A stretch of DNA of 64,000 nucleotides from Podarcis liolepis (taxonomy: Eukaryota): NCBI GenBank assembly GCA_965112155.1, contig OZ218100.1; one strand, 5' to 3'. Positions 1-64,000 of the stretch are shown piece after piece. The translations under genes were made by a program, and so were the position numbers. The number at the start of each line of letters is the position of its first letter. Positions within the stretch are counted from its first letter, which is position 1. The notes below the pieces were generated by a model that saw nothing but the letters and a program-made list of their open reading frames with translations, had not been told where the DNA came from and did not search any database.

Positions 1-136
1 GCTTTCGAACTGCTAGGTTGGCAGGAGCAGGGACCAAGCAATGGGAGCTCACCCCTTTGTGAGGATTCGAACCGCCAACCTTCTGATCAGCAAGTCCTAG
101 GCTCTGTGGTTTAACCCACAGTGCCACCCGCGCCCC
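1..136 (-). mobile_element. Sauria SINE (Squam1/POMSINE type), 5' tRNA-related part, cut by the window edge
   Basis: Reverse complement starts GGGGCGCGGGTGGCACTGTGGGTTAAACCACAGAGCCTAGG...GGTTCGAATCC (A and B boxes)...CCTGCCAACCTAGCAGTTCGAAAGC, the recognisable Sauria SINE head. Confidence 0.9.
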
Positions 137-329
137 TTACAGTAATCACAACATCCCTGAGCCTGTTCTTACAAAACATTTTGAAGTCAGGTAGAAACAC
201 CCAAGTACAGAAAGAGATGAGCTATGCATCAAATATGAAAGGTAAAGGTCATTTCCCTACCACTGTTCCAGTGCATAAACACACATCAGAAGGAATCTGA
301 TCTGTATTAAGGAAGACCTGTTCCATGTA

Positions 330-571
330 CAGTGGTACCTCAGGTTACATACGCTTCAGGTTACATACACTTCAGGTTACACACTCCGCTAACCCAGAAA
401 TAGTGCTTCAGGTTAAGAACTTTGCTTCAGGATAAGAACAGAAATCGGGCTCCAGCGGCGCGGTAGCAGCAGGAGGCCCCATTAGCTAAAGTGGTGCTTC
501 AGGCTAAGAACAGTTTCAGGTTAAGAACGGACTTCCGGAATGAATTAAGTACTTAACCCGAGGTAGCACTG
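330..571 (+). mobile_element. Tc1/mariner (Tigger/pogo-like) MITE, 242 bp
   Basis: TIRs CAGTGGTACCTC(A/G)GGTTA...TAACCCGAGGTAGCACTG with TA TSDs at 328-329 and 572-573. A same-length near-identical copy is at 47988-48229. Confidence 0.92.
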
Positions 572-614
572 TATTCATACTTGGACACAAAGCTTCATAA
601 AAAGCAGCTAACTG

Positions 615-643
615 TACTACTACTACTACTACTACTACTACTA
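615..643. repeat. (CTA)n microsatellite
   Basis: Direct reading; it produces the poly-Val of ORF 516..728. Confidence 0.95.
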
Positions 644-1879
644 TACACTTATGTGCAGAAAACATGGCAGAAGATACCTGGAGTTCATTCAGTATATGTA
701 TAGAGCAACCCTTTACACATTTACTCAAAAATTGAGTCCCACTGCATTCAATAGGGCTTTCTTTCAGGTAGGTATGAATAGGGCTGCAGCAACAGAAACA
801 GAATGATTCTACTTGCTTTGTCTCTTATCACAAAAAATGTATTTTAATAATTATATCCCCTCAGACTGACAGGGCACTAAAAGTATCTTTCTGGTAATCA
901 TTTCCTTTCAATACTTGGATCCTCTTATGACCACTCTGTTGTGACACAAAAAATAATAACGTTGGTTTAGCTAGTATAACCTGTTGTAGCCATCATGTTA
1001 TATAGCTGCAAAATTAAACTTTTCCCCCACAGCTTGGGCCTAAAGAGATCTTATCTGACACGACGGCTATTACAAAGAAAAAAAGGGAGAACATTTTCTT
1101 TCTTTTTTTACCATAACCTATTACAGAGATAAAAAATGGTACAATCCAGATACAGATATATAAGTAGTTATTTTATTATGAGACTTCTTGCACGATAAGA
1201 GTTGACAAAGCAACATTTATGATGTGCACTAATAAATGGGCAGCTTTCTATTTGTAGAAGTACATTTTTGATGAAAACTTTATCTTCTAATATAATCTGC
1301 TGCTTTTCTAAAACTACCTTTTAATTTTGTATATATTTTAGGCAGTATTTTATTTTCTAGGCTGGTGACCAAACATGACCCAGCTTGCACCCCTCCCTCT
1401 CCTCCTTTAGACCTATTCCCATTCTTGCATTCATTTTGTCTCCTATACAGTTGCAGTTATGGACATCTTTTCAGCCAATCAGCATGTGTTATTTAATACC
1501 CCGAAGTAACAGGGCAGAGCTTTCCAACTCCTGGGAGCCAGTGGGAACATTCAGAATTTTGTGCTGTGGGTGCCATAAAATGGTTGCCATGGAGTGTGGC
1601 ACAGCACAAACTGCTGCCATGGGATATGTGGCAAAGCAAAACATGGGTGCTGTGGGTATGTGGCATAAGACAAAATGGCTGCCACACATAAAAGAGCAGA
1701 ATAATTAACAGGCCCACAAAATGGTGCAGGCACAGCACTCCCATCAATGGAAAAAAGCACCTACTGCCCTGCTTGCGCACAGAGAGCTCTTTGCACCTAT
1801 CCTGTGTTCAGAATGGAAGGGGTGGTGAGTGTATCATTTCTGGCACCCAATGAAATTTAGCCATGGGTTGTTTTCAATG

Positions 1880-2200
1880 TAGATACATTGTTGTACACAC
1901 TCTCCCCTAATTTGCACACATTATTTCAATAGAACACTGCATCACAAAATTTGGAGCAGTGTGAATCTCAGTTAGGTAGGTTCTTTAGGAAAGTGTGAAT
2001 TAGGCAGGTTCACATAGGGTTGCCATACGTCCAGAATTTTGGCAAAAATGTATGGCAGTCGCCCCCCCCCCCCCGCAAAAAAGTCCCCCCGCAAAAAAAA
2101 AGCTCAACATCTTTTGTGTCTTGAATTCTACTTTTAAAATATGGTAGCCCTAGGTTCACATTAAAACTAAATTTGAATCAAATTTCTCCCCCATCCCTAG
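1880..2200. mobile_element. Old hAT-like non-autonomous element remnant (ends ...ccccatccctag), host of the 2015-2152 MITE
   Basis: TAGGGATGGG-type terminus. The sequence rejoins across the duplicated ggttcaca. The left boundary is approximate. Confidence 0.5.
2015..2152. mobile_element. hAT (Blackjack-like) MITE, 138 bp
   Basis: TIRs TAGGGTTGCCATA / TATGGTAGCCCTA with a perfect 8-bp TSD ggttcaca (2007-2014, 2153-2160). Confidence 0.88.
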
Positions 2201-2738
2201 TTATGACTGACACTGTGGAAGAATAACGCAGGGTTGCTGGCTGCATTGTTTGGCTTGGTATGCTGTTTGGATCAAGACCACCCTTTGGCCACCTGAGGAA
2301 TCACTAGCCTTGTGACAACCATTTGGCTTCCCCAAAGGCCTGCATATGCCAGATGTACTCTCTGCCTGCAGTTCTGAAATAAGGTGTACGTGTCTGACAA
2401 GAAAGGGCATTTTTTAAGAGGTGCTAAGAAAGATTTCCACCAAACAACTCAAAACCTAAGATACCTTAGATGCTTAAGATACTGCTTATAGCTATTGCTT
2501 GTAAATTAGCATGAGATTATAAAAGCCTATTACTGGGCATGTAGAGGGACAGTATTTTTTCAGCAGCATCAAGCTATCCAATAGAGAGAATGCATGAGAT
2601 CCACAGATGCTATAAAGCAGCAGCCCACAGAACACACAAACATGGTTATTTTATACTGCAGAAAAGTAAACAAGGCTGAATTGGCTGAATTTTCTGAGCT
2701 TTTATACACCATCACTATGATATTAGAAGCCAGAAAAT

Positions 2739-2762
2739 TGTGTGTGTGTGTGTGTGTGTGTG
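2739..2762. repeat. (TG)n microsatellite
   Basis: Direct reading. Confidence 0.95.
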
Positions 2763-3089
2763 GCTGTTATTCAGAGATTATCACACAGCACTAAAATAAA
2801 AGCACTAAATACGCTCATCTTGTCCTTCCTTTGAAAAGCTTTCAGGAAAAATAATCACAACAAAAATAAATACATCAATTTTGTATCACAGGTACAACAT
2901 GTGGAAGATCCTAATTTGACACAGACCGAATTACAGCACAACAGGTAAGTAACTCGTTGCATTACTTGAAAATACTTGGGACTGTAGTAGTACAGAGAAC
3001 ACACAGGAAATGCTCCCTCAGTCCTTGTCCACATAAGCAAACTTTCAACGAAAGAAAAGAAAACATGTACATACCTCACAAAGATAGTA

Positions 3090-3683
3090 CCGTATTTTTT
3101 GCCCCATAGGACGCACTTTTTCCCCTCCAAAAATGAAGGGGAAATCTGGGTGTGTCCTATGGGGCGAATGCAGGCTTTCGCTGAAGCCTGGAGAGCGAGA
3201 GGAGTCGGTGCGCACCGACCCCTCTCGCTCTCCAGGCTTCAGGAAGCTCTGCGCAACCCTCAGGAGACCGGCTCCGAGGGTTGCGCAGAGCTGCCTGCAG
3301 TCCCCGGCTCAGCACAGCTCTGCGCGGCCATCGGGAGCGGGGCGCTAAGTCCCGCCCTGCTCCGGATAGCGGCGCAGAGCTGCCTGCAGTCCCGGGATCA
3401 GCGCAGCTCTGCGCGGCCACCGGGAGCCGGGGGCGAAGCCCCACCCCGCTCCTGATGGCGGCGCAGAGCTGCCTGCAGTCCCGGGATCAGCGCACTTCTC
3501 CCCATCGCCAGCCACACAAGCTCGGGGGACAGTGGGGAGGCAGAGCGTGCCTTCCCACTGTTCCCCGTCCTGGTTCTTCCAGCCCCGCACCTGGGGTAGA
3601 AATAATTTTTTCCCCTTTATTTCCCCCCCAAAAAACTAGGTGCGTCCTATGGGCCGGAGCGTCCTATGGGGCGCAAAATACGG
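3090..3683. mobile_element. Tc1/mariner Tc2(Kanga)-like non-autonomous element, 594 bp, CpG-rich interior
   Basis: TIRs CCGTATTTTTTGCCCCATAGGACGC / GCGTCCTATGGGGCGCAAAATACGG with TA TSDs (3088-3089, 3684-3685). Internal tandem and palindromic GC-rich repeats. Confidence 0.9.
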
Positions 3684-6084
3684 TACTTCACTTTCTTTTA
3701 TGAAGTAAAAGCTACAAGGGAAGAATGGCAAACAGAGGGGTCAGCGGCCTGAAGGAATATGGTCTGACAGGTCCAGTTGCTGTTCGTAATATTTGCATTT
3801 TGCAAAAAAGGAGGACGAACTCCCTGGTTTTGGTAGCATTTGGAAATTAAATATCAACACTATAATTTTTATTAACTAGAAAGCATCCAGTGTGAAACTA
3901 GTAGCCAGCATGGAACTACCTGAGTATACTAGCATCCCATCACTTTGGTATTTGGAGGTGACTGCATTGGGAGGAAGTGAGCATCAGAAGTGTCTCACAG
4001 TTGTCCAGCAGTTGGTATTGTTAAGTAAGGTTTTAAACTCCTATAACTCTGGCTGGAGTCACTGTAAACCAGTGGGAAGCAATGTGATCCTCGGTCTAAT
4101 TTTGTGAGACAGCTTGAGCCTAAATTTAAAAGTCTGGTAAGAGCTTTAATTTGTTCCTTTCCTGGTAGTCCACTGGATAAGAAAGGAAGAGAGAGGTAGA
4201 TAGAAGAGGAAGGTAGGAAGGTAGGAATGAAGGGAGGGAGGGAAGGAAGGAGGCAAAAAGGTGGCAGTTTTGGCTCTGGCCCTACCCATCACTAGCCTTG
4301 TCTCAACCAATAGTTACCATCTGAGCCTTGAGAGATTACTCTCAAAGGAATGTGGTCCTCACAGAAAAAAGATTACCCATCCTCGCTGTTTGCCCTGGCG
4401 CCATGTCAAATGTATCTGTCCTGTTTTAAATGAGAAGTGGCTGTTACAGAGAAGGGTTGTTCTGATTGCTAAAAAGTGGGTCTCTCTGTGATGTCAACAG
4501 ACACCTCTGGGTTAAGATATGAGCTGAACAGAATGTATGACCCATAGCTCCCAAGTAGCCATATCAACCTAGAATCAAACCAAATGTTTAAAGTAGAGCA
4601 TGTGAATCTCCTGGGTCTGTACTACAGATTGCAGCTACATGTTTTAATACATTCCCACACCCTGCCCCAAGTAAACTTGCTTTCACATAAAACAGCACCT
4701 GTGCCAGTCGTCACATGTAAAAACCTGAAGCTTGGTTTGTTTGAAAATTCCCTTTATGGCTATTTGGGGGGGTATCGGAAGCAGTGAAAGGATGTTGCTC
4801 TTGAATAAAATCCATTTCAGTATGTACTTCGGTGTACAAGTCACATAATGAAACAACTTAGACACTGACCTTTAAGGTAACTGTGTATGGAACATCTTCA
4901 TACACAGAACAAAACAAAACACATTTCAGTTTTTTATACTATCAATGAACCACAAGGATTTCATCTTTGTGAGACTGACTCAGCAGAGGAATTTTCCCAA
5001 GACAGACATACAAATGTGTTGTACAAGCTTACTGCTGTGAGATTACAAACAAGTGAACCTCAGGAGGTTTTTGCAAACTTTAAGAGACTAACTGTGGTTT
5101 ACAAAAGTAGGCTGCAATTCACTCTTTACTGTGCTTTGCACCAATATAGTCCTCCAAGGGCTATTCAATTTTTCAAAATGTTGTTGAAGGGCCTTCTGAT
5201 CATTTGTCTCCAGGAGCTAAATCAAAACTCCCCACTGGCATCCTTATGCATTCATCCAATTGTTTCCTTAACATAAAAAAACAAAAAGAGCTATGTGTTT
5301 AATTTGATATGTTCTCTCACTTTTGGGTATATTGGTTTTCTCACTGGCACTCCTGTAGCTGGGAAAAAATCTCCCGAACAGACCATGAATAGGAAATACT
5401 GCCGACTTACAAAATTAAATGAGAGGATTGGATTATGTCACTTTCTCATTTAAATTACGGGAAGAAATTCGCACTACGGAGGTGATGAATGCAATTCCAG
5501 GGGTTAGCCTGCAAACAAACATGCTTTCAAATGTGGCTGCTGGAGGTCTTCATTTGAACTTGCCATGGCCTATCCTGAACTGTAAACAGCATTGTTCAAC
5601 CTCTTTTAATTTACAGCATCAGTAGGAAGTTTGGACTAGTAGTGGCAATTCTTCCCTGTGAGGGTGGTGGGCCCATTCGGGCAGCCTGCCCTCAGAGACT
5701 GATGGAGCCTGACATGCTGCTTTCTTCACCTTGAGTGACAGTGCTGTGTATCCAAAGCTGACTAGTTAAGTAACGCTGTGAGATCATTGCCCCATGAGAT
5801 TCCTGATTGGATCAGGCAGTGGGGGAGAGAAAATGGCATGTTAAAAGCAGTTGAAGGACAGGGGAAGTGGCTATAAACAGCCATGAGAAACTGAAAAAGG
5901 CTTCCCCCCCAGGGGGTGAAACCTTTTCATCTTAAAAAATAAAACATGGGCAAAAATATGGCCTAACCCTAGGACCAATTTTAACATGCTTATACTCTGC
6001 CCATGGTAGTCTGCTGGCAGATTTAAAACAACTGAAGATCTGTCTCATAACTGCTCTTGTGGCATAGGAAGAATGACATTTATA

Positions 6085-6235
6085 AGAAGCTGCCTTATAC
6101 AGAGTCAGATCAACAATCTTTCTAGTTAGATAATACCTATAGAGACTGGCAGCAATTCTCTAGGGTTTCAGACGGGGAATCTTTCCCAGTCATACCTGGA
6201 GATGCTGAGGACTGAATCTGGGACCATCTACATTT
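6085..6235 (-). mobile_element. Squam2-like tRNA-derived SINE, degraded
   Basis: Reverse-complement similarity to the copies at 12797-12965 and 60703-60888 (ggcatctccaggt...cctgaaaccctggagagc...gactctgtataaggcagcttc). Confidence 0.7.
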
Positions 6236-7524
6236 AAAGCTGAAAGCAAGTTGGATCAGTCCCATTCAATAATCTGACTGCCTTGGTGTTTTATCTGTCC
6301 AAGTACCAACATGACTGACACTTGTCCATAGATACCAGAAAAGGTTAAAAACCTCTGAAAATGCGTAAGGTGTAAGAAGCTTTGCTGCTTGAAGCCAAGT
6401 GTCTGGTTTTCACATTCGTATTCCTTACTAATTGTTTTTGATATAAAACAACAGCAGGGATCCTTTCAGCCAGAATGTTGCTTGTCATTTATGCTAGACA
6501 GTACGGCTTCTGTCTCTTCATTTCTTTGAAAGCTTAAAGGCAGCCGAGGGAAGAATTTGCTTACTTCTTACTCTCGCAAGCACCAAGCTATAGCAGATAA
6601 GGCTAAAATATTTGACGGAGGGACCATGGAAGCGGTGCCTTATTTTTGACATTTAATTCATTGAAAAAATATGGATTAATGATCACAAAGCATCTTAACC
6701 AAAGGTACAGAACATAGGGATGAGCAGCTGTTTGGATGTCTTCCTTGGCTGCAAATCCTACCTTCTGCAGCCGTGCTTGATGCCCATAGATGATCTCTTG
6801 GCTGTCTCTGAGTATGGAGTTGGAATGGAGCGGTGCCATATGAACACATGCGCTGTCTAAATTACTTGGCACCTCACCCCAAACAAAACTATCCAAGTGA
6901 CCATAGATTTAGACAGGCAGCATATATAAAATTGAAAATGTTGGCTTCTCAGTAGAAAACTTGGTCCTTTGTGGCAAGGATGAAAAATTGACTTTGTGGG
7001 CATTGCTGAGTGTGTTTGCACCTGTTGGCATTTAGACAGTAAAGTAACAACAACTGCTTTCTGTGCAGTTTCAGAATGATGGGCAAAACAGGTTTCATCT
7101 TACCACAACCTTCTGTAGCGTGTTGCATGTGTAGATCTTGAAGGTAATTTTTAACATGTAAACAAACAAATGCCATTCTTAGAGCGGATGCACACATTTA
7201 GTGTTGACTGATCAGACACATGGAATAAAGTCCCACTTGCACTAGCTTCTGAAAACAAAGAATAGATTGAGTTTCCTGCACTGTGAATGTTCCAGTATGT
7301 TTTTTGGTCCCATTTTGTTGTGCTGTGGTGCAAGAGTGTCCCTCCAAATTGGGGAAGCATTGCAGGACAACTAATAAAGCCAAATGGTGTGTGGATGGTC
7401 CGTTATAAATCTGTCACTAATGCACCACTATTGAATCAATTACATGTTGCAGAATCCACTGGCAAAAAAACCACCACTCAGGAGGGACTTAGGTCATGCT
7501 TGTGAATTTCTTATAGGCCACTAA

Positions 7525-7590
7525 GAAAACAGGAAGCTAAACTACATAAGACCTCTGGCCTGATCCAGCAGGGCTCTTCTTATGTTCTTG
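7525..7590 (+). mobile_element. CR1 LINE 3' terminus fragment
   Basis: ...ctggcctgatccagcagggctcttcttatgttct is the squamate CR1 3' end. Related pieces occur at ~10210-10305 and ~57115-57220. Confidence 0.6.
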
Positions 7591-8298
7591 TTCTTTGGTT
7601 TGCTACAACCCCTTGGGTTCTGATGGATTATCCTTCCTTTAGAGGCCAGAATAGGCAAAGAGGAACCGGATTACATGTGTTTCTTCCCTCGCTAGAGGAT
7701 AACGTATGACTAATCCCCAGACCTCCTTTTGAATCAGGAAGGAGGGTGGCAGACTCCTTGTTATCTCCCACCAGCCTTATTAAGTGTTCAGAAAACAAGA
7801 GTGTTTCCTACTCTTAACCTAGGACCTTGCAAACCTTCCAAGGAGATGATCTGAGAGCAGCATGTCTTCATTCACATGCACAACACCTCAGTCACAGCCT
7901 ACATCAACTAGCGGAGAACAATAACACCCTTGTCCTTGCATCAGAAGTCTGCGCAGAAGAGAATATGGTTCATTATTCAAGTAGGGGACCAAAGGCTAAA
8001 GAATTGCCTTCTGACATCATGAGAAAAATGACATTGCTTCTACAGCAGGAAGGAGAGATGAGAAAGAGCCCATGTGTCACAAAGGATTAAATGCAAGGGA
8101 TTAAAAGCAACCTTTGACCAAGGTTCTTATTCCAACTCAGCCATCAACCTAGCACTCATGCCCAAACACGCACATGGAAACAACAGCCTGTGTACACATC
8201 AAAGCCCTAGCACTTGACACAGACACAAAGTCACATCAGAACTCAGCAGACAAGTTCAGTTTTACATTTCCAAGTTGGGGGACTTTTTTAATGACACA

Positions 8299-8766
8299 TT
8301 TATTTGTTTCTATCCTGCCTTGCCTCCAAGGAGATCAAAGCAACATGTCTTCCCAACATGAGAGCCAGTGTGGTGTAGTGGTTAAGAGCGGTAGTCTCGT
8401 AATCTGGGGAACCGGGTTCGCGTCTCCGCTCCTCCACATGCAGCTGCTGGGTGACCTTGGGCCAGTCACACTTCTTTGAAGTCTCTCAGCCCCACTCACC
8501 TCACAGAGTGTTTGTTGTGGGGGAGGAAGGGGAAGGAGAATGTTAGCTGCTTTGAGACTTCTTCGGGTAGTGATAAAGCGGGATATCAAATCCAAACTCT
8601 TCTTCTTCTTCTTCCCTTCCTCAGTTTTATCATCACAGCAATCTTATGAAATAGGTTAAGCTAAGACGCAGTGACTGGCTCAAAGTCACCCAGAGAGCTT
8701 TTTGGCTGACTGAGGATTTGAATCTGTACCTTTTCAATCCTAGACCAACACTCTAGCCATACTACA
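8299..8766 (-). mobile_element. Older MIR-like/tRNA SINE, interrupted by the 8360-8614 SINE
   Basis: Tail tttatttgtttctatcctgcc on the left. The body continues after 8614 (catcacagcaatcttatgaaataggttaagct...gtgactggctcaaagtcacccag...ggatttgaatc...cactctagccatactaca). Confidence 0.65.
8360..8614 (+). mobile_element. Squam3-type SINE, full length and young
   Basis: GAGAGCCAGTGTGGTGTAGTGGTTAAGAGC (A box), GGGTTCGCGTCTCC (B box), gctgggtgaccttgggccagtcac core, (TCT)n tail. CpGs are retained. Confidence 0.88.
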
Positions 8767-10557
8767 TTTGTTACACAGGGAAGGGGGAAAAATGCTTTCC
8801 CCTGGAAAATCTGGTCATGCGGAAGAAACAAAATAGCTATGAGACTTTAAATCTTCTCTGGCTTGCAGAAAAGAAAAACAAATCTGCGAGGGCTCAAGAA
8901 AATCTCCCACAGTTTTCTCCACTTTGGAGGAAGTGATTAAGGGCGACTATGAGAAGCAATGGTTCTGATACTGTGTATAAAAGCTGTCCAAGCCAAGCAG
9001 CAGAAGACCCACTGAACTGTGTCACAGGTAGCTGCTTATTAGTCACACAGTGATCAATTCTGAGAGTGCTAGAAATACAGAGGAATTAGCGTGTGTATTC
9101 TCTCCACCACCCTCCTCCCTGACTCTAACTGGGGCAATCCATAATTACAATGAAATGAAATCATGCTTCACAGTTTCACATCAGCTGCGAGGAAGCTTGC
9201 CTAGCTGCTCTTGCTTTGTTGGATTTGTTTAAAGAATACACACCACTGAACAGAGGAACCTCCCGACAAAATGTAAAAACTGAAGAGTAAACTTATAAGA
9301 AGGAAAAACATTAGGTAAGCCGAGGTGAACTGACTAATACAAACTGCACATTTAACTCTAATTAAGTGGCAAGGCACAAAAGGAGGGGGGAACACATTAG
9401 GCCTGTCTGTTAATTAACTTGGATGATGCCAGAGAGCAAAGTAACCTGAAGAAAAGCCAGAAACGCTCAATAAACCAATGCAGTTAATTATTAGAGAGCA
9501 GTGGCCCTTTTGGCACATTTCAGCTACAACAGGGTACAATTTCAAGCCATATTATATATGTATATTAGGTATACATATACACAAGCACAGCAAAACACAC
9601 TGAGTATACCACATGAGGATTATCTAGCTGAATGGCTGACAGGCCCAATCCCCCATGACAGGGACAAAAGTGGGTGACTGGAATAAATCCGCAACTGCCG
9701 CCGTTTCTCCAGTCAGTTTCCCTGTAGCAGCAGAATCATTGAGGATTTTTGCTGTGCACCATTACTCTTCTGGGCCAGAACCTGGGACAAATGTCCCCTT
9801 CATTCACTGGAGGGTACAACCTTACCTGTGGCTTAGGGTGATCATGCAATGAAATAGCATAAGCTTACTTCTGTTACCTCAACATAGCTGACCCAGAAGC
9901 CAGTGTCTGCATGTACCCCCCACAGCTAAATGAGGAAACGCAACTGTTGGGAAATGGAATAATAATAATGATCATAGGTGGTATTTGGAAACAGTTACTC
10001 CAGCATAAAGATTACCACCCATGCAACAGGATTTCCCCTCCGTGCCATCCTCAAATCTGCTCTAGCAGACTGGGGTGAACCTCAGAACAATATTGGGGGG
10101 AGTGAGGAGAGGGGAGGGGAATATTGTTCCATCATGCAAAGAGAAGTCCTTGTGCTGATGGAACAATTGCTTAATGCAATGTTAATCTGGATCTGTAACA
10201 AAATGTTGCCATGTAACATTTGGTTCAGGAGGCATCTGGCTGGACACCACAAGAACATGCTGAACTAGATGGTGTTTTGCTATGTTCCAGCAGTGATCTT
10301 CTGACCACAGAAGTCACCTATTCCAACCTGCTGCTGAGATGCAATGCTGAAACACCCCTGACTTCCAATGAAGGGTACAAGAACCTGCTTTATATTAGAT
10401 CTCTAACACACCTACTCCAGTCTCATCCCTAAAGAGATATGGTTCTGAAGGGCTTCTCCTATGCTTGCCACATGAAAGGCATTTTTTTTTCATAGTTAAG
10501 ATGCCCAGAGCTGAACCTGGGACTTCATGCATTCAAAGGCAAGGTCATACATAGATA

Positions 10558-10885
10558 CAGTGGTGCCTCGCAAGACAAAAATAATCCATTCCACGAGTCT
10601 CTTCGTCTAGCAGTTTTTTCGTCTTGCAAAGCAACCCTATTAGCGGATTAGCGCTATTAGCGGCTATTAAAGGCTTAGCGGCTTAGCGGCTAAAAGGCTA
10701 TTAGCGGCTTAGCGGCTTAGAAAAAGGGGGGGAGCGAAAAAAATCGCAAGACTCGCAAGACGTTTTCGTCTTGCGAAGCAAGCCCATAGGGAAATTTGTC
10801 TTGCGAAGCGCATCGAAAAACGGAAAACCCTTTCGTCTAGCGGGTTTTTCGTCTTGCGAGGCATTCGTCTTGCGGGGCACCACTG
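10558..10885. mobile_element. Tc1/mariner (Tigger-like) MITE, 328 bp, with internal (TTAGCGGC)n repeats
   Basis: TIRs CAGTGGTGCCTCGCAAGAC / GTCTTGCGGGGCACCACTG with TA TSDs (10556-10557, 10886-10887). Confidence 0.92.
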
Positions 10886-12120
10886 TACAATTATTATGCA
10901 GACCTTCCCTATGTATATGGAGCCCCTTGGCGTTCAGTGCCACATGGATCCAATAATGTGCTTTGACTTTTTTTTGGGGGGGGGGATAGGGATATTATTT
11001 GTGGGGAAACTTGTCCGATAAAGTTATCAGTCATTGCAGAGTTATTTGTTACATACCAGAAGTGGCCTTAATAGTGCCAGTTTTCCACACACTGAAGACC
11101 TTCTTGGCTGAAGAAACAAGAGGGATCTTCTTTATAGTGCAGTTGAATTGAGGGTATTTTGGTATTTGAGAAATAAGAGAGCACATTGAGAGTATAACCC
11201 AAACAAACAAGGGATTCAGTTTCGTTTCCTGAGCAAAATGAGACAAGGGCCATAAGGGTGGCTTTAAAGGAAGATTGAGTCCCTGAGTCCCTGATATGCA
11301 GCGATGTTGCAAAGCATTTGTGAGTTTGTCCGGAATATTTGACAAATGATTTATTTGAAAATATGCCAACTTTCTGATATGCCAGTCCCAGAGATATGCA
11401 TAGCTATGACAGTGCTCAAGAAAGCCCCACACCAATGTAGCGATAGGAGTCTCCTGGGCATTGGCAGGTAGGACGAGTAAGCTGTGCTCTGCTGCCTCTC
11501 AGTCCTAAAAGGTCCGTGCTCAAATATTAGGCATGCATTGCTCTGGCAGCATGATTTAACCCAAGTGGCTTTAGAATAAATTTGAATAATCCACAGTTCT
11601 GACAAGAGAGGTTTGAATTATTATTGGACCTCTGAACATTGTTTATCCTCTGCCATAGATGTCTGTCAACCTTAGATAGTTTCATCTTAATTTCAAAGGA
11701 GGAATGTGCAAGATATCCCTCCCATTTGTTATTTAATTTATTTTTTGTTAATTTAAAACCCCCCAAACCTCATCACTTTCAGTATACACTGGTTCAAATG
11801 TAATATATTTCAGTACCTTGTTTCAACTCCATTTTATTACTCACATTTGTTACCGGTTTTTCACTTTTTGACGCTGTGACAGCAACTGAGCTGACCAGCA
11901 GCCCCCTGGTAGCTGCCATGTTCCACACAGGATGCCTGAGATATTGCACCATTTGAAGACATTCTAAAGGGGGAATAGTGGCACCACCACCAGCAGCTAT
12001 TTCTTCTTTGGAATTCTGGGAGAAATGTCTACCACCAGCAGCAGCCACCAATTCACTTCCTGCTGACACCATCAGAGATTAAATAAGACCCTTCAGCCAC
12101 TCTAAATGGGTGTGAATGAG

Positions 12121-12258
12121 CAGTGCTATTTTTCTAGAAAAAGAGGTGCCGTAACTCACCATGAACACCTCCCTCATTCTCTTAGAATGGCAATGGCGCC
12201 CACCTGAGAGGTGCCGGAACTGATTTCTGGTCAGTTCTGACTGGAAAAGAAAGCCCTG
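12121..12258. mobile_element. hAT (Tip100-like) MITE, 138 bp
   Basis: Ends CAGTGCTATTTTTC / GAAAAGAAAGCCCTG. 8-bp TSD tgaatgag (12113-12120) / tgagtgag (12259-12266), one mismatch. Confidence 0.8.
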
Positions 12259-12796
12259 TGAGTGAGGAACAAATGGATATGAATCGGAGTCACCATTTGT
12301 TTCTCTCTATATTCACTGTTAAGAATAAATATAACTGGAACTGAACTGGACCCATTTGGTTCATTTTCTTCTTTTGTTCTGGAATGAATGAACACCCTAT
12401 ATAACATGGAGTACACCCATCATTCTTCGATCCTTTCATATCTTCAAGCTGGCGCCACATCATTATCATCATTTCCCATCTGCTTTGCAGAGTACAGCTC
12501 GTAAGTACAGTTCTTAGTGGGGAGTATTTTTATGTCATTTTGTATATGACAGGTGGGAAGAAAAAGTTTACATTTCCCACCAAGTTACAGTTAGGGGTCC
12601 CGAATGATTCTCCCCATATTATTTGCCAGAACAAAGTGACTGTTTTCTACAGAGGAAGAGCTTCCTTATCACAGCAGCTGGAAAGTAAACTGCTATGACA
12701 CGACTGTTGACAAATATCTGAAATAAATTAATGGACTGGGCTTTTGGATTTCTTCAAATGATGCCACAAAGTAAGTGGTGGGGAGGGATGCAGCTA

Positions 12797-12965
12797 GGGA
12801 AGGAACATAGCTCAGTGCTCTGCATGCAGAAGGTCAATGGTTCAATCCAGGCATCTTGAGGGGCTGGAAGAAACCCTGCCTGAAACCCTGGAGAGCTGCC
12901 ACTAATGAGTGTTGACAATACTGGGCCAGATGGACCAATGGCCTGAAATGGTAAGACTTCGCATG
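12797..12965 (+). mobile_element. Squam2-like SINE
   Basis: A box TAGCTCAGTG, B box GGTTCAATCC, body cctgcctgaaaccctggagagctgcc...agatggaccaatgg. Homologous to other copies in the window. Confidence 0.75.
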
Positions 12966-15900
12966 AGCAGAGATTTTTGCCCCCAGTTCATTGTTGAGGC
13001 AAAGGATAAATGAGCCACAAGAAAAGAAGAAAACACTGGACAAAAACTCATTTTGTCCCCAGCATAACGGAATGAAGCAATTTTGGATCTTGCATATCAC
13101 TAACGTAGACAAGGACTGGTAGTTTCAGAGTTCAGTTTGCTGTAAAACAAGTATTTTATCCAGCTGGGAATTGACTTGTGAAAGCTCCTTTGCTACTTAT
13201 AGTTTGCATGCAGAGTCGATGGAATTGTTAATTAATATTTTGTTATTCGGGAGTGTCATGTGCCAATAGCTGGGCATGACTTTTGAAAGATGGAACGGGA
13301 ATGAATGGAAATGGTAAGAATTCTTTGCCACTACCCATCCCTGCTAGAAGCACTGAATAACACTAGAGTTCATGTATGCATTGGATCGCAGCTGCCCCAC
13401 ATCTCTGATCCAAACTGATAACTGATTTCAGCAAGAGCTTACATGCAAAGAATATCTGTAATAGAGGCTGTCTGCGTGGCAAGTGCATCTGGGTATATGA
13501 TATGTGGGCATCAACTTTGTGGTTCTTGTAGCACTATAACAAGGTATGAAAGAGTTTCAAGGTACTATTTAAAAGTATTCTTGTCCTGAACCATAGACCC
13601 AAAGGTATGCCCAAGAAGGATGTCAAAGATGCCAGAGTGATCCTTTCTAGAGCTTTATTAAGAAAGCTGTAGAGTTATGCCAGGTCCCATAGCCTTTTGC
13701 ACATGTGGAACAGACACCGGAGCAAGGAGATGGCTTGTCCGCAACCAAGCAAATGTGTATACAATCTTTATACACAAAACGGCATATGTCATGTTGCCTG
13801 CGACTTTCCATCGCTTCACCTGCCCAGATAAGGGCATAGGTGGCAAATACCCAAGTCTTACAGATACTTTCCCGTTCTGCGCTCAGAGCCCAGCACCCCA
13901 AACCTACAGATAAGGATAACATCAAAGCAAGCCAAGTGAATATAAGCATATATGAGCTCATTGCTACAACCACTGCCAATTAATTGTGGGGTTATCTTCA
14001 CCACCAAGATGAACAGTTCACCCATGGTTCAACACAATTCTACAACAAGACAGAGGGAAAAATACAAGTCTTCAAGCAGATCTACCAGCATCATTTTACC
14101 AAAAAAAATCTCATTTCATTTCAGAACCAGTTAGCTGATTAAATGTGTGACTTACTACCAAACTGATAATACTGTTATTCATGGGTGATTTTATTTCAAC
14201 TTTCAGTAATCAATGGAGTTTGCTTAAAATTTGCATATATTTCTGGGACATTGGTCTGTTTCTATACAGACCTGCATTCTCCCATTTGGCTGGTTTCGAA
14301 AATGACCACACATTGTTACATAATGGTGAGGGTTTTTAAAACTATAAATATCTCACAATGGGTTCAGTCCCAAGTGTAAGTGGCATCTGAATTCTGATCC
14401 TGCAACCAAAATGTTGGCTATGAGAACACAACAAATCTAAAAATGCACCAATTTTATGATTTCCATGAGAGACTGGGGAGCATATTATATTTATCAGATG
14501 AAAACCCCAGAGACCATCCACCTCAGATTTCATTAAACAGCTAAAGGTATACAAATGTACAGCATCATTTTTTTCAGATTATATGTTAATGATCACTAAA
14601 GCTGGCAAGGTGCTTTCATGCACTTTGTGTGCCATCATAATCAATCATCTTTATTTTAGAGTTTCCATGATAAACCAGCAATATCCATCTGTGAAGTAGA
14701 GAACTGGGTGCCTTTATAACAGGGATGCTGTTGAGATTTTGTTTGTTTTTTGTTTTGAATTTAACCAAGTCAAGAAAAAGCTCAGAAAATCTTCCCTCAG
14801 GGTTAAATAGTGGAAGATCGCTATCACAAATATATCAAATCCTTTATTCATCAAGATTTTTTTTAAAAAAGTTCTGAAAAATGTTTTACCCGCATATTTG
14901 AGAAGGAAAGTGATTGATATCTCAAAGCCCCCCCCACCCCATATATGTCACAGATGGAATCTAACTGGATGGTGGAAACGATAATGGAGCTTGTCACAAC
15001 TTGGTCATGGGTTCAAATCTAGTTTAATCATTTCTGATTTACAACTGCAAAGTGGCTTATGTGAAATGAATTCACTGCACAGCTATAGTTAGTATAGTTC
15101 CTAAAGCATATGGGTTCATGCCAGAAGTAGCAACTTTATCAACACTGTAGTGAGAATGAGGACCAAACTAGCTTTTTCACTCTAGAGATGGTGAACATTA
15201 TGAGGAAGTCTGTTTCTGATGATAAAGGGAGCCATTCAGCCACAGACTTCTCCAGCCATTGGAATCCCACATAAACTCTTGCCAATGGAAAGGGATGCCA
15301 TTTTTGCCAATCCCCTCTCCAACTTCTAGCCTTCTGTGCCCCTGAAAACCTGCTCTGGATGGTTAGGGGATCCCCCAGAACAGCAAGAAATTGTATGGGG
15401 TCTGCAGAAGGGAGGGCCCCTTCTGCTCCCCTTCCTCAAGAGCATATCCTGGATCAAAGGCTCTCATAATCACAGTATTCCTTCTGTTGACGCGTGGGAC
15501 AATTTTGGTTCTAACCCACAATATCGTTATTATTTTTATACTACCATAATACTATGCTTAATACCAATACATTAGTACAAAATTGCTGAAGGTCACTATT
15601 TCTTATACCCAATAGACAATGCCCATCAGATAACATGTTGCATTATGGAAGATAGGATTTTGTCTGTCTATACAACTATACAGCATTTTTGTATAACATT
15701 AATATGCTGGCATGCTATTAGAACCAATTTAATTGCTGTAGAATTTATCAAATCAGATCCAGCATTCTATTAGCAGACAAGGTTTTCCACCCTAACTTTG
15801 GTAGATCCTTTAAGAACTAGTACATGAAGGATAGACAATTATCACCACATCTTGAAAAACATACTTTGAACAGTTCCCACTGGGACCACTGACATTTCTT

Positions 15901-17855
15901 GTTGTTTGAAGTTAATTACTAGCATGATCTCTGACAAACAATAAAGCAACTTCACTTTCGTAAAAACACAATTTAATAGGATAATTCATCTTACTCAGAC
16001 TGTAGAAGAAGAAGAAAAGAATCTGGTTGCAAGCAACAAACCAGACTATAAGAGCTGTGATTTGGCACTAAAGATATGAGGGAGGGAACATCACTGATGC
16101 TTATAGTAAACAGAGTGCAAATTCTTGCGATTTCTCTATAAGGGAAGTTGGAAGTAGACTATCTAGACACACCACCACACATTTAATGCCGAACTACAGC
16201 ACCCACAGAAGAGCCCAGTCTACTAGAGCATGGAGAACAGGGGCAAGGAGATAATTTGGTTGCTTGTTGTGACAGGTTTCCAAAAATACATACAGTAAGT
16301 GTTTGTAGGCAATTGGTTTTACTACAGCACTGACACTGGGCTATATTCCGTGGATCAGTTTCAGGTGACATTGCCCAGGGATGTGGACAAAATGCTTTGA
16401 GAATTTTGACCAATCATATGTGTGCTGGATCTCTGAGTTCTCACCACAGTGGAGGACGGTTCATAAGCCCAAGATTCAGTACTGCACTCAACCGGAAAGA
16501 CAACCTAGGCATTTGGGTCACATATGAACAAGTCTGATGACATTGTTCAATTATCTTATGTAGGAAATTATAAACACAAATAAATTATAAGGCTTTTTAA
16601 AATGGCAACTAAAAATGAAATTTGGTCATATGAACTTGATAAAGATGCATTTTGTCTGTTAGCTTGAAGATTAATGTTAAGTTTGGAAGTCATCTCAGCA
16701 AGACTAAAATAGCCCAAAGATGCTCTCCGCAAGATCCTATCAGACACAGCATGCACTTAGGTCAGAGAAGCTGCTTCTAGCCACCAGCTCCTGGAACATC
16801 ATCAGTCTTCACTTTAGTAACAACATGTGAATCCCTTGAAACACTGTAGTATTATGAGCCTGCCACAACTCTTAACTTGTCTTAAAAGCTCCTGTGTGAC
16901 AGCCACTCTTTCATGTTGATTTGTGTTAAAATGCTATTATATATCAATTCACTGCATTTTTTGTACAAAAAAAAGGTGAGGGTGAAACCAAGTATGGATT
17001 TTCCTTGAATCTATCCAGACACAATATTCTAATATCTGCTTCTATACAGCCAACTTGCCTTACAAGCACCCACAGAAGTCTCCATTTCCAGTTACATTCC
17101 AAGACTGGCAATAGTATTTCTTTGCTGAAAATACAAACCTCTGTTATGATTGACCCAAAAGCTGAGTGGCTCATAATCAAGTATGAAGTGAGCATTATGA
17201 CCCCTCAGTTACCTCCTCACTCCTAGACAGCGGATTGCCTTCAGATCCTTCATTTATGAACCTCACGTTCTGCTTATCTTGCTGCTGCTCCAGAGACAGA
17301 ACCGAGCAAGATAGGGAAGTCTTCCCTTTTCTCTTCTTCCCAGTACCTGGCACTTGGCACTGCTTTGATGGTAAGCCATGGATTCCCAGGTGGAGGCAAA
17401 CAGGTGAGTGAGTGGAAGAGAAGAGAATGACAGAGGAAGCATAACTTTTTTGGCTTCCTGTAATGTCGCTGGGTATGATGGAATCTGATCTGGCTCATAA
17501 CTGGACTGGGGAGAAGATATATTCTGCTTTCTCTCATTCACTCACTCTCTCTCTCTCACACACACACAGAATATTTTGGTTTAACAGAGCACAATTAAAA
17601 AGTGGGGAATGTGTTTTACCCATCAGTATGTTCTGAACAAACATGGTGTAGAAATGTAACATGTCAAAATGTTACGTTCCTGTTAATTTAGTAAATTTTG
17701 CCCACGGATCTCAAAGTACAGAATCAACCCATAGCTGTGTGGAATGTAGGCCTCCATGCCATCGCAGGCTGTGGCCATCACAGTTAATGGCAGCAAGTGG
17801 AGAGTTAGTGAGCTGTAAGAGTAACAGAGACTGGCTGCATCAGTAGGTTCTAAAG

Positions 17856-18016
17856 CAGGGGTGCCCAAACTTTTTTCAAAGAGGGCCAGATTTGATGAAG
17901 TGAACATGCGTGAGAGCCGACCAAAGTTGTTGAGCTTTTTTATAGGATTTCGCCCCAAGAAATGAACTGCTGCAGGGGCCAGATTAGGCCCCCAAAATGG
18001 ACTTTGGACATGCCTG
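17856..18016. mobile_element. hAT-Charlie-type MITE, 161 bp
   Basis: TIRs CAGGGGTGCCCAAA / TTTGGACATGCCTG with a perfect 8-bp TSD ttctaaag (17848-17855, 18017-18024). Confidence 0.9.
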
Positions 18017-18697
18017 TTCTAAAGTAATTGATCATTTTCCTTGCCTTTAGGGCTATATTTATTGTCATTATCATGAAGCTGACTTTAATATTCTTTGAAT
18101 TTAAATTTGAAATCAGGAAACTTTAGGAGCCTTGAAAGGGCTGGATAAAAAGATTTAAAATAAATAGATTTTCGCAAGAGTGTAAGGAAGGTTCTTTCAG
18201 AGACCATTTAAAATGTTACCTACATTCTAACCCTTAAAAATGAAGCACGGGGTTGAATTTCTCAGCAAAAAAAGAGAGAAAAAGATGAAACGCTATTGCT
18301 TGAAAGTTCTCTGTGTGCAATCGTATGCAATAACTTCAAATGATCCTTTTGTTGTGACGAAGGTTATTTTGCCTCAGGTGTCTAGATGTCAACAGTTATG
18401 ACACCTGTTGAAGATTAGCAGGGCAAGCAGACAGAAAAGAGGATGAGAGAGGTGAAGTGAGTTCAACACTCCAGGCTTCTCAGGTAGTAGGCTAAAGATT
18501 TTGCTATAGCATCTTCAGCTTTCTATTTCCAAGACATCTGTCAAATAAGACTTCCACAGAATATATTTAAGGAAATGCAAAAGGCAATTAAAATAATAAA
18601 AAAAGGGAGTGTGGCTACCAAGGCTACAAAATGACTGCCTATCTTCGGAGCTCTTCAGCCTCTCGGAGGGAAGAAACCCTCATTGGATACCATAATC

Positions 18698-20193
18698 CAG
18701 TGTTTCCCAACCTTTTTTGGGCAAAGGCACACTTGTTTCATGAAAAAAATCTCGAGGCACACCACCATGCCAGATGGGGAAAGGTTACTTTTTACTTATG
18801 TAAAAAAAAAATAAAAAAATAGTAACAGCATAGAAGGTAATGGTTATCTCTTTGATGTCTGATGGGAGGGCATTCCACAGGGCGGGCGCCACTACCGAGA
18901 AGGCCCTCTGCCTGGTTCCCTGTAACCTCACTTTTCACAGTGAGGGAATTGCCAGAAGGCCCTTGGCACTGGATCTCAGTGTCTGGGCTGAACGATGGTG
19001 GCGGAGACGCTACTTCAGGTATACTGGACCGAAACCGCTTAGGGCTTTAAAGGTCAGCACCAACACTTTGAATTGTGCTCGGAAAGGTACTGGGAGCCAA
19101 TGTAGGTCTTTCAAGACTGTCGTTACGTGGTCTCGGCGGCAGGTAGCAGCGCTCACAGCTTACGGACTGCACCGTGTAACAGGTGTCTGGCCCAGCAGCC
19201 TAAGGCGGACAAGCCACTGAAACAGGCATTCAGAATCCATTCATTTCATAAAACCTGCAGGGCTCAATCTCTGTGTTTGTGTATGTGTGTGTTTCTGTTT
19301 TGCCCAAGGGTCTGGGGGTGGGAGAGAGCTCTTTAGCATGATGCTTTTAAAACAATTAAATTATCAACAAACAAACCTGATGATACGAATAGCAACGTCA
19401 GGTGCTACCGGGGGGGGGGGAGAAGGGGGCCTACTCGGAAGTAAATACTGCGTCCAGGCGCAATTAGCGCTGATTTAAGGTGCACCAAGACTGCCTAAAA
19501 ACCTCACCAAAGATATGCAACAAAGCGCTTCGTTGCAGAGGGGAGAGTTTGTGCACCGTGGAGGCTGGAGGGCTTCTATTCTACATGCGGGGGTTGGGGG
19601 GGCGAGGAAAATGTGCTCCGTGGGGGGGGGGCGGGGAAGGCAAGAAAAGGAGCTGAGCTCTAACTATAGGCTCCCACGCTTGAGCAGGCCCGACTCGGTG
19701 GGGCGGACCACCCTCTCTCCTGGAGGAGGAGGAGGAAGAGGAGGAGGAGATTCCCATCCACGGCGTGGCCTCCCGCGCTCCTGAACGGGAAATCTCTGCA
19801 GCCCAAGACTCTCCGCGAGGCAGGTCCTCCCTTCCTGCCTTGAGCCGCCGCCAGCCGCGCCCCCCTCCCCAGTTATCTGCTGCCTGCCAAGCCCCGCCCC
19901 TCTTCATTGTCCTCCCCTTCTGTTTATTCCCCTTCCTCCATCCCTCACTTTTTTCCCTCTCTTTCCTTTTTTTTTTAAAAAAAATTCTCTTCCCCTTCTT
20001 TTTTTCCACCCTTTCTTTTTTCTCTTTCTCCCCCCCCCCTCCCCGCCCTCCTGGGTTAAAGGATTTGAGCAATGGGTCTGGAGGTGGAGCTCGTCGGAGG
20101 ATTAGCCCGACTCGCCCGCCTCCCTCCCACGGCACACTAGGCAACGTCCGGCGGCACACTAGTGTGCCGCGGAACACCGATTGGGAAACACTG
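18698..20193. mobile_element. Non-autonomous hAT element, 1,496 bp, with heterogeneous internal cargo
   Basis: Perfect 13-bp TIRs CAGTGTTTCCCAA / TTGGGAAACACTG and a perfect 8-bp TSD ccataatc (18690-18697, 20194-20201). Subterminal GGCACAC repeats at both ends. Confidence 0.9.
18832..19140 (-). mobile_element. L2 LINE ORF2 3' fragment inside the hAT element
   Basis: Closely similar to the L2 copy at ~48940-49120 (ctgatgggagggcattccacagggc...ggccctctgcctggttccctgta). It lacks the L2 terminal repeat tail. Confidence 0.85.
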
Positions 20194-23141
20194 CCATAAT
20201 CTGCACACTGAATCAAACAACAGGTAGTTACTTAAGGAATGCACCTGGCCTCTCAAGAGATGAAGAAAGTGCTTTAATAACCTATTCCAGGCCCATAGGG
20301 AGGGAGAACCTAGTGGTTGTATATAAATGCAGATGGACAACATGGCACCCAGGCCCCAGAAAACACCAACATGCTCACAGTGAGTGAAGTCAGCATAAGC
20401 AAGGAGCAGGTCTCCCGATTTCAAGCAAAAAAATATTGGGTTTTGGAAAAGAACTAGAAGATACTGCTAACATAAGCCTCCAAGGCCTTGGATGTAGGCA
20501 GAAGAAATTCAGCTGTTAAAAAGGAAACATGGCATAATGGAATAATAGACTCCCACAGCAAATAGCAAAGCTGCAGATCCTAAAGACAGAAATTTTCTGG
20601 ACCCCCACTACCTCACTCTGGCTGCTTCGTAGCCCAGTGAACTCCAGTTCAAAAATACCCACCTTTCTATTTGACTAAGTGCTCATCCACATCTCCATTT
20701 GTCCCATGTTTCCTTCCATTTGTCTTGTGATTTCTGGCTCAGGTCCAAGAGGATTTTCTTTTGTCTCGCTGCTTTTCCTGGGAAGAGCCACTGTTTACTA
20801 CTGTCTAGCCGCAGAAAACCCGATGGAAATCATGGGACAATTCAAACCAAAAAACTGCAACAACACTGTTTATCGGTCTCTTCCATTTAAACTTTCCAAA
20901 AGCAGGGAAGAGAGATCTCCAGCCATTATCCCCCATTCAAGGAACATCAGGAAATCAATGTGGCGCCTCGGCACACATGATGCATGGAAACATCCAAAGT
21001 CTGTAAGAGGACTGGATACTAAACAGAACTTTAAAAAATAATAAACAAATTTTAATATTGTTTTATTTGTCTTTCCTGCCACACACACATATATGCACAA
21101 TAAAATAATGACCAGAGCTATTGTCAAAAGTATCACTAGTACTTAAATGAGTTATTCCAGCATCCCAGCATCAAGGAGGACCAAAATAACAAACAAACTA
21201 CACTTCCCTTAGGGTCAAACTTCCTTTGTCCCTAATGTAAATGTTAGCCAGATTAGATTAGGAGCTCTCTTTAAAAAACCACTTGCCTCCCATGGGTTTT
21301 CTATCAGTATTTTGCTGCTGATAAGCACTTCAATATCTTTCATTTGTAAATGAGGGACATCTGATGGTGCTTTGCGATATGAGATTTCTATCTAGACTAT
21401 GTACATTCACTGACCAATGAAAGGCACTTCCTATAGACTTAATGTTCCTGATATCATATCGTACAATCTGAATTAAGAAAAGGATTACCACTGTACAATG
21501 TGAATTGTACAACATCAATGATTTATTTTAAATGAGACTAATTAGACATTTCTGTGAAGATATGTAAGCTTGCCAGCAGCTTCAAATGATCCTTTGGGAA
21601 CCTGAAAAAAGAATACCCTTGTTAAAGGCTGAGGCACTAATGCCTACTGGGTAATTTTTATTTGTTCTCTACAGAATTCCCTCTTCCTTTCATTGACAAA
21701 TGCTTACAATTCCCTTTGCCCCCTTGGCAGCTGATGTGAATGGTTTGTCAAATGGAGTGAAATGAGTAGGCCAGGCAGAAAATAGAAAGACCAATGACAG
21801 GAAAAATCAGCAGCCAGAGTCATATGGTGCAAATTGTATAAAAACAGAGTGTGCTCTACAAGGAATTTCTCCAAAATTGCTAGTTGCCTTATGTAGAAGC
21901 TGCAGTGCAAATGACAGATTTAAGTATTTTGGTCTCAAAATGTTTATATTGTGGATTCTTAGCTTGAGATGTACAGCATGGTGCTATAATCTCACAAGAT
22001 ATCTGTAATTTCCTGGTTTGGTACCAACAAAGTAACAAAACGTGGGCATCAAACGTGAGAATGTTGTTTTCCAGGCAGTAATGGACTACCATAAATTACT
22101 TTGCTTGATCAGAGGACCTCTATCCTATGTGAAAGCTGATAAATTCAAGCCAGCTTTCGTGAGTGCCTCATCACTGCTCAATAGAGATGAGCCACACAGA
22201 AATTTTCTATTCTGCTGAGAATCTATACCCAGTACAGCCAAGATTTTCATGAGACAGTTACGTACAATAAAATTCTGCAGTATGTATCTTTTCAAAAAGA
22301 AAATTTGCTTTAAACTGCATCTGATTTCCCCCACTCAATTAATAAAACCCTTCTAACTGTGGTTGGTTAAAACTAGCCAGCATCAAAACATGTTTGAGAG
22401 TCATCTAACCACTTCTAGAACCATAATTCCCCAAACCTATTTAAATGTTGTGGGCAATCATAGATACTGTGTCCCCAGCCATCAATGTACATCCAGGGAC
22501 ATTTGTGGGACAATTTACATCCAGGGACATCTAGTGCACAGTACTGTGTGAGCTAATTCTAAAGAGTATTCAACTAGTTTTGGAGTTTGAATCACATTTG
22601 GATCCACTCAGGATAGGCTTTCATTAATGAGCACTCACACTTTACACTGCGGGTGCCCTTTGCGGAATCGCGCGCGGTGCTACAGTTCCCAGGGAGCTTA
22701 CTGGCAAACAGGGGCTGGCTTGCCTCTCAGTGTTAATTTTTGGAGGTTCACGCTCAGCCTCAGTAATCAGGTTTCTTGCTGGGAGGTGGGGACAGCCCTA
22801 TTTATAAATAGGGGGTGGAGTCGACAATAGCCAGGCAGTCGGCTCTGGAGATTCACCCTCCCTACCACCCCCCTTTATTTAATGTTTCTTGTTTGCAGGT
22901 TAACTTTTTCTTCCTGTTTAGCAGGCGTTGCTACGGTCTTTGACTGGTTGCTGTTGAAGGACCGAGAAATTTTCCTGCATTGGCAGGTTTTGTCTTCCCC
23001 ATAGCAATTCATCACAACTGTGGCGGTTATGGCCTTGGGTGGAATCCTTTAGTCTTTTCTTGCCTTTTGGAGGGGCATGAAGTCGTGACTCACCCCCCTG
23101 TGGAGGCAATTCTAGGGTCCCCCTCTTAAAGGGGTTATATA

Positions 23142-23298
23142 CAGTGGTACCTCGGGTTAAGAACTTAATTCGTTCTGGATGTCCATTCTTAACCTGAAAC
23201 TGTTCTTAACCTGAAGCACCACTTTAGCTAATGGGGCCTCCCGCCGCCACCGTGCTGCCGCCACACAATTTCTGTTCTCATCCTGAAGCAAAGTTCTT
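23142..23298 (-). mobile_element. Tigger-like MITE (same family as 330-571), inverted, interrupted and truncated
   Basis: TA + CAGTGGTACCTCGGGTTAAG TIR; reverse complement of the 3' part of 330-571. It resumes only briefly at 25661-25681, and the second TIR is missing. Confidence 0.88.
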
Positions 23299-23329
23299 TT
23301 TTTAAAAAAATATTTTTTATTAGCTGACC

Positions 23330-23369
23330 AATCAAATCAAATCAAATCAAATCAAATCAAATCAAATCA
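23330..23369. repeat. (AATCA)n pentanucleotide microsatellite in the retroposon 3' end
   Basis: Direct reading. Copy 2 has only ~caaatcaaacaaa at the matching position. Confidence 0.93.
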
Positions 23370-23385
23370 CATAAATTCCGAATTA

Positions 23386-24618
23386 CCATAATTTTCGCTC
23401 CAAAACACACACTTTTTTGCTCCTAGAAAGTAAGGGAAAATGCCTGTGCGTGTTACGGAGCGAATGCACGGATTGGAGCCATGGCTGCCGTCAGTCAAGC
23501 AAAGTGGGAGCCGCTTACACGCTCTACAAGGCTCTCACTTTGCTTGCTTTAAAGCGACCTGGAGCAGGGGAGGGAAGGAGAGCCATGGCAGCAAAGCCGG
23601 CAGCAGCCGCTTACACGGGAGGAGGGACAGACGCTAAGCAAAAGTCCGCACGCTCTCTAAACAGAGCAATGAGGCTGCAGAGGGACTGCAGGAAAGATAA
23701 AATTAAAGCAACCAGCAGCAAAATAAAACCAACCTCGAGCTCTGAGCCAGCGCAGTGAAAACCAGGAAGTAAAAAAAAAAGGCTGGGGAGGGCATGAGGG
23801 AGAGGGGAAAACTTCGCAAATCCCTGCGTCTCAGCTGATCGGCTGGGACGGAGCAGCTTGTTTTCAGGCAGGATAGATTTGAGCATTGTCTGGGTCCTAG
23901 TGCCCCTACCACTTTTTTGTGCTCCATTCTATTGCTGCTGGTGGCTGCTTATCGTTCAGCATGCAAGGAGGAGCGCTTTTACACAGCTAATGGCGAATCC
24001 CCTGCAATCCAAGTCCTCCTCACTTGCTCAAATCTATTCTGCCTCAAAACAAGGAGCGGAAGGAAAAGGCTGCAAACTGTTAAATGGAAAAAAACCCCAG
24101 GCACAGGGCAAATACCTTAAGTATACCTTTAAAGCAACAGTGCTCTTTTCCTCTCTCCTCCCCACTCAGCTCGCGGAAAAGCTCCTTCTCCACACCCCCC
24201 ACGCGTGCTCCTTGTCCCTTGAGTTCTTTTCCTTCCCTCCCCACTTAAAATGTGGTTACAAAGCACGGATCCACATGGATCCTCAGGATTTTTGCACTGG
24301 GTCACCCCAAATTCACCATCAGATCACATAGCATTTCCATGGCTACAGCATGCACCAAAAAACACACCCACACCCACTGTTTCATGGGGCCGCAATGGCG
24401 CAAAAACGTGGTTACAAAGCATGGATGCACATGGATCCTCAGGATTTTTGCATTGAGCTACCCCAAACTCACTGTCAGATCACATGTCTGTGGCCACAGC
24501 ATGAACCATAAAAATCATACATCCACTGTTTCGTTTAGAATATTTTTTCCTTGTTTTCCTCCTCTAAAAACTACGTGCGTGTTATGGTCAGATGTGTGTT
24601 ATAGAGCAAAAAATACGG
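23386..24618. mobile_element. Tc2(Kanga)-like non-autonomous element, 1,233 bp, nested in the retroposon
   Basis: TIRs CCATAATTTTCGCTCCAAAACACACAC / GTGTGTTATAGAGCAAAAAATACGG with TA TSDs (23384-23385, 24619-24620). The empty site (aattacacagccgaatttt) is visible in copy 2 at ~27170. Internal ~156-bp-period duplication at 24252-24485. Confidence 0.9.
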
Positions 24619-27116
24619 TACAAAGCCAAATTTTAAATTTTTGTTGAGGGGACCCATATTTCAAGTTCCGAAGGGGGATTCCGATCATCTTCTTGCTACT
24701 GCGTTAATATCCAAATCAGTCCAAATAATGTTCATAATTCTATCCAGTGTTATCTTGCTGTTTCCACATCTCATCTTGTTCGTATATTTTTTCTTTTTTT
24801 CTTAATGATCTGATAATCTCCTTAAGCAGATAAACACCAATTAAAATCCTGTGTGAATTTTTCCGTTTGTCCAATCCTCATATCAAGATGGTTTCCATAT
24901 ATCATCGCTTTCATAAATAACATCGCTCTTTCAATCATTAATCTCGCAAATCTGTCGCTCTTAAGTCCCTCTGAGGAGTCTCACCCACAATATAAAAACA
25001 GCTCTGTTCCTCCTCCCAGACTTAATTCCTCCAACAGAACTTGCCAACATGGCGACGGTATTTTTAACTGTGTCATTCCAAAGCTCTTATACTTTCCACG
25101 ATCTTCTTGAAACATGCTTTGGTTAGGAAATTATCTCCACACAGTCATAAATCCACAGCTTAAGTCATTAAAATGGCATTTCTGACTGGGGGGGGGGATT
25201 CTTGGTTAATCACATAGAGGAAAGAAAGGAAAGTTTTCCCCCCTCCCCCATCCACTCCCTTTGCCATACCGAGCCTTGGTGATCTTCTCATGATTTATTC
25301 TTATTTCTCCGACCCGTCTTGTTTATCAGAGATCTCTTCAGTTAGCAGTCTTTACTCCCCCTCCTTCCTTGAAATATGTGCATTCACTTCCTCCTAATTG
25401 TTTCTTTTGAAGTTGTTGCAGCTAGAGGCGCGGATCAGAGACAGCGTCCAGGAGCATGGAGATCCACAGGAGGGCTTTCTGCCTAGTGCCCCCATCCCCA
25501 CAAATTCGGGGGTGGTGTAGGGTACAGCAGGCAAGGGCAGCCCCCCCAACTTTGGGGGGGGTAGGGAGGCTATTTACTCCCATCACAGCCTCCTAATTAC
25601 CTCGTGTGGGTCGGAGAGATGTTATTGTCAGCCATCTTCCGATGAGCCCCTAGTGGCCCCTCCTGAAGCAAAGTTCTTAACAAAGTCCTATCGCCAGCTG
25701 GTTACACAAAAGCCACCCCTCTGAATTATATCACCAGCAGGTTTTTTTAAGACCAGAAACATTGAAAGCCATGATAGGTGTGCACAAGTCATTTGAAACA
25801 CTCAAAGTGACATTCTGGATAATAGCCCAAGTCTGTTTTGAATTTAAGGTAAGTTTAAAACACATTACACAGAAAGAAAATTAGCAATCCATTTTAAATG
25901 GTGTGAACTTGTATTCTGTTAAGAACTTATCATATTGAGAATTCATTATGAATCTGAAAAACTTTCCTAGCTTTCCCTTACTTTCACATGTACTGAGAAA
26001 GAGATGGATGTGTCTGAATCTAAGCTCCATGTGTTACAACTTGCTCATCTACTTTACTGTTATAATTTTAAAACTTGGTAGGTTCAATTTTTATTTTTCC
26101 ACCAAAGTTCTTCTGAGATCCTGTAGTTTCCATGGTACAAAAGACAAACACAGCATAATTGCATGGTTATTTACATGAACAAGTAGGCATGCTTGCAAAT
26201 GTAATTGTTCAGCATTTAATGTGTATTCCTGAGAGTGAGAAGTAAAAAGGTGCATCCACCATTTTCATCACTTTGTTTTTCTTTTTCCAAAATGCACTCT
26301 TTTTCTATGTTAATTTTTTTTGTAACTGAAAACGTTTTCAGGAAAAAAAGATCCACATATTGTTAACCTTATGGGTAAAAGCACAATTTTCTTTCATGTA
26401 GCCCATCACAATTAGTATTCTGAACCCATTTTTTTCTTTCTCCCATGATTAAATAGCAATAAATACAAATTGCCATGCTATGTTTGCAACAAATTTAAAT
26501 CTGAGTAAGAGCCACAGTTTTTATTTCATTTTTAAATTTTTGGAGAGTCACCATAAAGCAGTTCATGTCTTACTTCCCTTTTTCTTCTTGGATTGACCTT
26601 AAAAGAGCTTTTCTGACAATCAATTCAAAAAATATACAGCTGTTCTTATTCCACATAATAATCATTTCTCTTTTAAATGTTATCTGAAACTGATTTTATC
26701 TGATGCTTTGCTTTTATACCTGTTGTGTTTTAACTTTTTTCATTTTACTGTTGATTGTTTGGACTTAATTTTTACTGCTTAGCCACCCTGATAGCATTCA
26801 TTTTTAAGGCTAGAACATAAATCTTTTAATATAAAACTCCTTCAGTTTCCCAGATACTACATTTCCCTGCCCGTAAACCAACTATTTCCCCATTGATTAG
26901 GGATAGTCCCATGGTCTGACAGCACCTTTTCCATCTCCCCTGTTCATGAGACTTTTGTTTGGCTTATATTCCACACTCTTTGGGGCCTACCTCGCAGAAA
27001 CGGCAGATGGAGATAAAACTGTAAAACTTTGGACTATAGTTTAGAACGCACAAGTACAAATATAAAAGCATTTCTCTGCACATACAAAACTGGTATACAA
27101 TGCCAAGCAATAGTTA

Positions 27117-28240
27117 ATTTTTATTAACCGATCAATCACGTCAAATCAAACAAAATTACATAAATTCCAAATTACACAGCCGAATTTTAAATTTTTGTTG
27201 GGGGTACCCATATTTCAAATTCCGAAGGGGATCCAATCAACTTCTTGCTTCTTGCTGCTGTTTTAATGTCCACAAATCTAACCATATGATGTTCACAGTA
27301 CTGTCCAGTCCTTTCTTATCGTTTTTCCACATCTTTTGTTGTTATTTTCATATGTTTTTCCTTTCTCTTTGTGACCTCTGATAGTTCCACAAGCTGGTTA
27401 AAACAGTTTGTAATCCTGCGTGGATATTATTTTTTTTATCCAGTAGCCATATCCAGACGTTTTCCATATAACATCACTTCCATACATCAAAACAGTCTTA
27501 GCGTCATTAATCTTCACCAATCTGCCTCCTTTCTCAAAACCTCTGAGGAGATTCACCAGGAATGCAGTCTGAAAACAAGTCCGTTCCTCCTCCCGGCTAT
27601 AAATCCTTTAGCAAGATGGCGACTCTGAATTAATTGCTGCGCCATTCCAAAAGCTCTTATTGCTTCTCGATCTCCATAAAGCATACTTTTGGTTAAAGTT
27701 TATCTCCACACAGACCTTAATCATCCTGCTTGGGTCAGTGCAACCGACAGTTCTAATGAGGAGGGGTTCTTAGTAAATCACATAAAAGGAAAGTAAAAAA
27801 GGTCTCCCCCCCCATTCAGTCCCGTTGCCGACATACCCAGCCTTTGGTGTATCTTCATCGTAAAATATTCCTGTTTCTCCAACCCGTCGTCTTCTTTCGC
27901 AGAGGTCACTTAAATTAGCAGACTTCACTCCCCTTCTTCACTTGAAATATGTGCATTTGCTTCTTTTGTAATTAATTATTCCAAAATGCTGCAGCTAGTT
28001 CGTGATCAGAGACAGTGTCCAGGAGAGCCGAGGTCCACACGGGAGCATTCTGCCTAGTGCCCTCACCCCCTTCTTTCGAATTTGTGGGTGATTTATGGGC
28101 ACAGCAGACAAGGGCAGTGTTCCCCATTCCCTTGGGGCAACAAGGGAGGCTGCCTACTCCCATAACAGCCTCTTAATTACCCCGTGTGGGCCAGAGAGAT
28201 GGTATCGTCGGCCATCTTCCAATGCGCCCCTAGTGGCCCC
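27117..28240 (-). mobile_element. Non-coding L1-dependent retroposon, copy 2 (1,124 bp)
   Basis: TSD caatagtta (27108-27116, 28241-28249). 5' end GGGGCCACTAGGGGCGCATTGGAAGATGGCCGAC, AATAAA at the 3' end (27120-27125). No long ORF. Confidence 0.85.
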
Positions 28241-28896
28241 CAATAGTTAGTGATTCTTTATACTACTCAAATACTTATCTATTGCTTGTAACAATAACAT
28301 TCAAATACTTGTATCTTTTTCTTGGTATTTGTTTGGACTCCATGGTACACTGGCATATAATTTACTATCTCCTAACCTTTATAGGAATTGTAACTCTCAT
28401 TTTATATCTTTATCAGGAATACAGCCATTGGTGAATGTGTATTCCATACTTAAAAGAAATCCATTTGTTGTAGCTGACCTTCTATAGCAGTGTTTACACA
28501 TTATATATTCCTATGTTATTGCTTTGCTCATGTTTCTCTAATGCAGTTCAGTCTCCTTTCTATGTATACTGTGTTTGGTTGTGCCCTCCTATCACCTTTA
28601 CGTTAGCTACAAATCTGAATTACAGTTTCCTTCTGCCCAGAGTCCTTGAGGATCTCAGGAAAGAACAGCCACATAGTGTTAGGAACAAGTTTTTAAAACA
28701 AGATGAAAATTCACAATCCCACAGGGAATTAATCTCTACATACATTATCACTATATTATGAATTACTTACATTACTGTTGCTCTGTCCCATTATCTTTCA
28801 TAATAAATAAAAACATTTCCTAAATTTAGGAAATGAAGGGCTGTATGGGTGACCTCTATGATTTGGATAATCACCACTGTGTACATTTCTGCACTA

Positions 28897-29306
28897 CAGG
28901 CAATCCCCATTTACATGGGGGTTATGTTCCAAGGCACCACACGTTTAAATGAAATTGCGTATATTTGAAACACCAGTGTAAAAGCCTGTAAACACCATCT
29001 AAACCTCTGGAAACCCCTAAAAAGCCAGCAGCACTTACCAGATGCCAAACCCTGCCAAACTCCACCACAATTGCTCCCTCCAAACCTCCTTATTCCAACT
29101 CCAACTCTCCAAAGGCCTCAACAGTTGGTGCAAGGCTTGTGGGATTATACTTGCAAAGGCTCATGGGATTGTTTTTGTGCCTTTTTGCCCTTTCTGGGCT
29201 CCCTTAGGGCCGTTTTTCCCATTTGTAAAGTCACTTCCAGGTTAAGCGCAACGCATAGGTGCGTAGTTGCATGTCAACTGGATGTGCATAAGTTGGTTGT
29301 TGCCTG
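28897..29306. mobile_element. Older Tigger-like MITE
   Basis: TA-CAGGCAA...TTGCCTG-TA termini with a degenerate longer TIR. Confidence 0.65.
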
Positions 29307-29591
29307 TAATTGTGATTGCTCTTCACAGTGACCCTGTGCTCCTCCCCACCTGGAGGCATCAGTTCATACAATCAATATTTCCATGTTCATTGTAAATCTA
29401 TGTGACCATCAGCAGCTTTATGCACTCCTGGAGAGGATCATGTGAGACTTGCCTAAACCAACCCTAAGATGAAACTGATCATGATCTTTTGTCCTCACAT
29501 ATAAGTTGAAGTATGTACAAGCCTTTTGGCTGCACATGCCTCTCCTTTCCTCCTCCCTCCAGGTGTGAGAGAAAACAGCAAGCACAGTTGT

Positions 29592-29842
29592 AAGGTCACC
29601 AGTTCAAATCCACGCAACAGGGTCCTAGCTCCTGCCAACCTAGCAGTTTGAAAGCATACCAGTGCAAGTAGATAAAGAGGTACCACTGCAGTGGAAAGAA
29701 GCAGTCATGCTGGCCACCTGATCTGGAAAAGCTGTCTGCGGACAAATGCCAGCTCCCTCAGCCTGAAAGTGGAGATTAGTGCAGCACCCCATAATCAAAT
29801 TCGACTGGACTTAACCGTCCGGGGGTCCTTTACCTTTACCTT
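29592..29842 (+). mobile_element. Sauria SINE, 5'-truncated
   Basis: ctcctgccaacctagcagtttgaaagca...gtgcaagtagataaa...gtcatgctggccac...ggggtcctttacctttacctt (ACCTTT tail). Confidence 0.88.
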
Positions 29843-31489
29843 ACAGGACCAGCTTTTAATTTAATCATACACATCTAATCTTTTTCCCTTTTCCACTTTC
29901 CCTTCTCTTTCTTAAAAAATGCAAAACACGGAAAATATTGCAACATCATTTGTGCAATGCAGAAGTCAAGGCATGACTTGACATTGCCACCTCAGTGTCA
30001 CCTCAGACATAAAGAGGAGTGCCACCCTTTGCCGATTTCACTCCTTGACAGCTTTATGGAAGCAAGTGTCACTCTCTAACCCAGATTTCTCCAAACTGTC
30101 ACTCTGCAAGTGTTGGGACTGCAACTCCTATCAGCTATGCTGGCTAAGACTGATGGGAATTGTAGTCCAAAACATCTCAGGGCATGAGTTTGGAAAATGT
30201 AGTTCTAAGTTTCCCTCCCTACCACCTTCTAGGCATAGAAGCAACACATTTTTTGTTTTAAATTGGTGAAGGATGATTGAGATGATTTTGATAATATTCT
30301 TCCTGCTTATTCAGATATAGCCATGGGATAGTGAAGCTTTCTGTCAACCACTGAAACCCTACCTGATTTCTTTTTTTAAAAAATTAGGTCAGCAAGCCTT
30401 TGTGAGGTCAGCACTTGCTTTTGCTGTTATATCGCTTCCTATTAAGAATACAGGTTTATGGGTCCCATCCCCCCAATGTGGATGGATTGCTTTCTTTTCC
30501 CTCTCCCTTTCACGACTACTTATCATCATACCAGCAACTACTGAAGAATTCCTGGCCTACCACCAGAGATTCAGGCATGTGAGTTTATGTGAGGAGAGAT
30601 GAAACCAGGTCTGTGCTACAGATGAAAGCTCACAGCAAGTCTAAATCCTTCTTAGTGATACCAATGAATGCAACCACAGGAGCCATCTCAAATGGACTCA
30701 AATACTGTTCTCTCCCTTTTACATTTCCTTTATGTTAGTTATATATATTTTTTTCTTATAGACACAGCCCCTCTGCCCCTGGTGCTTGGTAGTAACCCTA
30801 CTGCCTTTGCTTTTTATTCTGATCTTGACCCAGGGTTAAGGGAAACTGTGATAAGACTTTAAAGCCCAGTAAACTCAGCATACTGTACATCTTTAGCAAA
30901 CAGACTGATTTCATCCTTCCACCTGTATTTTCTGAATCAAGTAGCTTTCTAAAGTGACTGCTACAAACAGGAAAGCATAGTGTCTGCATTCAGATGATTA
31001 TATCTCAGATTAATAAGCCAAGACAAAATACCCATTTCATCATTCAGATAGCAACTTTGCTCTTTACTTCACTCGTCAGCAAGGAAGTCTTCTGTCAACC
31101 ATAACTTCCCATTTTATTGAAATCAGGAACTATGGCTAATGACTTTGTAACAAGCCAGGATGTTAAGCTAAATTCAAACCATCTCTTAATATCCTAGCTT
31201 GTTCTGAAGCTGGAACTATAGTTTCTCTTTCATCTGAACTGGGAAACTATGATTAATAGAAGAACTCAGGGTTGGTTGGTTTGCTTGCTGTAAGCCCAAG
31301 AGGTTTGGTGGTTTAGACCACTGCACCACCCATGTCCAGCTAGGGATGAACAGATCAGCCTGTTTCAGGCCTGTCTCAGTTGTGCATGTGTTAATTCATA
31401 AGTCTGGTCTCTTCAATTTCTGCATTAATTTGTGTAATTTTTTAGAACTATATGAACTATATGAAAATTCACACTCAAAAAACACAGTC

Positions 31490-31621
31490 CCCACTCTGCT
31501 CCGCGACGGTTTAGAGCAGCGCACGGGAGTCGACCGAGCGGGTGGCAGGGGTCCATAGGCTGATTAAATTATCCCCCATGGGTTGCTTGTGGCCCATGGG
31601 CCTTAGGTTGCTGACCCCTAC
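31490..31621. mobile_element. hAT-Charlie-like terminal fragment
   Basis: Ends ...gtggcccatgggccttaggttgctgaccccta and is CpG-rich. No matching opposite end or TSD found. Confidence 0.5.
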
Positions 31622-34134
31622 TGTAATCTCTTAAACTATATTATTATATTAGCACTGCACAGAAATTCTCCTGGTATTGAGTAGGAAGCTAAGCAATGAC
31701 GTGACTAACAATACAATTAAAGAGCCCTAATCAAGGTCAAGAAAGGTTACTACAGTCTTCATCATCCATGCTTTTTGCTCTCTGATTCTTAATGTGTAGA
31801 CTAAATGGATATGGTAATGTGACTGCTTATGCACATCCTTCACAAAATATAAGAAGTCCCAGAAATCTCAGCCATAATCCATATATTCATCTCTTTCCTT
31901 CTTTCCACTTCGTTATCACTTCTTCTCTTTACCATATTTATGCTGAAAATAAGCATCTAGTGGCTGTGTACATTAGCAACACTTGTGATTCAGGAATTAG
32001 CAGTGACTACTGGATCTGAAAGACCACCAGCAGACTTGCCCACAAGTTATCCCGCTGAGGTTAAATGAGATTGCCTATCTGTGTTAATGCTTGTGCATAT
32101 ATTTCAACTCTCTAGCTAAGAGACAAGCTTCCTGTGTTTTTGAACAGAAGTTTCAAAGCTGATGGTTAACAGGAATGCTCCAAAGCTATGTCATCTCTTT
32201 AGGGCGTTTCAGCTCCCCCACCCCCAAATCCATTAATAGCACATTGGTTGTTGTCAGAGTGTCTATTATGAGGCTCAGGCTGTGAAAGCTGTCTCACCAC
32301 CAGCAAGATATGACAGGACTGTAAGAGAGGGAGGAGAGGTAACCGGAGAGAGATATGTGCTGCCTTGGTGACAATTTCTGGGGGGAAAACAGAGATGGAT
32401 CAGTAAAAATTTCCATTAAATCAAGAAAAACACAACTTGCCCCTAACATCACCTCTGATGGCTTCCTAGACCAGCTGCTTTACAGACACCCTACTGGGGA
32501 ACAAATTGCTTTCCTGGCAGGACACTTGGACACTCCTGCATTAATAGATATGGATCCCAGCATGCCAAGCCAAGCAAGAAGGCAATTTAATATGAGCAAC
32601 ACTGTCATCTCAATTTAGGACAAACAGCTAGGATGCCCTACAGGGCATTGCAACAGCTTCTAGAAGTAGACAACATAAGACATTCTCGCTGTCTTAGGGC
32701 TATGCAAAGCTGGTGTTTCCAGTAAATAGCCAAACCAAGGAGAGTGGGAAAATGTAAAATGCAGAGCATTGTACTGTCTGCGAGCATCAGTTTCAATTCA
32801 CAGGGCTTTTGCTTGTGTACGACTGCAGCAAAGCTTGGAAGAAAGAACGGCAACAGCAACCACAGAAACAGGTGTAACACTAGGTGGCAGGCCTTTCATA
32901 TCCAGGTAGCAAGAAACAGTCACAGAGAGAAAAACCCAGAAAGCAGGGAAAGCTTTAGTAGTTCTCTCTAAGCAGCGCTACACATTACAGAGAACAGCAA
33001 TGACATGTGTGTGGGTGTGTAGCTTTTCAAAATGCATTATTCCCCCCCCCCCCCGCCCTGCAGCTAGCATCTTTTCCAGAATTAGCAGAAAAGGCTATTC
33101 CTAATCTACAGCTGCAAAAAGACAGGTGCTGCGATGCATCAGAGATTTACCGTGCCGATTTACTAAGTGATTTACAGGGTTGAGTTTTCACAGGCAGCAG
33201 ACCAATGACTTAATCAGATACACGGTCTCAGATATGTCACATTAGTTTTTATTAAAAGGATGAAGCCACTCTTTTTAAAATCAGGGTTATGCTGATGCAT
33301 GGCTCAAAACAACAGAGATCTATTCAACAGAAGATGAAATCACATGACTATCAGCCATAGGGTGGACATTTTCAAAGTTACTCAATGGTGGCTCAAATTG
33401 TATGGAAAGCAAATTTTTGCTACTCATATACATCTGCAAGATTGCCAACTCTCAAAATACCTAAAAACAAGATACCACAGTCTGTTTTTAGGAAGCCAGT
33501 AGAAGTTTGCATAATTAGAAAAATCAAGAGGTTGGAGGTGCTGGCTTTGGACACCAAGAATAATGGATGGGATCAACTTAGATAAGAAATCAGAAGGATG
33601 CCATAGAGAGAAAAAATTAGCAATAGCAGCTGGGACAAAAATAGTCAGGCCATACTTGGTACAGGAAAGGTTTTCCGACCAAGTGAGGCACCACATATGA
33701 CTCCCATGGCAAACCACAACGAAAATCCAGGCATTCAGAACATAACAGTTTGATCAGTACTAAGATGTCATTTGTTGGAAATCAATGTAGTTTTATCTTC
33801 CCTTGTTGAGCCTCTACCTCAGTTGCTAAATGTCTCAAGATCGGCATGTAGATTTGTTGAGTACTCAATATTTCTAAATATTATTTACTTTGCAATTAAT
33901 CACAGGCACCATGTTCAATGACAGCAGATAAAGAATGCTGTGTTAAAAGTGATTATAAAATAGTGCAATCTTAGGGCCCAGCTGGCTATGAAGAGGCCAG
34001 TTAGATATTTTATTCATATTCTGGCCCCATTCATGTAGAAAGGGAGGAGGAATTAATTTTTCACATTAAACGGGCATGTGGGTGAGGAGAACTAAGCCTT
34101 CCTATTACCTCCCTGATCTGAGTCATTTCAGTCA

Positions 34135-34365
34135 CTTTTTATTTATTTTAACAGGATTTATATACTGCCTAATTTAGAAAACTAAACTAAACACCACAAG
34201 CAGTTTAAAAACAAATAGACTTAATAAAATAATCAAATTCTAGATAAAATCAACAGGTTTAAAAACAAATATGCATAACACAATTACTAATCTGGGTAGG
34301 TTTGCCTAAACAGAAAAAAAATGGAAGAAGTATCAAAAGCAGTACAATATTAGAAGGCTGTTCCA
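34135..34365 (-). mobile_element. Degraded L2 LINE 3' end
   Basis: tttatttattttaacaggatttatatactgcct tail followed by an A-rich UTR and ctgggtaggtttgcctaaacagaaa. Confidence 0.5.
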
Positions 34366-35352
34366 GAGAACTGGTGTTGCAAATTAGGTAGGGTTGCTTA
34401 TGAATGCAAACTGAACCAAGTTTCTCCTCTATTTCTAACCAGATCCCCACCAGTCTCAGTTTTACCTGGGCAAATAAGTTAAAAAAAGAAACAAACGTGG
34501 CTGCTGCCATTATGTCTAGTTTGGAGACTGCAATAAGCTAGCTATTGACTTGTGAAGGAAGCTCAGCCTCACTTACAAATTAAACCCTATCCTGAAGACA
34601 GCCTTGATCAAGTCAGATCTGAAGTACGTTTCCCAAGTCGACAGAATAATAACCCCCTCCTTCTGTGAACTGCTTCAAAACAGATCTTCAGGACAATGCA
34701 TAACAAAAGGTGTAAACGCTATTGGGGGGAAATGATGGTTCAGATGAAGAATGATGACAGAGTCGTGACTGTAATAGCATGTTACTAAAACACTATGGTC
34801 CCCCTTTTACTGAAAGAACACTATACTAATAATAAAAGCTTCTACCGCAAAACACAAGATAAAATGCAGCCAAAAAACTGTGCTCTGCAAGAAGAGCCTC
34901 AGTAAAGGATTTTTTTGTATATTCTACCAACCCCCCCCCCAAAAAAACACACTCAATTGTTCTCCCCACACTGTTCTACAACATTTATCTTTCTCTGCAA
35001 TGAATCAGAGGAAGTCGATGGAAAGGTTAAACTGAGAAGCCATGAAAAAGTTTTCCTGAATACAAATACCAACAATTTCTCCACTTAAAAAAGTAATAAT
35101 TTGTATGTGTTGAAGGCAAGGCTGCTGTAAGGGGAGTTGGAGGAAAGAAGCCGTATGGGGGGGGGGGGGAGAGACAACAATCTATCTAAAACTACAGCCA
35201 CTAACCCCTATGGGTAATATTATTTTGGGAAGAAAACAAGTGATTGCCTTCATCCATGTGGTTCTTTGGGCACTGTTACCATAGCTGCGTTGGAAGACAA
35301 GTATGAGGAAGTGATTCTCATGCCACTTGTCAATAAGTGTGAATTCTTTCCT

Positions 35353-35355
<3 letters not shown>

Positions 35356-35402
<47 letters not shown>
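35356..35402. repeat. (TA)n microsatellite
   Basis: Direct reading; source of the IYIY ORFs. Confidence 0.96.
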
Positions 35403-35404
<2 letters not shown>

Positions 35405-36767
35405 CAAGCCTGTCTTGTCTTTTCTTTTCTTGGGTGATTATAGTTAAGGTGAGCTGAGAATACGTAGCAGGGGTGCTGGTCTATTCCTCTTTCAGCCTCA
35501 CAACAACACTTCAAAGCAAGTTAGGCTGTGACTGGCACATCACCCAGTGTGTGAACTTCATGAGTAAATTAAGATTTGAGCTGAGTATCCCCAGTCCTAA
35601 TCAGACACTCTTAATTCAGTTTCCCCTGAGTGTTTTGGACTACAACTTCCATCATCCATGACCAATGGTCATGGTAATATCCGATGGTAATATCATATTA
35701 ATATCATATGGGAGGAAGCTGCTCTAATCAATACACCATATTGACAATCTTCTAAAGATTAGTGTGTGGATTCATGCTGCAGGCTTAGATAATTGGTGCT
35801 TTAAGCTGTTACCTACTTTGCCACTAGAGTAACAACACTTCAAGGCACGCTAAAAAATCTCACAACAGAATTCCTGTTTGTTTTAAAAGATGACATTTTG
35901 ATTTCATTTACTGTGTGGACTGCTAAAAATTTATAGTGTGTTTGCCTGGAAACATTAAAGGAGGGAGATAAAGGAGGATGATTTAGAAAGTTTTTGTTAC
36001 CGAAAAGCAGCAATGCGGGAGCGAGCTGCAGGTGGCTGGAATGCAAAACAGGATGTTGATGTTTGGGACTGTACCATGGGAACAAAGGGGCAGTCTATTC
36101 ACTGTACTGAGCACCGGATGTTAGCTCAGAGTGTCATCTGACCTGTACAGGAAGTACAGGGGTGGAGTTAATCTCTCTGCTGTTGGAGTCTGAAGAGTGC
36201 AGACGCGTTTCTCTGTACTGCTGCAAGGACAGAAATAAAAACATGTAAATACATTTCTGTCTGTCTCTTTCCCCTCCCTGGGGGAGGCAGGGAGGAGGGA
36301 AGAGTGGTGTGTTCTTCTCACGCTTGAGGAGGAGAGACAGAGAGGGGGAGGTCAACAAGGAGCTTAAGCTGAGTGCCTGGAGAGTGACCGGTTTTCCTCT
36401 GATAAGGCTTAAGAATCCAACAGTTTTGAACCACTCCTTATGTACGGCCTTCCAAATTGTTGTGCTACCCACAGGAGTTTAGGACTGGGCACACCACTGT
36501 ATTAGTACAAAGATGCAAAAAAATTGTGAAGTATGTATTTTAATTTTCCTGTGTTTTATTGATTTCCAGATGTAACAGAACAAAGGAAACAACAATATTA
36601 CCAACCAAAGACTTTGGTTTTAAGGAAAAAATATGTAATGCTTAGAAGTGCATTTCTACTATATCAGTAGCTCAAGATCATGACTAAATAAACACGTGTG
36701 CCTTTAATGCCCTACTTTAAAACTTTCCAAGACCAAGGGGTCCACTTCTCCCAAGAGAAAAAAAAGC

Positions 36768-37126
36768 TAAAGGACCCCAGGATGGTTAAGTCCAGTCAAA
36801 GGTGACTATGGCTTTGCAGAGCTCGTCTCGCTTTCAGGCTGAGGGAGACGGCGTTTGTCTATGGACAGTTTTCCGGGTCATGTGACCAGCATGACTAAAC
36901 TGCTTCTGGTGCAACGGAACACCAGAGTACATGGAAACGTCATTTATCTTCCAGCTGCAGCGGTACCAATTTATCTACTTGCACTGGTGTGCTTTTGAAC
37001 TGCTAGGTTGGCAGGAGCTGGGACAGAGGAATGGGAGCTCACTCCGTTGCAGAGATGCGAACTGCTGACCTTCTGATCGGCAAGCCCCAAAGCTCAGTGA
37101 TTTATACCATAGCGCCTCCTGTGTCT
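36768..37126 (-). mobile_element. Sauria SINE, near full length
   Basis: Reverse complement matches the head and body at 1-136 and 29592-29842. Confidence 0.9.
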
Positions 37127-38619
37127 TACACACCTTGTGTATTACACACCTTGCCTGGAAATTCACTTACAAAGCTTTTCTGCTATTCTCTTAGTTCCGC
37201 CCCATAAGATTTTATTAAAGTTTTTTCATAATACAGTAAGATAAAAGAAACAAATCTAAATAAAAACAAAAACAGGGAGAGAAAGAGAGAAGAAAACACA
37301 GAGTCCTTTCTCAAAGGTACCTCTTAACCCTTGTCACGAACAGAAAGTGGTGGGAACCCCCCCCCCCCAGCTCTCACCTGGGAGCTTTCTTTTCTTCTCC
37401 CAGCAAGTATGTCAATGAAAATGTTCAGAACAGAAGGTCGTATAATCCATTCACACTGCGAAATCACAACTGTTCTCATGTAGTAATGTCTAACATGTTG
37501 AAATTACATAGATAACATTTCTATAATCAAGCAGCATTTATAAATGTTATGAGGGCAATTTGTTTCTGCCATGTGTCAATGTACTTTAATGCAATTTTCA
37601 ATAGCTACATGTCACACTGAAAACGAAGATTGAGCTGTTTGGACGTCTATTGACTGAAATAATATAAGTGATCATTTGCTAATAATTAATTCTATGCCCC
37701 ACTGGGACGAATTACACTGCTTGAAAGGGAAGCAATACAATAACAGTGACAGGTTTCCCTGAACAGTGAAATCTTTTAGCACATATCGCAAAAATGCATC
37801 CATAAATCTATTATTTTGTTCTGCATGTGTTGCTATTTTCTCATTGATTTGATCAAACCTGTCAATAAACCATGTTTTCCACCATTACATTGTTCATAGT
37901 CAAGAGACAGGGTGGCACCATAAAAGTAATGGGGGATTTCTCAGAAAGGGTGAGCTTTAGCCACATTTTAGATTTCTGGAAAAGAAGTAATCTGAATCGG
38001 ATTTTCTTTCATGTAAGTTCTGTTGAATTTGACGGAGTTAACTTTCAAGTACCATAGTGGCCTGAATATAAGCCTCACTCTTTCCCCCCCAAATTCTGAC
38101 ACACAGTTGCATCTTGCATTCTGTTCAGGATGTGAAGGGGGCTCCAGAACGGATCCTGTTCACACCCTGAGGTACCACTGTACAATAAATATTGGAGCCT
38201 TATATTTCTAGTTTATGATTCAGATACAATTTGGAAGTGGAAAATGTCTTCTTGTCAAGTGACCAATCATGGAGCTAGTTTGATGATTTGTCCGAGAGGC
38301 TGTTTGCCCCATACCTTTCTGGTGCAGCTTATGGAAAGAGAACCTGACTAAGTCAAAGAGAAGACATGGATGTGCTTGCCACTAAGGACTTGGTTGGCTT
38401 AGTGGGTCACAGGTTGTTTAACCTCCTCTACAGCCTCTATGCCTTTGGATCTTTGAAAAGCCTCTCATTAAGTGAGGAAAACCAGGATATTCCAGATTTT
38501 TAGCAATGGTGGCAATGCACCATTGACTTAGCAGAACAGTAAGAGAAATACAGGTTGTTGGCATTGGCTTGCATTCAGACTGTTGTCTGAGATTAGTTAT
38601 GGACAGGAGGGCAGTCAAT

Positions 38620-39391
38620 ACTGAAGCCGAATCCCAATAAGATGAATATGTTGTTGGTGGGTGGTCTAGCAATGTTGGAAGATAATGTTTGGTTAGTTTT
38701 GAGGAGGGTTGCACTCCTTCTGAAGGATGAGGTTCCTAAGCCTGGGATGTCATTAGATTTTTACTTTTCTGTGGAGGCCCAAGTTGCCTTGAGGTCACTA
38801 GATGACTTTTGTCCACTATATTGATGAATCACTATATTCAGGACCAAGATAGCCTAGTCACAGTTATTCATAATGTGCTAACATCCCACTTGGTTTGCTG
38901 CAACCTGTTGTACATGGGGCTGTCATTGATGACAGCTTAGAAACTGCAGTTGGTACAAAATCTGTAGAAAGACTGATAATTGGTACCATTGGAATACACC
39001 TCACCAGTTTGAAAACAACTGTGCTGGTTTCTAATTTACTTCTGGCTGCTGAATGGCTTGGGTATAGGGTATATTAAGTGCTTTCAACACATATCTGACA
39101 AGTTACTATTACAGTATCTTTCTTTGATCCCCTCACCTTCAGCTGTGGTTCCCTGACTTTCCTATACTGTCCTCAAGGAGACATCCTTTCAGGGCCAGGC
39201 GAAGACCTTTTTTATTCACCCATATATTTTAGCTGTTGGGATTTTATGCATTGCTTTTAATCTGGCTTGAATTGTTTTAGTTTTCCACTGCTCTTACTGT
39301 GTTTATTATTTTCTCAGGTTGTTTTACTATGTTAAATTTATGCTAGCTGCTCTGAGAGTATATTGTCTGAAGGGTGGGATATGAATTTTCC

Positions 39392-39431
<40 letters not shown>
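38620..39431 (+). mobile_element. Degraded L2 LINE 3' portion with (AAGT)n tail
   Basis: gggttgcactccttctgaaggatgaggtt (GVALPLK.QV motif), gaaactgcagttggtacaaaat (KLQLVQN), T-rich UTR, gaagggtgggatat end, then (AAGT)n at ~39390-39431. Confidence 0.75.
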
Positions 39432-39779
39432 GCCCTGTCATGGAAACAAGCAATGGGATGCCCAAGAGTGAAAACTGGTGTCCCAGTGAGAATAACGAGT
39501 CATATCAATGCAATTGGTAAAAAGATCTCTAGCACTGAGCCCACATGCACAAATAACTTGTCCAACCTTGTTCATAACTGATCCTAGGAGAGCATGTGGG
39601 ACTCTAGTATTTTTTAAATGGTGATCTGTATCTTTTCAACTGCATCAAATCTTAAGCACCAGCAGAACAGATACTCTCAATAGTCACACTGCCTGCTATT
39701 TGATTTAGCATAAAAGGTCTTGGAAGTAGGGGACTTGGTAGTGGTAGCAAAATTTAATTTCAGAGAAATGTATGGATAG

Positions 39780-40300
39780 AATGAAATTAATCGAGATATG
39801 ACTATCCAACCATGACTCACTGCCCTCAGCCAAGGACGCTACTCAAGGATATATTATCCCCACCAGAATCCTCCCCCCGTCACGTCTTCTGTAGGATATT
39901 ATTTTATGTCCAAAGTGTATCTGGTTGTCTATTATTTCCCATGCTTCTATCTGAAATACAGTTGCCCATTGTCCTCGACAACATACTCCTGTTTTCAATT
40001 CAGAGCATTCCCTTTTATGTGCTAGAGATGTCTCTTGTTTAATTGGATCACTTTATTTTCTTTTCACAGATCATTTCAGTTTTTTATGATATTCCCTTTA
40101 CTTTTTGTAATATAGCTTTGCAGCAGAAATGTTATTGTTCAGGTTGAGACACATTTTCTATTCTAAGTCTATTCTCAGCCACTTGAAACAGTTCCAAAAT
40201 ATTTCTTTTAAAGTGAAGGCTTTTTTTTTAATGCTTGGTCTTCAATTCAGAGAGGTATTTGAAGTTACATAAGCCTCCTACACCCAATACTAAAGAAAAA
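39780..40300 (-). mobile_element. Possible very degraded L1 ORF1-region fragment
   Basis: A-rich minus strand with a remnant 'AENRLR' resembling the L1 ORF1 ENRSRR motif. Weak support, approximate boundaries. Confidence 0.3.
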
Positions 40301-40687
40301 CAGTTTTCCTATCAACTAAGTAATTGAATGCTCTTTTCACAATCTGATAATTCTGTAGTTTTGTTTTAAAACCTCAAATATGAAATATGTATCGCATCTG
40401 TTAGGGGGAGAGTGACTAGGCTGTACAGTTCAGAATATTTTTTTTAAAAAAAGAATAACCAAGGTTCTTCACATATTTACAACTCATACACAGGAATAAA
40501 ATTAATGGAGGGCATCTCTGCATAGCACAAGTTTCATTAGATTATCAGAATTAGGATTATGCTGAAGACTCCAAACTATATGTTTGAAATAAATTCAAGC
40601 AATCAGCCATCTAACTGTGAACCTGCTGGGCTGCAAATGGACATGGCTGAGGCAATTACCAGGATCTGCACAGACTTCAGGCAGGGC

Positions 40688-40955
40688 TTACTGCCCAGTC
40701 GAAAAAACAAGGTCCAGAGTGTGGCCTGCCATGTGTGTTGGGCCAGTGACATGTTGGGAAAGCCCCATGGTTGTCATGGCGGCCATGAAGTCCTGAGCCA
40801 CCCCAGAGTCAGCTGCCTCAGAATGGATGTTGAAGTCTCCCAGAACCAGAAGACTGGGAGTCCTCAACACCACCTCTGAGACCAGCTTTGTCAGCTGAGG
40901 CAGGGAGACTGCTGGGCAGCGAGGTGCTAGTAGTACAGGGCAGCAGGGATCCTGC
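40688..40955 (-). mobile_element. L2/CR1-clade LINE endonuclease (APE) fragment
   Basis: ORF 40688..40873 reads LLVLGDFNIH...GLSQHVTGPTHMAGHTLDLVF, containing the GDFN and PTH..GHTLDL motifs of LINE AP endonucleases. Confidence 0.9.
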
Positions 40956-41389
40956 TACAAGTGTTTGTCCTCAAACGTACAGAGTCCAGTGGAGAGAGGC
41001 ATAGTGATGAGATGGATGATGGGGTGGGCAAAACTAGCAGACATGTCTCTGCTCTCCCTCACAGCGGCATGGTGCCTGAAATGGGCCAGTATTTCATGAA
41101 GAACCAGGTTTTAGGGTCTAGTTTCTTTCATTTAGGACTCCCACATACATTTGTGTTTAAGGCCGCACTAGTGGATCACAATTGCTTAATTGGTGCCATT
41201 TGGGGACTTTCTGTCTGATTATGAGCTGCTATAATCTTACTATATCTGAATGCACTGTAAAACTGTCTTATGGGTCATTTCAAAAGATTAAGTGACAGCC
41301 AAGGAGGTCGCTCTTTGTGTTTGTCTTATCAAAAGTTTAAGCAAACACAAACTATAAATCCTGGGTCAATAGGCTCACTCTAATCCTCC

Positions 41390-41470
41390 AAGGTGCTACT
41401 GGAAGGATTTATTTTTTTTAATTTTGTTTCGACTACGGCAGACCAACACGGCTAGCAACCTGTAACTAGA
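41390..41470 (+). mobile_element. Penelope-like element terminal fragment, 81 bp
   Basis: aaggtgctactgg...gcagaccaacacggcta is the reptile Penelope end motif. Flanked by an 11-bp direct repeat tctaatcctcc (41379-41389, 41471-41481). Confidence 0.75.
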
Positions 41471-42670
41471 TCTAATCCTCCTCTTTATCTTGTATTTCCA
41501 CCTTTTTCCATTTCTTAAATAGCTCTCGCATACAGTGATATCGTAAGATGAATGCAAAGCACTCTTTGTGAAATGCCTTTTGTGTGATGCACTAGAGAAG
41601 TTTAGTTAGATTTCAATGTATTTCTTTTATATTTATTATTAGCAATATTCATCATTCAGACCATGTGCCTTATTCCTGCTCACATGTGAAACGTTTGTAG
41701 ATGATTGCTCAGATCAGGCTGTTCTATAATTGGGATCCTGTCGTTGGTCTCTGTCACTCCCAGTCAGTCCATAGCCTCAGCTGATTGCATTAATGTTTCA
41801 TTTTCTGTGACTCAGTGATGCACCTCTTTGTTCAAAGCAAAAGCTCACTACTTTTGTCCTCAATTATGTTAATTTTTAGATTCATCTTGATTTGCCTTAT
41901 CTGTTTTCAGATGCAGTCAGTTGAAAATGATACACTGTCAGTGGGAGAGTAGAAAATGCCCCTTTATGCCCTGGAAAGATTCTCTGAGAATTTGAGCATT
42001 TTTATAATAATATGAAGTGTTCAACCCCAGCATTTCTGTTCACTTCCTCTGACTGACATCTTTCACATGAAGAGAAGGAGCACATGCCCACAGGTAGTTT
42101 TTTTTTTGTTAATGGCATTCTCTTTGATATTGCAATTTAACCCACTGAAAATTTCTCTCACCTGGCCATATGGCTTAGCTATCTTTCCTTCCCACCATGT
42201 TGTCTCTAGTGCTTCAAAAGCCCTAAGATCCTTGAAGACCTCACCGGGAAGAGGAAGTGCTTGCTTCTCTAGATAGCTTCAGGTGCTATGCATCTTTAGA
42301 CAGTACCTGAAGTCAGCAAGGGGACAACCTTTCTGAGAAGACTCTGCAACCCCAGCCAGTGATCTCTAATTTAAGAGCTGAGTGCTATCAGCAAAACAAG
42401 ATTAGAAAGCTTATAAAAAATTGAAAGACGGATCACACTACAAAAATATGGCAGGGCATCGGACTTCAGCTTTAGCTGCATTTCTGGTCCCAATTCCATG
42501 CCTTCATCCAGAAATGTATTTTCCCTCTGCCATTAATTAATTCTTGGTTGTAGCTTTCTTTAAATACATAGAGCAAAAAAAAAAACCACACAAAAAAACC
42601 ACAGCCAGCTACAGCCTCTGGCTGTGGAACTAGTTCTTTGTCACACTGTTCCTGACAGTGTGTGCAAAGG

Positions 42671-42673
<3 letters not shown>

Positions 42674-42705
<32 letters not shown>
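42674..42705. repeat. (CA)n microsatellite
   Basis: Direct reading. Confidence 0.95.
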
Positions 42706-42706
<1 letters not shown>

Positions 42707-44100
42707 CCTCCGCCTCCAAAGGAAGTTCACTGTATCCTGCGTTATGCCTGGATCACCCTCTTTCCTGTAGCCAACTTTCCTGCCCAGTATTTCTTTTTGC
42801 AGTGCTTCCAGTAAGCAAATGTATCAGTAATATATTATGGGTAAGAGATACAGAATTACTTATGTTACTATTACATCTTTGAACCTAGGAACTTAAATAT
42901 CCATATGCACTATACATATGTGGATGGGCTTAAAGGATTCTCACTATTTTTTATACATCAGATTTCACCAGTCTGGTTTCCAGATTATTTGGACTAAACT
43001 CCCATCAGATCCAGACAGCTTGGGACATGTTTGAAGCTTTATTTTCAACTTCTACAGATTCCATTCCATTCTGTCTACATCTTACCCATACTGGTGGAAA
43101 AACACTGCTAGGAATAACTACAAATCTTGGTGCAGTTGACAGGTATAGGTAAAATTATCTGTTTTTTACTTATTTTAAATCCAAATAGAGAAACAGACAT
43201 GCATTCAGCCTCTAAACTGTGTTTTGCCATTTCTCAGAAGGAGAATAATTAATATGACCTACACTCTTAATAATGGAAATGTGGTTTCAGACTGCTATAT
43301 GTTGTCAGATCTGACATCTGAATTTTACATCTGCCACTGGATTATTTGGTTGCAGAACAGCACGGCACATATACTGGAGATAATAATAATGTCATTTGGC
43401 AGTAGTATGGCATGTTAATTGCATTGCACTATGGTGAAGCGAGGGCGACATTAAGGCTTATCAACACTCGCCCATGTTGAAGGCTCTAGTGTTTTCTTAC
43501 AGATCACTGCAAACCATGTTAGACATTACCAGAAAAGAGTATTTCAGTTATCCTAGAGAAGCATGTCATATTTTAGCAATGAAACAACTTGCTTAGAAAG
43601 AGAAGCATAATGTGTCAACAAGATGGAATTCCACTTTCTACAGGCTAGAGTGCCCACTCAGTAGAAGAAAGCTATACATGATTACTGCCTAGAGCCTGTG
43701 GCATAATGCAAGCAACTCAGCATTTAGCAATAGTGGAAAATGTCTGTCTCATTTTCATTCCCCTTGAAAAAAAAAGTCGCAACATGATGTCCTGAAACAA
43801 TTCTGCTGTGAGCCAGCTCTTTAATCTCAGCAACGTCCTCCAATGTTACCTTGCCCATAATAATATATTTATAGCACATTTTCTTAAGAGTGCGAGTTGG
43901 AACAAAATGAATAAGGGGTAGAGAATCCACAGCACAAGGAAAGAGAAATCTCTTTTATTTTACTACTTAAGAATTGATATCCTTGTTGTTTGCGCTTTAA
44001 AGACTTACAAATGGACTAAGGAATTCTTGCCTCATGCTTAAACATACTTAAACATTAGCATTACCCCACAGATGATGGTGATGATGGTACTATTACTATG

Positions 44101-44135
<35 letters not shown>
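44101..44135. repeat. (AAC)n microsatellite
   Basis: Direct reading. Confidence 0.95.
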
Positions 44136-46516
44136 GCTGGGATGGATGAGCTAACTGTTAGGTGGATTGGTAACTGGGTTACTTTTGAAAATTGCTTTTA
44201 TTCTCTAGTTATGGTAAGTATTGTAAGCAGATTTGAAGCAAGATTCGAGAAATGGGCCAACAAATGAATTGAACAGTCTCATTATTGGGATGCATCCATG
44301 CATTTCCAGGCAATGTCAATTTTGCATGTGTTCATTCACAAGTCAAATCCATTCTAACGTTAATCTGCACCTAAATACGTATTTTTACTACAAAGTATGT
44401 ACAAAACCAATTTTTATCCCAACATATACATGCATTTTATCCTAAAACGTGCATTCTTAATGAATTCAGGTAATTTTCTGATTCAAGAAATATATCACAA
44501 GTTCAGAGAAGCATGAAATCTAAAGGATAATTATGTATTCATCAGCACATTTGTCCAGGAGACGTGGATCAGATCAGTTTGCATTTGGAATTCACAAAAC
44601 TAGAATCAATGTGCATAGAAATATACCTAGATATTGTGTTGGATGCTGACTGCATACAATTCAGAGATGCAATTTTCTCTTATTGCATTGCAGCAGCAGC
44701 ACCTGCCAGCATCAAGAACACTCCACAGGTCTCCAAGAATCTTATTCAATCTCTTGTTTTACACTTTCATTCCATAGCAACAAATTAAAATTAGTACTGT
44801 GAATACTGATAGGGGCGTGAGCTACACATGTACCTGATAAAATAGCATTTGTAATAGGCAGACCATGTATTCTTCCTTGATACTCAGGCCTAACCTTATC
44901 AGGAATGGAACTTCTTCCCCTTTGAACAGTAAACATCCTTTTGATATATAGCAAGCAATATGCTAGTCTAGTACAAAACAAGACAAAGGTGCTTTATTTA
45001 TTGAGCTCTCATGAGCCTTGATTACTCCAGCTTTTTCAGCAGTCAGGCTAGGTGGCACAGAGTGTAACAGCTTCCATATTTTCTTGCTGGTTTCCCATGT
45101 TAAAGACGTCAGTGCTTTACATCTCAGCTATGAAAGCGAGAAAGATTGGTCTGATGAATAGCAATGAAGGCAGAAGAACAATGCGTAATGGTAATCCCTT
45201 GGGAAATCAAATTATTGTTTTTATGAGTGAAAATAAAAAGGATTAGCCAACAGCAAAGCTAGGAAATCACTCTCAGGTATGCGGCATGCAAAATATATAT
45301 TTTCAAAACTAAATCTGAGTCCAAATGAACCTTATAGAGGATACACATTGTCTAATATCATTTTCCTAAATATATATTCAGCAGCTCCACAAGGGTAACG
45401 GGTAACACAATGGGGGGGGTCACTTAAATAGGGCTATCATACATCCTTTACAACAAAGAACATTATATTAGGAATATGTTTGTTATCCCTGAACACAACA
45501 CCTGTGTCTAATGGCTCAGTTTGAACTCTAAGGTAAACTGTGGCTTACCACAAAAGCAGAGAGATTGTGGCTGCTTCGCTTCTCCTAGAGTTCTGTTGCA
45601 GAGAGCAAAGCCATGGTTTGTCTCCTTCAGCTTTACCTTGTTCCCAAGCAGGGAATATGAGATGAGTATGTTTGGAATTTCCCACCATTTAAAAGTGACA
45701 TGCCACACACACAAATGTTTGCTTATGATAAAAACCTTGACATGCTCGTTTTCCATGAACAGAGACTCTGATGCAACCCCACCCATCCTGAAGTGGCTGG
45801 ATCACCTTCCCCCTCTAAATGCTTGGGTTAGGTTTAAGATGTTGGTGACTCCTGAGATCCAGAGCCAAAAGCAGCTATCTAAAGGGCCTGCTGCATAGCC
45901 CCATTGTTCTTACTTGATGAATGGAGGGTGCTGCTGTCTGACAGAGCTATTGCTAATGAAACAAGGGAAGAGGCAGAGGCAATCTCTCTGTTTGGTTTGG
46001 ACAACATTTATTTAAAACGAGCTTTCATTTGGCACTGTCATGTTATCTGCATTATTCTTCATCGATCTGCTCAAAACACACGGCATCGTTTTACTTACTT
46101 GACTCTTTCGCACCCTGCCCCTCCCCAGACCTGTTTAAATAGAGTGCTGCTTATAACAAATCCTTTGGCTCCAGAACCTTTACCGTTTTGCTGACTGCTG
46201 GGAGTTTTAAAGAGAGTCAAAGCTCTTGGCTTGTCATTTGCACAGCCCCACTCTTCACTGTAACTACTTAGATCAGCAACTTCACAAACCAATTAAAGCA
46301 AAGCATTCTGGGACAGACATACTCTACATGACAAAGTGGTCATTTCTGCGCTGCAGCAGTGAATTATTATTATTATTTATTGGGATCTGCTCATTCTGCC
46401 ACGAAGAGCAGCTCAGAGTCACCAGTGAGACAGAGAAATTCAGATACCCCCCTCCACCCCTCCTCTACTTCACAACCTTAACTGATAGTCATAGAACTAT
46501 TGGGAATTTTTCTTAC

Positions 46517-46666
46517 CCCACAGCCCATTCCATTGCTTGGCTCACAAACTATCTTTCTGACTTCTGGTTCAGGAAGCAGACCGGCTCCACATCCTGGGGT
46601 AGGACATAGGACGCCACCCATCTGCAGAACACACTCTTCTGCACCATAGCACTGGTAACGGTTGTA
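46517..46666 (-). CDS. PRKN: Parkin coding exon equivalent to human exon 9 (helix H3 + IBR domain)
   Basis: Minus strand reads ttttctcctttgcag|TACAAC...GGCTGTGGG|gtaaga. The 150-nt, phase 0-0 exon translates [50 protein letters not shown], matching human Parkin ~312-361 with IBR Cys 332/337/352/360 kept. It lies within ORF 46478..46705. Confidence 0.98.
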
Positions 46667-47987
46667 CTGCAAAGGAGAAAAAAAAATGTGCTGCTTTATC
46701 AGCATTTAAACATTTCGAACATACCTTCCACTAATTTATCCAGGTAACCAGGGGCTGAAAAACCACCTTGCTGCATATGAGTGGTAAAGAGTTTCTGAGC
46801 CCATCACAAGTAGGATTTGGAGTTCAGAGATATCCCTTTTTGCCTCTTTCCTGCTAGCTGTGCAGTTTCTGTTTCTGCAGCAGTCCAGAAGCTTTTGCTT
46901 CTTTCTTAGATGAACCATTGCTTGCTGCAGGCTCTGTTCGCACATGAGAAGTCAAACCATGGCTTACTGCAAACACACAAAAGTGCAGGCTCCCACAGTT
47001 CCCTGATGCTGTGTTCCTTCTCAGTTCTTTTAGCTCAGCGGCACTGCATGGAAACCAAGCCAAAGTGTGTTGTCTGAACATAGGATCATTGTGAAGCTCT
47101 TTCCTCTGTTACTAATACCTGTAATCAAGGTTTAGCTTACTGCGCTGTGCAAACTGGGACATGTAGTCCAAACCTGGAAAAACTGTGGTTAATCTTAACT
47201 ATGGTTAGCTGAAACTACCCAGCTCTCACCCATAGTTTATGAAGCTGGTTTATTTCAACTAACCACAGTTTTGGGTTCAGATGACATGCTAAACTACAGT
47301 TAATCTAAAGTAAGTGAAAGTAGAAGCTTCTGATTCCCTCTTTATGGCCACAACGAAGCAGAAGAGGGAGCTCATAGTTTAGAATTATATCAGAACACAG
47401 CCATGCTATTCCTCTTGAACAGAAAGGCTGATAATCACAGCTACCCCAGCTCTGCAATGCCTCCCATGCTTTGACAGAGCAGAAAGGGTATGGTTAAAGG
47501 TGGGGAGATAGTGTAAGTCTATCTCAAACACATCTGAAAGTCTGCGCCACACATGCTGCAGCTAAAGAGCTGCCAAAATTTCTGTTATCATTCTGCACCT
47601 GAAGTAAAAAGCTTCCAGTGTGATATAAAGGGCATTGCTGTTTTGTTTTTTTAATTTTCATGTACAAACAATACTTTAAAAAATAATCAAATCTGCTTTT
47701 GTAAGTTATAAGCAAGAAAATTGATTTACTGGGTTTGATTTGGAGGGAAAGTTGTATTTTGTCAGGGAATTTGACGTTTTCTACTGGCTCAGTATAGAAA
47801 TCATGCCAAATAATTAAACTATTACTGTATTGCACTGTCAAGGTTTTTTTTAAAAAAATTGTGCTACCCAAGGCAACTAAACAGGTGCATCTGAAAAGAG
47901 AAGATCCTGCTAAATGCATTCACAGGTTTTACTCTCAAGTGACCAAGCTGTCTCCTGCCTTTGAATCTGAAGTATGTTTTCAAGGTA

Positions 47988-48229
47988 CAGTGGTACCTCG
48001 GGTTACAGACGCTTCAGGTTACAGATGCTTCAGGTTACAGACTCTGCTAACCTAGAAATAGTACCTCGGGTTAAGAACTTTGCTTCAGGATGAGAACAGA
48101 AATCCTGCTCCGGCGGCGCGGCAGCAGCAGGAGGCCCCATTAGCTAAAGTGGTACCTCAGGTTAAGAACAGTTTCAGGTTAAGAACAGACCTCCGGAACA
48201 AATTAAGTTCTTAACTTGAGGTACCACTG
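47988..48229 (+). mobile_element. Tigger-like MITE, 242 bp (same family as 330-571)
   Basis: TIRs CAGTGGTACCTCGGGTTA / TAACTTGAGGTACCACTG with TA TSDs (47986-47987, 48230-48231). Confidence 0.93.
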
Positions 48230-48744
48230 TACCTCTTTTTCATTTTGGTCCCTTTTAATTCCTCCCCGCCCCCGCCCAAATATTATGTAGTCTTGTCTGA
48301 ACCAGCGTATCACTGTAAGAAACAGCTGTACTGTTGTGAAATAAGCTACTTTCAAACGGGTTGAATAATTCACGCTTTCAATCATACCTCCTTGCCTTAA
48401 AGGGGCATTAAATAATAATTTTTGAGACTGATTGTTCAAAAACAGTCCCATGTAAGCATGTACAGCATGGCAGTTGTTTTTTATTTATTTGTTTGTTTGT
48501 TCATCATCATCATCATTCCCCCTTTTCCTCTGGTGGGATTCAAGGTGGCTTACAAATAAAAATAAGAACTGCTGAAAACAGAGACAGGAAATTATTTACA
48601 ATTGGCACATAACAGTAACAGTGGTACAGCTTTGTTAGCAACATAATTATACATAGACACATACATCCTAATCTAGTATCTCTTAGGTTGTTCTCCAAAA
48701 GAGGCGGGCAGGTCAGCCCCTATCTGCTTGGGTTCCAACAGCCT

Positions 48745-48748
<4 letters not shown>

Positions 48749-48797
<49 letters not shown>

Positions 48798-49120
48798 TTA
48801 TTTATACCCCTCCCATCTGCCTGGGTTTCCCTAGCCACTCTGGGAGGCTCCCAACCGAATATTAAAAACACAATACAGCATTAAACATTTAAAACATCCC
48901 TAAACAGGGCTGCCTTCAGATGTCTTTTAAAAGTAAGATAATTGCTTATTGCCTTGACATCTGATGGGAGGGCATTCCACAGGGCAGGCGCCACTACCAA
49001 GTAGGCCCTCTGCCTGGTTCCCTGTACCCTCACTTCTTGGAGTGAGGGAACAGTCAGAAGGCCCTCAGAGCTGGACCTCAGTGTCCGTGCTGAACGATGG
49101 GGGTGGAGATGCTCCTTGAA
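48749..49120 (-). mobile_element. L2 LINE, 5'-truncated 3' end; its repeat tail reads (AAT)n on the plus strand
   Basis: ORF 48881..49174 (...RTLRSSSEGLL...RAYLVVAPALWNALPSDVK...TFKRHLKAALF) is the L2 ORF2 C-terminus. (AAT)n at 48749-48796. Confidence 0.9.
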
Positions 49121-52100
49121 AGGGAGGATGGCATTTTGGAATTCCCACATTATAAAAATAAATAAATTATGCAACTGGGGGAAAAAAATTCAAGAGGAAG
49201 ATTCCACCCCATCTCATTATTTGTTGTGCTTATCTTGTACTTGCAGGAGTTGTGTTTTTGTTTTAATGCAAGGGAGCTTGTAAAATTGTGGCACACCCAC
49301 CCACCTGTAGTTGAAAATAGTACATTCCATTCACCACCTCTACATACAACCACATTGTTTCCAACTTATTATGCTGCATGTGCAGATCAGGATTTAAATA
49401 AAGCAGGGAGGTGTAGACTGAACTGACCATAATTCCCAAATTGGAAAGAAGGGGAGAAACTGGAAAAGATCTCTAGATCCTACTCCCTATATATTCAAAT
49501 AATCAGAAGCAAGATACTTACAAAATGGAAGCAACACAGTCATATCTGATGTAGCACTTTCACTTTCCCTACACTTCTCTGAGTTAACCCATTGACAAAC
49601 CAATAGGGTAGAAAAGCTCAAAATCCAAAATACCATAAAGCTCACGCACCTGCAAGGATTCCTGAAAGGTCTTCATTTATAAGCTTGAACTTTCAAAAAC
49701 CCTCTCTTAAAGAGTGAAAGATATATTTGAGAAATTGTTTGCTGCATATTTTGTTGGTCCAGATGAATCACTGGCAGTGCAATATCTAAAGTATGCCCCA
49801 CACAGATCAATTGGCTTTACCACCATGAAAGTGTGTGTTGAATTGAAGCCTCAATGTTGAAAACTACTCTTTTGTAAAATAAGTTAAGTGGGACAGGCTT
49901 TTACTCACTGTAAACATAACTGGAGCAAATTGGAATATTTTAGTAAAAAGATAATTTTGCTAAAAAGGGTCATGGGAACATTTCCTACATTTTTTATTTA
50001 TACAACTCACTAAGAATATTTAAATCATATCTGCACAAAGCTTTGAGAATATATTCTGCCTTTATTGTTCACAAAAAGGAGATCCAAAGTCATTAAGTCC
50101 ACTCAAAGGAACCAGATAAAGGAAGGAAAAAGAATGGAAAAGGAGTTTGGATATCAGTAACAGCACATCTTACAAAGAACAGCATATCTCAAAGGCAAGA
50201 AAAACACATTTATTGCTCTTCTCCAAAAACATGGTGTCACTGTCCCAAATTATTTCAAGATGTAATCTGGATGATAATAAGGACCCCCATGCCCATAATG
50301 AAAGAAAACTCTCAGATATAGTTCAGGAGTAGTGAACCTTTTTTGAGTCAAGAGCTACAGTACATTACCCCTCTGGAAAGCTGCTGTGAGTCACCTAGTA
50401 GTGGATGGGGCCAGTCTCCCACCACAGAAACACACAATCTCTCCCTCCCTCTTTCCTTCCCACCCTCTCTCTAACACACACAAACACACACTCACTCCTG
50501 AAAATTGAAGCACATCTTTAATTCCTCATAATACCACACAACTTCACTTTCCATTTTCTCCATAGACTTTAAGAAAAAAGTTGGGCTCTCCAACATCCCT
50601 TATTTGTTCTGACTGTACAAAAGGCAAACGTAGCTCAGTAATCCTAGCAGAATTAACGCAAATAAGGTCAATTCACAGTTGAACTTTGAGTCCTGCCTTA
50701 CAGCTATTTAAGGCCTCAAACTTCAAAATGCAATTGCATGCTGAAGCTTGCAAGCATGCAATCGCCAAACAAATGAGTACTTTTTGCATATTTGCAAAAA
50801 CACACATCTACCTCTGGGCTGAGACCTTTCCCCCACATGCTTTATTCTTCTTTTATCAGGTATTCCCGCAGAGGAAAGAGGTACAACTATGCACAACATC
50901 CAAGTCCCTTCTCCTAACAACTGCTCCCCACTGAACAGCTGGTGGTTGGAAGGAAGCCCAGGGGCCAGATGAAATAGCATATACTGTACTCTGATACTAA
51001 TAATGTTCAGTGACCAAATACCTCATCCAAGAAATCATTATCATCGTGTGGGATAGTTTCTGCCTCACCTTTTGCATGCATGCAGGGGTTCAGCTGAGCA
51101 AGCACCTTCAGCAAGTGCCTTGGTTATGAATTCATTCACTTGGGAAGAACTTACAAACACGTTGCAAGCTTTGTTCTCTCCCAGGTTAGTCCACTTTCTT
51201 TCTTTTGGAAGAATGTAGATTCAAGAGCAGGGGCTACCACTGGCTTCCTGCTCCCAAAATACCACCTTGTAAATCTTCCCAACTAGGAGATACACACAAC
51301 CTGTTTTCCTTCATGTTTGGTTCCTGACATAGGAACTTCCTGACAAAGGACACTCAGCTTTTGTGTGTCAGGCAGGGCAGTTAAGGATGGTTGTTACTTT
51401 CCTCCCCTGGGGTTTGCTCTTAATTGGAGAGTACCTGTTCATGGGTTGTTTTTTTCTTGAAAACTATTTTTGGAACCTCCTGTTGAATCTTTCTGCCGAC
51501 TGGATGGACACGTGTTTAAAGCCCCATTTTTGTGACCCCTGAGGTATTGGGTGTAAAATATTTTACTTCTTTATAAAGCAAAGAGTATGTGATTTAGTTT
51601 TGGCTAAGTCTTTTGTGGGGAACACATGTTAAAAGGTGGATGTGAGTGGATACAATTTAGGCCTCTCTGTCCAAGTTTTTAAACCCCTTGAGGCAACCAG
51701 ATGTTGTGCAGCCATTCTGCAAAAGGAAGACAAAGGGATCAGTTAGATTTCCTAACATCTCTCCCCAAATCTCTCTCTCAATGCATAGATGCTATTCTTA
51801 ATCATAAATTTAAGGTGGGCATGCATTCTGCAAGCCCAAGCCTGAAAAAAGCAGTTCAGTTCCTTCCAAATGTAGACTGATTTTATAAAGGCATTCAAAG
51901 GGTATAGAATCTGCCCACTGTAGCTCTGAATTTTTAAAAAGGGAAATGCATGTGTGTATCTCACTTAATCAGCCTTTGCTGTGACTTGGCCTGAAAGCTG
52001 ACCTATAGTGAGGGCAGTAACCAGATTTTCAAAAATGGCAGAAATACAATCCTAATCCAAGCATAAGGAGATCACACCAAGCAAGAATATGTCTTCAGTT

Positions 52101-52263
52101 TAAGCAGACCTCATTTTCCTGTTTGTCTGTCTGCCATTTTACACTGCCTGTTTACTGCAGCAGCCCAGAGTTGAAAAACTGTGGCAGATAGCAGATGTAC
52201 CAATTAATAACCTGTCAAGGCTGATGGATAGAATGAAAAAAAGCCTCTTACAGACAAACATAT

Positions 52264-52267
<4 letters not shown>

Positions 52268-52312
<45 letters not shown>
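52268..52312. repeat. (TG)n microsatellite, read as (CA)n in PRKN pre-mRNA
   Basis: Direct reading; ~140 nt into intron 8. Confidence 0.96.
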
Positions 52313-52316
<4 letters not shown>

Positions 52317-52444
52317 GTGTGCCCCATTCCAATTTCAGGGCGCAGAGAGGGTCATGAGACACATGGTGCTTCCCCAGAGAGAGACGAAGCTGTCTCATTA
52401 GCGTCTATCTTTCATGACACCATGACGCTGCCTTTCAGATGTTA

Positions 52445-52549
<105 letters not shown>

Positions 52550-54103
52550 TTATTTTCATGGGCTCTGGGAGTGTGATATACTGCGAGGAGACACAGAGAT
52601 GTAGCATCAGAGATGGATACCCAGCTTAAGTAGCATCGTAAAATGTTATTGAAAACTGGAGTAGATATACAGTATTAGCCGACAATCCTGCTATACCATA
52701 TTTCAGAACTTGCTAGGAATGCTTTGAAGGATTGTAGTCTTCATATTTATAGTCTGGCCTTCTCTCCGTGGTATGATGAGAAAGCAAGAGATTAGCAAGG
52801 GAAAACTTTCTGTAGGGTATTATCTTTTTTAACAACAACAACTAGCAACGCGGCTTATGAATGAGAGGGACTCAGGTATAAACATTATGGGAGCTTTGAG
52901 ATGGTTAAGCTTGTTACTACCAACGAGGGTTTATCTTTAATAAGAAAATTCATTTGTCTTTTTTTTATTCACATCTGCTAGAGTCGGGTGAATGGGGATG
53001 CCATTTGGCATTTGGCAACCCCTGGAAACACCCTTTTTCATCGCATGGGGCTGCTGCTTGTGGAAAGACCACGTGCATTCGTAGGGCCAGTGCCACACTT
53101 GGAGGCCCTTGGCATGGTCCCAACCCAACCAGGGCCCGCCTTGTGGTGGCTGCGGTATGGCGTGGCATGCATTCTCTGCTCCTGCTGCTGCTTTGGCAAT
53201 GGTGGTGTCACTTGCTGCCCTCCATAGCGTCACCAAGCACATGTCAGCAGTTAACAGGCAGCAGCACTGTTAAATGGGGGCTAAGCTTGACTCCCATCTA
53301 TGGTGGCCACACCCCATCTCACTACCCAAAATGCAATGCCCAGGGCACTACATTTTGACTGACTAATAATGGTAGGGGGCCGCCATGGATGAGTGCTGAG
53401 CTTGGCTCCCCTTAAAAAGTGCCCCACCACTGAAAAGCATCTGGGGGCCTGAAGGGCAGGGCAGGGAATGGTGCCATCAGTGCCATGGGCACCCATAACC
53501 AGTGTCCAACAATATATTATCTACACACACACAAACATAATTTCTTTCCCGAAAAAATCAAGTGACCTGTTTTACAGAGTGATAGCTCTCCCAGATTTGG
53601 GGGAATCGTTTACTCTCAGATTATAAATTTTGAAGGAAGTGTTAAAGATGTAACCATTCTGGAAAGTTAAAAGAACACATTGTCATGAAATACTCTGCTT
53701 TTCCCAGGCAGAGTCCACGTTTAAAGTTCTGTTTTCAAGTGCCCTTACCTCCTGCCCAGTTTTCCCCATGAAAATTTGCTCTTTAAAGCTCAATCTGAGC
53801 AAATATTAATCTGCAGAAAACCCAAATTGACCTTTGTTCCAATTCAGCTTTTAAGAGCAAGTTTTCACAGGGAAAGCTTGGGACAAAACAACAAAACATT
53901 CAAACATTAAACCACACATCTTTGCTTTGAAAGAGTAGGGCAAGAGGTTCAATGTTATACCAACTAAAGGTTAAATAAAAACCCTTTTGTTTCATGACGA
54001 ACCATGAATGCCAAAGCTTAAGAAGGAAAATCTGCAGCCCTAGCACTCACATCCATTTTGCATAGAGTGCACTAATGGTTAATTACCGGTCTTTCACATA
54101 CGG

Positions 54104-54107
<4 letters not shown>

Positions 54108-54149
<42 letters not shown>
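54108..54149. repeat. (CT)n microsatellite
   Basis: Direct reading. Confidence 0.96.
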
Positions 54150-54153
<4 letters not shown>

Positions 54154-56169
54154 CCTCAATATAGCAACTCTCTTATATTCTCCCTGTAAAGTATAACTTT
54201 ACAAAAGGAGCCTGAGCTACAAAGGAAAATACTCAAATATACATAGTCAATAAAAAGAAAACTTGGTGGAACCAAAGGAAATGAGAAAGGGGAAAGAAGT
54301 GGATAAGTGTCTTTAAATAATAGCTAAACAATTGTGTTATCCACACTTACGCTTCCTCCACTCTTTCTAGAGCTTTCTCTAGAAAACAGGCTCTCTAAAG
54401 CTCAGTTGCTGCAAACAGCAATCCATTGGTAACCTAAATTGATGTGAGCTCCGATTGAGTGCTAAAGAGTGAGTTTTCGTGGGGAAAGCTCCAGGGCAAA
54501 AAGTCAACAATGCTCAGACACAAAGCTTTTAAGCATGGACCTGTGCTTGAAAAGAACAGGGCAAAAGCTAAGTGTGGGTAAGATCTCAGATTAGGTAGAT
54601 CAAGAGACTAGAAAACATCAGTAAAAAGCTTTAATTTTTCTCCACTGCAGATGATATGATCCCAACAAGATGACATCTACCTAGATTTTCATTAGTGAAA
54701 TAACTTAAGCAAGGTTTTGTAGACTGTTACAGCATCAAAAAGATAACCAAAACAATTCCTGTAGTTTTACAGGAACTATTAATTCTGTGTTTTGCCCTTG
54801 ATTTTTTATAACATGTTTTTCAGTGGGCTATGAAGCTATTAGGTGTGTCTAGTAGTGACATGACCAAGGATACTCTATGACCCTGGCTCCAGAATCCAAA
54901 AACCAAAAGTCTCTAAAAGTCCCACAACCTTGGCAGAAATATTTGCAGTCATAAGTTCTGTTAAAGCCCTACTGTTTCAGCAATTCTCTGGGATGAGGAA
55001 AGGACTGTTAAAAACCCTTTATCTCTCATGTATAGTTAAACCCACAGGTACTTACTGCACATATAATGAATGAAAATAGCAGGCTGTGCAGATGACTAAC
55101 AAATCATAGAGTGAAACCAAATAGACTTTTGTTTTTCTGGATCCTTTATTCCATCTAAATAATATATTTTCCTTTAAGATAAAATATATACTTTCCCATG
55201 CATTAATGCCATCATTATATTATCACCATAACAATATAGGAATTTACATATAAATACATCCTTTCATGCTGATCAGGATAAAAAAGAAATTCATGGCTGT
55301 TTAGTAGCCCCCCCCCCCCCCGACTAGCAAGAAATCCCAGAATTAGTGAAATTGCAGATTCTAAAAACAACCAAACCCAATACTGGTTGATTCTTCTTTT
55401 TTTAATTTTAAGAGATACCAGCTTTGGGATTTACACAGAAATAAACTCAATTTTTTTAGCAATGAGATGATTTATATAAAGCACAGAAATAATGATTTGC
55501 AATGGAAACAAAGCTGGAAATATTGCGTTGACATCACAATACCCTAATAAATACTGATTCAATCCTCCAGTCATTTTCAGATCTCTAAACTGTTGAAACT
55601 AATTAGAATACTGATGTAAATGAAAGACCTTTATCGTTCTTGAGTCCGATCCAGTGCAGAAGAATTGTACCTCCATGACACTCTAATTACTCTTGAGGTG
55701 TCAGGCAGTGTCAGACAGTGATGCCTAAAGATAGAGACTTCATTGTACGAAAGTTAATTAAATGCTTTGAGGTTTGTAGCAACCATCTTGCTTCCACCAT
55801 GTGAAAAACAAGAAGTTGGCTGAAGGGATCAGCTCACACATAGATAGAAATCTTATTGCTGATGGACAGCAGAAAGACAATGATAGTACTATTTTTTATG
55901 ATATTGCATTGTGTGAACTAAGCCCCAAAGTGATGCCTTTGTCTATAAAATGAGGCCTAGAAATGTTTAAGGGAGTACGTAAATTCAATACAAGGGAAGG
56001 AATTCAATGCTGTACTGATTGTTCCATCAGGAAAAGCATTTCTGCTTGCCAGACAGAACAACCCTTCCCTCATGCCCCTGTGTGCTGTTAGGAAGATTCT
56101 CTGACCACTGCCCGCCTAGCCAATTTTGGAAGAGGCATGAGGGGAGGAAGTGGGAAGCCTTGTTGCATA

Positions 56170-56332
56170 GTCAGAAGTCCTTACACAGAATCCCACCCTT
56201 GGTATCTCCAGGTTCAACTAGGAGAGACCCAGGTTTGAAAGAGCCAGAAGAGTCATTGCCATTCAGAGAAAACGGTACTGAGCGAGACAGACTATTGACT
56301 CTGACTCAGTCAAGTCAGTTTTCTGTGTTCCT
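56170..56332 (+). mobile_element. Squam2-like SINE, degraded
   Basis: ggtatctccaggt...actgagcgagacagact...ctgactcagt...ctgtgttccta, homologous to 60703-60888. Confidence 0.55.
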
Positions 56333-56604
56333 AATGGCACATTTCAGCTACGCTAGGAGTGCCTCTCAAGCAGAAAACAGGAGCCAACCAAGAAGTGCCT
56401 GAACAGCTGAATTCAAAGAGTTGGTATTCAGGTGCATTTCCTTCTCCTAGAGCTCCCCCTTTGTCTTTCACATTTAAAGAAACAATTCTAACACTTTCCA
56501 GGGAGTAGCAGCACTGAACAGAACATCAAAACCATCCCCACATCCAAAGCTGTGCCATTGGATATACATGCAGTGAAATGGGTGATATCCTCATTGTGTT
56601 ATCC

Positions 56605-56712
56605 CAGTGATGGCCAAACTTGGCTCTCCTGGTGTTTTGGGACTACAATTCCCATCATCCCTGACCACTGGTTCTGTTAGCTAGTGATGATGGGAGTTGT
56701 AGTCCCAAAAAT
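56605..56712. mobile_element. Palindromic hAT MITE, truncated
   Basis: ttttgggactacaattcccatcatc...gatgatgggagttgtagtcccaaaa hairpin. Same family as 59198-59332. Confidence 0.8.
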
Positions 56713-58129
56713 ATACAAGTCATGCAAGTCTTTCCATGGCACATTATTGCACCAAACAGAAGCAGCTTCTATCCCACTGTGTGTATTAATGCACAAAGCC
56801 TTCAGACTGAAATCATCAGCAAACCTAGGGAATGAGGCTCATTGGACACCACGAAACTTACTTTTTAGTAAACGTGCACAGGGTTATTCTAATAAGCAAA
56901 TTGTTCTCATAATTTTGACAGCATTTAAGTAATTCCAAGAGTTTTGGAGTCCTTGTAGTTCCCTTCCATGAACATTATTCCTGTGGAGTAAGTCTGTATC
57001 ACGCCCATTGTGTTGATGGGTATGTTGAGACTTGCCCAAAGCCTCCCAGTGTTCCCATGATGCATTTTTTTTTAAAAAAACCCCAGTATCCTAGGCTCAA
57101 GTCTGCAACTCAAAGCTCAGGTCCTGCTTGTCACTTTCCCAAAGGCATCTGAAAAGAGAATGTGTGAGTACACAACGCTGGACTGGAAGGTCCTTTGGTT
57201 TGATCCAGCAGGGCTTGTGTCTCGGAAGCTACTGGTCTACGCTGGCTCTCCACTTTCTAGGAGGCCAACCTAAAAGTCTCTTAGGAAAGATTTGTGGCAA
57301 CTTGATTTTAACTGTCCTGTCTCTTCACAGCTTACACATCACAAGCAAAAGGAGTGCAATTTGTGCACACATCTAATGTGCTTGCACATGAACTGCCAAG
57401 AGAGCCTCGCAAGAGACTGGAAGAGATAAAACAAATGACATGAAATGCATTACTGGCAATGTACACAGTGTGTCAGCTGCAATGGGGAAAATTCTGCTGG
57501 ACTGATTATCTGCAACTCTGGCCTCCGCGAGCAGAAGCGCTTTTCATTTTAATGCATGCTTTAAAGCTAAATTACTCAAAGTAAATGAACCGCTATAGCT
57601 ATTTGCTTCAAACATACTTCCTGGCTAATCTTTATGGCAGAAAATAGCAGCAGGGGGAAAAAAGTCTGCATTCTAGAGAGATATTTTTTTAAAAAATCTA
57701 TACACGTATTCAAAGCACAGGGCTTTATTGTAATCTCAGTTTTGGCCAAATTAAAGAAATTTTATGGTGCCAGGAGCTGTTACTTTTGAAAATTTAATTG
57801 ATATTTTAAAACTCTGCTGTATGATAGACTATCCAAATAAGCTCAGGGCAGAGATGTTTCCAAAACCAATTCCAAGCCTGTCTAGTAAGATTGGTAGTGC
57901 AAGATTTTTAGATTAGTTACTAGGGGCCACTTGTCACTTTACATGCTAAACCTGATTACTGCACATACAGTGGTGTTTTGAATAGTGCTTCCCACAACAA
58001 AGTAGTATAGTAAAGTGTAGATGATGTTTTTAAGCACCCATGTAGACACGTTGGGGACCATAAAATATGAAGCTACCATGATACTCCTTTTCTCAAGTTG
58101 TGGGACTGATGTCTAATTTTGGAGTAAAA

Positions 58130-58830
58130 TGTGGTGAATTATTTGTGGATTTAATAGACTGAGCTTCTGAAAAAGGCAAGGCATTGAGAAACAACAGGTA
58201 TCTCACTTTTGAAAATCTTGGCCAATTCATGATTATATGTTTGAGAAAACCCCACCTTTTTTTGCTTAGAAATCTATGGAAACAGGATATAACAAATTTT
58301 AATTTAACCATCTCACAAGCTGAATGGGACTGGATGTTTGAGAACATCCCAGCAGCATTATTAAGTGCTGATCTAAAAGAAAGAGATAAGTTCATATTTC
58401 ATTGGTACCTAGCTGAAAAAATTATAGACAAGACATGCAGTGCTGGAGACGCAAAACAACCAACCAACAACAACAACAACAACAACAAAAACAACCCAAA
58501 GGCAGATTTTATGCATATGAAAATAAAATAATTTTGGACCACAAATTCTGAATATAATACAGGAAATGTGACCTTACTGACAACAGCAAAACTTTGTATA
58601 GAAACTCTTAACCTACCCTGCAGCAGCAGTAGAATGGCTGAAGAAAATGGGGGAGATTGCTTTGTTGAGAAGGCTGACATATAATAGTAAAGCACTGAAA
58701 ACCTTGATTCACGACTCCGAAGGTCCTGAGAACAAGTAGTATTCAAGCAAATGGGAGCATACTCTGAACCTAGAGGAAGGGAAACTAATGATAAACTCAT
58801 GGAGTACTTATTCCTCAAAAGTTACACTGA
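58130..58830 (+). mobile_element. Degraded L1-clade ORF2 C-terminal fragment
   Basis: ORF 58184..58531 (WKQDI...ISQAEW...KFIFHWYL...KADFMHM) plus a frameshifted TGCTGGAGACGC (CWR-) resembles the Cys-rich end of non-mammalian L1 ORF2. An (AAC)n expansion lies inside. Confidence 0.65.
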
Positions 58831-59197
58831 GTTATTGTTGCCTTCAATCTTTGTAATACTATGATCACTTCCTAATGTGGCAGTGGGGACTTTTCAACCT
58901 GAGGGCCATATTCCTTGTGAGCACCTTTCCAGGATCCACATCCCAGGGGTGGTTAAGTGGGTAAGGACAGGGATAAAAGTGCACACAGGAGTAAACACAA
59001 CTCTGGCCTTTGTAGAGTAGGCTACGTTACTGCCACACCAAAGTCAGTGGTTTCTACAATCACACATGTTGTATCTCTCCATCCTGCAAGCAAGAGGCAT
59101 GGCCACATTTTAAGGACACATTCCAGCCAGATACAAGCACCCAAGGAGGGTACAGAGCAGAGCTGGTGATGGGTTTGGCTTAGGGAAAGTCCTAAGA

Positions 59198-59332
59198 CAG
59201 CAAAGGCAAACTCGGCCCTTCAGATGTTTTGGGACTACAACTCCTATCATCCCTAGCTAACAGGACCAGTAGTCAGGGATGATGGGAGTTGTAGCCCCAA
59301 AACATCTGGAGGGCCAAGTTTGCCTATGCCTG
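59198..59332. mobile_element. Palindromic hAT-Charlie-type MITE, 135 bp, nested in an older hAT remnant (~58880-59399)
   Basis: Long internal inverted repeat and a perfect 8-bp TSD tcctaaga (59190-59197, 59333-59340). Confidence 0.9.
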
Positions 59333-60702
59333 TCCTAAGAGCTAGACAGAGAATTCTGGAGGGCCACCTTAGTCACTGGGCCTGAGGTTTCCCACCCTGT
59401 TCTAATGGATAGGACCTGTACAACTATTAGATTTTGTTGGACTACAACTTCCATCATTGGACATGTTGATTGTGGTTGATGGGAAATGTAGCCTAACAAT
59501 ATCTGGAGAGTACCACATTGGCTACCTTTGACTTTAGCCCTTCTTTGCTGCCTGGAAGCCACCATAGAGCTTCTGTTACTGCAGGTGACTTCTGGACCAC
59601 TTCTCTTCTGCTCAGCATTCTGCTCTCTGACTGTTGACACTGCTAGACAGCTCCTCACCTTTCTCTGATAGGAATACTTCTCCTTCACTACAGAAATCAC
59701 AGTCTTGGGTTCTACAAGCCGTGTAATTTATATTTACTAAATCTGGTTGAACATTGCTGTTTGCATCACGAGGCTGAATGCACAACAGACTTAGAAAACA
59801 AAGTAATATCAAACAGGATTTTATTATATTTTTAAACTACAGGAGTATCTGTAACCATCTTCCTCTAGTCCATATCCTCTATTTATTGGCACTTTGTCCA
59901 TAAATATTGCAGTGGAAACCTCATGGCATGAATAAGGGTGAAAGGCTTTTTGCACGGTTGGCATACTAGATATTTAGCACAATCAACCCAGTTCATGAAA
60001 GGATTTTTCTTCATCATCTTTTATTCAAAAAGTAGTTGGAATTTCCAAAGCAAGCTCTGCTCTTGGATTTCTACCTTCATGCTGACACTGGTGTTTGATG
60101 ATTATCGGCCCTTTTCAGAAAGCAAGAGCGAGGTCAGGAGTTTTCAGCATGTGGTGAAGAACAATCCTAAGAGGGGAAGTTGTCTTCTAAAAAAAACAAC
60201 AACCAACTGTAGCTGAATAAAAGTCATCATGGAGCAAAAACAGCTGTCTAAGAATTCTGTTTCCAACTTACTGGAGGTTACAATGACTGCTAGAATGAAC
60301 AGGTAAAAGGCAAAAAGGACAATCATTTTTGAAAGAGCAATGAAACTGAAGTAGGATGCTTTTTAACCAAATAGCCTACAGAAAAATAATGTCTGGCCTC
60401 AGGTTAAAGTGATTTGGAGAAGGAGAAAAATATTTAATCACCTCTCCAAACTCTGTTTTCAGCTGGAAAATCAAAGCATTTGTGAGCTCTATTAGCTTAC
60501 TATCACCAGAAACATTATTGTTGGCAGGAGGTGGCAAACAGCAGGAATAAGCTCCAGACCTCTAAAGTAGGTTTTGAGGTTGCTTTGGGTCCTAGATCCA
60601 AACTCCTTAGCCAAAACTCAAAAGACACATTTATTATGGGACGTAATAAGTGATTTTCAGTGATCCAAAAGCAGCAATGTTCACAGTTGCTACTTCATTT
60701 TG

Positions 60703-60888
60703 AGGAAGGGCTATAGCTCATTGCTAGAGCATATGTGTGCAGAAAGTCCCATATTCAACCTCTGGCATCTCCAGGTGAAGCTGGGAGAGTCCCTTGCCTG
60801 AAACCTTGGGAGAGCCACTGCCAGTCACTGTAGATGATACCAAGCCAGATTGACCAAATCTTCTGACTCAGTAGAAGGCAGCTGCCTT
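60703..60888 (+). mobile_element. Squam2-like SINE, near full length
   Basis: ggaagggctatagctca (A box)...ggcatctccaggt...gcctgaaaccttgggagagccactgccagtc...ctgactcagtagaaggcagctgcct. Confidence 0.78.
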
Positions 60889-60896
60889 GTTGCTGG

Positions 60897-60990
60897 CCTC
60901 TGTCTGTCTCAAGAGACAATGGAGTGTGCCCCCAGGGGTGAAGACAAACCACTGGAGAATCACAGCGCCTGCTGTGGCTGCAGAGACCAG
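60897..60990. mobile_element. Possible RTE-type LINE terminal fragment
   Basis: tgtctcaagagacaatggagtgtgcccccaggggtgaagacaaacc resembles a common lacertid repeat end. The family call is from recall only. Confidence 0.35.
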
Positions 60991-62722
60991 CAACTCGTGA
61001 CTGTTGCCCCCCACGTTTATCTGCATTAGCAGCTATGTTCCACTTATTTTGCTAAGATACGTATTAAAAGGAGATAAGGAGTACACTTCATCATGTGTAG
61101 TTCTTTTGAGTCACATTTGTGAATCCAGCATTAGCCTTTCAATGGGAATTAGAACAAATATTTAGACTGCTACACAAATGCCTCAGACTTAAATGATTCT
61201 AGTCTACAAATAAATAGCTCACAAACACACATTCAGCCAAGAGAGACTTATTTTTTAAAAACAAAAAACAAAAAACAGAACATTGATATTATGCACACAA
61301 TTAATTAAATATTTGGACAAGAGACAATGGATTGCTCCTTTCAAAATCAAAGCAATGCCCTATAGATGACCAGCCTTATTTTCATGCATGTGATCTGCTG
61401 CTTAACTGACAACATACATTTCCCTTTCTCGCCCTCACCGCCAATATCCGTAATCACATCCTCTCCTCCTCTGTGCTCTGTGATAGAACCTGGCACTCTT
61501 TCCCTCTTCTGCAAAATGAGGACAATTTTGCATTTCACCTTAATCAGATCAAATTAGGACAGGTGGTAACCCTGCAGGCAACATAATTATGAAAAATGCC
61601 AGCATTCAATACACACTGTCCTTCCACAACCTCCCAATCTAATAGGACATCACAGTACATTTTAAACTGACAGTTTGGAATTGAAACGCACTGGAGGAGA
61701 ATATTCCGCCTTCCTTTACACCAATATAAAACTGGAAAAGTGTCAATGATGTCACTGAACTTATCCTTACAGGGTTTGATCTTGAGTGCACATGAGATTT
61801 AAAAAACAGCAACAGAATGTAACCTGCTTCCATGCAAAATATAATGACAGATGAAATAACATTGTATATGACATGGCATTGTGCTTCTTACATTACGAGC
61901 AATGACTAATACTCTGCTGATGAAAATCCTGGAAGGCATAATTAGTGAAGATGGTGAATGTAGCTTGCTTATCAAAGAGACAAAAAAATTAAAAAGGTCA
62001 CCCACTGGTGGTTCCCAGGGTAGAAACTTGCACTGCAGTCCGTAATAAGATTGCTTCAGAGTAAGCAGGTCATGCATTGTTGATGGAGAGTGTAATCAGC
62101 AAAAGAACTTACAATGAGAATAGGGGATTTGGATTGCAAACCACAATGATTTTCCTCACCCAGCCCCAAGGTTGCGATCTTGTCAAACAGCAGACTTTTA
62201 ACGAGAAGGTAGGTAAACCGCTTTGACACATGCTGAAAATCGGACCTAAGTATCAACTGCATCATTTGGATAACAAATACAGCTTAATTTAGGATTCTTT
62301 TCCTTAGAACAACAAATAATATACTCGGACAACAAATAATATACAAAACACCCTGAAAAATAAAGGCAATATATATCACAAAGAGAAAATTTTTCAGTGT
62401 CTCAGAATTACAGTCTTACTCCATGGAAACAAATTAAGCAGCCCAAACTTGACTGCTGGGATCACATTATTAGTTATGTAATGGTATTTCAGAAAGAATG
62501 TATTGCTTCAGCTCTGTCAGTGAATGTCAAAGGATTTCTTTATGGCACAAAATTTACTCTTTCCATAGGAAATAAACAAAACACTTTATTATCTGGTCTT
62601 ATCCAGTGTTAGTCATCCTGAGAGTAAACCCACTTAAATCAATGGATGTCTTTTGATTTCAGTAGGTCTACTGTGTATAATTTAGCTAAATATCACCCAT
62701 AATTAGGATAAAAATGCAATCG

Positions 62723-63007
62723 TTATAGCTCAATTTGTGATAGTGAATTCCATAGTTCAACTATGTGCTGCATGAATAGGTACTTTATTTCATCGCTTCT
62801 GAATCTTCCAACATTCAGCTTCATTGTATGGTCCCAGATTCTAGAATTATAAGAGGGTGAAAAACTCCCCCTATTCACTTTCTCCACGCCATGCAAAATC
62901 TTACACACGTCTCTCCCTTAGTTGTCTGTTTTCTAAACTAAAGAGCCCCACATTTAACTGTTCCTCAAAGGAGAGTTGCTTCAGCCCCTTAATAATTTTG
63001 GTTGTCC
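62723..63007 (-). mobile_element. CR1 LINE ORF2 C-terminal fragment
   Basis: ORF 62723..62908 (KILHGVEKVNR...MKLNVGRFRSDEIKYLFMQHIVELWNSL) is the typical CR1 RT tail. Confidence 0.9.
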
Positions 63008-63229
63008 ACATATAGAGGGTAACTATACTCGGAGGGCCACAGGCTCTGCACCCCTGTCATAGTAGAATCACCTGCAGCAATCTCTCATTATGTGAAAAGT
63101 CCAGTCCATGCCTTCTTCCAATGCTTTATCCAGAACAGCTGTTGTCCTCGTTTTTCTTCCAACATTTGATAGGCAGTTACTTGGTGATCTAGCTCTAAAG
63201 ATATGTGAAGCTGTAATGTGTATTAAAAA

Positions 63230-63256
<27 letters not shown>
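63230..63256. repeat. (TG)n microsatellite
   Basis: Direct reading. Confidence 0.95.
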
Positions 63257-63260
<4 letters not shown>

Positions 63261-64000
63261 TTTAAAGCATACCCAGAGCAACCTTCTGTGCCAGGACAGT
63301 TTGATAGATCCGTTCTCGTTTGTCACATGCCAGCTGCAGCATCCCCATTATAACACCTTATCATGTAGGACTGTTGATTGGTGCCAGTGCTACTGGTACT
63401 TTGGATTTTGCAAAGGTGGACCTGTTGAAGTACCACCTTTGTCCCATACATAACACTTCCCACCTGAGCCCATTTCCTTCTCATGCTAGAACCCTGCTTC
63501 CCCCTGCATTAGGAAAGTAACTTCTGGTGGTGGTTCTTTATGGGACACAAAGACTGAATTATCCTATTTTGCAAACATGATGACCATGGGGCAGCATAAA
63601 ACCCTGGAAGAATGTAACTGGTCATAATAAACTTTGTAGGTACTGTTGTTTTTATCCTCATCTTAAGAGCTTATTTGCCAGCACATCAGGTTTGGAACTT
63701 GTTTTGTGTTTTCCAAAGCTCTTACCAATCTTCTCCATTACTGACAAAATGATGATAATCGGAAAATATACACTATTGAAAACATACGTTATTATGTTAA
63801 GGAGATACCTGGCTTTTTATTTTATTTTGCTGGCCTTCTGTGATAAGAATGATTGCATGGCTCTACTTCAACTCAACTGATGATTTACTTGCCTTTCTAA
63901 ACAGGAATACAATTTGTGAACACACTTATTCAAAATCACTATAATAGCTATAATTCCAAAAAAGGTTTCTCTGCCACATCCCAGGCTCAATCACTTTTCT

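Follow-up and report, generated by a model that had tools for sequence, protein, structure and literature searches.

An ORF-less, dispersed retroposon superfamily with L1-type insertion signatures and a predicted 5′ RNA fold in the lizard Podarcis liolepis

Introduction

L1 proteins prefer their own RNA. SVA is a non-coding, polyadenylated element that L1 mobilises in trans, with target-site duplications (TSDs). The L1 partners that we found described in the literature are pol III SINEs, composite SVA-type elements and the ORF1-coding HAL1; an ORF-less derivative of L1 was not among them. HAL1 derives from L1, has an A-tail and, being non-autonomous, is moved by L1 (available parts of PMC5753468 and PMC5786205). 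A second group, the ORF-less bipartite LINEs (RIME/Ingi, NARTc, Vingi derivatives, Bov-A, RTESINE and WALLSI3), have LINE-like ends, are presumed to be transcribed by pol II and are mobilised in trans (PMC5786205, available text). The donors named there are only RTE, Ingi, Vingi and R2, and the available portion of this 2018 survey records no ORF-less derivative of L1, leaving open why only some LINE clades yield such elements. L1 also makes processed pseudogenes, which are non-coding, polyadenylated and flanked by TSDs (PMC3747384, in part). Lizards carry further non-autonomous retroposons in the form of tRNA SINEs, such as Squam3 (PMC7983390, in part) and Sauria SINE, AnolisSINE2 and SINE2-1_Acar (PMC3747384, in part).

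Here, we describe an ORF-less retroposon superfamily, 1.1–1.24 kb in length, that is dispersed in the genome of Podarcis liolepis. It comprises about 11 nested lineages that are 50–90% alike, several of which have many low-divergence copies and shared diagnostic changes. Two copies lie in a 64,000-nucleotide stretch of DNA, hereafter the window. A sequence-only reading of the window had taken them for a non-coding, full-length-inserting parasite of a lizard L1. That the retroposon is dispersed and non-coding, that most of its copies are full length and that they were inserted in the L1 manner is supported by copy number, TSDs, target sites and tails.

Results

Two copies in the window

The two window copies, here called copy A and copy B after their lineages, have the following parts:

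27117..28240, minus strand: lineage-A copy, 1,124 bp, 5′ end full length, A-tail missing; 3.1% from the lineage-A consensus
28241..28249, minus strand: 5′ TSD of copy A, 9 bp, paired with 27108-27116; probably what is left of a longer TSD, given the family median of 18 bp
27108..27116, minus strand: 3′ TSD of copy A
28208..28240, minus strand: head, with G-run, CCACTAGGGG and the YY1-type motif AAGATGGC (28208-28218); the most conserved part
28006..28240, minus strand: predicted structured 5′ RNA domain, ~235 nt, a long closing stem enclosing three hairpins
28146-28172, minus strand: hairpin a of copy A, with the conserved loop AUGGGAGUA
28119-28141, minus strand: hairpin b of copy A
27231..28005, minus strand: A-rich body (35% A), non-coding, with many frame-breaking indels between lineages and no ORF1/ORF2 relic
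27612-27623: antisense YY1-like CGCCATCTT in the body of copy A
27117..27230, minus strand: 3′ block of ~110 nt, conserved at 0.79-0.83 between lineages, with AATAAA at its end and without a stable fold
23299..25660, minus strand: lineage-B copy, 1,127 bp without its insert
25435-25660, minus strand: 5′ domain of copy B
23299-23306, minus strand: short A-tail of copy B
25661..25678, minus strand: 5′ TSD of copy B, 18 bp, target TT/AAGAA, partner at 23281-23298
23281..23298, minus strand: 3′ TSD of copy B
23386..24620, no strand assigned: TIR element of 1.23 kb, with TA duplication, nested in the 3′ block of copy B and foreign to the retroposon

Much of what had been claimed for this pair from the letters alone is borne out. 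The copies are colinear on the minus strand (71.6% identity over 1,095 columns, E 5e-137; 1,124 and 1,127 bp), and the gap between them, put at ~1.5 kb, is 1,457 bp. Both begin with GGGGCCACTAGGGGC (28226-28240 and 25646-25660), so that the shared first base stands, as do the TSDs of 9 bp (28241-28249/27108-27116) and 18 bp (25661-25678/23281-23298) and the YY1-type motif near the 5′ end, AAGATGGCCGA at 28208-28218. The absence of a long ORF also holds, with no stop-free frame above 113 aa in the lineage-A consensus or above 83 aa in lineage B. AATAAA followed by an A-rich tail had been assigned to both copies; copy B does carry this tail (23299-23306), whereas copy A has no real A-tail. It stops at AATAAAAAT, and most of the 29 other top lineage-A copies extend with ATTATTCTT(A)n. 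Because the usual family end is thus missing from copy A, a small deletion probably cut an originally longer TSD down to the present 9 bp. The insert in copy B, previously called a MITE, is instead the 1.23-kb TIR element with its TA duplication.

Copy B and several other copies (window 23139-23298; L018, L024, L083, L102, L125 and L151) are nested in an abundant TACAGTGGTACCTC-ended DNA-transposon family. Insertions into this family are often at AAGAAC, which may mean that the transposon is simply abundant or that L1 favours this target. The window also has repeats of other kinds (1-128, 29622-29837, 36763-37119; 321-574, 47979-48231; 56615-56710, 59190-59340; 18834-19015, 48935-49117; 3181-3690): SINE-like copies, TIR-bounded short elements, a 180-bp pair and, within a TIR element, an 89-bp tandem.

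Family size and dispersal

When copy A was used as query against its own 1.57-Gb genome, 1,538 candidates were found; the best 40, a set ranked by score and hence biased to full length, were all full length and, apart from copy A itself, 94–95% identical. With copy B there were 1,294 candidates, the best-scoring ones at 89–95%. All 40 scored places were full length with flanks that differ, which rules out a local duplication as the origin of the window pair. Exact motif matches genome-wide numbered 66 for the head, 171 for the 3′ block and 388 for a 29-nt hairpin a motif, and reversed-pattern controls gave 0 each. The overlap of the head and 3′-block match sets (21/66; 5/30), taken from counts plus six coordinate pairs, implies roughly 400–550 young-lineage copies, which is a floor.

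Clustering of 86 distinct full-length copies, from which 12 duplicate or shared-flank loci had been left out, gave nine groups 12–32% apart, five of them single-copy at that stage. Four loci on contig C20 (L096, L099, L101 and L107) are one insertion quadruplicated together with its flanks. Much of the set of top L1 matches, often broken ones, also lies on this contig, as might be seen on a repeat-accumulating sex chromosome. Two further loci have unusual structures: L126 (G000:C1:130.386 Mb) has the first ~20 nt of the head duplicated in tandem, and L159/L160 (G000:C4:16.568-16.580 Mb) is a young copy that a nested insertion of 10.8 kb interrupts, with a duplication of 13 nt. Of the sampled sequence words, 43–68% are present in 20 public data sets, which stem from 10 studies and carry 6 organism labels; none of these sets is listed as RNA.

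Insertion signatures

TSDs were found in 105 of 120 distinct copies (9–24 bp, median 18). Base −1 of the target is a pyrimidine in 85 of the 105, and purines occupy positions +1 to +4 in 87, 93, 88 and 80 of them (Y/RRRR). Among copies picked by a 3′ motif (n=30), 22 are full length (73%) and 8 are 5′-truncated, 5 of these 8 with a TSD. Extra 5′ bases, 1–6 in number and mostly G, are present in 75 of 99 full-length copies with a TSD; they may come from cap copying or from variable starts within the G-run. Resident L1s have TSDs of 12–25 bp, found in 15 of 20, and share with the retroposon the layout AATAAA, 8–15 nt, A-tail. Many intact L1 ORF2s of ~1,255 aa are present in the genome. The scars are the signature of L1 target-primed reverse transcription. 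It is very probable that L1 mobilises the retroposon in trans, a dependence that we infer from this insertion signature. Solo LTRs have TG...CA ends and a fixed 4–6-bp TSD, and that identity is ruled out by the G-run start, the A-tail end and TSDs of 9–24 bp.

Coding capacity and sequence conservation

Each of the four consensus sequences (A, B, O and H) is free of stop-free frames above 113 aa, and indels between lineages disrupt the frame throughout. ORF1 and ORF2 profiles gave nothing on the retroposon, with ORF1 scores of at most 4.3 bits from a profile built on clade-1-type ORF1s only and of limited sensitivity. An ORF2 C-terminal relic was considered and rejected (best 2.1 bits). ARAGORN predicted 0 tRNAs, and Rfam gave no match near the gathering score, only chance matches, in line with the earlier view that the element is distinct from tRNA SINEs. 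The Rfam search, being without a match, likewise led us to reject an HDV-type ribozyme or IRES. T runs of 4–6 occur inside the retroposon sequence; internal T runs of such length would stop pol III.

Mean pairwise identity among nine lineage sequences is 0.94 in the first 50 columns and 0.88 in the next, 0.83/0.79 in the 3′ block and 0.45–0.81 in the middle. A 12-codon ORF from the ATG of the YY1 motif is kept in 8 of the 9 sequences that represent the young lineages. We do not accept it as a gene; it lies within the most conserved block, and the lineage O head does not have it. A 3′ stem-loop is not supported either (z +2.3 to +2.5 for the 3′ block).

A predicted 5′ RNA fold

The sequence-only reading overlooked a conserved 5′ RNA fold. 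Over the first 235 columns the predicted fold has z of −3.7 to −4.1 against dinucleotide shuffles, and, as judged by covariation, it spans positions ~50–220 as a closing stem with three hairpins. Among 19 young copies, the 43 pairs are 97.4% kept, with double changes in 10 of 43. When 16 copies drawn from the young, H and O lineages were aligned by sequence only, the three hairpins were 94.6% paired and 8 of 21 pairs showed double changes; of 500 shuffles of this alignment, none reached the covariation score and 37 reached the count of double-changed pairs. A further alignment has double changes in 21 of 43 pairs, having itself been fitted to the model, and all these counts are drawn from related sequences and so are not probabilities. 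A covariance model from young copies detects lineage O copies at E ~1e-15, and the hairpin a loop AUGGGAGUA is nearly invariant. On this modelling, the first ~230 nt have a predicted fold that is kept, with compensatory changes, across lineages 50–65% alike.

The 5′ ends of resident clade-1 L1s (L062-L080, L212-L251, first 240 nt) were also folded. They often form a hairpin series, with z of −0.3 to −5.5, whose stems are apparently kept between families despite sequence change.

Lineages O and H and the link to L1

Resident L1s start with (G)GACTTCCGG. The YY1 head of the window copies had been called L1-type, and this is apt relative to mammalian L1 but does not extend to the resident L1s: 0 of 66 exact head matches lead into an L1. 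All 66 are family members, 42 of 42 fetched continuing into the body and the other 24 coinciding with known copies. A fifth-G head variant, CCACTAGGGGGCGC (window 28226-28240, minus strand, and lineage A), occurs directly upstream of the YY1 motif in 9 of 39 lineage-A copies and, by its letters, resembles the CTCF core motif. Anole clade-1 L1s start with GACTTCCGGTGN8ATGGCG and mammalian L1s with a G-run and CAAGATGGC (PMC5381506, in part). By its letters, the young G-run/YY1 head follows the mammalian and not the lizard L1 pattern.

Lineage O, an older sister lineage, was recognised through a weak match beside one young copy. This match belongs to the older copy that hosts the young one; the host copy is 1,099 nt long and has a TSD of 17 bp. 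There are 466 candidates and 46 matches for this lineage; 16 aligned copies are 6–18% from the consensus, 13 of 29 loci having been left out of the alignment as partial or interrupted. O is 64–67% identical to the young lineages in pairwise comparison (z 7.6–12.5) and about 50% in the multiple alignment. It starts with GGACTTCCGGTTTGGCTTGCCATGGCG, and its first 22 bases agree with the L062-type L1 start at 20 of 22 positions, as against 11–19 for the other 15 L1 starts and 5–11 of 22 when the young head is set against the L1 starts compared. At the other end, O and H finish in GGAAAACTTAATAAA, likewise L076, and L061 and L062 share this motif except for its first base; the tail motif GAAAACTTAATAAA is common to O, H and these three L1s. 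On the question raised earlier, whether the ends match those of an autonomous L1, the lineage O head (20/22) and the shared tail motif agree with resident L1s, and nothing internal matches in the 75 LINE loci sampled. An L1 derivation of the retroposon's ends is likely, on evidence that consists of ~22 nt at one end, 10 of which belong to a core common to nearly all resident L1s compared, and ~15–19 A/T-rich nt at the other.

Lineage H (867 candidates; 1.18–1.24 kb; 8 copies 4–8% from the consensus) has an intermediate head, GGGGCTCCGCTAGGGGCGCCA(C/T)GGAAGATGGC, with an O-like hairpin and tail, and its position in the tree is intermediate between O and the young lineages. H, at 4–8% from its consensus, is not clearly older than lineage B (3–7.5%). 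The head appears to have shifted stepwise from the L1 form to the YY1 form via H, in a direction that depends on rooting at O. Because resident L1s start with GACTTCCGG and H bridges the gap between the O head and the G-run/YY1 form, the latter, mammal-like as it is, is probably the derived state. A more diverged O-type copy, L189 (G000:C3:83.74 Mb; ~72% to O), is broken by large insertions, a CR1-like LINE among them.

Search for a parent L1

The L1s used for comparison came from 75 LINE loci gathered in four protein searches; several are of the same family, some are CR1-like and one is repeated, and they represent a sample of the L1 families. Among these 75 EN/RT loci, blastn, nhmmer, two covariance models and a protein search found no parent L1 for the fold or body beyond the termini. 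The genome search scores top candidates only, and its reach therefore excludes rare or decayed families; the covariance-model blanks are soft because model R1 missed the old L189 copy that R2 detected. Pfam PF02994 and PF17490 gave no genome match, an uninformative blank given that 7 of 7 resident ORF1s tested escape Pfam as well.

Compared by eye, the 5′ domain and anole clade-2 L1 5′UTRs have several motifs in the same order, namely GCGCAT, CTCTCC-N9/10-AGGYAATTAA and, before a stem, CATAAATC (available part of the PMC5381506 supplement; motifs chosen post hoc). The second and third also follow one another in anole L1_AC17, and the third is in AC18, again by eye and in the same partial source. 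In shuffled 240-mers, the chance of the shared motifs was 0/20,000 and 0.0016, for motifs picked after the fact. Searches with the anole clade-2 5′ end and spacer motifs gave 10, 1 and 2 matches, none of them an L1. A likeness of the body to the anole clade-2 spacer was set aside as weak and by eye, its best block being in lineage B only. The donor cues conflict, in that the by-eye motifs point to anole clade 2 and the O head to clade 1. The 75 loci also include a young intact L1 lineage, L246/L247 (G000:C3:124.67 Mb and C1:17.59 Mb), with an ORF2 of 1,287 aa that is only ~30% identical to other resident L1s, a 375-aa ORF1, a ~700-nt C/A-rich spacer, a GACTTCC start and at least 5 copies.

Transcription

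In two bulk paired libraries from a related organism, first mates map to the body predominantly on the minus strand (depth about 4–63 versus 0–14), while the flanking repeats are covered on both strands; single-cell libraries have both strands on the retroposon. If the usual stranded protocol applies, the body RNA is the sense strand. The 5′ G-run, which the sequence-only reading had singled out as the place to look for RNA starts, shows no start cluster, and reads often enter from the flanks. Those crossing the 5′ end often run into unrelated flanks (13 in X23, 26 in X24 and 37 in X22), and because of this the sense bias may come from copies within host transcripts. No splice-like joints were seen in the retroposon RNA reads. 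A diverged relative of the 3′ block (L006:2508-2601; runs X15, X23 and X24) is far more abundant than the rest, with a summed contig depth of ~1,100–1,800 in X15; it has consistent unlike flanks and is possibly an old copy in a highly expressed transcript. The retroposon probably renews itself from an internal promoter, presumably a pol II one.

Discussion

The reading that we favour, with some reserve, is that of a pol II, ORF-less retroposon that has L1-derived ends and a predicted 5′ fold and is copied in trans by L1. On this reading, transcription would begin in the G-run, driven by an internal pol II promoter within the first ~100 nt, and each full-length copy, carrying its own promoter, could found a new lineage. 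The RNA would be polyadenylated at AATAAA, taken by resident L1 ORF2p through its A-tail and inserted by target-primed reverse transcription. The ancestor would have had the L1 GACTTCCGG...ATGGCG head and the GAAAACTTAATAAA end, still present in O, and its head would have drifted via H to the G-run/YY1 form. By analogy, one might guess that the predicted 5′ domain is an inherited L1 5′UTR module that aids access to translating L1 ribonucleoproteins; the Alu domain performs such targeting for Alu. Mammalian L1 RNA recognition is described as 'relaxed' in the available text of PMC3747384, and mammals and lizards may differ.

A bolder version of this account, which we consider doubtful, would be that an L1 lost both ORFs long ago and persisted, after its parent family was gone, as a 1.1-kb structured non-coding RNA with a pol II promoter of its own. 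It would have radiated into coexisting lineages, much like lizard L1s, and acquired the mammal-like G-run/YY1 head independently, with the fold capturing ORF2p in trans as a pol II counterpart of the Alu domain. L1 would then be a fifth LINE clade with ORF-less derivatives.

The element might instead be composite, a structured non-coding RNA of host or other origin that L1 moved and that gained an L1 head in lineage O by template switching, and hence not a deletion derivative of L1. Such an origin, which we hold to be rather unlikely, would fit the lack of an L1 homologue of the fold or body in the 75 LINE loci and the confinement of the L1 match to the extreme ends, and template switching by an anole LINE is documented for U6 (PMC4476161, in part). 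It sits less well with the L1 likeness of both O ends and with H as a graded intermediate in head and tail; in addition, the ordered 5′-domain motifs recur by eye in anole L1_AC17 and AC18 (PMC5381506 supplement, in part), and no Rfam family matches. A decayed HAL1, in which a 5′UTR, an ORF1 and a 3′ end were kept and ORF1 eroded past recognition, has some appeal on proportions: the 230-nt 5′ domain, ~800-nt A-rich body and ~110-nt 3′ block are near those of anole clade-2 L1s, with a 5′UTR of 229, ORF1 of 762–1,125 and 3′UTR of 125 nt (PMC5381506 table 2, in part). With no frame above 113 aa in A, B, O or H, an ORF1 profile score of no more than 4.3 bits (clade-1-type profile) and frame-breaking indels, we find it improbable.

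Two readings that change the source or the mover seem to us more remote. An A-tail, AATAAA, extra 5′ Gs and L1-type TSDs also mark processed pseudogenes, and RNA reads are present, so that the copies might be processed, dead-on-arrival products of one or a few host lncRNA genes; about 11 nested lineages with dispersed low-divergence copies would need many source genes, however, and the RNA reads are without splice-like joints. We hold this to be very unlikely; for a source locus split by introns, the genome search covered its 40 top-scoring places. Nor do we give much credit, for all that several LINE clades are active in squamate genomes (PMC6050309, in part) and that LINEs with stringent recognition have a conserved 3′ block as seen here, to a mover other than L1 (Tx1, RTE, Vingi, CR1 or L2) or to a long pol III SINE. 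TSD length, the Y/RRRR target and the AATAAA-(8–15 nt)-A-tail layout all match resident L1s, while the 3′ block is unfolded (z +2.3 to +2.5), a tRNA head is absent and T runs of 4–6 lie inside the element.

If the favoured reading of a trans-copied, pol II retroposon with L1-derived ends is right, the retroposon is a pol II case of long standing whose RNA domain covaries, and it makes it testable how a capped non-coding RNA competes for ORF2p, and whether a non-mammalian L1 5′UTR acts as structured RNA and not as promoter DNA alone. The series from O through H to the young lineages presents a change of promoter head (GACTTCCGG to G-run/YY1) inside one genome. Clean insertion markers should also be obtainable from the family, given its long TSDs and its share of 73% full-length copies.

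Comparison with known systems

In the open full-text literature we found no description of an ORF-less, L1-derived retroposon of this kind in lizards; Dfam and Repbase entries lie outside this comparison, and de novo repeat libraries probably hold the element as an unclassified repeat. SVA differs in its make-up, since no VNTR, Alu or ERV parts were seen in the retroposon. The processed pseudogenes made by L1 (PMC3747384, in part) are alike in being non-coding, polyadenylated and flanked by TSDs, whereas the retroposon is a probably self-renewing family with conserved ends. The squamate tRNA SINEs, which it resembles as a non-autonomous lizard retroposon, have tRNA/pol III heads and L2, Bov-B or Vingi partners (PMC7983390 and PMC3747384, in part), and Squam3 is only 218–239 nt long with rare TSDs (PMC7983390, in part).

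With HAL1 it has in common the A-tail and, very probably, mobilisation by L1, but HAL1 encodes ORF1p (PMC5753468 and PMC5786205, in part) and the retroposon has neither an ORF nor a detectable ORF1 relic. With the ORF-less bipartite LINEs it shares the lack of an ORF and, if the favoured reading holds, LINE-like ends, pol II transcription and mobilisation in trans. According to the available text of PMC5786205 they align with their parent LINE; the retroposon does so only at its extreme ends, and in its oldest lineages. At 1.1–1.24 kb, it is further set apart by its split into lineages 50–65% alike. Lizard L1 5′UTRs show no significant alignment to it beyond the termini among resident L1s, and the young head, a G-run with AAGATGGC, is mammalian-like. 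Even so, the lizard clade-1 L1 start resembles the O head, and the clade-2 UTR, in its length of 229 nt and its ordered motifs, resembles the 5′ domain (PMC5381506, in part).
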